Source: Candidatus Velthaea sp. (GTDB taxonomy: Bacteria; Vulcanimicrobiota; Vulcanimicrobiia; Vulcanimicrobiales; Vulcanimicrobiaceae). From it: DNA of 44,670 bases. A program made the position numbers and the translations under genes. Positions 1-44,670 of the stretch are shown here, in pieces. Below the pieces are notes generated by a model, which was given only the letters and a program-made list of their open reading frames with translations, was not told where the DNA came from and ran no database searches. The stretch lies in contig JBEKHC010000035.1 of NCBI GenBank assembly GCA_050012475.1, positions 1 through 44,670 on the forward strand, given 5' to 3'. Positions within the stretch are counted from its first letter, which is position 1. Each line of letters begins with the position of its first letter.

Positions 1-647
1 CCTATTCCGTGCAGAACGGCTTGACGACGCCCCAGCTCGAGCTTGCCGACCACGACTACGCGATCGGCACGCTCGTCGAAGCGGTCTCACACTCGAAGGA
101 CTGGGGCTCGACGGCGATCATCATGATCGAAGACGATCCGCAGGACGGTCAGGACCATGTCGAAGCGCACCGCTCGATCATCCACATCATCTCACCGTGG
201 ACCAAATCGCAAGCCGTCGTCCATACGACCTACTTCACGACGTCGGCACTGCGGACGGTTGAGGATCTGCTCGGCGTAAACCACCTCGGCTTCAACGATG
301 CCAATGCGCAGCCGATCGCGGATGCGTTCACGACGCACCCAACGATGACCGCGTACACCCCGACGATTCCGGGCATCCTGTGCACGCAAGCCGCGCCGAG
401 CCTGGTCCCGGCATGCAAGACCAGCGCTGCGAGAACGGCCTCCGTCAAGCCGCTGCACGATGGCGCCTGGTGGGCCAAAGCAACGGCCGGATTGGATTTC
501 TCCAAGCCCGATCACGTCAACCCGCAGTACTACAACGCGATCTTAGAATACGGTATAACCGGACGCGGCACATTGCCCAAGGCATCGGCCGTCGCGGTTG
601 CATCGAAGAACTACGATCCGAACGACGCGGACGGCGACGGCAAGTAA
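1..647 (+). CDS. Phosphoesterase / alkaline-phosphatase-superfamily protein (YncE-phosphoesterase type), C-terminal part; begins before the window
   Basis: ADHDYAIGTLVEAVSHS..W.STAI..IEDDPQDGQDHVEAHRS and TTSALRTVEDLLG are typical of this family; stop TAA at 645-647. Confidence 0.8.
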   Translation, partial: YSVQNGLTTPQLELADHDYAIGTLVEAVSHSKDWGSTAIIMIEDDPQDGQDHVEAHRSIIHIISPWTKSQAVVHTTYFTTSALRTVEDLLGVNHLGFNDANAQPIADAFTTHPTMTAYTPTIPGILCTQAAPSLVPACKTSAARTASVKPLHDGAWWAKATAGLDFSKPDHVNPQYYNAILEYGITGRGTLPKASAVAVASKNYDPNDADGDGK

Positions 648-674
648 ACGCCGCCCCATCCGCAATATCGTAGC

Positions 675-711
675 AACGGGGGTGGTGACAAAGCACCAAC
701 CCCCGTTTCTT
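675..711 (+). terminator. Probable intrinsic terminator
   Basis: AACGGGGGTGGTG-acaaag-CACCA(a)CCCCCGTT stem followed by TCTT, just after the stop codon. Confidence 0.6.
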
Positions 712-1337
712 ATCGCGCTATTAGCGATGCCGCATGGCCATTGCGCACGAATCGCCTGCACGTAACGTTACTTTTCGTGGATTCAAAAGGCACCGGCTGT
801 GAATGTGCGGCTCTATTTAGGAATTCGAGCGCGCTTGCTCATGCGCTATGGAGCTGGGATGTGTTTCCTTAACTCCGCCGCTGGATATTGGCCAGCAGTT
901 GCCTTGCGGCTTGGCGCGGCGGGTATGCGGATCTTTAGCTCGCAATATTGCCGCGACATCGCTGCGGAATGTGCGCGATCGGCATGCGGAGCCATGGCAC
1001 AGCCGGCCGGAGGCATGGGCTTGCGTGTGCAGGTCCGTATTGGAGAACCGGATGGCCGCTCTCGGCAAACGCAATCGAAAACTTTAGTGCCTTTGATGAA
1101 AGTTAACTCAACGATGAAAGTTCGAGACTTTAGCGACTTTGACTAAAGTTAACCGTTCAGCACGTGCAAATCGCGCGGCAAAGGGAATATCATAGCGTAG
1201 CCGATTCGAGCCGCAGCCGTTTCCGAATCCACCCACCTCTTTCCGACGAAACGATCCGCAGCATCGAATTCGAATACGACGACTGGAGCCATGGGCGGCT
1301 TCATTTTCGCATGCCTTCGTTCCAAGGATGGTTGGTT

Positions 1338-2492
1338 ATGAAGAACGTTTCTCGGGCTATTCTTATCTTGCTGCCGCTTTTGAGCGCATGTGCGGGTGGT
1401 ACGAACTCGACGCTGCCGCCGCTGCAGTCGGCAGCGGCGGGGCAGAGCGCATCCGTACTCGCGTCCTCGCTCGCGCCGGTCACGCGCGAGCCGGTCGAGG
1501 AGCTCCGCCTGCCGCAAGCCGTGGCGAGCACGGGCGATCTGCTGTACGTCGGGAATACCGGCAGCAACACGATCACGGTGTATCGGAATGACGTCGCCGG
1601 CAATGTTGCGCCGATGTACGTCATCGGTGGACCGCGAACGGGCATCGATCACCCGGGGCAGCTCGCGCAAGACGCTCAGGGGAATTTGTACGTGGCAAAC
1701 GGTGCCTATTCCGCGGCAGGTCAGTCGAGTTCCGCGCCGGCGATCCTCGTCTTTGCGCATGGTGCGAACGGCGACGTCGCGCCGATCCGCACCCTCGCCG
1801 GTTCGTTGACGGGCATTCACAACATCGCAGCGATGACGGTGGATCGGGCCACCGGCAAGATCTTCGTCGACGACTACGTGTATGAATCCGATGGGTATCT
1901 GGTCGATGTCCGAATGTTGCGCTTCCCGCCTGGCGCTACCGGAAACACAGCCCCGTACGCGCGCAGCGCGGCTGGCTTGTTTCCGGCGCTCGAATTGGCA
2001 TCGGACTCCACCGGCCAGCGTCTGATCGAGGCGCATTCGACGAATGCGGCAAACAACTACGGTTTCGGCGTCGACACGATTGTCAAACAGTTTCCCAACG
2101 GGGGCGCAGCGGTCGTTCCGCCGTATGGAGTCATCGACGCCTTCCAGACCACCGGCGTGGCGGACGATCCGACCACGAAAACCTACCTCGTCAGCGCCGG
2201 AAGCATCTACCGCTTTGCGGAAGGGACGACCGGGGTCGGGCCTACCGAAGGCAACGTGCCGTCGTTCACGCCGCTGGCCGAATCCACCATTACGAGCGAT
2301 ACGTGCGGCTCGCAGTTGGCGATCGGGAATTCACGCGACATTTTCGTAACGCACGGGACCCAGACGGGCTGCCCCGCGGACGCGATCTACGTCTACGCGC
2401 CGGATGCGGCGGGCAATGCACATCCGCTGCGGATTCTTGCTGGTGCGGCGACGGGGTTGAGTCACCCGTACGGCATCTTTGTGGGCACGTAA
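1338..2492 (+). CDS. Secreted lipoprotein with NHL-like beta-propeller repeats
   Basis: ATG 1338 after AAGGA; signal MKNVSRAILILLPLLSA-C (lipobox); repeats DLLYVGNTGSNTITVY, DAQGNLYVAN and GNVAP/GDVAPIRTLAG/GNAHPLRILAG. Confidence 0.75.
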   Translation: MKNVSRAILILLPLLSACAGGTNSTLPPLQSAAAGQSASVLASSLAPVTREPVEELRLPQAVASTGDLLYVGNTGSNTITVYRNDVAGNVAPMYVIGGPRTGIDHPGQLAQDAQGNLYVANGAYSAAGQSSSAPAILVFAHGANGDVAPIRTLAGSLTGIHNIAAMTVDRATGKIFVDDYVYESDGYLVDVRMLRFPPGATGNTAPYARSAAGLFPALELASDSTGQRLIEAHSTNAANNYGFGVDTIVKQFPNGGAAVVPPYGVIDAFQTTGVADDPTTKTYLVSAGSIYRFAEGTTGVGPTEGNVPSFTPLAESTITSDTCGSQLAIGNSRDIFVTHGTQTGCPADAIYVYAPDAAGNAHPLRILAGAATGLSHPYGIFVGT

Positions 2493-2497
2493 GCCCG

Positions 2498-2530
2498 GAT
2501 TGCCCCAACGCCATCGGCGTTGGGGCAATC
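2498..2530. terminator. Hairpin between convergent genes, probable bidirectional terminator
   Basis: Perfect 15-bp stem GATTGCCCCAACGCC-atc-GGCGTTGGGGCAATC. Confidence 0.6.
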
Positions 2531-2554
2531 GGTCACGCGGCCGCGATCGGCGCT

Positions 2555-5335
2555 TCAGTCGTGCGTAAACAACGCGTAGTTGAAGAAGATCGTGCGATTG
2601 GGTAAGCCGAACCGCTCGGTCGCGGCATTGCCGACGAGTGGTGCGTAGTTGGCGGGTGTCGCGTACGCATTGAGGGCCAGGGGAACGCCCAGCCCGCGCA
2701 GGCCTTGAATGTTGGCCCACTGGTTGAACAAATTCGAGACGGTAACCGAAACCAGCCCTTTCCCGAGCGGGACGCTTGCACGCAGGTCGCTGTAGTTGTA
2801 TGCCGGCAGCGACTTGGTATTTCCGGCCGAAAACGTGTGAACGGTATAGCGCAGGTCGACGGTGCGCCCGAAGACCTGGTCGAGCGCGCCGACGAAGGTG
2901 TGCAGCGGCAGATGCGCGAGCTGTCCCCCCGGGATCAGCGTCACGTTCGACTGCAGAAGCTGGGTCGGCGCGGAAATTAGAGCCGTGGAGTCGAGCGTCC
3001 AGTCGTAGTCGATGAACGTGTTGCGCGTCAGCCGCTGCCGCCCGCCGAACATCGCTCCCCGCGAGCGCTCCTGACCCACGTTGAAGGTACCGGTGACGGC
3101 CAAGGTCGCTGCCGCATTGGGACAGCTCTTCGCGATGGCCGCCGTTGCCTGCGCGAGGTACGCGGGATCGATGAAGCCAGTTCCGGATTCGCTCAGCGGG
3201 ATCGTGGTGGAGAACAGCTTGTCGTAGATGTTGACGTTATAGAGCGTGAGCTGGAGCTGCGAGTCGTCGCGAAAACGGTGACTGTACGCGAGTTCCGTAT
3301 CCACGCCGCGTTCGGGCTTGAGCACCGACGACGGCGCGCTGCCGATCGAATTGGAAGCGCAGTTGATCCCGGCACCGCCGCCCGCGCCGCCGGGCGGCGA
3401 TGGAACGAACGGCTGATCGAGCTCGTCACCCGATGGCTGAGTCGTAGTCGCACCAAGCGAAAAACGCGCGACGTCGCGCTTCGAGGCGGCAAAAACCAAC
3501 GACGCGCGCGGATCGACGTTGGAACTGTTGGTCGCCGTCGAGCGCTTCCAGCTGCCGTCGAAATACGCGGTGAGCGGTCCGCTGTTGGGGTGGTAAATGT
3601 CGTGGAGCACGAAGCCCTCGTCGGTGACGATCGGCGTGCCGCCCGAGGCACTCGAAGGCGTTGCAAAGCTCAGGTCATACGCCGTGTTGAGGTAGCTGTA
3701 ACCGAGCCCGATATCGTTGTCGCGAGCGCGAAACATGTCGCTGAGCGTTGCGCCCGTTTCGGCCACGTTGTCGCGTGCATAGAACGACTGGCTCGAATCG
3801 CCCGGTTCGCTGACGTATGGCAGCGCGTACTGCCGGCTGATGGTATTGAGATACCGATTGGTGAAAACGTCGGCACGAATGAGCTCGTTCGCGGGCGTCG
3901 AGCTGAGCCCGAGGTGATAGTCGCCGAAGTTGAACGACTGCCAGGCGGTGCCGGCGCCGTCATAGCCGGTGTTGAAGGCGGCATATTGCTGCGGTGTTTG
4001 ACAGGTGATGCCGCCGTCTGGCGGCCCAAGTGTCCCCGGCGCCGAACCTTTGGGCGGCGGACCGAAGCCGTTGGGTTGGCCATTGGCGTTGGTGGCGACG
4101 AACGTGCCGGCCGGGCACGCGGCGAGTTTAGGGAACGAGGCCGGGGAATAGCCGGCCAGGTCGCCTTTGCCCTGCGCGAGCGCCAAGGCATACGGCGTGT
4201 AATCGCCGTCGCCGTTGCCGGTCTTGTCGTTCCAATACGAGCTGACCACCGAGGTGAACGTGAGCTTCGTGGTATCGCTCAATGCGTAACGCAGCTTGGC
4301 CAAGCCGCTGCGGGAAACGGCGAGACTGTCGTCTTTGTAGATGCCCAAATCGCGCACGGCCGCATTGGCGCCGGGCAGGACCGCCGATTGATCGAAGGCC
4401 GCCCCGGGCTGGTACTGGTAATCGTTCTTGAGCGGCCCATCGAGCGATCCGACGCCGTAGGCAAAGGCGTAGCCGAAGCGCCCAAGCGATCCGGTGGCCT
4501 GTAATTGGGTCGATGCTTTGCTGTACGTGCCGTAGCCTTGCGCCAAGGTGACGCGCCCATCGGGCGTCGGTTCGAGCGTTTGAAAATCGATCGTCCCCCC
4601 GATGGCGCTGTAACCCGCGAGATTGCTGGCCGAACCGTAGATCACGTTGATGTTCCGCAGGCCGGCGACGGGCGAGAGCTGGTAATTGTAACCGCCGGGA
4701 ACGCCGTAAGCGATGGGGTGTCCGTCGAGCGTCGCAAGCGTCTCGAGCGTGCCGATGCCGCGGAAATCGAGCTGCAGATCGTCGCCCAGCGCCGCGGTAT
4801 CGCCCGTGATGCCGTTGTTCACGCTCGGAAGTCCGCGTAACGCGTCGCCGGCTCGGTACGTGCCGGTTTCGATGAGGTTTTCGGGGTCCAGCGAGCGATA
4901 ACTCGTCGACGCCTTCTGCAATGCCCCGCCCAGGGTCGTCGCGCTTCGGCCGATGGTCGCGAGCTGGTTCCCGCTAGGCGCTGCTTGCAGCGACAGCGTC
5001 ACGCTGGTAGCCGCACCCGGCGTGACGCTAACATTGTCGGAATCCGAGGGTTGGTACCCGCTGCGCGCGATGCGCAGCCCATAGGTTCCCGGCCGCAAAC
5101 CGACGACGCGGAACGTACCGCGCTCGTCGGTCTGAAACGTCAGCGAACCGCCGCCTGCGCCGTTGACGACGAAAACCGAAGCTCCCGCGAGCGACAGTCC
5201 GGTCTGCGCATCGACGACGCGTCCGTCGATTTCCGTCGGGGCTGCGGCGCCTTGCGCCAGGGCCGGGGAAGCGCTCAAAGCGCACGCAGCGAAGAGCACG
5301 GGCGCATGTTGCGCCGCGCGACGAAAGATCTCCAT
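2555..5335 (-). CDS. TonB-dependent outer-membrane receptor with N-terminal carboxypeptidase-regulatory-like domain
   Basis: 926 aa; signal peptide (..SPALA-Q); IDGRVVDAQTG..GTYGLRIARSGY domain; plug motifs GDALRGLPSV, LDFRGIG..ETLATLDGHPI, AIGGTIDFQT; barrel motifs LKPERG, VSNLFNQ; SD GAGGA. Confidence 0.9.
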   Translation of the reverse strand: MEIFRRAAQHAPVLFAACALSASPALAQGAAAPTEIDGRVVDAQTGLSLAGASVFVVNGAGGGSLTFQTDERGTFRVVGLRPGTYGLRIARSGYQPSDSDNVSVTPGAATSVTLSLQAAPSGNQLATIGRSATTLGGALQKASTSYRSLDPENLIETGTYRAGDALRGLPSVNNGITGDTAALGDDLQLDFRGIGTLETLATLDGHPIAYGVPGGYNYQLSPVAGLRNINVIYGSASNLAGYSAIGGTIDFQTLEPTPDGRVTLAQGYGTYSKASTQLQATGSLGRFGYAFAYGVGSLDGPLKNDYQYQPGAAFDQSAVLPGANAAVRDLGIYKDDSLAVSRSGLAKLRYALSDTTKLTFTSVVSSYWNDKTGNGDGDYTPYALALAQGKGDLAGYSPASFPKLAACPAGTFVATNANGQPNGFGPPPKGSAPGTLGPPDGGITCQTPQQYAAFNTGYDGAGTAWQSFNFGDYHLGLSSTPANELIRADVFTNRYLNTISRQYALPYVSEPGDSSQSFYARDNVAETGATLSDMFRARDNDIGLGYSYLNTAYDLSFATPSSASGGTPIVTDEGFVLHDIYHPNSGPLTAYFDGSWKRSTATNSSNVDPRASLVFAASKRDVARFSLGATTTQPSGDELDQPFVPSPPGGAGGGAGINCASNSIGSAPSSVLKPERGVDTELAYSHRFRDDSQLQLTLYNVNIYDKLFSTTIPLSESGTGFIDPAYLAQATAAIAKSCPNAAATLAVTGTFNVGQERSRGAMFGGRQRLTRNTFIDYDWTLDSTALISAPTQLLQSNVTLIPGGQLAHLPLHTFVGALDQVFGRTVDLRYTVHTFSAGNTKSLPAYNYSDLRASVPLGKGLVSVTVSNLFNQWANIQGLRGLGVPLALNAYATPANYAPLVGNAATERFGLPNRTIFFNYALFTHD

Positions 5336-5371
5336 GCAATCCTCAGATAATTGAAATGCGAAGTGGGGCGG

Positions 5372-6049
5372 CTACGGTGAGGCCAGCGGAGGACCGCGTC
5401 GCGTCACGTTGCGCATCAGCGCGATCAGAGGGTTGGACGGGCGGAAGCGAAGGCGGCGCACCGAACGAGCGCTGCTCGCCGGCCGGCAACGCCGCACGAA
5501 CCACGTGCCGAACTTGCGGACCGTCATGCCGTGGGCGATCGTGGCCCAGCGCGCGACGCGCACGGCCGCCAACGCGACGGCGAGGGCCGACGCAAGCGTG
5601 ACGCCGCTGCCCAATGGGATCGAGCCACCCAGCAAGTCGCCGATATCGTCGCATGGCAGACCGGCGAAAGCCGAATCGACGAACTCCATGCCGACGACCA
5701 ACGCGAAGGCGGCGCCGACGACGAGTGCGACGAAGGTCCGGCGCGCTTTCACTTCACCGATGGGGTTTGCGCGACGGTGGTACGGGCCGGGCCGCGCGGC
5801 GTCGAGAGCGGCGAGCAGAAAGCGCAGCGCGGCGCCGCCGATGAGGACGAGCGCCGTCGACATCATGACGGTCCGCGATTGATGCGCGATGTCGTCATAG
5901 GTATCGTGCGGCAGCATCACGTCGCCGAAAACATCGATGCCGATATGGGCCGCCAAAGCAGCGACGGACGCCGCCAACACCACGAGCACGGCCGTGCAGG
6001 CGCGGCCGCCGGGCGCGGAATGCAACGTCGGACGAGGCAGAAAACGCAT
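5372..6049 (-). CDS. Multi-pass membrane protein with C-terminal RGPP motif; candidate arrest-peptide leader ORF
   Basis: About 4 hydrophobic segments, His/Asp loop (HIGIDVFGDVMLPHDTYDDIAH), Arg-rich linker, ends NVTRRGPPLASP; stop is 36 nt upstream of the receptor ATG. Confidence 0.7.
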   Translation of the reverse strand: MRFLPRPTLHSAPGGRACTAVLVVLAASVAALAAHIGIDVFGDVMLPHDTYDDIAHQSRTVMMSTALVLIGGAALRFLLAALDAARPGPYHRRANPIGEVKARRTFVALVVGAAFALVVGMEFVDSAFAGLPCDDIGDLLGGSIPLGSGVTLASALAVALAAVRVARWATIAHGMTVRKFGTWFVRRCRPASSARSVRRLRFRPSNPLIALMRNVTRRGPPLASP

Positions 6050-6314
6050 CGCGCAATCGGCTTTCGCAGCGCAGCAAAGCGAAACCGTTGACTTAGGACA
6101 AATTTAAGGAAGGGCGCCTGAAGATTGCAGCGGCGAGCCGCGTCGGGGGAGGAAATCTGCACGCCATGAAAAACGCGGCGCTCGTGTCCCGAACCAGAAG
6201 TTCGTCGCATAATCTCGCTCGTCTTTGCACTGGCGTAGGTGGCGCGGGACGTAAACCGAGGAAGGCAACCGGAGAGCGAACTACCCAAACGTATGAGGAA
6301 ACCACGATGACATT

Positions 6315-7121
6315 ATGATGACGCCCTTTGTCGGCGAAATCCGCATGTTCGCGTTCAACCTTTGCCCCGGTCTGGTGGCTTCCATGCGATGGCCGTCTGC
6401 TCCCCATAAGTGAAAATCAAGAGCTTTTTTCACTGCTGGGCGCGACGTTTGGCGGCGACGGCAGGACCAATTTCGCAGTGCCTGACTTGCGCGGCATGAT
6501 CGCACCGTTTAAGCCGCTGACTTTCTGCATCGCAGCGCGGGGCAATTACCCAGTGGCAGATCCCGGAGCTGCTACGGCTGGATACATGGGCGAAATCCGC
6601 ATGTTCGGCTTCAACCTTGCTCCGTGAAGCTGGACCTCGTGCGATGGCCGGCTAGTTCCGATAGGCGAGGATCCATCGCTCTTTCGTGTGATAGGTACTG
6701 CTTTTGGCGGCGACGGCATGACCAATTTTGCACTCGCCGACTTACGCAGCATGGTGCACCGTTTAAGCCGCTGACGTTCGGCGTCGCAATGCACGGCATT
6801 TTCCCACCAAACGAGACGCCAGAGTATCCCGATTCTGCATCAGATCCGTTCATTGGCGAAGTCCGCATATTCGGGTTCAACTATGCTCCGAGCGGCTGGG
6901 CCTTATGCGACGGCCGGCTACTCCCGATCATGCCCGCGGGCATGCCAATAAACAATCATGGCCTGTTTTCGCTGCTGGGCACCACGTTTGGCGGCGACGG
7001 CAAGAACAATTTCGCAGTGCCCGACTTGCGTGGGGCGGTCGGACCATTTAAGCCGTTAACGGTCTCCATCGCAGCTGACTCTTTTGCAGGCGAGCTTCCT
7101 CAAAGCCCTTCGGGCGCTTGA
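6315..7121 (+). pseudogene. Phage tail-collar domain (microcystin-dependent protein-like) gene, three tandem units, disrupted
   Basis: Three copies of GE(I/V)R(M/I)F.FN.AP..W..CDGRL.PI...LF...G..FGGDG..NFA..DLR; frameshifts near 6360 and 6755, in-frame TGA at 6625-6627. Confidence 0.85.
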
Positions 7122-7188
7122 GCTGGGACTATCCAGCCGCACGGCAGCATGGGATCCCTGGCCGCTGCACCGTTTCGTTGCCGTTTCG

Positions 7189-7560
7189 TTAGAGTACGAG
7201 CGTGTCGCGGCGAAGGTCGCGCAAACTGCGCCCTCCGCGTCCGCCTGTTGGACCCATCTCACCACGCATATGCGTGTTGCGTGCGATAATTACTTCGTTA
7301 CGCTCGTACTTCTCCCAACTGATGTATCCTTTGTGGTGACCGTGCAGGAGCGCCGTCCGCCGATCGCGGGGTTTGCGATGACCGTCGCTACGCTCAGCAG
7401 GTCCCGTTCGTTGCAAAACGCTTCCAGCGCGAGGACGGCTCCGACTTCTCCGACACAGACCATCGCCACGAGCCGCGCGAATCCGGCGATCGACCTGGCC
7501 TCCACCGGATCGTCCGAGGTCCTCGTTGATTGTTTTCAATCCCCGAAAAGCCGAGTGATC
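7189..7560 (-). pseudogene. Remnant of a large serine recombinase gene with internal deletion and frameshifts
   Basis: INEDLGRSGGGQVDR / GFARLVAMVCVGEVGAVLALEA (resolvase domain) lies close to HHKGYISWEKYERN..IARN..M (end of recombinase domain), in different frames. Confidence 0.7.
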
Positions 7561-7586
7561 GTGCATGAGCGACCAGATCGTATTGA

Positions 7587-7712
7587 GTGGGTAGCGCTCA
7601 CGGTGTTGGTACAGCCTCTCAGTTCGGTTTGCCAACGAGTGTAGCCGTCGATTTCACCGGAAACGTTTTCGTTGCCGCCTTCAAGAACAAGCTTGTTCGT
7701 GAGATCCAATAA
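7587..7712 (+). pseudogene. C-terminal fragment of an NHL-repeat protein
   Basis: My translation (too short for the ORF track): VGSAHGVGTASQFGLPTSVAVDFTGNVFVAAFKNKLVREIQ*, fitting the NHL pattern F..P..VAVD..GNV.VA...N...R.I. Confidence 0.65.
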
Positions 7713-7867
7713 GACGATCGTGGCGCCTTGCGAAAGTAGCTCATTTAATCCGCGGCCAGGGCATTTTGAAAAGATCCGAATCGAGTGATTCAAATCCGAT
7801 TTGTCGCGCCCAAACGCCAAACATCGAAGTCTTGCGAGTTGATGATCTTAGAAGTCCTGTGCCTGTA

Positions 7868-8980
7868 TTAGTTGATCGGTCTTCGTAGCAGCCTCGCGCG
7901 CCTGTCGATCGCATGGGTGTACGTCGTTCGAGTGATCGCGCAATCAGCGTGACCGAGTCGCTCGCTGCGGACCTTCTCGGGTATTCCAACTGCATCGGCG
8001 AGCAAGTTCATTGAGTGGCGGAGATCGTGCGGCGTCAGCTTTCCTCGAATAGTGGCGGCCGCGACGACGTCGGCGAAGTTTTGCCGACGCGCATTGTTTG
8101 GATTGGTCGGCATGCTCGGATTTGCGCTGCGGAAGAGCCAAACCGAAGACGGTTCATCATCCGCGGCGGCCGCCGGCGCCGCAGCGCACCGAGGGCGAGC
8201 TCGCCGATCGGAGGAAGGCGCAGCGAGTCGACCGTTTTTAAATCGTCGATCACGAGATGGCGGCCAAGGAACAGCGCCTGACGCTGGACGAAAATGCTCC
8301 CGCGCTCGAGATCGACGTCCGACCATTTTGGGCCGAACATCTCACCGATCCGTAGGTCGGCAGTCAGACCGAGCACCCATGCGGCTTCGAGACGGTCGGT
8401 ACGAGCCGCAGCGATGAATCGAACGCTTTCGTCGACCGATAGCGCTCGACCGCGCTCGACCTTGTGCTTTGGTTTCTGCTTCTGAACGAGGGTGAAGGGA
8501 TTCACTCCGGTGTACGCGCCGTCGGCGATCGCGTCGGCCAGCATGGTGTGTAGAACGCGGGAAACGTGGCGGACGGTAATCGCTGATGCGTCGCGGCGGC
8601 TGAGCTCAGCGAACAGCTCCAATACCGTCGCACGATCGACTCGGTCGAGCCTGACTGCCCCGATCAAAGGCTTCGCATGTGCCCACGCCCAGCGGTAAGA
8701 TTCCGCGGTCTTCGGGCGCACTCGTTTCGCGGTCGTGCTGATCCAGGTTGTCACGTAATCGACTACGCGCGTCGGATCGACCGGCGCGAGCTTGCCGCCG
8801 TGTTGCGCTTTTAAATCAGCAAGCTTCCGCTCAGCTTCCGCACGCGTCTTTCCATACACGATGCGACGTCGACGCTTACCGTCGGCACCTTTTTGCAACT
8901 CGGCACGCACGCCCACAAATTGCGGGCCACAACGAAATAAGCCGCACCGGATCCTTTCGGCCGGCGCCGGCGCTGAATCT
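7868..8980 (-). pseudogene. Phage-type tyrosine integrase, frameshifted
   Basis: Three pieces in different frames: RRRRPKGSGAAYF..RNLW; GADGKRRRRIVYGKTRAEA...LRIGEMFGPKWSDVDL; TPHDLRHS...SERLGHAD.AIT..TYTH (HxxR, H, Y motifs). Lies just downstream of tRNA-Ala. Confidence 0.85.
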
Positions 8981-9043
8981 TCTTACGAGTGCCCGCTGTC
9001 GGCAAATAGCTACACGAAAGCGGCATTCCGCCGAAAAAAGCTT

Positions 9044-9116
9044 TGGAGACGAGGAGATTCGAACTCCTGACATCCTGCTTGCAAAGCAGGCGCTCTACCA
9101 ACTGAGCTACGTCCCC
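9044..9116 (-). tRNA. tRNA-Ala(TGC)
   Basis: GGGGACGTAGCTCAGTTGGTAGAGCG CCTGC-TT-TGC-AA-GCAGG ATGTC AGGAGTTCGAATCTCCT CGTCTCC-A; G3:U70 pair. Confidence 0.97.
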
Positions 9117-9664
9117 GCCCTGGGCGCGTTCGGCGCAGCGGAATGAAAACCCACCCGCCGGCCTCCGAGCGAATCGCCGGCCGGCGGCTATTATCGACCC
9201 GCTGGGTCGGAATCGCCCACCGGGTGAGCTTTGCCGGCGAAAACAGGATTGAAGGCTGGCCGGGTGGACGGAAGAAGGAAACGGTTTCTCCGTTCAGCAG
9301 TCAGAAATGACCTCGCTTTTCGGATAGCGGATGGACGCTGGCGAAGTGATAGGGCCGGCGTGGGTAATGCTGGCGTGGGTAATGCCATCGTTGGTAACGA
9401 CGACGAGGAACGGTTACCTCATTCGCGGCCGGCCGTCGAGCGCCGAGTGCGGTTGCGCGTCGCCATAGCACGCGATGCTGTTTGCAATGCTGGCGCGAGT
9501 GGCCGCAACGCTGTCGCATCTTTCAACCATCGCGTTGTCACGCCAAGATCCTTTGCGGGCCTGGCGGCGGCGCCGTCGGTAAGCGGGAGTCTTGATTGGT
9601 GGGAGGATCTGCGGCTTTCCATACAGAGCGGGACCGGAGGGGCAGGCGTCTCCGCAGAAGGCAG

Positions 9665-11719
9665 ATGGCGATGACGTTTCGCGCGCAACGCCCTTATCCG
9701 CCGGCTCCCCATTGCGATGTCGTCGACGACTACCACGGCCGTCAAGTCGCAGACCCGTTTCGTTGGCTCGAGGATATCGATTCGTCGCAGACGAGTGCCT
9801 GGATTGCGGCCCAAAACGATCTGACGGAGCGATTTCTGGCCGCGGTTCCGCGGCGTGAGGAAATTCGCGAGCGCCTCGAACACGTCTGGAACTACGAGCG
9901 ATTCTCGCCGCCGTCGCGCGAAGGCCGGCACTACGTCTTCTATAAGAATAGCGGATTGCAGAACCAATCGGTCCTTTATGTGGCCCCGGTGCTCAACGGG
10001 CCCGCGCGTGTCCTCATCGATCCCAACCTGTTTTCCGTGGACGGGACCGTCGCGCTTTCGGGGCTGGCGTTCAGCCACGACGGCGAACGGGTGGCCTATG
10101 CGATCTCGCGTTCCGGCTCGGACTGGCTCGAGTGGCACGTTCGGGATGTGGCCACCGGCACGGACCTCGAAGATCATTTGCAATGGGGCAAGTTTTCGGG
10201 GGCTGCCTGGCGCGGCGACGGAAGCGGTTTTTTCTACAGCCGCTACGACCAGCCCGTCGACGCGCTTTTCAAGGCTGCCAACTATTACCACAAGCTGTAT
10301 TTTCATCGGCTGGGAACGGACCAGTCGCAGGACGTCCTCGTCTACCAGCGCCCCGACCACAAAGACTGGAACATCGCTCCGGTTGTCTCGGAGGATGGAC
10401 GCTGGCTCATCATCTACGTCACGGAGGGAACCGAGCCGCGCAACCGTGTCTTCGTCCAGGACCTCGACGCCGGCAGCGACGTCGTCGAGCTGTTACCCGA
10501 TGCCGACGGAAACTACGAATTCTTAGGCAACGACGGCGACCGGTTCTATTTCCACACCACGCGCGACGCACCGCGGGGGCGAATCGTTTCGATCGGCCTC
10601 GCCGAGCGCAGCGTGCACGAGATCGTGGGCCAAACGGCGGACGAACTCGACGCGGTCTCGATGTTCGGCGACCGCTTTGTTGCCCACTATCTTCACGACG
10701 CCCACTCGGTGGTTCGGCTGTATGATTTCGGCGGCGAACAGATCGGCGAGATCCCGCTCCCGGGCCTGGGCACCGTCAGCGGATTTCAAGGCAAGCGTGT
10801 CGATTCCGAGGCTTACTTCAGCTTTACGAGCTATACCATGCCGGCGACGATCTATCGGTATGATTTTGTAACGCGGGAAACAACGACGGTCTTCAAGCCC
10901 GCGGTCGACTTCGATCCTGACCTCTATACGAGCGAGCAAGTGTTCTATGCGAGCAAGGATGGGACGCGGGTACCGATGATCGCGACGTACCGCAAGGATA
11001 CCGTCTTCGATGGGTCGGCGCCGACGCTGTTGTACGGCTACGGCGGATTCGATATCTCGCTGACGCCGGCGTTTTCACCGGCCACGCTTGTTTGGCTGGA
11101 GATGGGCGGCATCTACGCGGTCGCAAATTTGCGCGGCGGCGGGGAGTACGGTGAAGAGTGGCATCTCGCCGGTACCAAGGAGCGCAAGCAAAACGTCTTC
11201 GACGATTTCATCGCCGCCGCCCGATATCTCATTAAAAATAGGTATACGAGCCCGGCAAAATTGGCTATAATGGGCGGGAGCAACGGTGGACTGCTCGTAG
11301 GCGCGGTCATGATTCAAGAGCCGAAGTTGTTCGGAGCGGCTTTGCCGGCCGTCGGCGTCATGGACATGCTGCGTTTCCAGAAGTTTACCATCGGTTGGGC
11401 TTGGACATCAGACTACGGGTCGTCCGATGACCCCGAGCAATTCGAGTGGCTCTACGCGTATTCACCGCTGCATAACCTTCGGGCCGGCGTTGCATACCCG
11501 CCGACACTCGTCACCACGGCGGACCACGACGATCGGGTTTTCCCAGGCCATAGCTTCAAGTTCGCGGCGCGACTGCAGGAGGTGCAGTCCGGTGACGGAC
11601 CGGCGCTAATCCGAATCGAGTCCAAAGCCGGTCACGGAGCCGGCAAACCAACGGCTAAAGTGATCGAAGAAGTTGCCGACCGCTATGCGTTTCTCGTTCG
11701 CGTTCTCGATATGACCTAG
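9665..11719 (+). CDS. Prolyl oligopeptidase (peptidase S9A)
   Basis: VADPFRWLED, LYGYGGF, NLRGGGEYGEEWH, catalytic GGSNGG, DHDDRV, AGHGAG; start 9665 or 9671. Confidence 0.96.
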   Translation: MAMTFRAQRPYPPAPHCDVVDDYHGRQVADPFRWLEDIDSSQTSAWIAAQNDLTERFLAAVPRREEIRERLEHVWNYERFSPPSREGRHYVFYKNSGLQNQSVLYVAPVLNGPARVLIDPNLFSVDGTVALSGLAFSHDGERVAYAISRSGSDWLEWHVRDVATGTDLEDHLQWGKFSGAAWRGDGSGFFYSRYDQPVDALFKAANYYHKLYFHRLGTDQSQDVLVYQRPDHKDWNIAPVVSEDGRWLIIYVTEGTEPRNRVFVQDLDAGSDVVELLPDADGNYEFLGNDGDRFYFHTTRDAPRGRIVSIGLAERSVHEIVGQTADELDAVSMFGDRFVAHYLHDAHSVVRLYDFGGEQIGEIPLPGLGTVSGFQGKRVDSEAYFSFTSYTMPATIYRYDFVTRETTTVFKPAVDFDPDLYTSEQVFYASKDGTRVPMIATYRKDTVFDGSAPTLLYGYGGFDISLTPAFSPATLVWLEMGGIYAVANLRGGGEYGEEWHLAGTKERKQNVFDDFIAAARYLIKNRYTSPAKLAIMGGSNGGLLVGAVMIQEPKLFGAALPAVGVMDMLRFQKFTIGWAWTSDYGSSDDPEQFEWLYAYSPLHNLRAGVAYPPTLVTTADHDDRVFPGHSFKFAARLQEVQSGDGPALIRIESKAGHGAGKPTAKVIEEVADRYAFLVRVLDMT

Positions 11720-12163
11720 ATCAACACTTCACTACTACTCTCAAAGCATCGGACAAGAAAGCGTCCCTACGACCCGCCCAAGTCGCCCAAAAGAGTGTTC
11801 ACCGCACGCAGTTGCTCAGCAGCAGTTGCCCGAAATTCAGGCTGCAATTGTGAGCCGCCGTTGTGTTTGGTTCGTTCTAAACGGCGTACCGGAAACTCAT
11901 GCGCGTTTGTTGCGCGGTTTGCCTTCAGGATTAGCTCAAAGCGATCACGGTAGATTAATGTGTTTTCGTCTCAGGCGGTTATAGAGCGATGGACCTAACG
12001 AAATGGCATAGTGCGTACGGTACCATAACGTGTGGAAAGTGCTTCGCAATAACAAACGTGAGGCCTTGAACAAATCTGTGATGTCCCTCAAGGAAAAAGA
12101 ACTGCAATCACGCATCACCAGGTTGAAATTTACTAAGCGAGGCGTATTTTGGAGATTGTTTCT

Positions 12164-12793
12164 ATGGCAGTGAACAACGGTCAAGCACCCAGCAAAATCA
12201 AAGTCACACAGACGGCCTACGATCTCGCCATGAAACTCTTCGCAGCAGAGGCGAACAAGAAGCCGGTACCGGTCACGAAGGACATGCTCGAATCGAAGCT
12301 TTCCGAGTTAACCGATAAGAAGAAGAACGTCGCGCAGCGCCAGGGTCAAACCCCGGGACGCTTCGGCAAGCCCGGTACGGTGAAGCTGCTGGTGCCTAAA
12401 GACCTGCTGGAGCCGATTCCGAATCGCGCCCCGCGCGGCAGCGGGACGGGCACGCGGCGTCAAATCCGCAAGGCAGCCCTTGACGGCGCTGCCTCGAGAG
12501 TGGGTTTGTCGATTGCCGCTTTGGAGGAGTTCGTCAAGGCGTATCGCCGCGAGGAAGGGCCGATTCGAGAAGAGCGGACCAAAGCCGTGTCGGCGCGCAT
12601 TGCGGAATTGCAAAAGCATCTAGGCGCAGCCAAAGGCGACGATTTCCGCAACACCATGGCTATGGCCAATGCCGAGCTCAAAAAACTTGATGAGATCGAT
12701 CAAGAGGTCGCCGCGGAGGTTCTTGAAGAGCTCAATCCCGGTCCGAACTCACCGTTGTACGTTATTTGGAAGGCGATGCGCGGTCTGCCGTAA
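12164..12793 (+). CDS. Hypothetical Lys/Arg-rich helical protein
   Basis: GGAG at 12151-12154 then ATG; coding-like codon usage; no family recognised. Confidence 0.7.
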   Translation: MAVNNGQAPSKIKVTQTAYDLAMKLFAAEANKKPVPVTKDMLESKLSELTDKKKNVAQRQGQTPGRFGKPGTVKLLVPKDLLEPIPNRAPRGSGTGTRRQIRKAALDGAASRVGLSIAALEEFVKAYRREEGPIREERTKAVSARIAELQKHLGAAKGDDFRNTMAMANAELKKLDEIDQEVAAEVLEELNPGPNSPLYVIWKAMRGLP

Positions 12794-12965
12794 ACGCGCG
12801 CCGTTTGCGTTGAATTGCTTTCACAACGGCAGCCAACGCGCATTAACGGGTGTCGTTCGCCCGGAGCGCTCGCAGCGTTTCCAGTCCACGCCGCGACGGT
12901 CGTCGTTCGTGGGTCGTCGACCGGATCGCCTGGGAAGGATGGTCGGGCGCGGATATGAACGGCGT

Positions 12966-13042
12966 TGGTGGGCCATCCTGGGTTCGAACCAGGGACCTCA
13001 TGCTTATCAAGCATGCGCTCTAACCAGCTGAGCTAATGGCCC
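12966..13042 (-). tRNA. tRNA-Ile(GAT)
   Basis: GGGCCATTAGCTCAGCTGGTTAGAGCG CATGC-TT-GAT-AA-GCATG AGGTC CCTGGTTCGAACCCAGG ATGGCCC-A-CCA. Confidence 0.97.
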
Positions 13043-13080
13043 GTTCGCGACCCGGCGAAGCCGAGGCCGCAGCGGGCTTT

Positions 13081-13109
13081 ATGTTAGACAGGGACGCTTC
13101 GGTTGTCAA
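13081..13109 (-). promoter_or_regulatory. Sigma70-type promoter for tRNA-Ile
   Basis: TTGACA-N17-TAACAT on the minus strand, about 40 nt upstream of the tRNA. Confidence 0.75.
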
Positions 13110-13175
13110 CGGCTTCATCACGCGTCGCCGCCGCCGCCGGCCCGCGAGGCGCGACCTTCGAGGAGGCGCGACCCC

Positions 13176-13487
13176 TTAGATGAGGGCGATCCACTTCTTG
13201 AGCAGCTCGTCGTCCTGCTTCATCTGTTCCATCGCCATGTCGCGCAGGGCGTTGATTTCGCGCTCGGTTTCGGCGCGGACGCGGGTGACGAAGTCGAATT
13301 CCTCGCGCTGGCGCTCGAGAGCTTCGTCTTCGGCCGTCGTGGCACGTGCCACCAACGCAGCGATTCGCGCGTCGACCTCGCCCTGCGCTTCGGTCGATTC
13401 GGCTTCGCCTGGGTCGGCCGGCGCTGCGCCCGCGGCCAAGGTGGGCGTCCGCGCGGGTGCCGCGAGGCGGGTGGGCGGCGCGATCAA
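13176..13487 (-). CDS. Hypothetical small helical protein, paralog of the upstream gene
   Basis: TTG start overlaps the upstream TGA (TTGA); C-terminal 46 aa align without gaps to the upstream protein. Confidence 0.75.
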   Translation of the reverse strand: MIAPPTRLAAPARTPTLAAGAAPADPGEAESTEAQGEVDARIAALVARATTAEDEALERQREEFDFVTRVRAETEREINALRDMAMEQMKQDDELLKKWIALI

Positions 13488-13861
13488 GCGATTGACTTGA
13501 TGAATTCTTTGGTGATTTCGTTGTCGGCCTTGCGCTGCTCCATGGCGACGTTGCGCAGTTCATTGGACTCACGCATGATCTCTGATTTCTCCGAAGTGAC
13601 GTTGTCGAACGAGTCGGCCTGTTGTTGTTCGGAATATTGAAAGGCGAGCTGCTGCAGTTGAAGCTGCTCGTTGGCGGCCAGGTAGGCGTTTTCGCCGGTT
13701 GCGAGCGCCGAATTCCCGGCGCTGCTCAGCGCGGTGCTCAGGCCGCCCGTCGTGCTCGAGCCGGTGACGGCCCCGGCGATGGCGCCGATTCCGGCGCCGA
13801 TCGGATTGCCCGTCGCCAGGAAACCCTGCGCGGCGCCGGCCAGAACTGAACCAAAATTCAC
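13484..13861 (-). CDS. Hypothetical protein, N-terminal glycine-zipper plus C-terminal helix
   Basis: GTG 13861 after GAAGAGG; VLAGAAQGFLATGNPIGAGIGAIAGAV then Gln/Glu-rich helix. Confidence 0.75.
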   Translation of the reverse strand: MNFGSVLAGAAQGFLATGNPIGAGIGAIAGAVTGSSTTGGLSTALSSAGNSALATGENAYLAANEQLQLQQLAFQYSEQQQADSFDNVTSEKSEIMRESNELRNVAMEQRKADNEITKEFIKSIA

Positions 13862-13925
13862 GTCGGTAACCTCTTCATTTGGAAAGATCGAAAAAGATGC
13901 GTGTGCGGCGTTGCCCGCCGCGTGC

Positions 13926-14309
13926 TCAATGGATGAGATCGCCGTCGGCGTCGGCGCTGGAAAACACGATGTTGCTTTGGCCGTGGTCGTCGGTCGGAAC
14001 GTCGGGTGCCTTTGCCGGAGCAGGCATCGGCGGCAGCGGCGGAAGCGAGATGAGCGATTGGTCCGCGCTCGCCGTCGACGTGCCCGTCGCCCCCTGGGCC
14101 GAGGCTGCTTGCTGCAGGGCATTGATAGCCGCTGTGAGCTCCTGCAGGTCGGAGACGGCGCCGTCGCGCCCGGCCACCGGGGCAACGGCGGCGGCGCTTG
14201 CCGGGGAGACGCCGGCGCCGGCAGTGGCGGGGCCGGCGGAGCTCGCCGCGAGGGACGAGTTCCAGGGGGTGCCGGCCAGGCTGCCCAGCGCGGCGTTGAG
14301 AGCGTTCAT
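13926..14309 (-). CDS. Hypothetical Ala/Ser/Pro-rich protein
   Basis: ATG after AGAGGG; short amphipathic helix VSDLQELTAAINALQQAA; co-oriented with the two downstream genes. Confidence 0.6.
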   Translation of the reverse strand: MNALNAALGSLAGTPWNSSLAASSAGPATAGAGVSPASAAAVAPVAGRDGAVSDLQELTAAINALQQAASAQGATGTSTASADQSLISLPPLPPMPAPAKAPDVPTDDHGQSNIVFSSADADGDLIH

Positions 14310-14336
14310 GCCCGCCCTCTGCGACACCGGGCCGCG

Positions 14337-14365
14337 TTGACAAGCCTGCAGCGGGGCCCTACAAT
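14337..14365 (+). promoter_or_regulatory. Sigma70-type promoter for the yceD-rpmF-fab operon
   Basis: TTGACA (14337-14342)-N17-TACAAT (14360-14365). Confidence 0.8.
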
Positions 14366-14414
14366 AGTCCAGTTTGCATGGGGGCTCTCCTCGCGGGGGG
14401 CCTCATTCTGTGGT

Positions 14415-14894
14415 ATGGGTTCTTCGTTGGTCATCGACATCGGCTCGTTACTGCACGCAGGACGGCCGATATCGCTTGACGATTCGGTCGTAGTCCCGCC
14501 GTTTGGGTCGTTTTTGTTTCCGCTGCCGGCGCGCACGTCGCTCTTGTTGCGGCGCGAGGAGAAGGGCGTCCACGTCGACGGGACGATCGATATTGAGGCC
14601 GCCGGAGCATGCGACCGGTGTCTGGACGATGTGCGCGTCCCGATTCACGTCGACGTCGACGAACGTTTCGACCCGGTTAGCGGGTCAAGCGATCCCTTTG
14701 CCGACAATAACGTGTTGACCGGGACGGATTTGGATGTCGGGGATCTGGTGCGCCAGCTGGTGACGGCGGCCTTGCCGTTCGGGCTGATTTGCAAGGACGA
14801 GTGTCGCGGTTTGTGCGCGCGGTGCGGACAGAGTAAAAATGTGGGCGGTGACTGCCACTGCCCCGAGATGGAAGGCGAAAATGGCAAATCCTAA
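14415..14894 (+). CDS. yceD: YceD / DUF177 family protein
   Basis: CDRCL, LDVGDLVRQ, LICKDECRGLCARCG; directly upstream of rpmF. Confidence 0.9.
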   Translation: MGSSLVIDIGSLLHAGRPISLDDSVVVPPFGSFLFPLPARTSLLLRREEKGVHVDGTIDIEAAGACDRCLDDVRVPIHVDVDERFDPVSGSSDPFADNNVLTGTDLDVGDLVRQLVTAALPFGLICKDECRGLCARCGQSKNVGGDCHCPEMEGENGKS

Positions 14895-15087
14895 ATGGAA
14901 AACCCCGCGCTCGAAGACGCGCAGCCGCCGGGCCGCGAATTGGAAGCTCGAGCCGGTCACGACCGTCGAATGTTCGCAGTGCCATCAGGCGAAGCTGCCT
15001 CACTTTGTTTGCCCCACGTGCGGCACGTACGACGGCCGGACGGTGGTTCCGCCGAAAGAAGATCACGCCGGACACAGCCACGGATAG
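14881..15087 (+). CDS. rpmF: 50S ribosomal protein L32 (zinc-ribbon form)
   Basis: MANPKWKTPRSKTRSRRA..CSQC...KLPHFVCPTCGTY. Confidence 0.95.
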   Translation: MANPKWKTPRSKTRSRRAANWKLEPVTTVECSQCHQAKLPHFVCPTCGTYDGRTVVPPKEDHAGHSHG

Positions 15088-15144
15088 CGTGGACCGCCGG
15101 ACGATCTCCCGGAGCGCGGGCGCCGGCGTAGCGGGGACGTAGCC

Positions 15145-16164
15145 ATTTCTGCTCAAGCGTACGGGGTCCGTATCTCGGGCGTCGGGCACTACGTGCCCGA
15201 CCGGGTTTTGTCCAACGCCGATCTCGAACGTATGCTCGATACGAACGACGAATGGATCGTCAGCCGCACCGGCATCGAGCAACGCCGCCTCGCGGCGCCC
15301 TCGCAAGCCGTTAGCGACTTGGCGACGCGGGCTGCCCGGGTCGCGCTCAAGCGCGCTGGCCTCGACGCCAGTGAGATCGACTGTTACGTCGTCGCCACCG
15401 TCACCCCGGACTATTTGTTCCCGGCCACCTCGGCCATCGTGGCGTCGGGACTCGGTGCGCGCGACAAGGCCGCCTTCGACATGGAGATCGGCTGCAGCGG
15501 CTTCGTCTACGGTCTGAGCGTGGTTTCGGCGCTCATCCGCGCCGGGCTGCACAAGCGGGTCATGATCATCGGCGCCGACACGCTCTCCAAGATCACCGAC
15601 TACACCGACCGCTCAACGGCGATCCTTTTTGGTGACGGCGCCGGAGCCGTCATCGTGGAGCGGGCCGACGAGAACAGTTATCTGGGCGGCGATTTCGGCA
15701 CCGACGGCAGCCGCCCCGACGTCTTGTACTTGCCGGCCGGCGGTTCGCGCCGGCCGATCGACGGCCAGGCGTTGGCCGAACGTTCGACGTTCATCAAAAT
15801 GCAAGGCCGCGAGACGTTCAAGTTCGCGGTGACGAAGATGGTCGAATCGGCGCATGTCGCGCTCGATCAGGCCGAACTCGACATCGCCGACATCAGCTTG
15901 CTGATCCCCCATCAGGCCAACAAGCGCATCATCGACGCGGCAGCCAAACAACTGGGTATACCGCCGGCCAAGGTCTACGTCAACATTCAAGACTACGGCA
16001 ACACCTCGGCTGCCTCGATTCCGATCGCCCTTTCTGAGGCCTATGAAAAGGGCTTGATGCACGACGGCGAGGTGATCATGTTCGTGGCCTTCGGTGCCGG
16101 TCTGTCGTGGGGCGCGATCGCTTGGCGCTGGAATGGCGTGCCGTCGTTGAACGGAAACGCGTAA
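15145..16164 (+). CDS. fabH: 3-oxoacyl-ACP synthase III; start uncertain (ATT 15145 proposed, first canonical codon GTG 15193)
   Basis: VRISGVGHYVP, EWIVSRTGI, GCSGF, LFGDGAGA, PHQAN, YGNTSAASIP, FGAGLSWG. Confidence 0.95.
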   Translation: MSAQAYGVRISGVGHYVPDRVLSNADLERMLDTNDEWIVSRTGIEQRRLAAPSQAVSDLATRAARVALKRAGLDASEIDCYVVATVTPDYLFPATSAIVASGLGARDKAAFDMEIGCSGFVYGLSVVSALIRAGLHKRVMIIGADTLSKITDYTDRSTAILFGDGAGAVIVERADENSYLGGDFGTDGSRPDVLYLPAGGSRRPIDGQALAERSTFIKMQGRETFKFAVTKMVESAHVALDQAELDIADISLLIPHQANKRIIDAAAKQLGIPPAKVYVNIQDYGNTSAASIPIALSEAYEKGLMHDGEVIMFVAFGAGLSWGAIAWRWNGVPSLNGNA

Positions 16165-17109
16165 ATGCGCGTCGGCGTCGTCTTCCCCGGGCAGGGTTCG
16201 CAAGTGGTCGGCATGGGCGCGCAAGTCGCCGAGGCGTATCCGGCGGCAGCGGAATGCTTTCGCGCCGCCAAGCACGTCGTGGGCTACGATTTGCGCGCGA
16301 TGTGTGCCAATGGCCCCGAAGAGATGTTGCGCGAGACGCGCTATGCGCAGCCGGCGATCTTCGTTACCAACGTCGCGATCTGCGCGGCGGTCGGCGACGT
16401 GCTGGATCCAGTCGTTTCGGCCGGCCACTCGTTCGGCGAATTTTGCAGCTTGCAAATCGCCGGCGCGTTGTCGTTCGAGGCCGCGCTCTCGCTCGTCAAC
16501 GAGCGTGGTCTGGCGATGCAGCGCGCTGCGGAACAGTCCGCGGGGGCGATGTCCGCCGTGCTCGGCCTGGAGCCCGGCGCGTTGCGTGACGTTGCGGCCG
16601 CGACGATCGCGGCGGGACACGGGCGAGTGCAGTTGGCCAATTTCAACGCCCCGGGCCAAATCGTGATCAGCGGCGACTCGCCGGCGGTTCGTGCGGCGGG
16701 AGAAGCCGCACTTGCGGCGGGCGCCAAGCGCGTCGTCTCGCTCAACGTGGCCGGCGCCTGGCATTCGGCGCTCATGGAGCCGGCCCGGGTGGCGTTCGCA
16801 CGGTTCGTGCGCGACGCTGCGATCGTCATGCCGCGCTTCACCGTCATCTCCAACGTCGACGCCAAGCCGTATACCGACGTCATGACGATCCGCGATCATT
16901 TGGAGCGCTCGGTCACCGATGAGGTTCGCTGGCACGAAACCGCCGTTGCGATGATCGCCATGGATCTCGATCTCGTCGTTGAGTTCGGCGCCAGCCCGGT
17001 GCTTGCGCCGATGATGAAACGGATCGAGGGCGCCCCGCGCGCGATCAGCGTCAAGGACGCCGCGGGCGTCGATAAACTGCGCGCGATGCTCGTCCCGGCG
17101 GGCATCTGA
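16165..17109 (+). CDS. fabD: Malonyl-CoA:ACP transacylase
   Basis: [36 protein letters not shown]. Confidence 0.96.
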
Positions 17110-17852
17110 TGTTTGCCGGGAAAGTCGCGATCGTCACGGGCGCAAGCCGCGGCATCGGCCGGGCGATCGCCGTCGACTTGTGCAAGCACGGCGCCGACGT
17201 CGCCCTCTTCGGCCGCGACGAAGCCGCGCTCGAAGCCACGGCCGCAGCGTCCCGCGAGGCCCGCGCCGGCGCGCGGGCGATCCCCTACGTAGTCGACGCT
17301 GCGGCCGAGCGCGCAACGAGCGACGCCGTGGTCAAGGTCGCAGCCGATCTGGGACGCGTCGACATCGCCGTGGCGAACGCGGGTCAGTCGCTCGACGGGC
17401 TCGTTCTGCGCTTCAAATCCGGCGATCTCGACCGGCTCATCGACGCCAACCTCAAGTCGGCGTTTTATCTGGCAGCCGCCGTGACACGTCCGATGGTCAG
17501 ACAGCGCGGCGGGGCAATCGTCTTCGTTTCCAGTATCGTCGGGGTCGCCGGCAATGCCGGTCAGGCCGCGTACAGCGCGACCAAAGCCGGTTTGCTTGGT
17601 CTGACGAAATCGCTCGCGAAGGAGATAGGTTCGAGGAACGTAAGAGTCAACGCCGTTGCACCGGGTCTGATTGAAACGGCGATGACCGCTGAGATGCCGG
17701 AGGCCGCACGTGCTCACTATCTCCAAAATATCGCCCTGGGCCGCCCGGGTACGCCGGACGATGTCGCAGGCGTCGTTTCGTTCCTCTGCTCCGATGCCGC
17801 CCGTTACGTCACCGGTCAAACGATTGTGGTCGACGGCGGATTTTTGATGTGA
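17109..17852 (+). CDS. fabG: 3-oxoacyl-ACP reductase
   Basis: [27 protein letters not shown]; position in fab operon. Confidence 0.95.
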
Positions 17853-17876
17853 TGCTTCAGGAGAAAACCAATAGTC

Positions 17877-18128
17877 ATGGCCGCTGATACCGATACCTTC
17901 GAAAAAGTGAAGAAAATCATCGTCGAACAACTCGGCGTTGAAGAATCCGAGGTTACTCTCGAAGCGTCGATCACCGACGACTTGGGTGCCGATTCGCTCG
18001 ATCAAGTCGAACTCGTGATGGCCTTCGAGACCGAGTTCAACATCGATATTCCCGATGAAGAAGCCGAGAAGATCAAGACGGTGGGTGACGCCGTCGCGAA
18101 GATCGACGCGACGGCGAAAAAAGCTTAG
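17877..18128 (+). CDS. acpP: Acyl carrier protein
   Basis: [29 protein letters not shown]. Confidence 0.97.
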
Positions 18129-18152
18129 TGAAGCCGGCAGGCTTCTAGGACG

Positions 18153-19478
18153 ATGCTCGAGGCTCTGAGCGAGCGCTTAGGCGCGATCTTCGGCCGGATG
18201 TCCAACCGCGGCCGTCTCACCGAGACGGACGTCGCTGAAGTCTTGCGTGAAGTTCGCGTCGCTCTGCTCGAAGCCGACGTCTCGCTCAAGGTCGCCAAAG
18301 ACTTCGTCAACGCGATCAAAGAAAAGGCGACCGGCGTCGATGTCGCCGCATCGCTGACGCCGGCCCAAACCATCATCAAGATCGTCCACGACGAACTCGT
18401 CGAACTCATGGGCGGCGCGCAAGCGCGGCTCACGTACAGCGACGCGCCGCCGACGATCTACATGCTCGTCGGTTTGCAAGGCTCGGGCAAGACGACGCAC
18501 GCGGGCAAGATCGCGCTGCGCCTCAAGGAGCAGGGCCGCCGGACGCTCCTGGTTGCTGCCGACGTCTACCGGCCCGCGGCGATCGCACAACTCCAAACGT
18601 TGGGCAAGCAAATCGACCTGCCGGTCTTTGCCGCCGGCCAGGGCGATCCGGTTCAAATCGCGCGTGACGGCGTCGCCGAAGCTAAGCGCCTAGGCATCCC
18701 GACCGTCATCATCGACACGGCCGGGCGTCTGCAGATCGACGACGCGCTGATGCTCGAACTGGAAAACATCAAAGCCGCGGTGCATCCGATCGAGATTCTG
18801 TTCGTCGCCGATTCGATGACCGGTCAGGAAGCCACCAACGTTGCGAAGGTCTTCAACGACCGGCTGGGCATCACGGGCGTCGTGCTCACCAAGATGGATG
18901 GCGATTCGCGCGGCGGCGCTGCGCTCTCCATTCACAAAATTACTGGGGCGCCGATCAAGTTCGTCGGCGTCGGCGAAAAGCTCAGCGCGCTCGAGCCGTT
19001 TTATCCCGACCGGCTGGCCAAGCGCATCTTGGGCATGGGCGACGTGCTCACGCTCATCGAGCGAACGCAGGCGGTCTATACCGAGCAGCAAGCCAAAGAC
19101 ATCGCGCAAAAGCTGCGCAAGTCGGAATTCACGCTCGACGACTTTCTCGAGCAATTGCGTCAGGTTCGCAAGATGGGCTCGATGAACGACATCATGAAGA
19201 TGATTCCGGGTTTGTCGAAGGCGTTGCCCAATGTCGACATTGATGAGCGCGACGTCAAGAAGGTCGAAGCGATCATCTGTTCCATGACGCGGCGTGAGCG
19301 GTCGCGTCCGGAGATTCTTAATGGGTCTCGGCGGAAGCGGATTGCGGCTGGGAGTGGGACGCAGGTTGCGGATGTTAATCGGTTGGTGAAGCAGTTTGAG
19401 GCTTCTCGGCAGATGATGAAGCAGCTTGGGGGTGGGCGCGGGTTGCGGGGGTTGAAGTTGCCTGGGTTGGGGAAGTGA
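18153..19478 (+). CDS. ffh: Signal recognition particle protein
   Basis: GLQGSGKTT, DVYRPAA, DTAGR, TKMDGD.RGG, Met-rich M domain, SRRKRIAAGSG. Confidence 0.97.
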   Translation: MLEALSERLGAIFGRMSNRGRLTETDVAEVLREVRVALLEADVSLKVAKDFVNAIKEKATGVDVAASLTPAQTIIKIVHDELVELMGGAQARLTYSDAPPTIYMLVGLQGSGKTTHAGKIALRLKEQGRRTLLVAADVYRPAAIAQLQTLGKQIDLPVFAAGQGDPVQIARDGVAEAKRLGIPTVIIDTAGRLQIDDALMLELENIKAAVHPIEILFVADSMTGQEATNVAKVFNDRLGITGVVLTKMDGDSRGGAALSIHKITGAPIKFVGVGEKLSALEPFYPDRLAKRILGMGDVLTLIERTQAVYTEQQAKDIAQKLRKSEFTLDDFLEQLRQVRKMGSMNDIMKMIPGLSKALPNVDIDERDVKKVEAIICSMTRRERSRPEILNGSRRKRIAAGSGTQVADVNRLVKQFEASRQMMKQLGGGRGLRGLKLPGLGK

Positions 19479-19494
19479 CCCCGGTTGGTGGCGG

Positions 19495-19640
19495 GCTTGG
19501 GGCGGGGTCTTGGCCGGTGGCCGGGACGCCCGCGATTTCCCATCCTTGGGAAATCGCTGCTACCGAAAAATTCGCTCTCGCCATCCTGGCTTCGCGAATT
19601 TGTTCGAGTCCCGGCCACCGGCCAAGACCCCGCCCCAAGC
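19495..19640. repeat. Perfect 33-bp inverted repeat around an 80-bp core with two inner hairpins (MITE-like or structured element)
   Basis: GCTTGGGGCGGGGTCTTGGCCGGTGGCCGGGAC (19495-19527) and its exact reverse complement (19608-19640); inner GCGATTTCCC/GGGAAATCGC and AATTCGC/GCGAATT. Confidence 0.9.
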
Positions 19641-19689
19641 ATCAGGCCGGTGGGTGGCGGCCTCCACCCACGTGGGGTGGTGCGGGCCG

Positions 19690-19895
19690 GTGGACCGCTG
19701 GTGCGCTTGACCGTTGCTGCGCTCCGGGTGGGGGGCGAGTTCGTGGACCGCGGGTGCGCTTGGCCGTCGCTGTACTCCGGCGTGGGACGAGTTGGTGGAC
19801 CGCGGGTGCGCTTGGCCGTCGCTGTACTCCGGCGTGGGGCGAGTTGGTGGACCGCGCAGGTACGCTCGGCCGTCGCTGTGCTCCGGCGTGGGGTT
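19690..19895 (+). repeat. Tandem repeat, four copies of about 52 bp
   Basis: Units GTGGACCGCGGGTGCGCTTGGCCGTCGCTGTACTCCGGCGTGGG(A/G)CGAGTTG start at 19690, 19743, 19795, 19847; outer copies diverged. Confidence 0.9.
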
Positions 19896-19976
19896 GGCGA
19901 GCGGGCTATGGCGGGGCGAAGATTTTACACTGAAAGTGCCACGTTTTTGTGGGCTGGCTAGATAGAGAGTAAGGTT

Positions 19977-20270
19977 ATGGTTCGTATACGGTTGCGTCGG
20001 ATGGGCGCGAAGAAACAGCCGACGTATCGGTTCGTCGTGAGTGATGCGCGGTCGCCCCGGGATGGGCGCTTTATCGAGATTTTGGGACACTATAATCCGC
20101 GGACGGAGCCCAAGACGGTTGTCGTGAACGCCGACAAGGCCAAGGAGTGGATTGCCAAGGGTGCGCAGCCGTCCGATCCGGTTCGGCGGTTGTTTGCCGA
20201 GCTTGGTATCGTGGAGCGCGGTTTCGTGCCTGAGACCAAACGCCGGCCTAAGTCGGAGAAGTCCGAGTAG
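19977..20270 (+). CDS. rpsP: 30S ribosomal protein S16
   Basis: [44 protein letters not shown]. Confidence 0.97.
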
Positions 20271-20274
20271 TTTC

Positions 20275-20808
20275 GTGTCGGCTTTCGACGACGAGTTTGG
20301 CCTGTTCGGCGACGAGACTCCGGAAGAGGATGAACGCCGTTCGACGCTGGGGGCGCGCAAAATCGCCACCGGTGAAACCATCATTGACGAGATCGAACCT
20401 GAAGACGAGCGGCCTGCCCGTCCGCGCCGCAACAGCGGCAGCGGCGAGCGGTTTGTTCCGCGCGAGCGGCCATCGCGTCAGCCGGCCGATCCAGCCGCAA
20501 CCCAGGCGCGTGCGGCCGGGCTGCTCGAGTTTTTGGCCAAGAAGCTCGTCACGAGTCCGGACAAGGTCGTTGTCCGGCAGACCGAGGGTGACCGCGGACC
20601 GATCATCGAGCTGGAAGTCGATCCCGACGATCTGGGCAAGGTCATTGGCCGCGGCGGCCGGGTTGCGCAAGCGCTGCGCACGCTGGTTCGCGCGAGCGCC
20701 GAAGGCCGGGTGATCGTTGACATCGTCGACGTCGATCAAGACGACGTCGAAGAAGAGTCGGATCTCGAGCATACCCCGCCCGCTGACGAGGCCTCCGCAG
20801 ACGAGTGA
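20275..20808 (+). CDS. khpA: KH-domain RNA-binding protein (KhpA/YlqC type) with long terminal extensions
   Basis: ELEVDPDDLGKVIGRGGRVAQALRTLV; conserved position between rpsP and rimM; GTG at 20275. Confidence 0.88.
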   Translation: MSAFDDEFGLFGDETPEEDERRSTLGARKIATGETIIDEIEPEDERPARPRRNSGSGERFVPRERPSRQPADPAATQARAAGLLEFLAKKLVTSPDKVVVRQTEGDRGPIIELEVDPDDLGKVIGRGGRVAQALRTLVRASAEGRVIVDIVDVDQDDVEEESDLEHTPPADEASADE

Positions 20809-20809
20809 G

Positions 20810-21319
20810 GTGAGCGCCGGCCGCATCGTCGGCGTATTCGGTTTGCGCGGCGAGTGTAAGATCGACGCGACCCGCGTCGGCGCGGATACACTGGGCCGCG
20901 GCTGCGCGGTGCGTGCGCGGCTGGCGGACGGTTCGCAACGCGAACTGCGCGTGCGCGCTACGCGCTTGCACAAAGGCCGGCCGCTGGCGGCGTTCGAGGG
21001 CGTCGAGGATGCAAACGCCGCCGAAACCCTCGTCGGCGCGACGCTGGGGCTCGACCGCGCCGATGTCGTCTTGTCGTCGGGCGAATATCTCGACGCGGAT
21101 CTGGTCGGCTGCCGGCTCGTCGATGACGGCGGCACGGCGGTCGGCGAAGTGGTCGCGGTCGAACACTATCCGGCTCAAGACATGCTCGTCGTCGGCACCG
21201 CCCGCGCGTTGGTACCACTGGTGGCGGCCTTCGTCCGTTCCATCGACGTTGCCCGGAAATGCATCGTCGTGAATCTGCCGTCCGGACTGCTCGACGACCG
21301 GGAAGCGGACTCCGGTTAG
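20810..21319 (+). CDS. rimM: Ribosome maturation factor RimM
   Basis: AGRIVGVFGLRGE, EYLDADLVGC, LVPLVAAFV..ID, NLPSGLLD. Confidence 0.92.
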   Translation: MSAGRIVGVFGLRGECKIDATRVGADTLGRGCAVRARLADGSQRELRVRATRLHKGRPLAAFEGVEDANAAETLVGATLGLDRADVVLSSGEYLDADLVGCRLVDDGGTAVGEVVAVEHYPAQDMLVVGTARALVPLVAAFVRSIDVARKCIVVNLPSGLLDDREADSG

Positions 21320-21434
21320 GGTCGGGGCCAAGCCGCTGCGGCGTTGTGCTTCGTGACGGCCGCAGACGCGTTGCACTGGCCCGGTGTGCCTCGGATGGTC
21401 CCGGTCGGGCGCGTGACGTGGGCGGCTCGCTGCA

Positions 21435-22427
21435 TTAGACGGCTTCGAGTGGTGCGGGTTCGGCTTCGGGGGCCGGCGCGGCCGGAGTTCGCGACGCGAG
21501 CAGCTCCCCCACGATGCCGCGCCGTGCCCCCGCGAGAATGACGATCGCGAAGATCGTGCCCATCACGATATTCGTCTTGTCGCCGATCGCGGTTTTCGAG
21601 ACGAAATACTCGAGCGACTCGTAGAGCCCGGCGCCGGCGATCGCGCCGTAGAGCGTGCCGATGCCGCCCAGGATCGTCATCATGACGACCTTGCCCGACG
21701 TGTGCCAATCGACCACGTCGAGGCCGACGAGCCGGTTGTTGAGCGCGAAGAGCGCGCCCGCGAGCCCCGACATCGCGCCCGACATCACGAACGCGATGAG
21801 TTTGAAGCGCGCCGTGTCGTAGCCGATCGAACGCGCCCGCTGTTCGTTGTCGCGCATCGCGGTGAGAACCAGACCGAAGGGCGAACTGACGACCCGAAGC
21901 ACGAAGGCAAAGCACAGCGCGCCGATCGCGAGCACGACGAAATAGAAGACGCGGTCGTTCTCCAGGCTCAACCCGGCCAGCGTTCCGCGCGACCCGAACT
22001 GCAGGCCGTTCTCGCCGCCGGTGAGATCGTGCCATTGAAAGACCACGAAATACTGAAGCTGGGCGAGCGCCAGCGTGATCATCGCAAAATAGATGCCGGT
22101 GCTGCGGATCGAGAGCGCGCCGACCACGAGCGCCGCCAGCCCCGCATACACCGTACCAGCGATAACGCCCAGCATTGGCGAAAAGTGGCCGTTGATCACG
22201 GCAATGGCCGTCACGTACGCGGCGCCGCCCCAGAACATCGCGTGACCGAACGACAGCAGTCCCGTGAATCCCAGCAGCAGATCGAACGCGACTGCGAAGA
22301 GCGCGTAGCAGACCAGATTCGTCGCGAACACGGTGTAGATACCGTGCACGAACGGCAGAACGATGCCGACGAGCAGGGCGGCGAGCGCGAAGCGGCGTCC
22401 GCGTGCGCCGCGCAGCGCCGCCGTCAC
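21435..22427 (-). CDS. livM: Branched-chain amino acid type ABC transporter permease (LivM-like)
   Basis: LLLGFTGLLSFGHAMFWG, YFAMITLA, TGGENG, SPFG..L.AMRDNE, ILGGIGT; GTG overlaps livH stop. Confidence 0.9.
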   Translation of the reverse strand: MTAALRGARGRRFALAALLVGIVLPFVHGIYTVFATNLVCYALFAVAFDLLLGFTGLLSFGHAMFWGGAAYVTAIAVINGHFSPMLGVIAGTVYAGLAALVVGALSIRSTGIYFAMITLALAQLQYFVVFQWHDLTGGENGLQFGSRGTLAGLSLENDRVFYFVVLAIGALCFAFVLRVVSSPFGLVLTAMRDNEQRARSIGYDTARFKLIAFVMSGAMSGLAGALFALNNRLVGLDVVDWHTSGKVVMMTILGGIGTLYGAIAGAGLYESLEYFVSKTAIGDKTNIVMGTIFAIVILAGARRGIVGELLASRTPAAPAPEAEPAPLEAV

Positions 22428-23302
22428 TTTGCGCCCTCCGATTTGCCGAACAGCCCGCTGGGGCGGAACAGCAGGACGACGGCCATCAAGATGAACGGCA
22501 GCGTCGTCGAGATCGGCGGGTAGTACACCGCGCCGATCGCCGTAATCACACCGATGATGAACCCGGTGACGATCGAGCCCAGGATCGAACCCATTCCGCC
22601 GATGACGACGATCGCGAACGTCGTGATGATGATCGCGTCTCCCATGTCCGGAACGACGTTGGTGTTGGGCGCGGCGAGCACGCCCGCTAAGGCTGCGAGG
22701 CCGACGCCCGCGCCGAAGGTGATCGTGACGAGCAAATCGACGTCGATCCCGAGCGCCCGCGCGATCGCCGGGTTCTCCGTTGCGGCGCGCAGCCGCGCGC
22801 CCAGCGGCGTTCGTTCCGTGACGAACCAGACCGCGAAGCAAGTGACGAGCGAAACGGCGACCACGAAGAGCCGGTAGGTCGGATAGACCGTGAAGCCGAG
22901 GTTGGTGGCTCCCGAGAGCCAGTCGGGCGCGCTATACGGCGAGCCCAGCGAGCCCGCGAACAGCCGCATGACGTCTTCGATCACGAGCACCAGAGCAAAC
23001 GTCAGCAGCAAGTTGTACAGCGGGTCGAGCCGGTACAAGCGGCGCAGGAGCAGGCGCTCGAGGATGATGCCGAAGCCGCCGACGAGCAGCGGCGCGAGGA
23101 ACAGCGCGGCGAGGAACGGCAGCCCGAAGAGCTGACCGCCGTAATATGCCACAAACGCACCGAGCATGTACATCGCGCCGTGCGCGAAATTGACGACGCG
23201 CAAGAGACCGAAGATCACGCTGAGGCCGAGCGCGAGCAAGGCGTAGAATCCGCCTTGCACGAGCCCGTTGAAAAACTGAGTGCCGTAGTAGGCGGAATCC
23301 AT
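22424..23302 (-). CDS. livH: Branched-chain amino acid type ABC transporter permease (LivH-like)
   Basis: YALLALGLSVIFG..RVVNFAHG, TPLGARLRA, VVIGGMGSI.G, RPSGLFG. Confidence 0.92.
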   Translation of the reverse strand: MDSAYYGTQFFNGLVQGGFYALLALGLSVIFGLLRVVNFAHGAMYMLGAFVAYYGGQLFGLPFLAALFLAPLLVGGFGIILERLLLRRLYRLDPLYNLLLTFALVLVIEDVMRLFAGSLGSPYSAPDWLSGATNLGFTVYPTYRLFVVAVSLVTCFAVWFVTERTPLGARLRAATENPAIARALGIDVDLLVTITFGAGVGLAALAGVLAAPNTNVVPDMGDAIIITTFAIVVIGGMGSILGSIVTGFIIGVITAIGAVYYPPISTTLPFILMAVVLLFRPSGLFGKSEGAK

Positions 23303-23320
23303 GCGGATGCCGGACCGCGC

Positions 23321-24553
23321 CTACCAGTCCTTGGTGCAGACCGACTGCGACTCCGGCCGAAAGGCTCGATTCGGCGAGATGGTTTCGACGATGTTGAACC
23401 AAGCGTGCGGCGCTTTGAGCTTGTCTTTGGGCAAAATGTCGACCACGTACATGTCGTGCACGACGCTATGATCGCGCGCACGCCATTGGCCGTTGTGCAC
23501 GTAGAAATCGTTGAATTTGCGGCCGTCCAAGTAGCTGACGATCTTGTCGGGATCGCTGCCGCCGGTGGCTTTGACGGCATTGAGATATTGGATGGTGGCC
23601 GAGTAGTCCGAGGCTTGGACGTCGGTCGGCCGAATACCGCCGCCGACGGCCTTCGTCCATTTGTCGGCCCAAGCGCGCGACGCTGCATCTTCGTCCCAAT
23701 ACCAAGACGTCGTGATGCGCGAACCCGTGAACACGTCGGGCAAGGCATCGACGTCGGCGAGAAACAGCAAGCCGATCGCGACTTTCATGTCTTTGTTCAA
23801 CCCGAATTGGGCGGCGGCTTTGGCGGTGTTGACCATGTCCGCGCCCGCGCTGAAAATTCCCAACACTTGCGGCTTGGCGTTTTTTGCCGCCAGCACGTAT
23901 GAAGAAAAATCGGTGGTTCCCAGCGGCGCGCCGTCGGCCTTGACGATGCTGCCGCCTTGCGCCTTCACCGCGTCGCTGAAATCGGCGAGCATCTGCGTGC
24001 CGAACGCATAGGTCGGATAGATCGCGTACCACGTCTTGCCGTTCTTTTGCGCAGCGATATTTGTCCCGGTCGAGTGAGCGAGAGCGTACGTATCGTACGC
24101 GTAGTGATAGGTGTACTTGTCGCAGTTCGCCCCGGTGAGCGCCGAAGATCCGCCGCCGGTCACGATGACGAGTTTGTGCTTCTCCTTGCCGACTGCCGAA
24201 ACGGCGAGCGCGGTGCCCGAATTGGTGAGGTCGAGCGCGAGATCTCCGCCGTCGTCGAAGAATTCGCGGGCCTTGGTTGCAGCGTCGGTCGGATTATTGC
24301 GATGGTCGATGGCGGTGACTTCGATCTTTTTGCCCAGGACCGAACCGCCGAAATCGTCGACCGCCATTTGGGTCGCGGTAACGGCGCCTTTCCCCGACAA
24401 GGCAGCGTACACGCCGCTCATATCGGTGATGACGGCGATCTTGATCGTGTCGCCGGACTGCGCTGCGGCCGGTGCGCGCGGCGCGGCGAATGTTACGGAA
24501 GTAATGAGAGCGATGGCCAGCGCAGCGGCCGGCCAGCGAGCAGCAAGGTTCAT
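23321..24553 (-). CDS. ABC transporter substrate-binding protein (LivJ/K family)
   Basis: Signal peptide; IKIAVITDMSGVYA..G, MAVDDFGG.VLGKKIE, PLGTTDFSSY. Confidence 0.9.
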   Translation of the reverse strand: MNLAARWPAAALAIALITSVTFAAPRAPAAAQSGDTIKIAVITDMSGVYAALSGKGAVTATQMAVDDFGGSVLGKKIEVTAIDHRNNPTDAATKAREFFDDGGDLALDLTNSGTALAVSAVGKEKHKLVIVTGGGSSALTGANCDKYTYHYAYDTYALAHSTGTNIAAQKNGKTWYAIYPTYAFGTQMLADFSDAVKAQGGSIVKADGAPLGTTDFSSYVLAAKNAKPQVLGIFSAGADMVNTAKAAAQFGLNKDMKVAIGLLFLADVDALPDVFTGSRITTSWYWDEDAASRAWADKWTKAVGGGIRPTDVQASDYSATIQYLNAVKATGGSDPDKIVSYLDGRKFNDFYVHNGQWRARDHSVVHDMYVVDILPKDKLKAPHAWFNIVETISPNRAFRPESQSVCTKDW

Positions 24554-24672
24554 GAAAGGCCTTTCGGGCAGCGCGATGTGGTCGGGAAGTTAGCCGGGGC
24601 CAGTAAAAATCTTGCAGACTTGCGGCGTGCCGGCGCAGGGTGGATTTCAGCCTCGCGGAACGAGGCGCTACG

Positions 24673-25408
24673 ATGATCCTGCAAACGCACGGTCTGTCGC
24701 GAACCTTCGCCGGTTTCACCGCCGTACGCGACGTTGCGCTCGCTGTGCGCGAGGGATCGATTCACGGGATCATCGGCCCCAACGGGGCCGGCAAGACCAC
24801 GCTGTTCAATCTGCTCTCGGGGTTTCTCGCGCCCACGAGCGGAACGATCGCCTTTCGCGGCCGCGACATCACCCGGCTCAATGCGGCGGCCGTCGCGCGC
24901 GCCGGCATCGTGCGCAGTTTCCAAATCACCAGTATCTTCGCGCACTTGTCGGTGCTCGACAACGTCCGCGTTTCGCTTGAATCGAAAACCGAACTGCCGT
25001 TTCGCTTCTGGCTTCCGGGCTCGCGGGTCGATGGCTTGACCGAGCGAGCTGCGGCGATTCTGGCCCAAGTGGGTTTGACGGCGCAGGCGCCGCTGCTCGC
25101 CGCCCAGCTTTCATACGGCCATAAACGCGCGCTCGAATTGGGGATCTCGATCGCGCAAAACCCCGCGGTGCTGTTGCTCGACGAGCCCACCGCGGGGATG
25201 GGGCGCGAAGATATCGGCCGGGTAACCGCACTCATCCGCGCGGTCGCGGCCGAGCGGACGGTCGTGCTCGTGGAGCACAATCTCAGCGTCGTTTCCGAAC
25301 TCTGTGACCGCATCACCGTGATGCAGCGCGGCTCGATTCTCGTCGAAGGAAGCTACGCCGACGTGCGCGCCGATCAGCGGGTCATCGACGCCTATCTGGG
25401 TGGCCAGC

Positions 25409-25416
<8 letters not shown>
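24673..25416 (+). CDS. livG: ABC transporter ATP-binding protein (LivG-like)
   Basis: GPNGAGKTT, RSFQIT, LSYGHKR, LLLDEPTAG, VIDAYLG. Confidence 0.92.
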
Positions 25417-26101
<685 letters not shown>

Positions 26102-26104
26102 ACG

Positions 26105-27217
26105 TTAGCTGCGTCGATTTGCAGCCGGCTCGCGAAAAAATGCCGCCACTGCATTGGCGACGACGGAGTCGACGGCGTTTCGCCAGCTGCCGTGCGCATC
26201 GTGGGCGAAGGTCCGGCGGTACACGAGATTTCCGGCGCAATCGTAGGCCAGCAGTTCGAGCGTCGCGGTCGTTTGGTGCTGGCCCAACAGCGTGTAGTTG
26301 CGGGTCGAAAGATTGCCGCCCAGCAGCGTGCCGATGTCGTTGCGGCTGCACGCGCCCTCGCGGGTGTCGCCGGCGTCGGCGACACGCCGATGGTTGGCGA
26401 TGATCTCGTTGCGGATTGCCGCGCCGGTGAACGAGCGGCGCTCGCTGGCCGCCGGACCGCCGATGACGAGCACGCCATAGTTCAAGCCGTGTCCGGCCGG
26501 CGCGCTGGGACGCGGGCTCGGCGCGGGGGTTCCCGTCGGTGCGGGCGGCGGGACCGGCGTGGCGGGCGAGGCCGTTGCGCGTGCGACGGCCGCGGCGGAT
26601 GTCGCTGACGATGGCGCGGCGGTGCGCGCCGCTGCCGGCGAGCGCTGCTTGTGGCCGAACAGCCGGCCGAGATTCGCCTGAGCCGCAGTGCCGGGAACCG
26701 GCGTCGGCGTCGGGCCGGCCCCGGGCGAAGGCGGCGCCGCATACGCGCCCAAGTTGCGCGACTGATGACGCAGCAGGGCCTCGCGCAGCACGTCGCCTTG
26801 CCCGGCAGCGTCGCCGTAGGTGCGCACCTGCGCGGTGTTGCTATAGACGACGATGCCGCTTTGCGTACTTACTAATTGCTCGACGACCGAAACGCCGTCG
26901 CCCAACGGCGTGACATAACCGGCAATATAATAGTCGGCACCCGCCGCACGCGCGGCGTCGAGAAAGTTCGGCCGTTCCACGCCCGGTGTCGCCGGTTTGA
27001 CGACGACGCCGCCGAGATTGGCGATCTGGGTGGCGATCGTGATCGCGAGCCGCGAGCCGGCTTCTTTGCCGATATCGCTTCCGTTGACGCTGAACGGGTA
27101 GACGATCAGCACCGGGGTTGCGAGAATCGTCGTTGGCGGAACGAGCGCGAGCAGCGTGAACGCGCACAGAACGGCAAACACGGCAACGACCCAGCGGCGC
27201 ACGTTGGCGGCTTCCAC
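26105..27217 (-). CDS. Hypothetical exported two-domain protein with Pro/Ala linker; first domain resembles TolB-N/CsgG-like fold
   Basis: Hydrophobic N-terminus; VLIVYPF, AARAAGADYYIAGYV pattern; start 27217 or 27202. Confidence 0.65.
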   Translation of the reverse strand: MEAANVRRWVVAVFAVLCAFTLLALVPPTTILATPVLIVYPFSVNGSDIGKEAGSRLAITIATQIANLGGVVVKPATPGVERPNFLDAARAAGADYYIAGYVTPLGDGVSVVEQLVSTQSGIVVYSNTAQVRTYGDAAGQGDVLREALLRHQSRNLGAYAAPPSPGAGPTPTPVPGTAAQANLGRLFGHKQRSPAAARTAAPSSATSAAAVARATASPATPVPPPAPTGTPAPSPRPSAPAGHGLNYGVLVIGGPAASERRSFTGAAIRNEIIANHRRVADAGDTREGACSRNDIGTLLGGNLSTRNYTLLGQHQTTATLELLAYDCAGNLVYRRTFAHDAHGSWRNAVDSVVANAVAAFFREPAANRRS

Positions 27218-27281
27218 GCTCGTTCGAGCGTTCCTTACTGGACAAGACGGCGCCGGGTCCATCGGACGCGAAACACCTGCC

Positions 27282-27782
27282 ATGATCACCGCGGACGTCG
27301 TCACGATCGTCGTGAACGGAACGATCGTGACCAGCTCTTCGCCCGCGCGGATCCGCAGCGGCCGAGTCGTCGCTCCGCTCACGCCGATCGTCGTGCGACT
27401 CGTCTCGCGCGCCGTTTATGCGCCCGCGACCTCGAGCGTCGAAATCGAGCGCAACGGGACGCGGATGGTCGTGCGCGTCGCATTCGTGGAAAACAACGTG
27501 CCGTACGTCGAACTTGCTCCCATCGTCCGCGGCATCGGCGGGAATGCGGCGTTCGATGCACCGACCAAAACGCTCGCGGTGGCGCTGGCGCCCGGCGGTC
27601 CGATCGTAACCCCATGGCCATTCGACCCCGCTGCGCCGCGCGTGCAGCCGACGACGGTGTTCACGCCGTCGCCTCCTCCGGCCACGCCGCGCAGTATCGA
27701 AACCGGCGTGCCGCGCCCCCGCCGAACGGCGATTCCGGCGCTGCCGTCGCAGCCGGCCGGTCCAGCCGAACCCGGGCTATAA
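27282..27782 (+). CDS. Copper amine oxidase N-terminal (stalk)-like domain protein with Pro-rich tail
   Basis: VTIVVNG..PARIRSGRVVAPL, YVELAPIVRGIG.NAAFD..TKTL. Confidence 0.6.
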   Translation: MITADVVTIVVNGTIVTSSSPARIRSGRVVAPLTPIVVRLVSRAVYAPATSSVEIERNGTRMVVRVAFVENNVPYVELAPIVRGIGGNAAFDAPTKTLAVALAPGGPIVTPWPFDPAAPRVQPTTVFTPSPPPATPRSIETGVPRPRRTAIPALPSQPAGPAEPGL

Positions 27783-28043
27783 CCCCGCGTCGCTGAGGAT
27801 CTTGAGCCAGTTTTGGGTGCGCGGCGCATCCCACCAGTTGGCGATCCGCGCTTCGAGCACGGGGATCGACCGAAGCCGCTTGACCGACGCTGAAACATGC
27901 TCGGGCTGGGGCGCGGTTTCGCTGAGTGCCGCGTGCAGGTCGTCGAGCGCGGCGTGGCCCTCCGCGTGGTCGCCGAGGGCCGAACGAAGTTCGTCGTAGG
28001 GCGGGTGCGGGGTCGGCGGGCGTTCGCGTTCGTTCATGACCAT
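27777..28043 (-). CDS. Small hypothetical helical protein
   Basis: HPPYDELRSALG...LEARIANWWDAPRTQNWLKILSDAGL; fills the gap between flanking genes; start 28043 or 28037. Confidence 0.65.
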   Translation of the reverse strand: MVMNERERPPTPHPPYDELRSALGDHAEGHAALDDLHAALSETAPQPEHVSASVKRLRSIPVLEARIANWWDAPRTQNWLKILSDAGL

Positions 28044-28146
28044 GACGTGCTGATACACGGCGGCCGGATTCCCCTACCGGAACGCCGGACGCGAGGACGC
28101 CGAGCGTCAGCCGGGGGCGGTTCGGAGCCGAAGCGAACACCGATTC

Positions 28147-29619
28147 ATGGCCGATATCGCGAACCAGGTTGGATCCGTCGCCGGCGATGCCGCGCCGCCG
28201 GCCGCACACGATGACGCAGCGCCCGCGGCGCTGCTTGCGTTCATGGTCACGCAGTGGGCACCGAAATCCGAGCTCGTGCTGCCGCTCGAGGACAGCAGGG
28301 TCTTTGCCGCGCGGCGCGATGCGCTTTCCGCGCGGTTTCCGGGCGACGTCCTGATCGTCCCGACCGGCCATGAGAAAGTCCGCGCCAACGACACCGCCTA
28401 TCGCTTTCGGCCCGGCAGCGACTTCTATTACTTAACAGGCAATGTCGAACCGGACGGCGTGCTGGTGTTCACGCCCAACGACCGCGGACACGATGCGGTG
28501 CTCTACGTCGAACCCAACCCCGGCAAGACCGACGCGACGTTCTTTACCGATCGCTCGAAGGGCGAGTTGTGGGTCGGTCCGCGGCTGGGCGTCGCCGAGA
28601 GTTCCGTGCGCTTCGGCATCGCGGCGCGGGGGCTGCCGCAGCTGCTCGACGATCTGCGCGTCCTCAATCGCGAAGACGCCGCGCGTCCGTTCCGCCTGCT
28701 GCGCGGGTTCGATTCGCAACTCGAGGCGATGCTGCCCGTTCAGGATGAACGGGATAGCGAGCTTGCGGCGGCGTTGTCCGAGATGCGGTTGATCAAAGAC
28801 GACGTTGAGATCGCCCAACTGCAGATCGCCATCGACGCAACGCAGCGCGGCTTCGAGGACGTGGTCCGGGCGTTGCCTGCGGCAACCACCGAACGTTGGG
28901 TGGAAGGCGTTTTCAACTTGCGCGCCCGCGTCGACGGAAACGACGTCGGTTACAACACGATCGCAGCGTCCGGTTCGCATGCGTGCACGCTGCATTGGAC
29001 GGCGAATGACGGCGCGCTGCGGCCCGGCGAGTTGCTGCTGCTCGATGCCGGGGTCGAAACGCACACGCTCTATACCGCGGACGTCACTCGCACGATCCCC
29101 ATCGGCGGCCGTTTCAGCCCCGAGCAGCGGGCGATCTATTCGCTGGTGCTCGACGCGCAGAATGCCGGCTTTGCCGCCTGCCGCCCGGGGAACGACTTCA
29201 TGGAACCCAACCGCGCTGCCATGGACGTGCTCGCGCACGGTCTCGAGCGGCTGGGGATCCTGCCGATGAGCGCACGCGAAGCGCTGGCCGCGACGAACCA
29301 GTTTTACAAGCGATACTCGCTGCACAACGTGAGCCACATGTTGGGCCTCGACGTTCACGACTGCGCCCAAGCGCGGCGCGAAACGTACAAATACGGCAAA
29401 CTTACGGCCGGCATGGTGCTCACGGTCGAGCCGGGGCTGTATTTTCAGCCCGACGATCTCACCGTGCCGGCGGCGTATCGCGGGATCGGAGTGCGCATCG
29501 AGGACGACGTCCTCATCACCGGCGGCGGCTGCCGAATATTGAGTGCGGGGCTGCCGCGCGAAGCCGCCGCAGTCGAGGCATGGATGCGTGACCTGTGGGA
29601 CGCGGGCAAAGCGCCCTGA
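28147..29619 (+). CDS. pepP: Xaa-Pro aminopeptidase (aminopeptidase P, M24B)
   Basis: YRFRPGSDFYYLTG, CTLHW, LLDAG, YTADVTRT, HMLGLDVHD, TVEPGLY, GVRIEDD. Confidence 0.95.
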   Translation: MADIANQVGSVAGDAAPPAAHDDAAPAALLAFMVTQWAPKSELVLPLEDSRVFAARRDALSARFPGDVLIVPTGHEKVRANDTAYRFRPGSDFYYLTGNVEPDGVLVFTPNDRGHDAVLYVEPNPGKTDATFFTDRSKGELWVGPRLGVAESSVRFGIAARGLPQLLDDLRVLNREDAARPFRLLRGFDSQLEAMLPVQDERDSELAAALSEMRLIKDDVEIAQLQIAIDATQRGFEDVVRALPAATTERWVEGVFNLRARVDGNDVGYNTIAASGSHACTLHWTANDGALRPGELLLLDAGVETHTLYTADVTRTIPIGGRFSPEQRAIYSLVLDAQNAGFAACRPGNDFMEPNRAAMDVLAHGLERLGILPMSAREALAATNQFYKRYSLHNVSHMLGLDVHDCAQARRETYKYGKLTAGMVLTVEPGLYFQPDDLTVPAAYRGIGVRIEDDVLITGGGCRILSAGLPREAAAVEAWMRDLWDAGKAP

Positions 29620-30149
29620 ACATACGCGGCGGCGGCGCGTGCGATTGCTCTGCAAAGCAAGGTTAGCTGCGTGCTCGACGTTTCGACAAAAGAGGCGCGG
29701 CGCGGTGGAAATCAAAAAGACACGGACCCGACGCGTTAACTTAATTTTACCCCTACGGCCGCCGAAATCGTCCCGAATCCACTGGGGGGTGGTGCGTAAC
29801 CTCTTTGCCGCTGCCGATAAGACGTTGTCCGGGTGCGTCGTGTTGAACGTCGTGCTGGGTGGAACCACTGTGACCGATCGCACGTTACTCGCATGGCACT
29901 GAGCGTGATGTGATGTAACAGCGTTCTAACGGCAACTGTTTTCATGTAGCGTACTAGACCACGTCAAAGGCCGGAAGTCCCCAGGCGCGCAAACGCTTGA
30001 CGCGAGTACTACGCGTCGAGAATGCGCAAACTTCTATTGAACTCATATCAGAAACGGCGCTTTGCGCCTCGCGTAGAGCGAACGCCGCGACAACCTGAAA
30101 TCTACCGTCGCTGCGGGTTTTATCTCGACGAAATCAAGAGGAAGCAAGA

Positions 30150-30869
30150 ATGTCGGTTCCCGTCAATCTTTATGTCGATCGCATGAGCCCGGTGGAGCCG
30201 GTCCGGGTTGCTGATGTATATGCCGTGACGCACGACCGCGCCTCGGCCTATTCCGAAGCGGCGTCGAAGATCGGTCTCACGACGCGTGAATATGCCGAGT
30301 TTCGCCAGGCGCTCACCGACGGCGGGGCGGTGTACGTCGTGCTGCCGCGGCACATCGACGCGATGGCAGGGGTACACCGCAGCGGACACGTCTACGCACT
30401 GCGCAACGTCGTCGTGCCCAGCGGCACCATGGGCTGGCAAGTGAATCTGGCCGATGGGACGACCGTCCTGATCCCCCGCGTTTGCGGAAATCTTTCGATG
30501 AATCATAGCCGCGCGATTGCCGCCCGTCCGCGCGTCGTGGCGCAACGCACCCAGCCCAAAGCGGTGCGTGCCGTAGCCTACGTCGCTCCCAAGCCCACGG
30601 TCAAACCCGCCGTCGTCGCCGCGGCACCGGTTACCCCGGTGACGTTTGAGGCTCCGCAAACCGTCGCACCGGTCGCTGCCGCACCGGTGGCGGCAGTCGC
30701 GGCCGTCGGCCATGCCAGCTTTATCCCGTTTGTCGGTCTGCTTGCCCCGATCGTGGCCAGCTTTAGCGGCGGCGGCGGCGGAGGCGGCAGCACCCATTCG
30801 GCGACCTTTACCCCGGCTGCGCCGCCGTGCGCCGCCGGCTCCAACGCAACGGGCATCTGCTCGCACTAG
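30150..30869 (+). CDS. Hypothetical protein: globular N-domain, Pro/Val/Ala linker, C-terminal hydrophobic segment and Cys pair
   Basis: SD GAGGAAG; ..GWQVNLADG..VLIPRVCGNLS..; FIPFVGLLAPIVASF; PPCAAGSNATGICSH. Confidence 0.7.
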   Translation: MSVPVNLYVDRMSPVEPVRVADVYAVTHDRASAYSEAASKIGLTTREYAEFRQALTDGGAVYVVLPRHIDAMAGVHRSGHVYALRNVVVPSGTMGWQVNLADGTTVLIPRVCGNLSMNHSRAIAARPRVVAQRTQPKAVRAVAYVAPKPTVKPAVVAAAPVTPVTFEAPQTVAPVAAAPVAAVAAVGHASFIPFVGLLAPIVASFSGGGGGGGSTHSATFTPAAPPCAAGSNATGICSH

Positions 30870-30923
30870 GCTCGGCTCGACTTCGTTCGTCCGCGGCGCG
30901 TCCGCCGCGCTCCGGATCCAAAC

Positions 30924-30957
30924 AAAAGCGGCCCGCATTTTTGCGGGCCGCCTTTTT
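30924..30957. terminator. Intrinsic terminator, potentially bidirectional
   Basis: AAAA-GCGGCCCGCA-tttt-TGCGGGCCGC-CTTTTT. Confidence 0.8.
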
Positions 30958-31038
30958 GGCCAAAGGCAGGGTACGAACGATGCCTGTTCAAACGGATGGC
31001 CAAATGTCTGGCCGGCGCCGGAATGGTGGGGGTTCACG

Positions 31039-32799
31039 TTGGAACAGACCAGCTTCGAGGTAATGTTCGGCGGTCAAGCCGGGGACGGAAGCCTGACAAC
31101 GGGTGACGCCATCGCTGGGATCTTCAAGCGTTGCGGGCTGGCGGTGTACACCTACAAGGACTTTCCGTCGCGGATCCGGGGCGGGCACACGAATTACGTC
31201 ATTCGCGCGGGTAGCGTCGCCGATTACGGTTTAGCCGATGCCGTCGACGCGCTCGTGGCGTTCGATCTCGAAGCGGTCCAAGCGCATGTCGACGAGCTGC
31301 GCCCGGGCGGTTCGGTCATCTACGACACGACATCCGAAGCGCTGCCGGCGCACCTGCGCCGACCCGACGTGTGCTGGTACGAAATCCCGCTCGCCCGCAT
31401 CGCCAAAGACGAACTCGGCCGCGAGATCGTGCGCAACACCATCGCCCTCGGCGCGCTTGCGGCCCTGGCCGGGATCGACTCGAAGATCGTGCACGCCGAA
31501 ATTCGGCGCACCTACGAGCGCAAAGGCGACACCGTCGTCGAGCTCAACTTGCGCGCCGTCGATGCCGGAGAGCGCGCCATCGCGCAGGCGGCGGCACCCG
31601 CGCAGCGGTTGACGTGCCGCGACGACGACGCCGGGCGGCTGTTGATGATGGGCAACGACGCGATCGCCCTCGGTGCGCTCGTTGCGGGCTGCCGCTTCAT
31701 GGCCGGCTATCCGATCACGCCGGCGACCGACGTGCTGGAATGGATGGCGCGCGAATTGCCGCGCCTCGGGGGCGTCGCCGTCCAAGCTGAAGACGAGTTG
31801 GCCGCTATCAACATGGTGCTCGGAGCGGCCTTCGGCGGCGTCCGCGCCATGACCGCGACGTCGGGTCCGGGTCAAGCGCTCATGACCGAAGCGATCGGGT
31901 TGGCCGGCGTCCTGGAAATCCCGGTGGTCGTCATCGAATGCGCGCGGGCCGGTCCGTCCACGGGCATGCCGACGAAAACCGAACAAAGCACGCTCAATCA
32001 TCTCATCTACAGCGGACACGGGGAAATTCCGCGGGTGGTTTTGGCCCCCGGAACGGTGCGCGAGTCCTTCGAGCTGACGGTCGCGGCGTTCAATTTGGCC
32101 GAACGCTATCAGCTCCCGGTCTTCGTGCTCACCGAACAGGCGCTGTGTCAGAGCAAGGCGACGGTCACGCTGCCCGACTTCGAGACGGTAACCGTCGAGC
32201 GGGGAAAGCTCATTAGCGATGGTGTCACGTTCGGCGACTACGAACGCTTTGCCGAAACCGAGGACGGCGTTTCACCGCGCGTGGTGCCCGGCGTGCCCGG
32301 CGGGATGCACCTCGCTCCGGGCGCCGAGCACGATCCGTCGGGCGTCGTCGACGAAGACGCGCACAATCGCATGCGGATGATGGAGAAGCGCATGCGCAAA
32401 CTCGAGTCGATGCGCGACGAGCTGCCGCGCGCGATCGTGCACGGCGTTGCCGACGCCGACATCGCGATCATCGGCTATGGTTCGAACCGCGGTCCGATCG
32501 TCGAAGCCGTCGACCGGCTGTGCGCCGCGGGCACGCCGGTCCGGTTCTTGCAACTGCGGACGCTGTGGCCGTTCCCCGCTGCCGACATTCGCAGTTTCGT
32601 TCGCGGGGCGCAGCACGTGTTGGTGGTCGAACACACGTTTACGGGTCAGCTCGAGGCGCTCGTTCGCGGTGTCGTCGGTCCGCTGGAGAGCCTGCACGGC
32701 GTTCGCAAGTACGATGGCCGGCCGTTTCGCCCCATCGAGATCATCGAGCATGTCGTGGGGTTGGCGCACGCCGACCAATTCGCCGGAGTACAACGATGA
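31039..32799 (+). CDS. korA: 2-oxoacid:ferredoxin oxidoreductase alpha subunit (fused gamma-alpha)
   Basis: GGQAGDG, SRIRGGH, AGYPITPAT, QAEDE, TATSGPG, RAGPSTGMPT; TTG after GGGGG. Substrate not determinable from sequence. Confidence 0.9.
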   Translation: MEQTSFEVMFGGQAGDGSLTTGDAIAGIFKRCGLAVYTYKDFPSRIRGGHTNYVIRAGSVADYGLADAVDALVAFDLEAVQAHVDELRPGGSVIYDTTSEALPAHLRRPDVCWYEIPLARIAKDELGREIVRNTIALGALAALAGIDSKIVHAEIRRTYERKGDTVVELNLRAVDAGERAIAQAAAPAQRLTCRDDDAGRLLMMGNDAIALGALVAGCRFMAGYPITPATDVLEWMARELPRLGGVAVQAEDELAAINMVLGAAFGGVRAMTATSGPGQALMTEAIGLAGVLEIPVVVIECARAGPSTGMPTKTEQSTLNHLIYSGHGEIPRVVLAPGTVRESFELTVAAFNLAERYQLPVFVLTEQALCQSKATVTLPDFETVTVERGKLISDGVTFGDYERFAETEDGVSPRVVPGVPGGMHLAPGAEHDPSGVVDEDAHNRMRMMEKRMRKLESMRDELPRAIVHGVADADIAIIGYGSNRGPIVEAVDRLCAAGTPVRFLQLRTLWPFPAADIRSFVRGAQHVLVVEHTFTGQLEALVRGVVGPLESLHGVRKYDGRPFRPIEIIEHVVGLAHADQFAGVQR

Positions 32800-33677
32800 C
32801 GAGCACTCAGCAACCCTTGCGCGCCAAAGACTACGCGACCGAGACCGCGGCCTGGTGGTGTCCGGGTTGCGGCGATTACGGGGTGCTGGCTTCACTCAAA
32901 TCGGCGCTGGCCGAACTGGCGATTCCACCCGACCAGATCGGCTTCGTCGCGGGTATCGGCTGCTCGGGGAAGATCGCCGGCTATCTGCACAGTTACGCTT
33001 TTCACGGCGCTCACGGACGCGCGCTTCCCGTCGCGACCGGGCTCAAGCTCGCGAATCGTGGCTTGACCGTCATCGCTGCGGGCGGCGACGGCGACGGCTA
33101 CGCCATCGGCGCGGGCCACTTCGTCCACACCGTGCGGCGAAATCCCGACCTCACCTACATCGTGATGGACAATCAAACGTACGGACTGACCAAGGGGCAA
33201 TCATCGCCGACGAGCGTCGGCGGTTACGTTACGTCCACCAGTCCCGGCGGCAACCCCGATACACCGCTCAACGGGCTGGCACTCGCGCTCGCAGCTGGCG
33301 CAACGTTTCTCGCGCGCGGATTCGCCGGCCAACCCAAAGCGCTCATGGAACTCATGAAGGCGGCGATCGCGCATCGCGGCTTTGCGATCGTCGAAGTGAT
33401 GTCGCCGTGTGTGACATTCAATAAACGCACGACCTACGCATGGTTCAAAGACAACGTGTACGATCTGGCCGCGCGCGACGACTACGCGCCGCACGATCGG
33501 CGGGCGGCGTTCGAGGTGCTGACGCGCGAAGGCGCGATCCCGCTCGGAATCATCTATCGTGAAGAGCGGCCTACCTTCGAGGAGCGCTGCAATCTCGCAG
33601 CAACGCCGATCGCGCAGCTCGATCTGCGTTCGTCCAGCCGCGACTACGCCGCCATCGCCGCCGCGTACGGCGCTTAG
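32796..33677 (+). CDS. korB: 2-oxoacid:ferredoxin oxidoreductase beta subunit
   Basis: WCPGCGD, GIGCS, HGRALP.ATG, GGDGDG, DNQTYGLTKGQ.SPT, SPCVTFN; ATGA overlap with alpha. Confidence 0.9.
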   Translation: MTSTQQPLRAKDYATETAAWWCPGCGDYGVLASLKSALAELAIPPDQIGFVAGIGCSGKIAGYLHSYAFHGAHGRALPVATGLKLANRGLTVIAAGGDGDGYAIGAGHFVHTVRRNPDLTYIVMDNQTYGLTKGQSSPTSVGGYVTSTSPGGNPDTPLNGLALALAAGATFLARGFAGQPKALMELMKAAIAHRGFAIVEVMSPCVTFNKRTTYAWFKDNVYDLAARDDYAPHDRRAAFEVLTREGAIPLGIIYREERPTFEERCNLAATPIAQLDLRSSSRDYAAIAAAYGA

Positions 33678-33679
33678 CA

Positions 33680-33764
33680 GGGTTCCGACTTCGTCGGAAC
33701 CCGTGGCGTTTGCGGCTGCGCCGCCAGCCGCGCGTGGCGTTCGGCGCTGCGCGCCCAGCCGCGG
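33680..33764. repeat. REP-like cluster of short hairpins
   Basis: GGGTTCCGAC-ttc-GTCGGAACCC then GTGGCGTTTGCGGCTGCGCCGC and GTGGCGTTCGGCGCTGCGCGCC; related to 43437-43550. Confidence 0.65.
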
Positions 33765-35480
33765 CTACGGAGGGAGCGGGGCGCCGAACGCGATTCCGGC
33801 TTGGGCGAATGCGCTGCGCACGCGTTCGTTGATTTGACGGCGCACCTCGAATTGCCGCAGCGGCGCTGTTTTGATCGACGCGCGAACGACGATTCCGTCT
33901 TTGCTGAGCGCATCGATGCCGATCCATTCCAGCGGCGTGCCGATGTCATGGGTCCAGTTGCCCTCCGATGCGAGCGTTTGAATTTGCGTGCGCACGATGT
34001 CGACCGCTTTGGGGACGTCGGCTCCCGGATCGACGGGGACGCGAAAATCGACGCGCGACCAATTGCGCGATTGGTTCACCACGTTGACCACCGAACTGTG
34101 CGGAATCGTGATGAGATCGCCGGACGCATCGCGGATTTGTACCATGCGCAGGGTCAGCAGTTCGACGGTCCCGCTGAAGGCGTTGATCGTGACGAGATCG
34201 CCGACGACGTAGTGGTCCTCGTAGAGCACCAGAAAGCCGTTGAGGAAGTCGCGCACGAAATTCTGCGCTGCGAGTGAGAGCGCGATGGCCGCTAAGCCGC
34301 CGATCGTCACCACCGAACCGATCGGCACGCCGATCTGTCCGCAAATGGTGAGCACGGCGAAGAAGACCAGCGCGAAAGTTTTTGCACCGGCGACGGTTTG
34401 CGCGATGGTCGGAATACGCAACAGCAATCGCGCGCGGTCGTCCGAACTGCTAGAACGCCGCACGCGCCAGGCCGCTGCGGCGCGGTTGATCGCGATGTCG
34501 AGGATGCGGTTGAGCAACCCCGCGATGATGATCGTGGTCGCCACGCCAAGCGCCGCACGCTCGATACTCTGCGCCAGCGGCGTCGTCTCGGCGAACAGCG
34601 ACAAACTCCACGTCACCGCGCTGATCCAAGCCAGCAGCGTTCCCCACAGCAGCAATTCGGCGACGGCAGTGTAGAGCGTCAGCCGCCGTGACGGCTGGAG
34701 GTTGCGCAGCGAAAGCGCGAAAAAGCGCCGGCGGCGCGACGCGGCCGACGGCGCTTCGGGGGCCAGCGGCGTTTCGGCGGCTGCGACCGCCGAACGTTCG
34801 GACAGCTCTTGTTCGAGCCGCTCGATCCGCTGCCACAGCAAGCGCAGCACGAGCGCCATGAGCGCAGTGATCACGACGAGCGCGATGGAGACGTTGACGA
34901 TCTGCTGCAGGCTGCGTTTTTCAACCGCCGGCTGACGTAACTCGAGCGCGCGAATGACCGCGCTTTGCAGCGTGGCTTGCCACTGGGCGGCGAGCGCATC
35001 GACGTTCGTACCGTTCGAGCGTGCATCGGCGGTCGTGACCGTGATGAGCGCCAGCGGGTCGGGATGTCGGCTGTCGACGGCTTCGAGAACGGCGACGTCG
35101 CCTACGCGCTTGACGTGGACGCGCAAGGTCTGCGGATCGAACACCGGCGTCGAGCGTGCTCCGCTGCCGGACTCGACCAACAGCTGAGCCAGCGCGGTCT
35201 GCACGTTGGCGACGCGGATCGCAATCGGCAGTTGCGTGATTGGCGGATTGATCGGCGCGCCGATGCGAAAGAGCGTGTCGCCGTCGAGGACGATCGGCGC
35301 CGTGACGTACAGACCTTGGACCGTCAAGCCGCTTACCGCGGGTCCGGGCGCTGCGGTCGGCAACGTCAGCTGGGCCAGGAGCGCCGGTGCGGAAGGACTC
35401 GCGGGTCGGCTCGCGGTCCACGAAGCCAGCCCGAGCGCCGCAGCGAGAAGGAGAAGCAGCAAGCGACGCGGCTCGATCAT
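33765..35480 (-). CDS. Mechanosensitive channel, MscS family, with large extracytoplasmic N-terminus
   Basis: ALSLAAQNFVRDFLNGFLVLYEDHYVVGD, GTVE.LTLR..IRD..G.LITIP, VVNQSRNWSR. Confidence 0.92.
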   Translation of the reverse strand: MIEPRRLLLLLLAAALGLASWTASRPASPSAPALLAQLTLPTAAPGPAVSGLTVQGLYVTAPIVLDGDTLFRIGAPINPPITQLPIAIRVANVQTALAQLLVESGSGARSTPVFDPQTLRVHVKRVGDVAVLEAVDSRHPDPLALITVTTADARSNGTNVDALAAQWQATLQSAVIRALELRQPAVEKRSLQQIVNVSIALVVITALMALVLRLLWQRIERLEQELSERSAVAAAETPLAPEAPSAASRRRRFFALSLRNLQPSRRLTLYTAVAELLLWGTLLAWISAVTWSLSLFAETTPLAQSIERAALGVATTIIIAGLLNRILDIAINRAAAAWRVRRSSSSDDRARLLLRIPTIAQTVAGAKTFALVFFAVLTICGQIGVPIGSVVTIGGLAAIALSLAAQNFVRDFLNGFLVLYEDHYVVGDLVTINAFSGTVELLTLRMVQIRDASGDLITIPHSSVVNVVNQSRNWSRVDFRVPVDPGADVPKAVDIVRTQIQTLASEGNWTHDIGTPLEWIGIDALSKDGIVVRASIKTAPLRQFEVRRQINERVRSAFAQAGIAFGAPLPP

Positions 35481-35614
35481 TCGCGAAGGACTACCCGCTC
35501 GGCGAGACCTCCACCCCTAGGAACGTGTCGGGTACACCCAACACTGGGACGGTTGGGTACCGAGCGCAGCCGGGGACACCTATCCCGCCGTCGCCCGTCA
35601 AGGCCCGGCGGGCG

Positions 35615-36088
35615 CTAGAACCAGCCGCGGAAGCCGAAACCGCGATCGCGGAAGCCGATCCCGAACGCCGGATACGGGCGGTAGGGATAGGGGTAGTACC
35701 CGTAGGGCGGATAGCCGTAGGCGTATCCGGGGTAGCCATAGCTCGCGTACGGTGTGTCGATCTCGTTCGCGGTAAACGACTTGCCCGTGTTGTGGCCGAG
35801 AATCGTGACGCTCTGCCCCGGCGACAGCCGCAGGCCGGTCGGGTTGATAATCGTCCCGTCGTGCAGCGTGACGTTGTCGATGAAACCGCGTTCGTCACGC
35901 AACTGCAGGTGGTATTTGCCGTCGACAGTGGCGATTCGACCGCGAATGCTCTCTTCGCCGCTGGCATAGCTGGGAAGGTTTTGGGACTGCGCGCTTGCCG
36001 CGGTTGCGCCCAGCCCGCATGCGGCGAGCCCGAGGGCGGCGGCTAACACGGTTCGGATCGGACGATTTGCCGAAAGTGCGTGCTTCAT
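35615..36088 (-). CDS. Hypothetical secreted protein with small beta domain and Tyr/Pro/Gly-rich tail
   Basis: Signal peptide ..AASA-Q; IRGRIATVDGKY.LQLRDERGFIDNVTLHDGTIINPTG; ATG after AAGAGG. Confidence 0.7.
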   Translation of the reverse strand: MKHALSANRPIRTVLAAALGLAACGLGATAASAQSQNLPSYASGEESIRGRIATVDGKYHLQLRDERGFIDNVTLHDGTIINPTGLRLSPGQSVTILGHNTGKSFTANEIDTPYASYGYPGYAYGYPPYGYYPYPYRPYPAFGIGFRDRGFGFRGWF

Positions 36089-36215
36089 GCCTCTTTTGTA
36101 CCGCAAAATGTGATCGAAAAGGCTTAGGAGCGGATGAGAGTGCGGCGCATGCGTGGCGGCGTCCGCTCGCACGGCAGCGATGATGGCGCAAGCGTGTCGA
36201 AAGCCGCCTCTTGGT

Positions 36216-37751
36216 ATGGAACTCCGCGTCAACGCTGCGTCGTCCGAGTTCGCGGTTTCGCGGCCCGCGCTTGCGCTTTGGTCCGGCGCGCTCGTTACCC
36301 TCGCGCTCCACCTGACGTTCAGCGGGCTGTACGGCTATCAGCGCGACGAACTCTACTTCATCGCGTGTTCCCGGCATCTCGCCTGGGGCTACGTCGATCA
36401 GCCGCCGCTCATCGCTGCGATCGTCGATCTGTCGCTGCGCCTGTTCGGCGACACGCTGGGCGCCCTGCGCATCCTGCCGGCGGTCGCCGCGGGGGGCCTC
36501 GTGGCGCTCAGCGGATACGCGGTCCACCGTCTAGGCGGGGGGCTGTACGCGATGACCGTCGCGATGATCGGCGTAGCGCTCGCCCCGTTCGATCTCGCGG
36601 TGGGCAGTCTGCTCACCATGAACGCGTTCGAGCCGCTGCTTTGGCTGGGACTGATGCTGCTCGTGTTCGCCCAACTCGAGTCCCCGCGGGCGTGGCGCTG
36701 GCCCGTCGTCGGGCTCCTCGTCGGCGTCGGCATGCTCAACAAGTGGTCGATGGGAATGTACGCGGCGGCGCTGGTCATCGGGTTCGCGCTCTCGCCCGCC
36801 CGGCGCTCGATTTGGGTGCCCGGCTTGGCGGCGGCCGGCGCGCTTGCGGTTGCGATCGTCGCGCCGAACGTCGCCTGGCAAGCTCTCCACGGCTGGCCGC
36901 AACTCGCCGTCGTCCGCAACGCGGATCTGGCGAAGAACGAGCACATCTCGGCGGCGATGTTTCTGCTCGAACAGATTCCGTTGATGAACCCGTTGTGCGC
37001 TCCGCTGTGGATCGCGGGTCTGTATCTGCTGCTGCGCTCGCGGCGCTTTGCGGGATTCGCCGTCGCTTACGGCGTGCTGGTCGCGGCGGAGATCGCCTTG
37101 CGCGGCAAAGTCTATTACATGGCGCCGATCTATCCGGGACTCATCGCGATCGGCGCCGTTGCCCTCGAGCGCGCGACGCGCGATCGGCGCTGGCTGCGCA
37201 GCGGTGCAATCGCGGCCCTCGCAGCTGCCGGCTTGGCAATCATGCCGTTGGCCACGCCGGCGCTGCCGCTCCCGGCGCTGCTCCACTACCAGCATGCCAT
37301 CGACGTGCGTTCCGTCAAGATGGAAAATCACCCGACGGGCCTCGTGCCGCAGCAATTCGCCGACCAGCTGGGCTGGGACGATCTCGAAGCGACGGCCGCG
37401 CGCGCAGTTGCCCAACTCGCGCCGGCGGAACGGCCGTCGGCCGCGATCTTGACCGGCGACTACGGCCAGGCCGCCGCACTCGATTTCTTGGGCCGGCGCG
37501 ACAACCTGCCGCCGGCGATCAGCGGGCACAATCAATACTACCTTTGGGGGCCGCGCGGCGAGCACGCGGCGATCGTCGCCATCGGCGTGCCGCGTGCAGT
37601 CCTCGCGCGCGAGTATCGTTCGATCCGGCGCGTGGGAGAATACCGGTCGCCGTACGTTCTGCCGCAGAATAGTAATTTGCCGGTCTACGTTTGCCGCCGG
37701 CCGCGGATGCCGCTGGCGAGATTTTGGCGTCACCTGCGCGATTATCTGTGA
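36216..37751 (+). CDS. GT-C fold glycosyltransferase (family 39 / ArnT-PMT-like)
   Basis: YGYQRDELYF, LAWGYVDQPPL, many TM segments, PNVAWQ..HGWP, SGHNQYYLWGP; start approximate. Confidence 0.88.
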   Translation: MELRVNAASSEFAVSRPALALWSGALVTLALHLTFSGLYGYQRDELYFIACSRHLAWGYVDQPPLIAAIVDLSLRLFGDTLGALRILPAVAAGGLVALSGYAVHRLGGGLYAMTVAMIGVALAPFDLAVGSLLTMNAFEPLLWLGLMLLVFAQLESPRAWRWPVVGLLVGVGMLNKWSMGMYAAALVIGFALSPARRSIWVPGLAAAGALAVAIVAPNVAWQALHGWPQLAVVRNADLAKNEHISAAMFLLEQIPLMNPLCAPLWIAGLYLLLRSRRFAGFAVAYGVLVAAEIALRGKVYYMAPIYPGLIAIGAVALERATRDRRWLRSGAIAALAAAGLAIMPLATPALPLPALLHYQHAIDVRSVKMENHPTGLVPQQFADQLGWDDLEATAARAVAQLAPAERPSAAILTGDYGQAAALDFLGRRDNLPPAISGHNQYYLWGPRGEHAAIVAIGVPRAVLAREYRSIRRVGEYRSPYVLPQNSNLPVYVCRRPRMPLARFWRHLRDYL

Positions 37752-37866
37752 TTGCCGTCCCCTTCACCGGCGGGTCAGGAGCGTTTTTCGAGCGCCATCC
37801 GGAACGTGAGAGCATACGGAACTCCGAGCGTCGCCGTTCGGACTCGTCTCGCGAGGAGAAACCACC

Positions 37867-38190
37867 ATCGATTCATCGAACGGCCAAGCCGAACACAGCC
37901 ATCCCGACGATCACGTTCACGACGAAACGGCAGGTGACGACGGCCTGCTCGAGCTGCGCGATGTCCTCGTTATCGAAACGACCGACGGAAAGCAGTTGGA
38001 GTTCGAGGTCGTCGGGCTCGTCGAGGACGATGAGAACAACGCGTTTGCGGTGTGTTACAGCGAAAAAGCCGATGAGTTCGTCGTGACCGACGCCGTCGGG
38101 ACGCTGCTCGACGACGACGAGCTTGCCCAAGAGATTCTGGACGACTTCTTCGTGTTAGCCGACGAGTCGAGCCCCGAGACGCAGGCGTGA
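37867..38190 (+). CDS. Small acidic protein, DUF1292-like; proposed ATC start
   Basis: Frame open from 37810; LVIETTDGKQLEFEVVGLVED..FAVC; GAGGAG 8 nt before ATC 37867; first canonical codon is TTG 37996, mid-domain. Confidence 0.65.
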   Translation: MDSSNGQAEHSHPDDHVHDETAGDDGLLELRDVLVIETTDGKQLEFEVVGLVEDDENNAFAVCYSEKADEFVVTDAVGTLLDDDELAQEILDDFFVLADESSPETQA

Positions 38191-38231
38191 GCCGCGTGCT
38201 CGAACCGCGGCAGGAGTAGCGCGCGCTCTCC

Positions 38232-39380
38232 TTGCGCGGTCCGGTTCTGTTTCTCTCCGCGCGCGTCGGCGTCGGTCACACCGCCGCCGCCGATGCCGTT
38301 CGGGCCGAACTTGCCGTGCGCGGCATCCCCGGCGAGACCGTCGACTCGTATCGCTACGCAGCATCGATTTTTTCCAAAGTCGTCAGCGACGGGTACATCG
38401 GCATGGTGCGCACCGTGCCGCACGTCTACGGCTACATCTACGACCGCGCCGAGCGGGTCAAGCAGGCCGGCGGTTTTCGCGTCTGGGCTGCCGAGTTCAC
38501 CGCGCGTAATTTGCAGACGCTCATCACGCGCATGCAACCCAGCGTCGTCGTCTGCACGCATGCCTTTTCATGTAACGCGATGTCGGCCTATAAACGCTTG
38601 TACAACCCGGCGCTGCCCGTCGTGGGCGTCATCACCGACTTCGTCGTCCACCCGTTTTGGATTTACCAGAACGTCGATGCGTATGCGGTCGCCACGCCGG
38701 AGATGCGCGGCGAACTCATCGAACGCGGCATCGAACCGGAACGGATTCGGATCGACGGCATACCAGTGGATATGCGGTTTGCCGACCGGTCGCGGTCGCG
38801 CGATGTCATTCGCCGCCAACTCGGACTGCCGCTCGATCGGCCCGTCGTGCTCGTGATGGGGGGCGGCCTGGGCCTGGGGCCGGTGTCGACGACGACTCGC
38901 GCGCTGGCCCGTTTGGGCCCCGATCTGACCGTCGTCGTGATCGGCGGCCGCAACGCGCGCCTGCAGCGCATCGTGCGCGAGGCTGCCAAGGCGTATCCCT
39001 ACGACACGCGCATTCTCGGATTCGTGGACAACGTCGTCGACTACATGTTGGCCAGCGACGTGCTGCTCACCAAGCCGGGCGGATTGACGACCTCCGAAGC
39101 GTTGAGCGCCGAGCTGCCAATGATCCTGGTGACCCCGCTGCCGGGTCAGGAAGAGCGCAACGCCAGCTACCTCGCGCGGTGCGGCGCCGCACTGCGGCCC
39201 CCCAAAGGCGGCGACATCGCGGCTGCCGTTTCCGCCGTGCTTCACGACCCCGCGCGTGCCGCACGCCTGCGGACGGCGGCGGCTCGCCTGCGCACGCCCA
39301 ATGCCGCTGCGACGATCGCCGATCGAATCGACCGGATCGCGACGCGTTCGTTAGCAGGCACCGTCCGCGCTCGCGAATAA
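38232..39380 (+). CDS. Diacylglycerol glycosyltransferase (MGDG synthase / UgtP-like, GT28)
   Basis: SARVGVGHTAAA, VVCTH, VITDF..HPFW, GIPV, VMGGGLG, TKPGGLTTSEAL, PLPGQEERNA. Confidence 0.9.
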   Translation: MRGPVLFLSARVGVGHTAAADAVRAELAVRGIPGETVDSYRYAASIFSKVVSDGYIGMVRTVPHVYGYIYDRAERVKQAGGFRVWAAEFTARNLQTLITRMQPSVVVCTHAFSCNAMSAYKRLYNPALPVVGVITDFVVHPFWIYQNVDAYAVATPEMRGELIERGIEPERIRIDGIPVDMRFADRSRSRDVIRRQLGLPLDRPVVLVMGGGLGLGPVSTTTRALARLGPDLTVVVIGGRNARLQRIVREAAKAYPYDTRILGFVDNVVDYMLASDVLLTKPGGLTTSEALSAELPMILVTPLPGQEERNASYLARCGAALRPPKGGDIAAAVSAVLHDPARAARLRTAAARLRTPNAAATIADRIDRIATRSLAGTVRARE

Positions 39381-39391
39381 TGGCGACTGCC

Positions 39392-39480
39392 GGAGAGATG
39401 GCCGAGCGGCTGAAGGCGACGGTTTGCTAAATCGTTATACGGATAACACCGTATCGAGGGTTCGAATCCCTCTCTCTCCT
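39392..39480 (+). tRNA. tRNA-Ser(GCT)
   Basis: GGAGAGA acceptor; ACGGT-TT-GCT-AA-ATCGT; long variable arm; GAGGGTTCGAATCCCTC. Confidence 0.95.
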
Positions 39481-39571
39481 GTGTTGCTCTCCGTTCGCGG
39501 CGAGCGCAGCAGGGAACATGACGGGAGCGTTGTAACAAGCCAGGTCGCCGGCTCGCAAACGGCGCAACGAT

Positions 39572-39645
39572 GCGGTCGTAGCTCAATTGGATAGAGCAAC
39601 AGGCTACGAACTTGTAGGTTGGGGGTTCGAGTCCCTCCGACCGCG
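39572..39645 (+). tRNA. tRNA-Arg(ACG)
   Basis: GCGGTCG acceptor; ACAGG-CT-ACG-AA-CTTGT; GGGGGTTCGAGTCCCTC. Confidence 0.95.
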
Positions 39646-39732
39646 TTTGTGTGGAATCCGGCCGATTCATGCCGGATTGCGAGCGTTCCGGGAAGCGCTG
39701 CAGGCGGGGCAGAATCTCGTCGAACGACCCGT

Positions 39733-39804
39733 GGCTCGGTAGCTCAGCGGTAGAGCGGGGGACTCATAAGCCCTAGGTCGTAGGTTCAAATCCTACCCGA
39801 GTCA
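39733..39804 (+). tRNA. tRNA with CAT anticodon, probably elongator tRNA-Met (Ile2 not excluded)
   Basis: GGCTCGG acceptor with paired G1-C72, so not initiator; GGGGA-CT-CAT-AA-GCCCT; GTAGGTTCAAATCCTAC. Confidence 0.9.
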
Positions 39805-40018
39805 CATCGACGACGATCACGGAGATGCGCTTCGCGCGTGTCCCTTTTTTTGTCTCAACTGCCGCCGGTCGAAGCCGGTCAAAGGGCTCGGTAAACGGGG
39901 ACGCTAATTCGAGGCTTTCCGGACGACGGACACCGCTCTTGCATCTTATCGTAGTGCTTCGGGGGTCTTCAGACAGAGTCGGAACGTTGCTCCGGCAATT
40001 TATTCTTGAGGTATAGCG

Positions 40019-40264
40019 ATGTCTACGATCCCCTGCGATTTCTGTCCACACCCAGTCGACCGGGGACAAATGGAAGAGATCGAGATTTCGCACTACGTTC
40101 CGGACAGTTCGGGCGACGATCTCGCTTATGCGCGCACCTATTTCTTCGGCCACCCGGATTGCGTGCGCAAGTTTTATCGTGGACTCGTCGAGCACAAGCT
40201 CGATCTCTTCAAGCATATTCCCAGTTCGTCCGCGCCGGTGCCCGGCGAAGAGAAGGGCTCCTAA
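40019..40264 (+). CDS. Small hypothetical protein with CxxC...HxxC putative zinc site
   Basis: SD GAGGT; MSTIPCDFC...YFFGHPDCVRKF. Confidence 0.7.
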   Translation: MSTIPCDFCPHPVDRGQMEEIEISHYVPDSSGDDLAYARTYFFGHPDCVRKFYRGLVEHKLDLFKHIPSSSAPVPGEEKGS

Positions 40265-40291
40265 GCGGTACGCCGGAACGGGCGTCCGCGC

Positions 40292-40365
40292 GCTCCCGTA
40301 GCTCAATTGGATAGAGTACCGCCCTCCGAAGGCGGGGGTTGCCCGTTCGAGCCGGGCCGGGAGCA
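40292..40365 (+). tRNA. tRNA-Arg(CCG)
   Basis: GCTCCCG acceptor; CCGCC-CT-CCG-AA-GGCGG; GCCCGTTCGAGCCGGGC. Confidence 0.95.
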
Positions 40366-40366
40366 C

Positions 40367-40882
40367 GATTCTGGCGACGAGCGGTACCTCCGGCGCGCGC
40401 TCGCTTTGGCGCAGGAAGCCGCGAGCGCGGGCGAGGTGCCCATCGGCGCGGTTCTCGTCGCCGGCGGCCGCGTCTTCGAGGCGCGCAACGAGAAAGAGCG
40501 TCGACCCGATCCGACCGCTCATGCCGAGATCCTTGCAATTCGCGCGGCGGCGCAGGCGCTCAGGACGTGGCGGATCGGGGGCACGCTGTATGTGACCAAG
40601 GAGCCGTGCTCGATGTGCGCCGGCGCGATTGCCGGAGCCCGAATCGAACGGCTCGTGTTCGGCTGCGTCGACCCCAAGGGCGGTGCGGCGGGGGGCGTCA
40701 TCGACGTGCTGGGGTCACCGGCGGTCAACCACCGCGTGATCGTCACCAGCGGCGTCTTGCAGGCCGAGACGGCCCGGCAGTTGCGCGACTACTTTCGCGC
40801 CAAGCGAACCACCGGTCTCGAACCGCCGGAGTCCAACGTACCGTTCGCCGAGGGTTTTCCCGGACTCGACGCCGTCCGATAG
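40367..40882 (+). CDS. tadA: tRNA adenosine(34) deaminase; start codon unresolved
   Basis: DERYLRRALALA..GEVPIGAV, DPTAHAE, TKEPCSMCAGAI, DPKGGA, LRDYFR; near its substrate tRNA-Arg(ACG). Confidence 0.9.
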   Translation, partial: DSGDERYLRRALALAQEAASAGEVPIGAVLVAGGRVFEARNEKERRPDPTAHAEILAIRAAAQALRTWRIGGTLYVTKEPCSMCAGAIAGARIERLVFGCVDPKGGAAGGVIDVLGSPAVNHRVIVTSGVLQAETARQLRDYFRAKRTTGLEPPESNVPFAEGFPGLDAVR

Positions 40883-40893
40883 GCCGGTACACT

Positions 40894-40980
40894 AGGAAAG
40901 GGGGAGATTCGAACTCCCGGTCCCCGTAAAGGGACTCCTGATTTCGAGTCAGGTGCAATCGGCCGCTCTGCCACCTTTCC
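40894..40980 (-). tRNA. tRNA-Ser(CGA)
   Basis: GGAAAGG acceptor; CCTGA-CT-CGA-AA-TCAGG; long variable arm; GGGAGTTCGAATCTCCC. Confidence 0.95.
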
Positions 40981-41235
40981 GCCAGCCTGCATTCTTAGAG
41001 CGTCTCCCCAGGGCCTGTTCAGGCAAAAAGGCCGGTCGAACGGCGGTCTCAGCAAGGATGCTGTTGCTTCTTCGTGTATTATGCGGCACTGCGAGCGCGG
41101 AAATTTCTTCCGTACGGGAGGCGCCCGAAACCGCGATTCATCTAAAAGGGCGCAACCCTTCATCCAAAATTCGTACGGTTTTTACAAATTGTCTGTCACT
41201 ACCGCGAGTTGTTAATTTAGGGGGATCTTCGATTC

Positions 41236-41829
41236 ATGGCTACACGAACTGTGTCAGTGCCGTCGATGCCGGCGGCTAAAGTTTTACCAGTGATCGATAC
41301 GAGCGTAGCGGATCCGGCTCCGCTCGGGCTCGCCGCATTCGCACTCACTACTTTCGTTCTTTCGTGCTGCAACGCCGGATTGATCGGCAAAGGCGGCGAT
41401 TTCGTCGTGCTGGGCGTGGCCCTAGCGTACGGCGGTGCCGCGCAATTTGCGGCCGGCATGTGGGAGTATAAGCGCAACAACGTCTTCGGCGCGACGGCGT
41501 TCACGTCGTACGGCGCGTTCTGGATTTCCTTCGCGCTCTTGGTAACGTTTTACGTCGGCAAGTTGCCGCCTGAGACCGTGCCTGCCGCGATTGGGACGTT
41601 TCTGTTGGCCTGGGGCATCTTCAGTATCTACATGACCCTTGGAGCAGCCAAGGTGAGCGTTCCGCTGTTGGTCGTGTTCGTGCTGTTGGACATCACCTTC
41701 TTGCTGCTTGCCTTCGGCGCGTATGCGGGGATGAGCGGTCTGAGCCATCTGGGCGGATACTTCGGCATCGCTACGGCAGTGGCCGCATGGTACACCGCCG
41801 CGAAGGGCATGCTCGCACAAATGCGGTGA
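41236..41829 (+). CDS. satP: Acetate uptake transporter (GPR1/FUN34/SatP family)
   Basis: ADPAPLGLAAFALTT, YGGAAQF.AG, N.FGATAFTSYGAFW, six TM segments. Confidence 0.92.
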   Translation: MATRTVSVPSMPAAKVLPVIDTSVADPAPLGLAAFALTTFVLSCCNAGLIGKGGDFVVLGVALAYGGAAQFAAGMWEYKRNNVFGATAFTSYGAFWISFALLVTFYVGKLPPETVPAAIGTFLLAWGIFSIYMTLGAAKVSVPLLVVFVLLDITFLLLAFGAYAGMSGLSHLGGYFGIATAVAAWYTAAKGMLAQMR

Positions 41830-41832
41830 TCG

Positions 41833-42123
41833 CTTGGCCGGACGTTGTCCGGCCAAGAATAACGACGACCGGGGATCCGTCGAGCGGGGTGCGGCGGATT
41901 CCATCCGGACGATATGGGTCCGTTTCCGTTTCGCTCGACGAATCCAAAGGATTGCGGCTACGCCGCAATCCTTTGCGTTTGGGTGCCCAAGCCGCAGGGT
42001 TCGGGCGGGCGGGCGGGCGGGCGTACCGAGCGCAGCCGAGGGCGCCCATCCGAGCGAAGCAAAGGGCGCCCGTCCGAGAGAAGCCGATGGCGCCCATCCG
42101 AGCGAAGCCGAGGGGCGCCATCC
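41833..42123. repeat. Intergenic hairpin cluster, (GGGC)5 run and four 24-bp tandem repeats
   Basis: TTGGCCGGAC/GTCCGGCCAA and CAAAGGATTGCGGC-tac-GCCGCAATCCTTTG hairpins; CCGAGCGAAGCCGAGGGCGCCCAT-like units at 42026, 42050, 42074, 42098. Confidence 0.85.
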
Positions 42124-42156
42124 ATGTCATGGTTTGTTCGACAAGTCGGATACGTG

Positions 42157-42924
42157 CTAGGGAGTGGGTCGCGGCAACGGGACGGCCGTTGGCGAAGCCA
42201 GCAACTTGGGGTCCGCCGGCGCGAGCGGAAACGAAAAGTTGTCGAAGGTCGCATTGACCGTAAAGTGCGTCTGCCCGATGTGGAATGGCGCGAAGAAGGT
42301 TCGCGTGTAATACACGTGACTCACCAGCCAATGCGTTTGAACCGTCGTATAGTCGATGGTGAATTCGACGTCGTCGTGGCCCGTATACGTTACGCGGAGC
42401 GGCAGATTGGTGGCCGTGTCGATGTACACCTCGTGCAGGTAGAAGTCCGAGTTGTTATTGGTCGTTAACGCCCGCAGCGGTTCCATGATCAAATGGGCTT
42501 TGGTATCCGTCGAGTCCTCGGCATAATGCGCGTAATAATTGCGCAGCGTCGTCGCGACGACCGTCACGCCGGGGGTTGTTGCGTGCGGAGCCGAAAACGT
42601 GATCGGTGCGTAGGTCGTGACGTGCGAAAGCAGATTCCGATGCTGCGCGCCGTTGTAATCGATGCGGAAATACGACAGCGCATCGAATGTGGGAATGAGC
42701 GGAAAGCTTTGACCGTATTGCCGTTGTCCGCGCGGCAGGTCTTGCAGGACGGCGAAGTCGTCGGCCGTGCGCGTTTCGACCGCGCGCTCCACGGTCTTGT
42801 GCTTCTTGAGCGCGGGGACGTCGATGTCCGCGACCGTGTGGTAGGCCAAATACGGCGGCGGCTGCCGATATTGCTCGGCAGCAGCGTTAGCGGCAAGGCG
42901 AAAAAGCACGTCGGCGGCGACCAT
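42157..42924 (-). CDS. Hypothetical beta-rich protein
   Basis: 255-aa ORF with coding-like codon usage; TAGACT 6 nt before ATG and no SD suggests a leaderless transcript. Confidence 0.7.
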   Translation of the reverse strand: MVAADVLFRLAANAAAEQYRQPPPYLAYHTVADIDVPALKKHKTVERAVETRTADDFAVLQDLPRGQRQYGQSFPLIPTFDALSYFRIDYNGAQHRNLLSHVTTYAPITFSAPHATTPGVTVVATTLRNYYAHYAEDSTDTKAHLIMEPLRALTTNNNSDFYLHEVYIDTATNLPLRVTYTGHDDVEFTIDYTTVQTHWLVSHVYYTRTFFAPFHIGQTHFTVNATFDNFSFPLAPADPKLLASPTAVPLPRPTP

Positions 42925-43010
42925 GCCAGTAGTCTACGAAAACGCCGACCGAAATCTCTTTCTGCGGCACCGGAAGGGGCAGCTTGCGCCGGGCGGCAAG
43001 TCGTGCGCGT

Positions 43011-43436
43011 ATGGATCCCAAATATGTCATTCGCGAACAAATCGACCTCACGCTGGCGGGTGCGCAAGCGATCGTCTTGGCGGCGATCGCCAAAGCACGT
43101 GAAATCGAGGTCGACGAGTGTATCGCGGTGGTCGACCGCGGCGGCACGCTCGTCGCCTTCGCGCGCATGGATCGCGCCCGCATTGGCTCGAACCACATCG
43201 CGCTCACCAAAGCGGTTTCCGCCGCGACGCGGCGCCGGCCGACCGCCGAAGAGAATGCGGGTGACGTCGAGCTCGGCATCCGGTTGGCCATCGCTGCCGA
43301 CGGTGCCGTGACGAACATCGGCGGGGGGTTGCCGATCGTCGTCGACGGGCAAGTCGTCGGCGGGATCGGCGTCAGCTCGGGAACCGTCGACGATGACATC
43401 GTCGTGGCCCAGGCCGGACTGGTGCCCCTTGTTTAG
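43011..43436 (+). CDS. GlcG/HbpS family heme-binding protein
   Basis: IAVVDRGG.LVAFARMD, IA.TKA.SA, GGLPIVVDGQVVGGIGVS.GT..DD. Confidence 0.9.
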   Translation: MDPKYVIREQIDLTLAGAQAIVLAAIAKAREIEVDECIAVVDRGGTLVAFARMDRARIGSNHIALTKAVSAATRRRPTAEENAGDVELGIRLAIAADGAVTNIGGGLPIVVDGQVVGGIGVSSGTVDDDIVVAQAGLVPLV

Positions 43437-43550
43437 CCGGATTCGACTGCGCGCAATCCATGGCGTTTGCGCTGCGCGCAAGCCGCGTGGCGTTTGCGGC
43501 TACGCCGAACCCGTGGCGTTTGGCGCTTCGCGCCGACCCGCGCGTGGCGC
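43437..43550. repeat. REP-like cluster of short hairpins
   Basis: Three TGGCGTTTG units followed by GCGCTGCGCGC, GCGGCTACGCCG and GGCGCTTCGCGCC; related to 33680-33764. Confidence 0.65.
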
Positions 43551-43562
43551 GGAGTTATCGCG

Positions 43563-43985
43563 GTGAGGGGCATCAAGGCATTCGAGGAGTTCGTCGTCGG
43601 CGACAGCGCGGTTTTCAGTAAGACCATCACCGAGGCCGAGATCCTGTTGTTCTCCGGGGTCAGCGGCGATACGTACGGTTTGCACGTGGACGAAGAGTAC
43701 GCCAAGACCACGCGCTTCGGTCGCCGCATCGCGCACGGAATGTTGTCCGCCAGTCTGCTCTCCACGGTTCACGCGCTGCTGCTGCAGCGTCCCGGCGGGC
43801 TGTACGTCTCGCAAGCCGTACGCTTCCTGCGTCCGGTTTTTATCGGCGACACGTTGACGGCCCGCGCGGAAGTCGTCGAATTGCTGCCGCAGAAGCGGCG
43901 TATGCGCTGCCTGACGACGATCGTCAACCAGCGCGGTAAAACGGTGATCGACGGCGAGTCCATCGTTCAAAAGGACCCGCACTGA
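43563..43985 (+). CDS. MaoC family dehydratase / (R)-enoyl-CoA hydratase
   Basis: KTITEAEI..FSGVSGD...LHVDEEYA..TRFGRRIAHGML, FLRPVFIGDT; GTG after GGAG. Confidence 0.92.
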   Translation: MRGIKAFEEFVVGDSAVFSKTITEAEILLFSGVSGDTYGLHVDEEYAKTTRFGRRIAHGMLSASLLSTVHALLLQRPGGLYVSQAVRFLRPVFIGDTLTARAEVVELLPQKRRMRCLTTIVNQRGKTVIDGESIVQKDPH

Positions 43986-44229
43986 GTGTCCGGGCTCATA
44001 AAGAGAGTGAGAGTCGCGAACCGGCTCTCCGCCCGCTGCTGCGTTGCTCATCGGTCACAACGGCGTTGGTCCCTCTTCGCGCCTCGCCGCGGACGAAGAT
44101 CTGGTCCGCTTTGTGTCGCCCTATTGATGAACCGGGACACTGATTCCGTGCCGGCCATCTGAGCCGCGGCACGGCTGCGGCTGAGATGAGATTCATGAGC
44201 CCAAGGCCGGATCGAAACGGCTGTTTTGC

Positions 44230-44670
44230 GTGTTCGATGTCTTTCCCGACAACCCCGACGACTCCGAAGCGTCGGCGGTCGGCAACTCGCGCGCATCGTT
44301 CGAACGCGTCCTGCGAACCGGAACAGGCGATACGATGGCCGTCCAGCAGCACGACATCCGCCGCCCGGACGCGGAGGGCGGCGGATTCGAAGAGCGCTTT
44401 TGGAGCCCGCATAACGCACCGGTTTTCGACCGGCGCTTGAACCTCGTTTACATTTTGCACAGCGTCGATAACGTTACCGAGTTCGTGCAGATCCAAAGGC
44501 ATCGGTCCGAGCAAGGAAAACCGACGGACGAGCTGCGGGAGCGGGTCGACATGATGCAGGCGCAGATCTACGTTCGGGCGCAGGAGATTTCTCGCGCGAA
44601 CGAACAACTGCGCGAGGCAAACGCCGAACTGAATCGCCTCTACCACAAGACAAAAGAACTCGACGAACTC
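44230..44670 (+). CDS. PAS-domain sensor, probably a histidine kinase; runs off the window and appears 5'-truncated
   Basis: My translation: VFDVFPDNPDD..RASFERV..DTMAVQQHDIRRP..GGGFEERFWSP.NAPV..ILHSVDNVTEFV, then coiled coil to KTKELDEL; in-frame TGA at 44182. Confidence 0.75.
   Translation, partial: MFDVFPDNPDDSEASAVGNSRASFERVLRTGTGDTMAVQQHDIRRPDAEGGGFEERFWSPHNAPVFDRRLNLVYILHSVDNVTEFVQIQRHRSEQGKPTDELRERVDMMQAQIYVRAQEISRANEQLREANAELNRLYHKTKELDEL

Follow-up and report, generated by a model that had tools for sequence, protein, structure and literature searches.

A four-helix membrane leader with a candidate RAPP-type arrest motif upstream of a TonB-dependent receptor in Vulcanimicrobiota

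The window analysed here, a whole stretch of 44,670 nucleotides from Candidatus Velthaea sp. (assembly GCA_050012475.1, contig JBEKHC010000035.1), carries on its minus strand a leader open reading frame (6049-5372) of 225 amino acids with four transmembrane helices by hydropathy and AlphaFold. Its C-terminus reads NVTRRGPPLASP and includes an RGPP arrest-type motif (R218-P221, 5387-5398, minus strand) recognized from the translation and from its conservation in relatives. The leader stop lies 36 nt before the ATG (5335) of a 926-residue TonB-dependent receptor on the same strand (2555-5335), and both the coordinates and the receptor domains (CarboxypepD_reg and Plug) agree with the arrangement given in the initial annotation. 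The AlphaFold model of the receptor resembles TonB-dependent transporters (best E 3e-30), with 10-15% identity to all solved transporters listed; the fold comparison favoured no single substrate, and conservation does not extend to the genes flanking the leader-receptor pair, which likewise point to no substrate. An Rfam search of the window returned tRNAs only and no riboswitch, a consensus scan gave no sigma-70-like promoter and no intergenic terminator, and a search for a plasmid relative found none.

The leader belongs to an unnamed family present in 156 of 401 Vulcanimicrobiota genomes. The hosts of the family are a group of uncultured soil bacteria. Neither Pfam nor NCBIfam matches the leader at E<=1, and Pfam has no match for the two paralogs; in the ESM Atlas named clusters appear only at 0.78, the names in 10 looked-up clusters are "hypothetical protein" or blank, and unnamed Actinomycetota and Chloroflexota clusters at a feature score of 0.96 are a lead only. 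The earlier suggestion that this ORF, with about four transmembrane segments and no CxxC, represents a distinct family is borne out. The literature searches listed no paper on this leader family, and an RPPP leader (C28) aligns significantly with neither of the two subfamilies discussed below (probability 13% and 0.1%).

The R[AG]PP motif occurs in 119 of 125 locus hits, which were initially selected by a profile that included the motif, and in 151 of 153 relative proteins; the six misses are three contig ends, one fragment and two frameshifts with RGPP in the next frame. Long frames of this genome hold 25 RGPP and 36 RAPP, fewer than the 48 AGPP and 112 AAPP. The gene downstream is TonB-dependent receptor-like for 116 of the 118 motif-bearing leaders, and both the terminal motif and its synteny with receptors are conserved as the initial annotation had expected. 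The distance from the motif Arg codon to the receptor start is 59-72 nt in 90 of 118 loci, and to the downstream start spans 59-115 nt across loci; where the leader stop falls inside the receptor gene, 19-186 residues beyond the motif (25 loci), the Arg-to-start distance is still 59-70 nt. The position of the motif is tied to the receptor start and to an outer His/Asp cluster, not to the leader stop.

RAPP/RGPP small proteins have been described to precede TonB-dependent receptors and other genes (Fujiwara et al., EMBO J 2025, PMC12992588), and that class, as described there, shares with the present leader a length under 300 amino acids, membrane targeting, RGPP or RAPP near the C-terminus and a co-oriented TonB receptor gene; the size and motif, the transmembrane segments and the co-oriented gene at short distance that define it are all found here. 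The same source reports that RAPP alone gives no stall without a helpful upstream context, that RGPP is the strongest arrest sequence in several contexts, and that stalling was seen for all 7 Streptomyces proteins tested that carry RAPP/RGPP at the C-terminus, four of which are membrane proteins. By analogy, ribosome arrest at the motif of the present leader would be very likely. Four-TM arrest peptides are among those of Streptomyces (SLIV_18480, 27375, 33595, 33605; PMC12992588), but the four-TM leaders described there precede YcnI, thioredoxin or ECF sigma genes, and nearly all of the TonB-linked leaders described have a signal sequence, whereas the present family is both four-TM and TonB-linked. 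It also has a carboxylate-rich, Cys-free cluster. The legible supplements of PMC12992588 contain no Eremiobacter, Vulcanimicrob, Baltobacter or LytR; its remaining files may list these ORFs, and its genome-wide lists may include them anonymously.

AlphaFold places the four helices of the leader at residues 14-45, 57-84, 100-129 and 144-188 (pLDDT 81), and hydropathy likewise gives four hydrophobic helices, with loops 1 and 3 acidic and loop 2 and the tail basic; the N- and C-terminus are both predicted to lie inside. Conservation marks an outer cluster at the end of helix 1 and in loop 1, consisting of H35, D39, D43, D49, Y51, D52, H56, S58 and R59 (codons within 5873-5947, minus strand), each residue being conserved in 92-99% of 153 proteins, with D39, D52, H56 and R59 present in 118 of 118 loci. 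The His/Asp loop proposed earlier as a possible sensor is therefore conserved. A second cluster, M121, E122, D125 and G141-G142-S143, lies at the end of helix 3 and in loop 3 (codons within 5621-5689, minus strand), and D125 stands 91-95 residues before the motif Arg in all 118 loci. The family has no conserved Cys and the leader no CxxC. A Foldseek search with the leader model gave nothing at E<=0.001. The best VIA-align likeness, to a MacB-type ABC permease (Z 8.2, rmsd 5.1), is in the noise range for helical bundles and was rejected.

A domain of this kind could act without any ligand as a MifM-like insertion monitor, in which insertion of helix 4 (N-out, C-in) by Sec/YidC would release the stall, expression of the receptor and LCP genes would follow the condition of the inner membrane or the proton-motive force, and the acidic loops would only hinder insertion. 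Hydropathy puts the end of helix 4 some 55 residues ahead of the stall, near the narrow TM-to-stall spacing described for MifM (median 54; PMC10987492), N-out/C-in segments are expected to have a fixed spacing (PMC10987492), and the targets of a sister subfamily are varied envelope genes. Such a monitor nevertheless appears unlikely, as specific residues are near-invariant rather than charge alone (two His, Ser, Arg, Tyr and Met), other residues are invariant at the aligned positions of the sister subfamily, and no sec or yidC gene is among the identified downstream genes, the position of secA, secDF or yidC being taken by the TonB receptor. SecM, MifM, ApdA and ApdP, in which arrest also unmasks a downstream Shine-Dalgarno (SD) site, are described as having sec/yidC targets, one targeting segment and no conserved four-helix domain (PMC10987492).

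The two subfamilies have only 13% identity in a profile alignment, yet the residue ruler agrees within four positions, the spacing of the sister subfamily being 92-95 residues in 73 of 74. Among 26 sister downstream genes scanned are 12 LCP, 5 receptor-like, and one each of AcrB, bestrophin-like and DUF1007, with 6 giving no hit. Four sister copies in one genus (L170-L173) end after helix 4 and lack the motif. These copies, like the folded and conserved domain that is larger than most leaders, would suit a completed accessory protein of the inner membrane (permease, chaperone or hydrolase partner of the receptor) in which RxPP only slows translation or couples the genes. That reading is very improbable. 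The tail after the motif is anywhere from 3 to 186 residues long and often extends across the receptor gene in a different reading frame, so that there is no constraint on the completed product; neither a receptor nor an LCP gene follows the motif-less copies, and this genome also encodes a receptor paralog (C21) that has no leader.

At this locus GCGGUCCUC (5397-5389, the R-G-P codons, anti-SD 1) is complementary over 9 bp, with two G:U pairs, to GAGGAUUGC (5344-5336) in the SD site and spacer of the receptor gene (5336-5345, minus strand), as the initial annotation had noted. A 9-bp match of that form is found in 1.7% of 60-nt windows in this genome, and none of 100 synonymous tail recodings pairs equally well. 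The complementarity stands, but the helix that was read from it does not form in the fold of 5320-5420 (probability 0.00); with the stretch folded its probability varies from 0.00 to 0.96, and complementarity is not a predicted fold. In folds reaching 5460 the SD pairs instead with an upstream stretch (5440-5424, minus strand; p about 0.99), its predicted partner in the naked RNA of this locus, and the fold z-score of 5300-5440 is -0.56. A second string, CCUCA (anti-SD 2, 5378-5382, minus strand), lies within the 3' edge of the modelled ribosome footprint and pairs with UGAGG; this pairing by itself lacks the strength to form at this locus (p<=0.004), the string and its partner are invariant in two 52%-identical relatives, and in locus L009 its fifth pair is in a G-C version. 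When a stall is modelled at this locus the SD opening energy goes from 9.9 to 10.5 kcal/mol, with 6.9 for an upstream control footprint, and with the upstream RNA removed it goes from 5.3 to 4.5 kcal/mol.

The standard anti-SD was assumed, as the assembly yielded no 16S 3' end. Across the family the cognate leader/SD duplex averages -17.9 versus -14.3 kcal/mol for non-cognate pairs, none of 2000 one-per-genus derangements equals the cognate duplex, and 150 ordinary genes show no difference (-15.97 versus -15.92). The sister subfamily gives similar values (-17.8 versus -14.2). In 105 of 118 loci the ribosome footprint contains the best SD partner; in 39 of 118 the strongest anti-SD comes directly after the prolines and not in them. 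In 72 of 118 loci the start region is opened by at least 2 kcal/mol when a footprint is placed at the motif; with the footprint moved 12 codons upstream this holds for 16 of 118 loci, and among control genes for 17 of 118. Only 16-17 of 30 genera average an opening of at least 2 kcal/mol (genus g1 has means of 0.7 and -0.4 kcal/mol under the two models), a rank in the top 5% is reached by only 18 of 118 cognate pairs, and 17 close g4 loci have no cognate advantage. The predicted switch is strong in g4 and g20 loci. The rare codons GGA-CCT are used for the pairing of leader tail and SD. The first Pro codon of RGPP leaders is CCT in 62 of 92 (background 5%) and the equally rare CCA in 3 of 92, counts that are driven by one genus contributing 57 of the 118 loci. 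The RGPP codons are biased to the anti-SD string family-wide. The proposal that a stalled ribosome covers the anti-SD and frees the receptor SD is thus upheld for the family by cognate pairing and codon bias, but not by the modelled opening energy at this locus; computation supports the SD-unmasking step for the family and only weakly here.

Another output would be that of CruR (Bp2923, DUF2946/PF11162) of Bordetella pertussis, a 145-residue exported leader with a CxxC 45 residues before RAPP; it is a copper sensor that works via Rho over a spacer of 162 bp (PMC9426467). With such an output here, the stalled ribosome would mainly block Rho at a C-rich stretch, stall release would bring transcription termination ahead of the receptor, and SD pairing would be secondary. 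CruR as described shares with the present leader a RAPP-type motif before a TonB receptor, a fixed spacing from sensor motif to RAPP and a C>G stretch (PMC9426467); the stretch from motif to SD has more C than G in 115 of 118 loci, as does 5480-5341 in the window, Rho is encoded in this genome, the mechanism is established for CruR (PMC9426467), and it would account for the weak RNA switch at this locus. The 36-nt spacer with its anti-SD is, however, far below the 162 bp of CruR, the C-richness is also a result of the proline codons and the anti-SD, and Rho leaves the cognate pairing and the CCT-over-CCA bias unexplained. A mainly Rho-based output seems quite unlikely, although the two outputs are compatible and can coexist. 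The present leader also differs from CruR in its four transmembrane helices and its spacing of 91-95 residues. Membership in DUF2946 was rejected, there being no CxxC, no conserved Cys and no PF11162 match at E<=1, and a PF11162 search of this 94%-complete genome found nothing.

It seems reasonably probable that the leader is a cis-acting RAPP-type arrest switch upstream of the TonB receptor, with an RNA step like those of SecM and CutF, and the earlier interpretation as a whole is partly supported. By the behaviour of tested motif relatives, the ribosome would stall with the RGPP prolines in its P and A sites, the four-helix bundle then being at or in the membrane with the His/Asp cluster presumably facing the periplasm. 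C/U-rich strings that lie within the RGPP codons or directly behind them, and that would otherwise be paired to the receptor SD, would be covered by the stalled ribosome, so that translation of the receptor would be turned on. Pull on the chain from insertion and from ligand-assisted folding of helices 3-4 may release the stall, upon which the helix would re-form and the receptor be off. Control of the receptor in cis is likely, SD unmasking is fairly probably a main output, and ligand gating of the arrest is favoured by a little. CutF of Rhodobacter capsulatus (DUF2946) is described as a similar nascent exported protein serving as periplasmic ligand sensor, in which the ribosome, once stalled, opens a stem-loop that covers the ribosome-binding site of the following gene; its stall is induced by copper at a proline-rich, EF-P-dependent motif and its target is a detoxifying oxidase (10.1101/2022.11.11.516240, 10.1101/2025.02.05.636593), whereas the present leader has an RGPP motif, an importer as target and probably the opposite polarity. 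Our guess at the cluster ligand goes to a divalent metal at somewhat short of even, then to none or another ligand, and then to phosphate or a metal-phosphate.

Phosphorus is a rival to metal because a Pho-like box, scored by a matrix learnt from pstS upstream regions only, precedes leaders. Here it is a direct repeat of two CTTAA-type half sites with an 11-bp period (6089-6110, minus strand), putatively functional, about 40 nt upstream of the leader ATG, with a score of 9.7 that lies between the 95th (4.2) and 99th (12.1) percentiles of 1179 control genes. Such boxes are enriched outside the dominant genus g4, where they precede 21 of 61 loci, this locus included; in g4 they precede only 3 of 56. 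A strict regular expression for the upstream repeat matched only 5 of 117 loci, an 8-mer census upstream found nothing, and a g4 phosphoesterase upstream of L134 has no box. Neighbouring phosphoesterases and the box point to phosphorus; there are hints that the leader belongs to the phosphate-starvation response, and in some lineages, including this one, PhoB-type control of transcription is probable as well. A further proposal makes the four-helix domain a new periplasmic sensor that detects phosphate or some phosphorylated compound and is read out by pull on its own stalled ribosome, a metal bound by His/Asp and the invariant H-x-S-R and GGS forming an anion site. Together with the Pho box, it would gate a phosphorus-scavenging receptor at two levels, and sister subfamilies that have the same fold and 92-95-residue ruler but other residue sets would control LCP phosphotransferases and other importers. 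This proposal is rather unlikely; no phosphate-gated arrest peptide was among the papers listed in the literature searches.

The leader represents an unnamed family within the already published RAPP arrest class (PMC12992588), and it makes testable a question posed in that report, that of RAPP arrest release outside the Sec/YidC pathway and its signal. The family offers a folded four-helix domain, an invariant outer cluster and stall codons that double as anti-SD, together with natural variants in cluster residues, in targets, and in whether the leader overlaps the next gene or is separate from it. With a phosphate-related input, arrest sensing would reach past metals and secretion; with a metal as input, the leaders would add another CruR/CutF-like family, found in a phylum of oligotrophic soil bacteria.

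The reading frame at 6049-5372 (- strand) encodes a 225-aa leader with the C-terminus NVTRRGPPLASP, whose stop lies 36 nt before the start of the TonB-dependent receptor gene. The receptor has 926 aa with CarboxypepD_reg and Plug domains, its predicted model resembles solved TonB-dependent transporters at an identity of only 10-15%, and the genome also encodes TonB C-terminal domains. The leader consists of four helices by hydropathy and in the predicted model. Since the positive-inside rule orients membrane-protein loops by charge, loops 1 and 3 (five acidic residues each; one and zero basic residues) are placed on the periplasmic side, loop 2 and the tail carrying 6 and 13 basic residues, respectively. 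The receptor is convergent with the C-terminal portion of a phosphoesterase-family gene (3-647, +) and an NHL-repeat lipoprotein-like gene (1164-2492, +). Divergent from the leader is a pair of short ORFs that carry phage tail collar-type repeats (6328-7121, +; PF07484 in the second). A weakly matching, seemingly shortened integrase-like ORF (8035-8916, -) adjoins a tRNA gene (9044-9116, -), and the leader-receptor pair may lie within an old island; six more tRNA genes are found at 39392-40980 and 12969-13042.

A profile built from eight relatives and searched against 401 genomes of the phylum matched 156 of them in 39/116 genera, 149 of these belonging to the window's own family; denominators here and for the sister subfamily below may include genomes G329 and G238, which are flagged as unpublished and whose sequences support none of the claims made. 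The profile also matched 284 representatives at 50% identity; the named relatives are Vulcanimicrobiota MAGs, and the leader family carries no name in any family library searched. The terminal motif, His/Asp residues and TonB receptor synteny singled out by the initial annotation are all retained. The motif is present in 151/153 family proteins (RGPP 83, RAPP 68) and in 12/12 metagenome loci, several of which repeat genome loci. At 110 loci (the 30 best genome-search matches plus 80 regions picked from the same list), a profile that ended before the motif gave 125 matches with R[AG]PP in 119, a rate somewhat favoured because the loci were initially selected by a motif-containing profile. The other six are three contig ends, one short fragment and two copies in genome G359 that have RGPP in a shifted frame; both copies there (L073) are frameshifted, probably by assembly indels, and one yields an apparent 1159-aa leader-receptor fusion. 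With one contig-end locus (L112) left out, a receptor-like gene follows the leader in 116 of the remaining 118. Conservation reaches 92-100% at H35, D39, D43, D49, Y51, D52, H56, S58, R59, M121, D125, G141, G142 and S143, and 84% at E122, and all conserved residues sit at predicted outer helix ends. Tandem leader-receptor-leader-receptor arrays with two receptor clades occur at L042, L044, L059, L063, L065-L067, L071, L077, L080, L087, L106 and L134, five of them with a phosphoesterase gene immediately upstream.

Two distances are fixed. The Arg codon of the motif lies 59-72 nt from the receptor start in 90/118 loci (full range 59-115). A rival reading takes the leader as an accessory protein; what stays constant along the mRNA, however, is the stall site, not the finished protein, because 25 loci in seven genera have no leader stop before the receptor and run on out of frame for 19-186 residues beyond the motif, yet keep a distance of 59-70 nt. 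Within the protein, D125 and the Arg are separated by 91-95 residues in 118/118 loci and by 92-95 in 144/151 representatives, the tail in between being little conserved. The H56-D125 interval, though shorter, is looser (67-70 in 136/150), and the bias of profile searches toward ungapped matches is common to both. The hydrophobic part of helix 4 ends near residue 165, ~55 residues before P220; the median spacer of MifM is 54 (PMC10987492). The ribosome would most likely stall by default at RGPP, the strongest arrest core among those tested in PMC12992588, and so lay the receptor Shine-Dalgarno (SD) site open; insertion and ligand-assisted folding of the helix bundle would then pull the nascent chain, release the stall and presumably switch the receptor off. 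A ligand-free insertion monitor is the rival to the ligand-assisted step.

Support for RNA-level control comes from pairing of the leader tail (positions -6 to +33 relative to the Arg codon) with the receptor start region, which averages -17.9 kcal/mol for a leader's own receptor vs -14.3 for other loci. Own-receptor pairing is stronger than the median in 112/118 loci, in the top 5% in only 18, and was equalled by 0/2000 one-per-genus derangements. The dominant genus g4 contributes 57 loci, related loci not being independent, and within it the advantage also holds (0/5000 permutations). The proposed anti-SD/SD coupling holds across the family but gives no advantage among 17 close g4 loci sharing near-identical strings, and 150 ordinary genes of the window's genome gave no cognate effect. 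In 66 loci the SD has its best partner within the RxPP codons, in 39 immediately downstream of them and in 13 past the footprint. Codon choice in RGPP leaders is skewed: Gly is encoded by GGA in 62/92 (background 17%) and the first Pro by CCT, also in 62/92 (background 5%), which together spell GGACCUCC. Across the loci, 51/118 tails outscore 95% of their synonymous recodings. Slow decoding was ruled out as the reason for CCT since the equally rare CCA is used only three times. With a blocked footprint modelled with Pro in the P site, as placed from the CruR toeprint, the opening energy falls by at least 2 kcal/mol in 72/118 loci (16/30 genera), vs 16/118 with the footprint 12 codons upstream and 17/118 control genes.

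At the window's own locus, the 9-bp helix first proposed between the RGPP codons (5397-5389) and the SD region (5344-5336) has a complementarity that beats 100/100 recodings, but its probability is 0.00 in the fold of 5320-5420, 0.28 in 5330-5405, 0.96 in 5333-5400 and 0.79 with RNA 5' of 5402 blocked. Longer folds give the SD another partner at 5440-5424 with p 0.99; further competition comes from a local hairpin. Release of the SD by the modelled stall is not reproduced here with upstream RNA free (opening energy 9.9 to 10.5 kcal/mol); the energy falls from 9.9 to 4.5 when queued ribosomes cover that RNA, and from 5.3 to 4.5 when it is omitted in both states. Two relatives of 52% identity keep both the SD and a second anti-SD arm, CCUCA (5382-5378), unchanged. 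From these folds and model energies an SD switch is plausible, and ribosome queuing or Rho may be required. A rival, Rho-based output is conceivable because C exceeds G in the spacer of 115/118 loci; Rho is encoded in the genome.

A sister subfamily, aligning with the leader family at 98.7% probability and present in 123/301 genomes, has two members in the window's genome, distant paralogs of the leader that both end in RAPP: one (L138:6038-6700, -; contig C148) before a second TonB receptor followed by a phosphoesterase, the other (L139:1333-1995, -; contig C109) before an LCP gene. Its D25, E29, N33, D43, E114 and E117 fall at or near leader H35, D39, D43, D52, E122 and D125, and the E117-to-Arg spacing is 92-95 in 73/74. 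Among 71 matches in 71 loci R[AG]PP ends 56, the remainder being six RPPP, two RSPP, one CAPP, one frameshift, one contig end and four truncated copies. Cognate pairing is -17.8 vs -14.2 in 46 of the 56 loci, ten with mis-called or cut starts being dropped. The 26 downstream proteins scanned include 12 LCP, five receptor-like, three other and six without a match. Four g21 copies (L170-L173), ending directly after helix 4 with neither motif nor a receptor or LCP gene behind, are decayed or freed. Multi-TM ORFs ending RPPP also precede TonB receptor-like genes on contigs C28 (37880-38575, +; L278 ~880-1575) and C1 (near 7030-7700, -); to the eye the two resemble each other (H-x3-E, RH-x-Y, Q-x2-EG), and the C28 ORF has no significant similarity to either subfamily. 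The genome thus has four receptor-like genes headed by RxPP leaders. For more distant leaders (L199, L200, L201, L203, L205, L206, L208), most of which end in NRPPP, the downstream gene encodes a small exported protein (HVxCGDRVFP), a CxxCH protein or a receptor, or, for L200 (RGPP), it is a DUF1007 gene; this group may represent a third, metal-linked subfamily.

Several leaders are preceded by a CTTAA repeat of 11-bp period, resembling the cyanobacterial Pho box (CTTAACCT, 3-bp linker) as described in PMC1906773. A matrix trained only on 27 pstS upstream regions recovers this repeat. With thresholds set on 1179 control genes, boxes above the 95th percentile precede 24/117 leaders (eight above the 99th): 21/61 outside g4, in 14/30 genera, and only 3/56 in g4, with 3/56 in the sister subfamily. 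Shuffles gave a mean of 3.2 (maximum 8), column-permuted matrices 5.6 (maximum 19), periods of 10 and 12 gave 16 and 14 and other periods 7-10, while genes with free upstream DNA scored 38/553 and neighbour genes in relatives 3/59. With a score of 9.7, the box of the window's leader (6110-6089, -) exceeds the 95th percentile but falls short of the 99th. Elsewhere in this genome (C21:36841-39870, C24, C31, C149 and C3:23018-23450), Pho-like boxes lie ahead of the receptor's closest paralog, which is leaderless, another receptor, a probable phosphate transporter, a phosphoesterase and a pstS copy split across two frames; the boxes of the leaderless paralog and of the transporter, which we take to be PitA-type from a sequence motif, are strong. 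A phosphoesterase adjoins the pair in 10/118 loci, the flanks being mostly short. These sequence matches suggest that Pho control acts on part of the leader family; since phosphatases need metals too, they are no proof of phosphate sensing by the leader.

The RNA-level working proposed is that of SecM and CutF, and the position before a TonB receptor is shared with CruR; the leader fails the DUF2946 membership tests and, as first surmised, is distinct from that family. The class of RAPP/RGPP leaders is already published: PMC12992588 describes such leaders upstream of TonB receptor genes, where they almost always carry a signal sequence, as well as arrest peptides with four TM segments that precede genes of other kinds. 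The literature search found no paper on this leader family, whose members may be included in the supplements of PMC12992588. New are the superfamily formed by the two subfamilies, its two fixed distances, the dual use of its motif codons and the Pho lead.

Follow-up and report, generated by a model that had tools for sequence, protein, structure and literature searches.

GRINS, described in 2021, are regions of working genes with abrupt, correlated GC and TA skews that are strongest at third codon positions (PMC8256042). The accessible text of that paper, the closest known account of the pattern reported here, defines them as duplicated coding regions of more than 500 bp and more than 80% identity under gene conversion, suggests error-prone synthesis or deamination of single-stranded DNA as their cause, and mentions skewed regions present in single copy. 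The same text describes replication-strand skew, in which the leading strand is G/T-rich. Palindromic repeats form a further point of comparison, namely the short extragenic REP and REPIN sequences that occur with RAYT/TIRYT transposases, for which the accessible portions of two sources describe no skewed flanks (PMC3116915; PMC3733652).

We analyzed a contiguous stretch of 44,670 nt (the window) from the genome of a Candidatus Velthaea sp., designated G000 and about 94% complete. Between ffh and rpsP the window carries a branched hairpin element, and third codon positions of the genes on both sides are shifted toward G and T on the plus strand. Gene names in the window were checked with NCBIfam, and the locus is laid out as follows.

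18153..19478, plus strand: ffh, signal recognition particle protein, 441 aa (TIGR00959 above cut-off; 94-96% identical in three congeners)
19284..19475, plus strand: skewed ffh tract, 63 of 64 codons ending in G or T, with a sharp onset some 240 nt to the 5' side of the element core
19428..19451, plus strand: G-quadruplex-type motif within the ffh tract, one of 4 in the window and absent from the three congeners' loci
19495..19640, minus strand: branched hairpin repeat element, 146 bp, with a long outer stem and a conserved two-hairpin core (the minus strand folds better)
19495..19527, no strand: left arm of a 33-bp perfect inverted repeat, its sequence variable between copies
19532..19557, no strand: core hairpin 1 with a CATCC-type loop, from the fold and copy comparison
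19564..19606, no strand: core hairpin 2, which bears the other CATCC-type loop and, on the minus strand, an internal loop rich in purines
19608..19640, no strand: right arm of the inverted repeat
19689..19893, plus strand: 52-bp tandem array, 3.9 copies, G/T-rich, seen at the ffh-rpsP locus only
19977..20270, plus strand: rpsP (ribosomal protein S16), third positions G/T-skewed (+0.26, z 5.4 for the whole gene)
20275..20808, plus strand: gene for a KH-domain RNA-binding protein, start codon approximate, skew almost gone (+0.07, then +0.04)

Measured in 150-nt windows, 19284-20270 is skewed to the extent that the accessible text describes for GRINS (|GC| 0.26, |TA| 0.23), and as in GRINS the shift falls on third positions (0.1-0.2) rather than on positions 1-2 (about 0.01). 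In contrast to GRINS as defined there, the DNA that is skewed here is not duplicated. It flanks a small distinct element, relative to which its polarity is fixed and from which the skew decays with distance; a BLASTN search of 19001-20400 against the genome matches only the element core of about 100 bp. The element itself recalls REP/REPIN as portrayed in the accessible portions of those papers. It is palindromic, sits just after stop codons, occurs as singles, inverted pairs and tandem copies, is patchy among relatives and inherited at the same sites, and is multicopy, with 8 places in G000 and 32 matches in the complete chromosome G007/G041. It differs from REP in its branched core with variable arms of fixed length; inspection by eye found no common arm end of the terminal GTAG/CGTC kind, and the genomes richest in copies hold no Y1 transposase of the RAYT sort. 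A literature search that lacked most subscription papers and supplements found no account of the element or of skew halos anchored to repeats.

The element-anchored halo is real, strong and reproducible, a skew-driven recoding with an anchor in cis. The skew now has an address, namely a 146-bp element with fixed polarity, measurable decay and orthologous sites with or without it, so that the cause of GRINS-like skew becomes directly testable by experiment. To the earlier descriptions we add this defined element, the with/without orthologues, a replication control, strand evidence from arm mismatches and a lead to dnaE2.

The skewed tract and its hairpin element

The sequence-only reading of this DNA had found that, of the final 55 sense codons in ffh, 54 end in G or T. 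That count is exact (from 19311: G 37, T 17, C 1, A 0), and the onset in fact lies earlier, the best change point being codon 378 at position 19284. The same reading was right that the protein is conserved and that the earlier part of the gene is rich in C-ending codons, the first 386 having C 173, G 139, T 41 and A 33 at their third base (47% G/T). Under the genome's own codon usage 26.9 G/T endings would be expected among the 55 tail codons, and the probability of at least 54 is 2e-18 for this stretch of codons taken singly. When 4215 genes, called genome-wide with a simple model of our own, were scanned in amino-acid-corrected 50-codon windows, the ffh tail was the top outlier (z 8.1; runners-up +5.2 and -5.3), such skew being rare elsewhere in the genome. 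At C7:4879-5295 of G000 third positions are nearly all C (z -5.3), with the element not nearby. The bias continues into rpsP and then fades, as had been noted, from an excess of +0.31 in the first half of the gene to +0.22 in the second and +0.07 in the first 60 codons of the gene that follows. The protein encoded by the latter has a long acidic N-terminal extension, its KH match covering only residues 84-155 of 177.

Chance or a chimeric assembly has a negligible probability as an explanation: although no one contig spans the entire stretch, the switch point in ffh is crossed by contigs from three of four runs belonging to different studies (with 1, 9 and 0 differences, the fourth run not covering this point; one run is possibly the window's source), so the tract is not a chimera, and in addition Ffh is close to its congeners' proteins and the effect recurs at more than 100 loci. 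The copy number of the tandem array varies among related strains, with joints skipping 51 nt in three of the four runs. Elsewhere in the window, GC skew is elevated at 42001-43000, and tandem copies of other repeat families lie at 42026-42123, 33702-33763 and 43447-43533; two of these families are among the genome's commonest (24-28 loci), and the families as a whole have weak skew only.

As DNA the element folds with -78 kcal/mol (z -12), and it also folds well as RNA. The Rfam covariance models hold no family for it, the only match, of 12 bits where the cut-off is 40, being due to chance. Arm length is 31-35 bp in 75 of the 110 copies with measurable arms. Between copies of the complete chromosome the arms are 68% alike and the first 36 core bases 98% alike. 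Read on the strand that carries GGGACG (plus at this locus), 275 arm mismatches include 138 C.A against 29 G.T, and in 96-97 of 102 copies it is the opposite strand that forms the better fold; together these two asymmetries point to the minus strand as the structured or specially treated one. The fixed arm length, the conserved loops and the concerted change of the arms suggest, from sequence comparison, a protein that recognizes the core. On the minus strand the loops read GGA, as CsrA sites do, but at least 25 copies have a loop without GGA. Three copies in G000 (L042, L043 and L046, on C79, C80 and C96) have a second small repeat nested in their CATCC-type loops.

Association of the skew with the element

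The core pattern has at least 118 matching stretches in the genome collection, with titles almost all from Vulcanimicrobiota/Eremiobacterota, and 109 matches in metagenomes; a comparison with viral contigs gave no match. Of 161 genomes from the phylum it is present in 16, every one within the window's family, and the repeat family is found only in this family of soil bacteria (Vulcanimicrobiota). A count over 95 genomes of the bacterial family gives 15 that match the pattern and 80 that do not. G000 has ten nhmmer matches at eight places and one partial copy, the copies adjoining glyS, atpG-atpD, ftsX, infB-rbfA, thiolase and nifH-like genes, rplU and one more. Across about 140 loci the neighbors are housekeeping genes, barring one IS110 and one MazF-type cassette, and neither a recurrent mobile gene beside these loci nor a split element enclosing an ORF was found. 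At L126:3001-3876 two inverted element copies flank a segment of about 840 bp that contains a MazF/PemK-type toxin gene, an arrangement resembling a small composite cassette. In G001 the atp region with its element is present twice (L033 and L035), near-identical, inverted and 116 kb apart, as a duplication or an assembly artefact.

The skew is associated with these copies. As the sequence-only reading had expected of a genome-wide comparison, |z| exceeds 3 in 7 of the 13 gene flanks beside the element in G000, against 90 of 7408 other flanks. A generic gene-end effect was rejected, ordinary gene ends having an excess of only +0.006, and other abundant repeat families reach about +0.03. The G-quadruplex was rejected as the cause as well, because 49 of 53 loci lack the motif and 43 of these 49 are still skewed; the motif at 19428..19451 is probably a by-product of the skew. 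The tandem repeats, which together with the palindrome had been proposed as the center of the footprint, are indeed present in the spacer beside the inverted repeat, but the array is private to the ffh-rpsP locus and was likewise discarded as a cause. Tandem repeats of any kind occur in 7 of 34 downstream spacers and in 159 of 1636 control spacers, a weak excess.

Orthologous sites with and without the element place the gain of skew in particular lineages. G/T endings among the 55 ffh tail codons number 54 in the window, 39 in G003, where the element is present, 36 and 31 in the congeners without it, and 18-30 in a further 26 genomes, which are more distant and have short spacers (a range unchanged if the unpublished genomes G022 and G036 are left out). 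The end of glyS stands at -0.19 beside an antisense copy and at -0.01 to +0.08 in four orthologues without one; the end of ftsX at -0.27 with the element and +0.05 to +0.16 without; and the start of atpD at +0.13 to +0.20 in four genomes with the element and -0.02 and -0.04 in two without. Most relatives that lack the element are thus unskewed, as a link between the two would predict. Some sites are skewed with no detectable element or only a remnant of one, namely rbfA (+0.18) and ftsX (+0.16) in G001 and a nifD-like gene in G002/G003 (+0.20/+0.25), and we read these as what may be left by an element since lost. Three copies (L072, L079, L150) have no halo or a reversed one, and the C161 pair shows no clear halo on its single measurable flank.

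These orthologues also bear on whether the sites might be intrinsically skewed, with the element inserting or persisting there. We regard that order of cause as very unlikely: the recurrence of the same sites across genomes (infB-rbfA, atpG-atpD, hslU, topA) and the few skewed orthologues without an element would suit it, but it accords poorly with the unskewed majority, with the normal ffh tails of genomes that carry the element elsewhere (G017 22, G019 23 and G007 25 of 55), and with a polarity that tracks element orientation even at one site found with either orientation. Two spacers, at ffh-rpsP in G001 (L002) and at L068 in G002, are G/T-rich and of low complexity with no recognizable core, and are possibly remnants after element loss. 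At L038 in G002 a different CATCC-looped element has strongly G/T-rich flanks, and the orthologous gene end in G000 (C171:5764-8343) is also an outlier (z 4.5).

Polarity, decay and direction of change

The halo is polar and extends over genes of both orientations. Among 68 single-copy intergenic loci (of 80 fetched with flanks), the excess at 0-150 nt downstream on the GGGACG strand is +0.20 in same-strand genes (18/20 loci) and +0.16 in opposite-strand genes (15/15), declining to +0.04 and +0.02 at 2-3 kb. A repeat on 63 of 80 further metagenome loci, ungrouped by orthology and bringing the other loci to 131 in total, gave +0.16 (22/27) and +0.14 (24/25). With orthologous sites grouped, the excess is positive in 40 of 44 groups downstream and in 13 of 46 at 300-1000 nt upstream. 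The mean profile switches once: it is weakly negative between -1600 and -300, passes through zero around -200 and reaches +0.15 to +0.18 immediately beyond the element. Of 66 loci, 18 have an upstream switch that is significant by itself, placed between -57 and -562 and strongest in ffh (-234); among 587 control gene ends the rate is 2.7%. The G/T excess starts 0-350 nt 5' of the core and fades over about 2 kb on the 3' side, with a weak mirror-image zone farther 5'. The sequence-only reading had described a footprint of about 1 kb in two essential genes, centered on the spacer repeats. Both genes are skewed as it said, but the zone is larger, at about 2 kb, and off-center, with an average onset about 200 nt 5' of the core. 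Because the halo lies mainly to the 3' side, rpsP is its typical part and the ffh tail an extreme case of its short upstream part.

Replication direction does not set the halo. The G/T excess resembles replication skew in lying on the strands that run 5'-3' away from the switch, as across an origin, but it is 10 to 20 times stronger, spans only about 2 kb and is present against the chromosome's own leading strand. In the complete chromosome, with replichores estimated from 34 sampled segments, the downstream excess is equal at leading-oriented copies (+0.062, 18/21) and lagging-oriented copies (+0.066, 6/11), over a background of about 0.02; the upstream flank is -0.097 at lagging-oriented and -0.016 at leading-oriented copies. 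Strand-coordinated mutation clusters around DNA breaks, seen in yeast and as kataegis in cancer, resemble the halo in that their strand bias switches once, about a fixed position. They differ from it in that damage to resected 3' overhangs predicts a sign opposite to that of the average halo, and in that the halo is a long-term silent-site footprint rather than a single burst.

Gene orientation matters in some zones. Convergent genes alone carry the downstream excess in the complete chromosome (+0.099, 17/19; same-strand genes +0.012, 7/13). The near-upstream zone also depends on orientation, at +0.04 for sense genes (33/49 positive) and -0.15 for antisense genes (1/10 positive). From these two patterns, transcription plays some part. 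If RNA polymerase stalled at the element, or if transcription began within it, the non-template strand could be exposed in an R-loop and enriched in G/T, deamination of that strand being established; the upstream gene is on the skewed strand at 51 of 63 classifiable loci, and the capacity of the element to fold as RNA would also suit such a process. As the main source of the halo we nevertheless consider this rather unlikely. Opposite-strand genes on both sides of the copies on C79 and C96 of G000 follow the polarity of the element, the better-folding strand is antisense to most upstream genes, no sigma-70-like promoter was found within the element, and the largest net excess among substitutions is C-to-G.

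The direction of change is likewise toward G and T. In ffh codons 387-441 all 16 lineage-specific changes yield G or T (six are G>T, five C>T and three C>G, with A>G and T>G once each), whereas 25 of 54 changes in codons 132-330 yield A or C. Polarized against relatives over five genes, a comparison that the sequence-only reading had proposed, changes near elements number 94 from A/C to G/T against 19 in reverse, and in far zones 129 against 87 (p 1.2e-5). The largest net excess near elements is C>G, at 45 of 112 ancestral C against 39 of 238 far from them. The near zones were picked after the skew was seen, and divergence at silent sites is about 40%; the spectrum therefore describes net change, not raw mutation. 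At four-fold sites of 68 loci it is chiefly C that is lost from the element strand. Deamination, which that reading had offered as the source, does not by itself yield this spectrum, given the prominence of C-to-G and the six G-to-T changes in the ffh tail. Loss of mismatch repair was rejected, mutS being intact in G000; NucS was not found in that genome. In G078 (C5:198602-201008) the mutS match is split over several frames, possibly through an error in sequencing.

Total change per site is barely higher near the element (128/333, 0.38) than far from it (233/697, 0.33), as might be expected if selection favored G/T on one strand beside it, for instance for antisense termination sites or to avoid pairing with the element. 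The opposite strand, C-rich and G-poor, is also reminiscent of Rho utilization sites. Such selection is improbable all the same, for the decay is smooth over 2 kb, all codon families are affected and the first position of Leu TTG/CTG is shifted with them (0.43 against 0.30), spacers are G/T-rich too (26/34), rarely used codons are pushed into essential genes, and the sign differs between congeners at one site. The silent-site composition of ffh, rpsP, infB or atpD can be set by an adjoining repeat, and can thereby mislead codon-usage, selection and tree analyses of these marker genes.

Proposed mechanism and candidate enzymes

In our best explanation, to which we give a probability of about 0.5, the hairpin is likely a non-autonomous mobile element, probably nicked by a protein, whose flanks are re-made or left single-stranded with a bias to G/T. 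Of this account we infer the mobility, the protein recognition, the nick and the chemistry. A protein would recognize the core and cut one strand; the flanking DNA would repeatedly be re-made, or left single-stranded, outside normal replication; and the strand running away from the cut would gain G/T, losing C and some A. Chemically, the newly made strand might take up wrong bases or the displaced strand might be damaged, two routes that these data do not separate; both wobble-type misincorporation and displaced-strand damage are established chemistry. Purifying selection would then clear away most changes to the protein, and the silent sites would be left saturated. The sequence-only reading had proposed that the plus strand is repeatedly exposed or mutagenized, by way of a cruciform, R-loop, G-quadruplex, nicking site or error-prone resynthesis. 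A strand-specific footprint tied to the element and gained in this lineage is indeed present, and among those causes nicking with error-prone re-synthesis would fit best; the generic cruciform and the G-quadruplex fail the controls.

The folded strand could also act alone, blocking replication so that host repair fills the gaps or breaks with biased errors and no dedicated protein takes part. The fold is very stable and one strand folds better in nearly all copies, which on this account would make the halo asymmetric; lagging-oriented copies have the stronger upstream skew, and a dedicated enzyme was not found. Against these points, other hairpins of the same genome with 26-37-bp arms have |z|>3 in 0 of 15 flanks, compared with 5 of 11 for the element family (the control hairpins being few and of unmatched stability), and the fixed arm length and conserved loops suggest recognition by a protein, so that structure without such a protein appears unlikely.

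Returning to the nicked-element reading, we searched for a partner enzyme among the Y1 transposase, reverse transcriptase and GIY-YIG families and found none. The Y1 transposase PF01797 was not found in G000, G001-G003, G007 or G135 (genomes that are partly incomplete) and does not track the element (it is present in 3 of the 19 genomes with the element and 3 of the 31 without). Reverse transcriptase PF00078 was discarded as a partner as well, with matches in 6 of the 19 genomes that bear the element, in 2 of the 31 that do not, and in neither G007 nor G135; the element accordingly lacks the linked reverse transcriptase of a retro-element. GIY-YIG was rejected because it occurs in 50 of 50 genomes irrespective of the element. 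The polymerase gene dnaE2 is similarly widespread, being present in 48 of 50 genomes regardless of the element. All seven intragenic copies found are in-frame in dnaE2, within two hypervariable loops and in both orientations (L088, L130, L148, L137, L343, L351, and the dnaE2 of G007/G041 in L207). Of the genomes checked, 3 of the 19 with the element have such a copy and none of the 23 others does; extra copies lie just upstream of dnaE2 in G007 and upstream of imuA-imuB-dnaE2 in L136. The two loops range from 14 to 196 aa and from 20 to 67 aa and seem to gather other repeat families too, and the dnaE2 of G000 carries no copy, so the link is only a lead and DnaE2 only a candidate for the polymerase behind the skew. 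DnaE2 may have a C:G-to-G:C signature, which we do not count as evidence. The accessible part of PMC7198004 does not state this signature.

A bolder form of the nicked-element reading, to which we give a low probability, would make these miniature elements portable polar mutator sites. The CATCC-type loops would direct a nick at least about one arm-length from the core and recruit the ImuA-ImuB-DnaE2 polymerase; this would then overwrite the arms, together with some 2 kb of the host's DNA, in a G/T-biased way and recode essential genes. If so, GRINS-type skews would acquire a defined trigger in cis, and the in-frame position of all seven intragenic copies in dnaE2 would be explained. Apart from dnaE2, the replicative dnaE of G000 (C72:8964-13751) contains an insertion of several hundred residues that is intein-like by its appearance.
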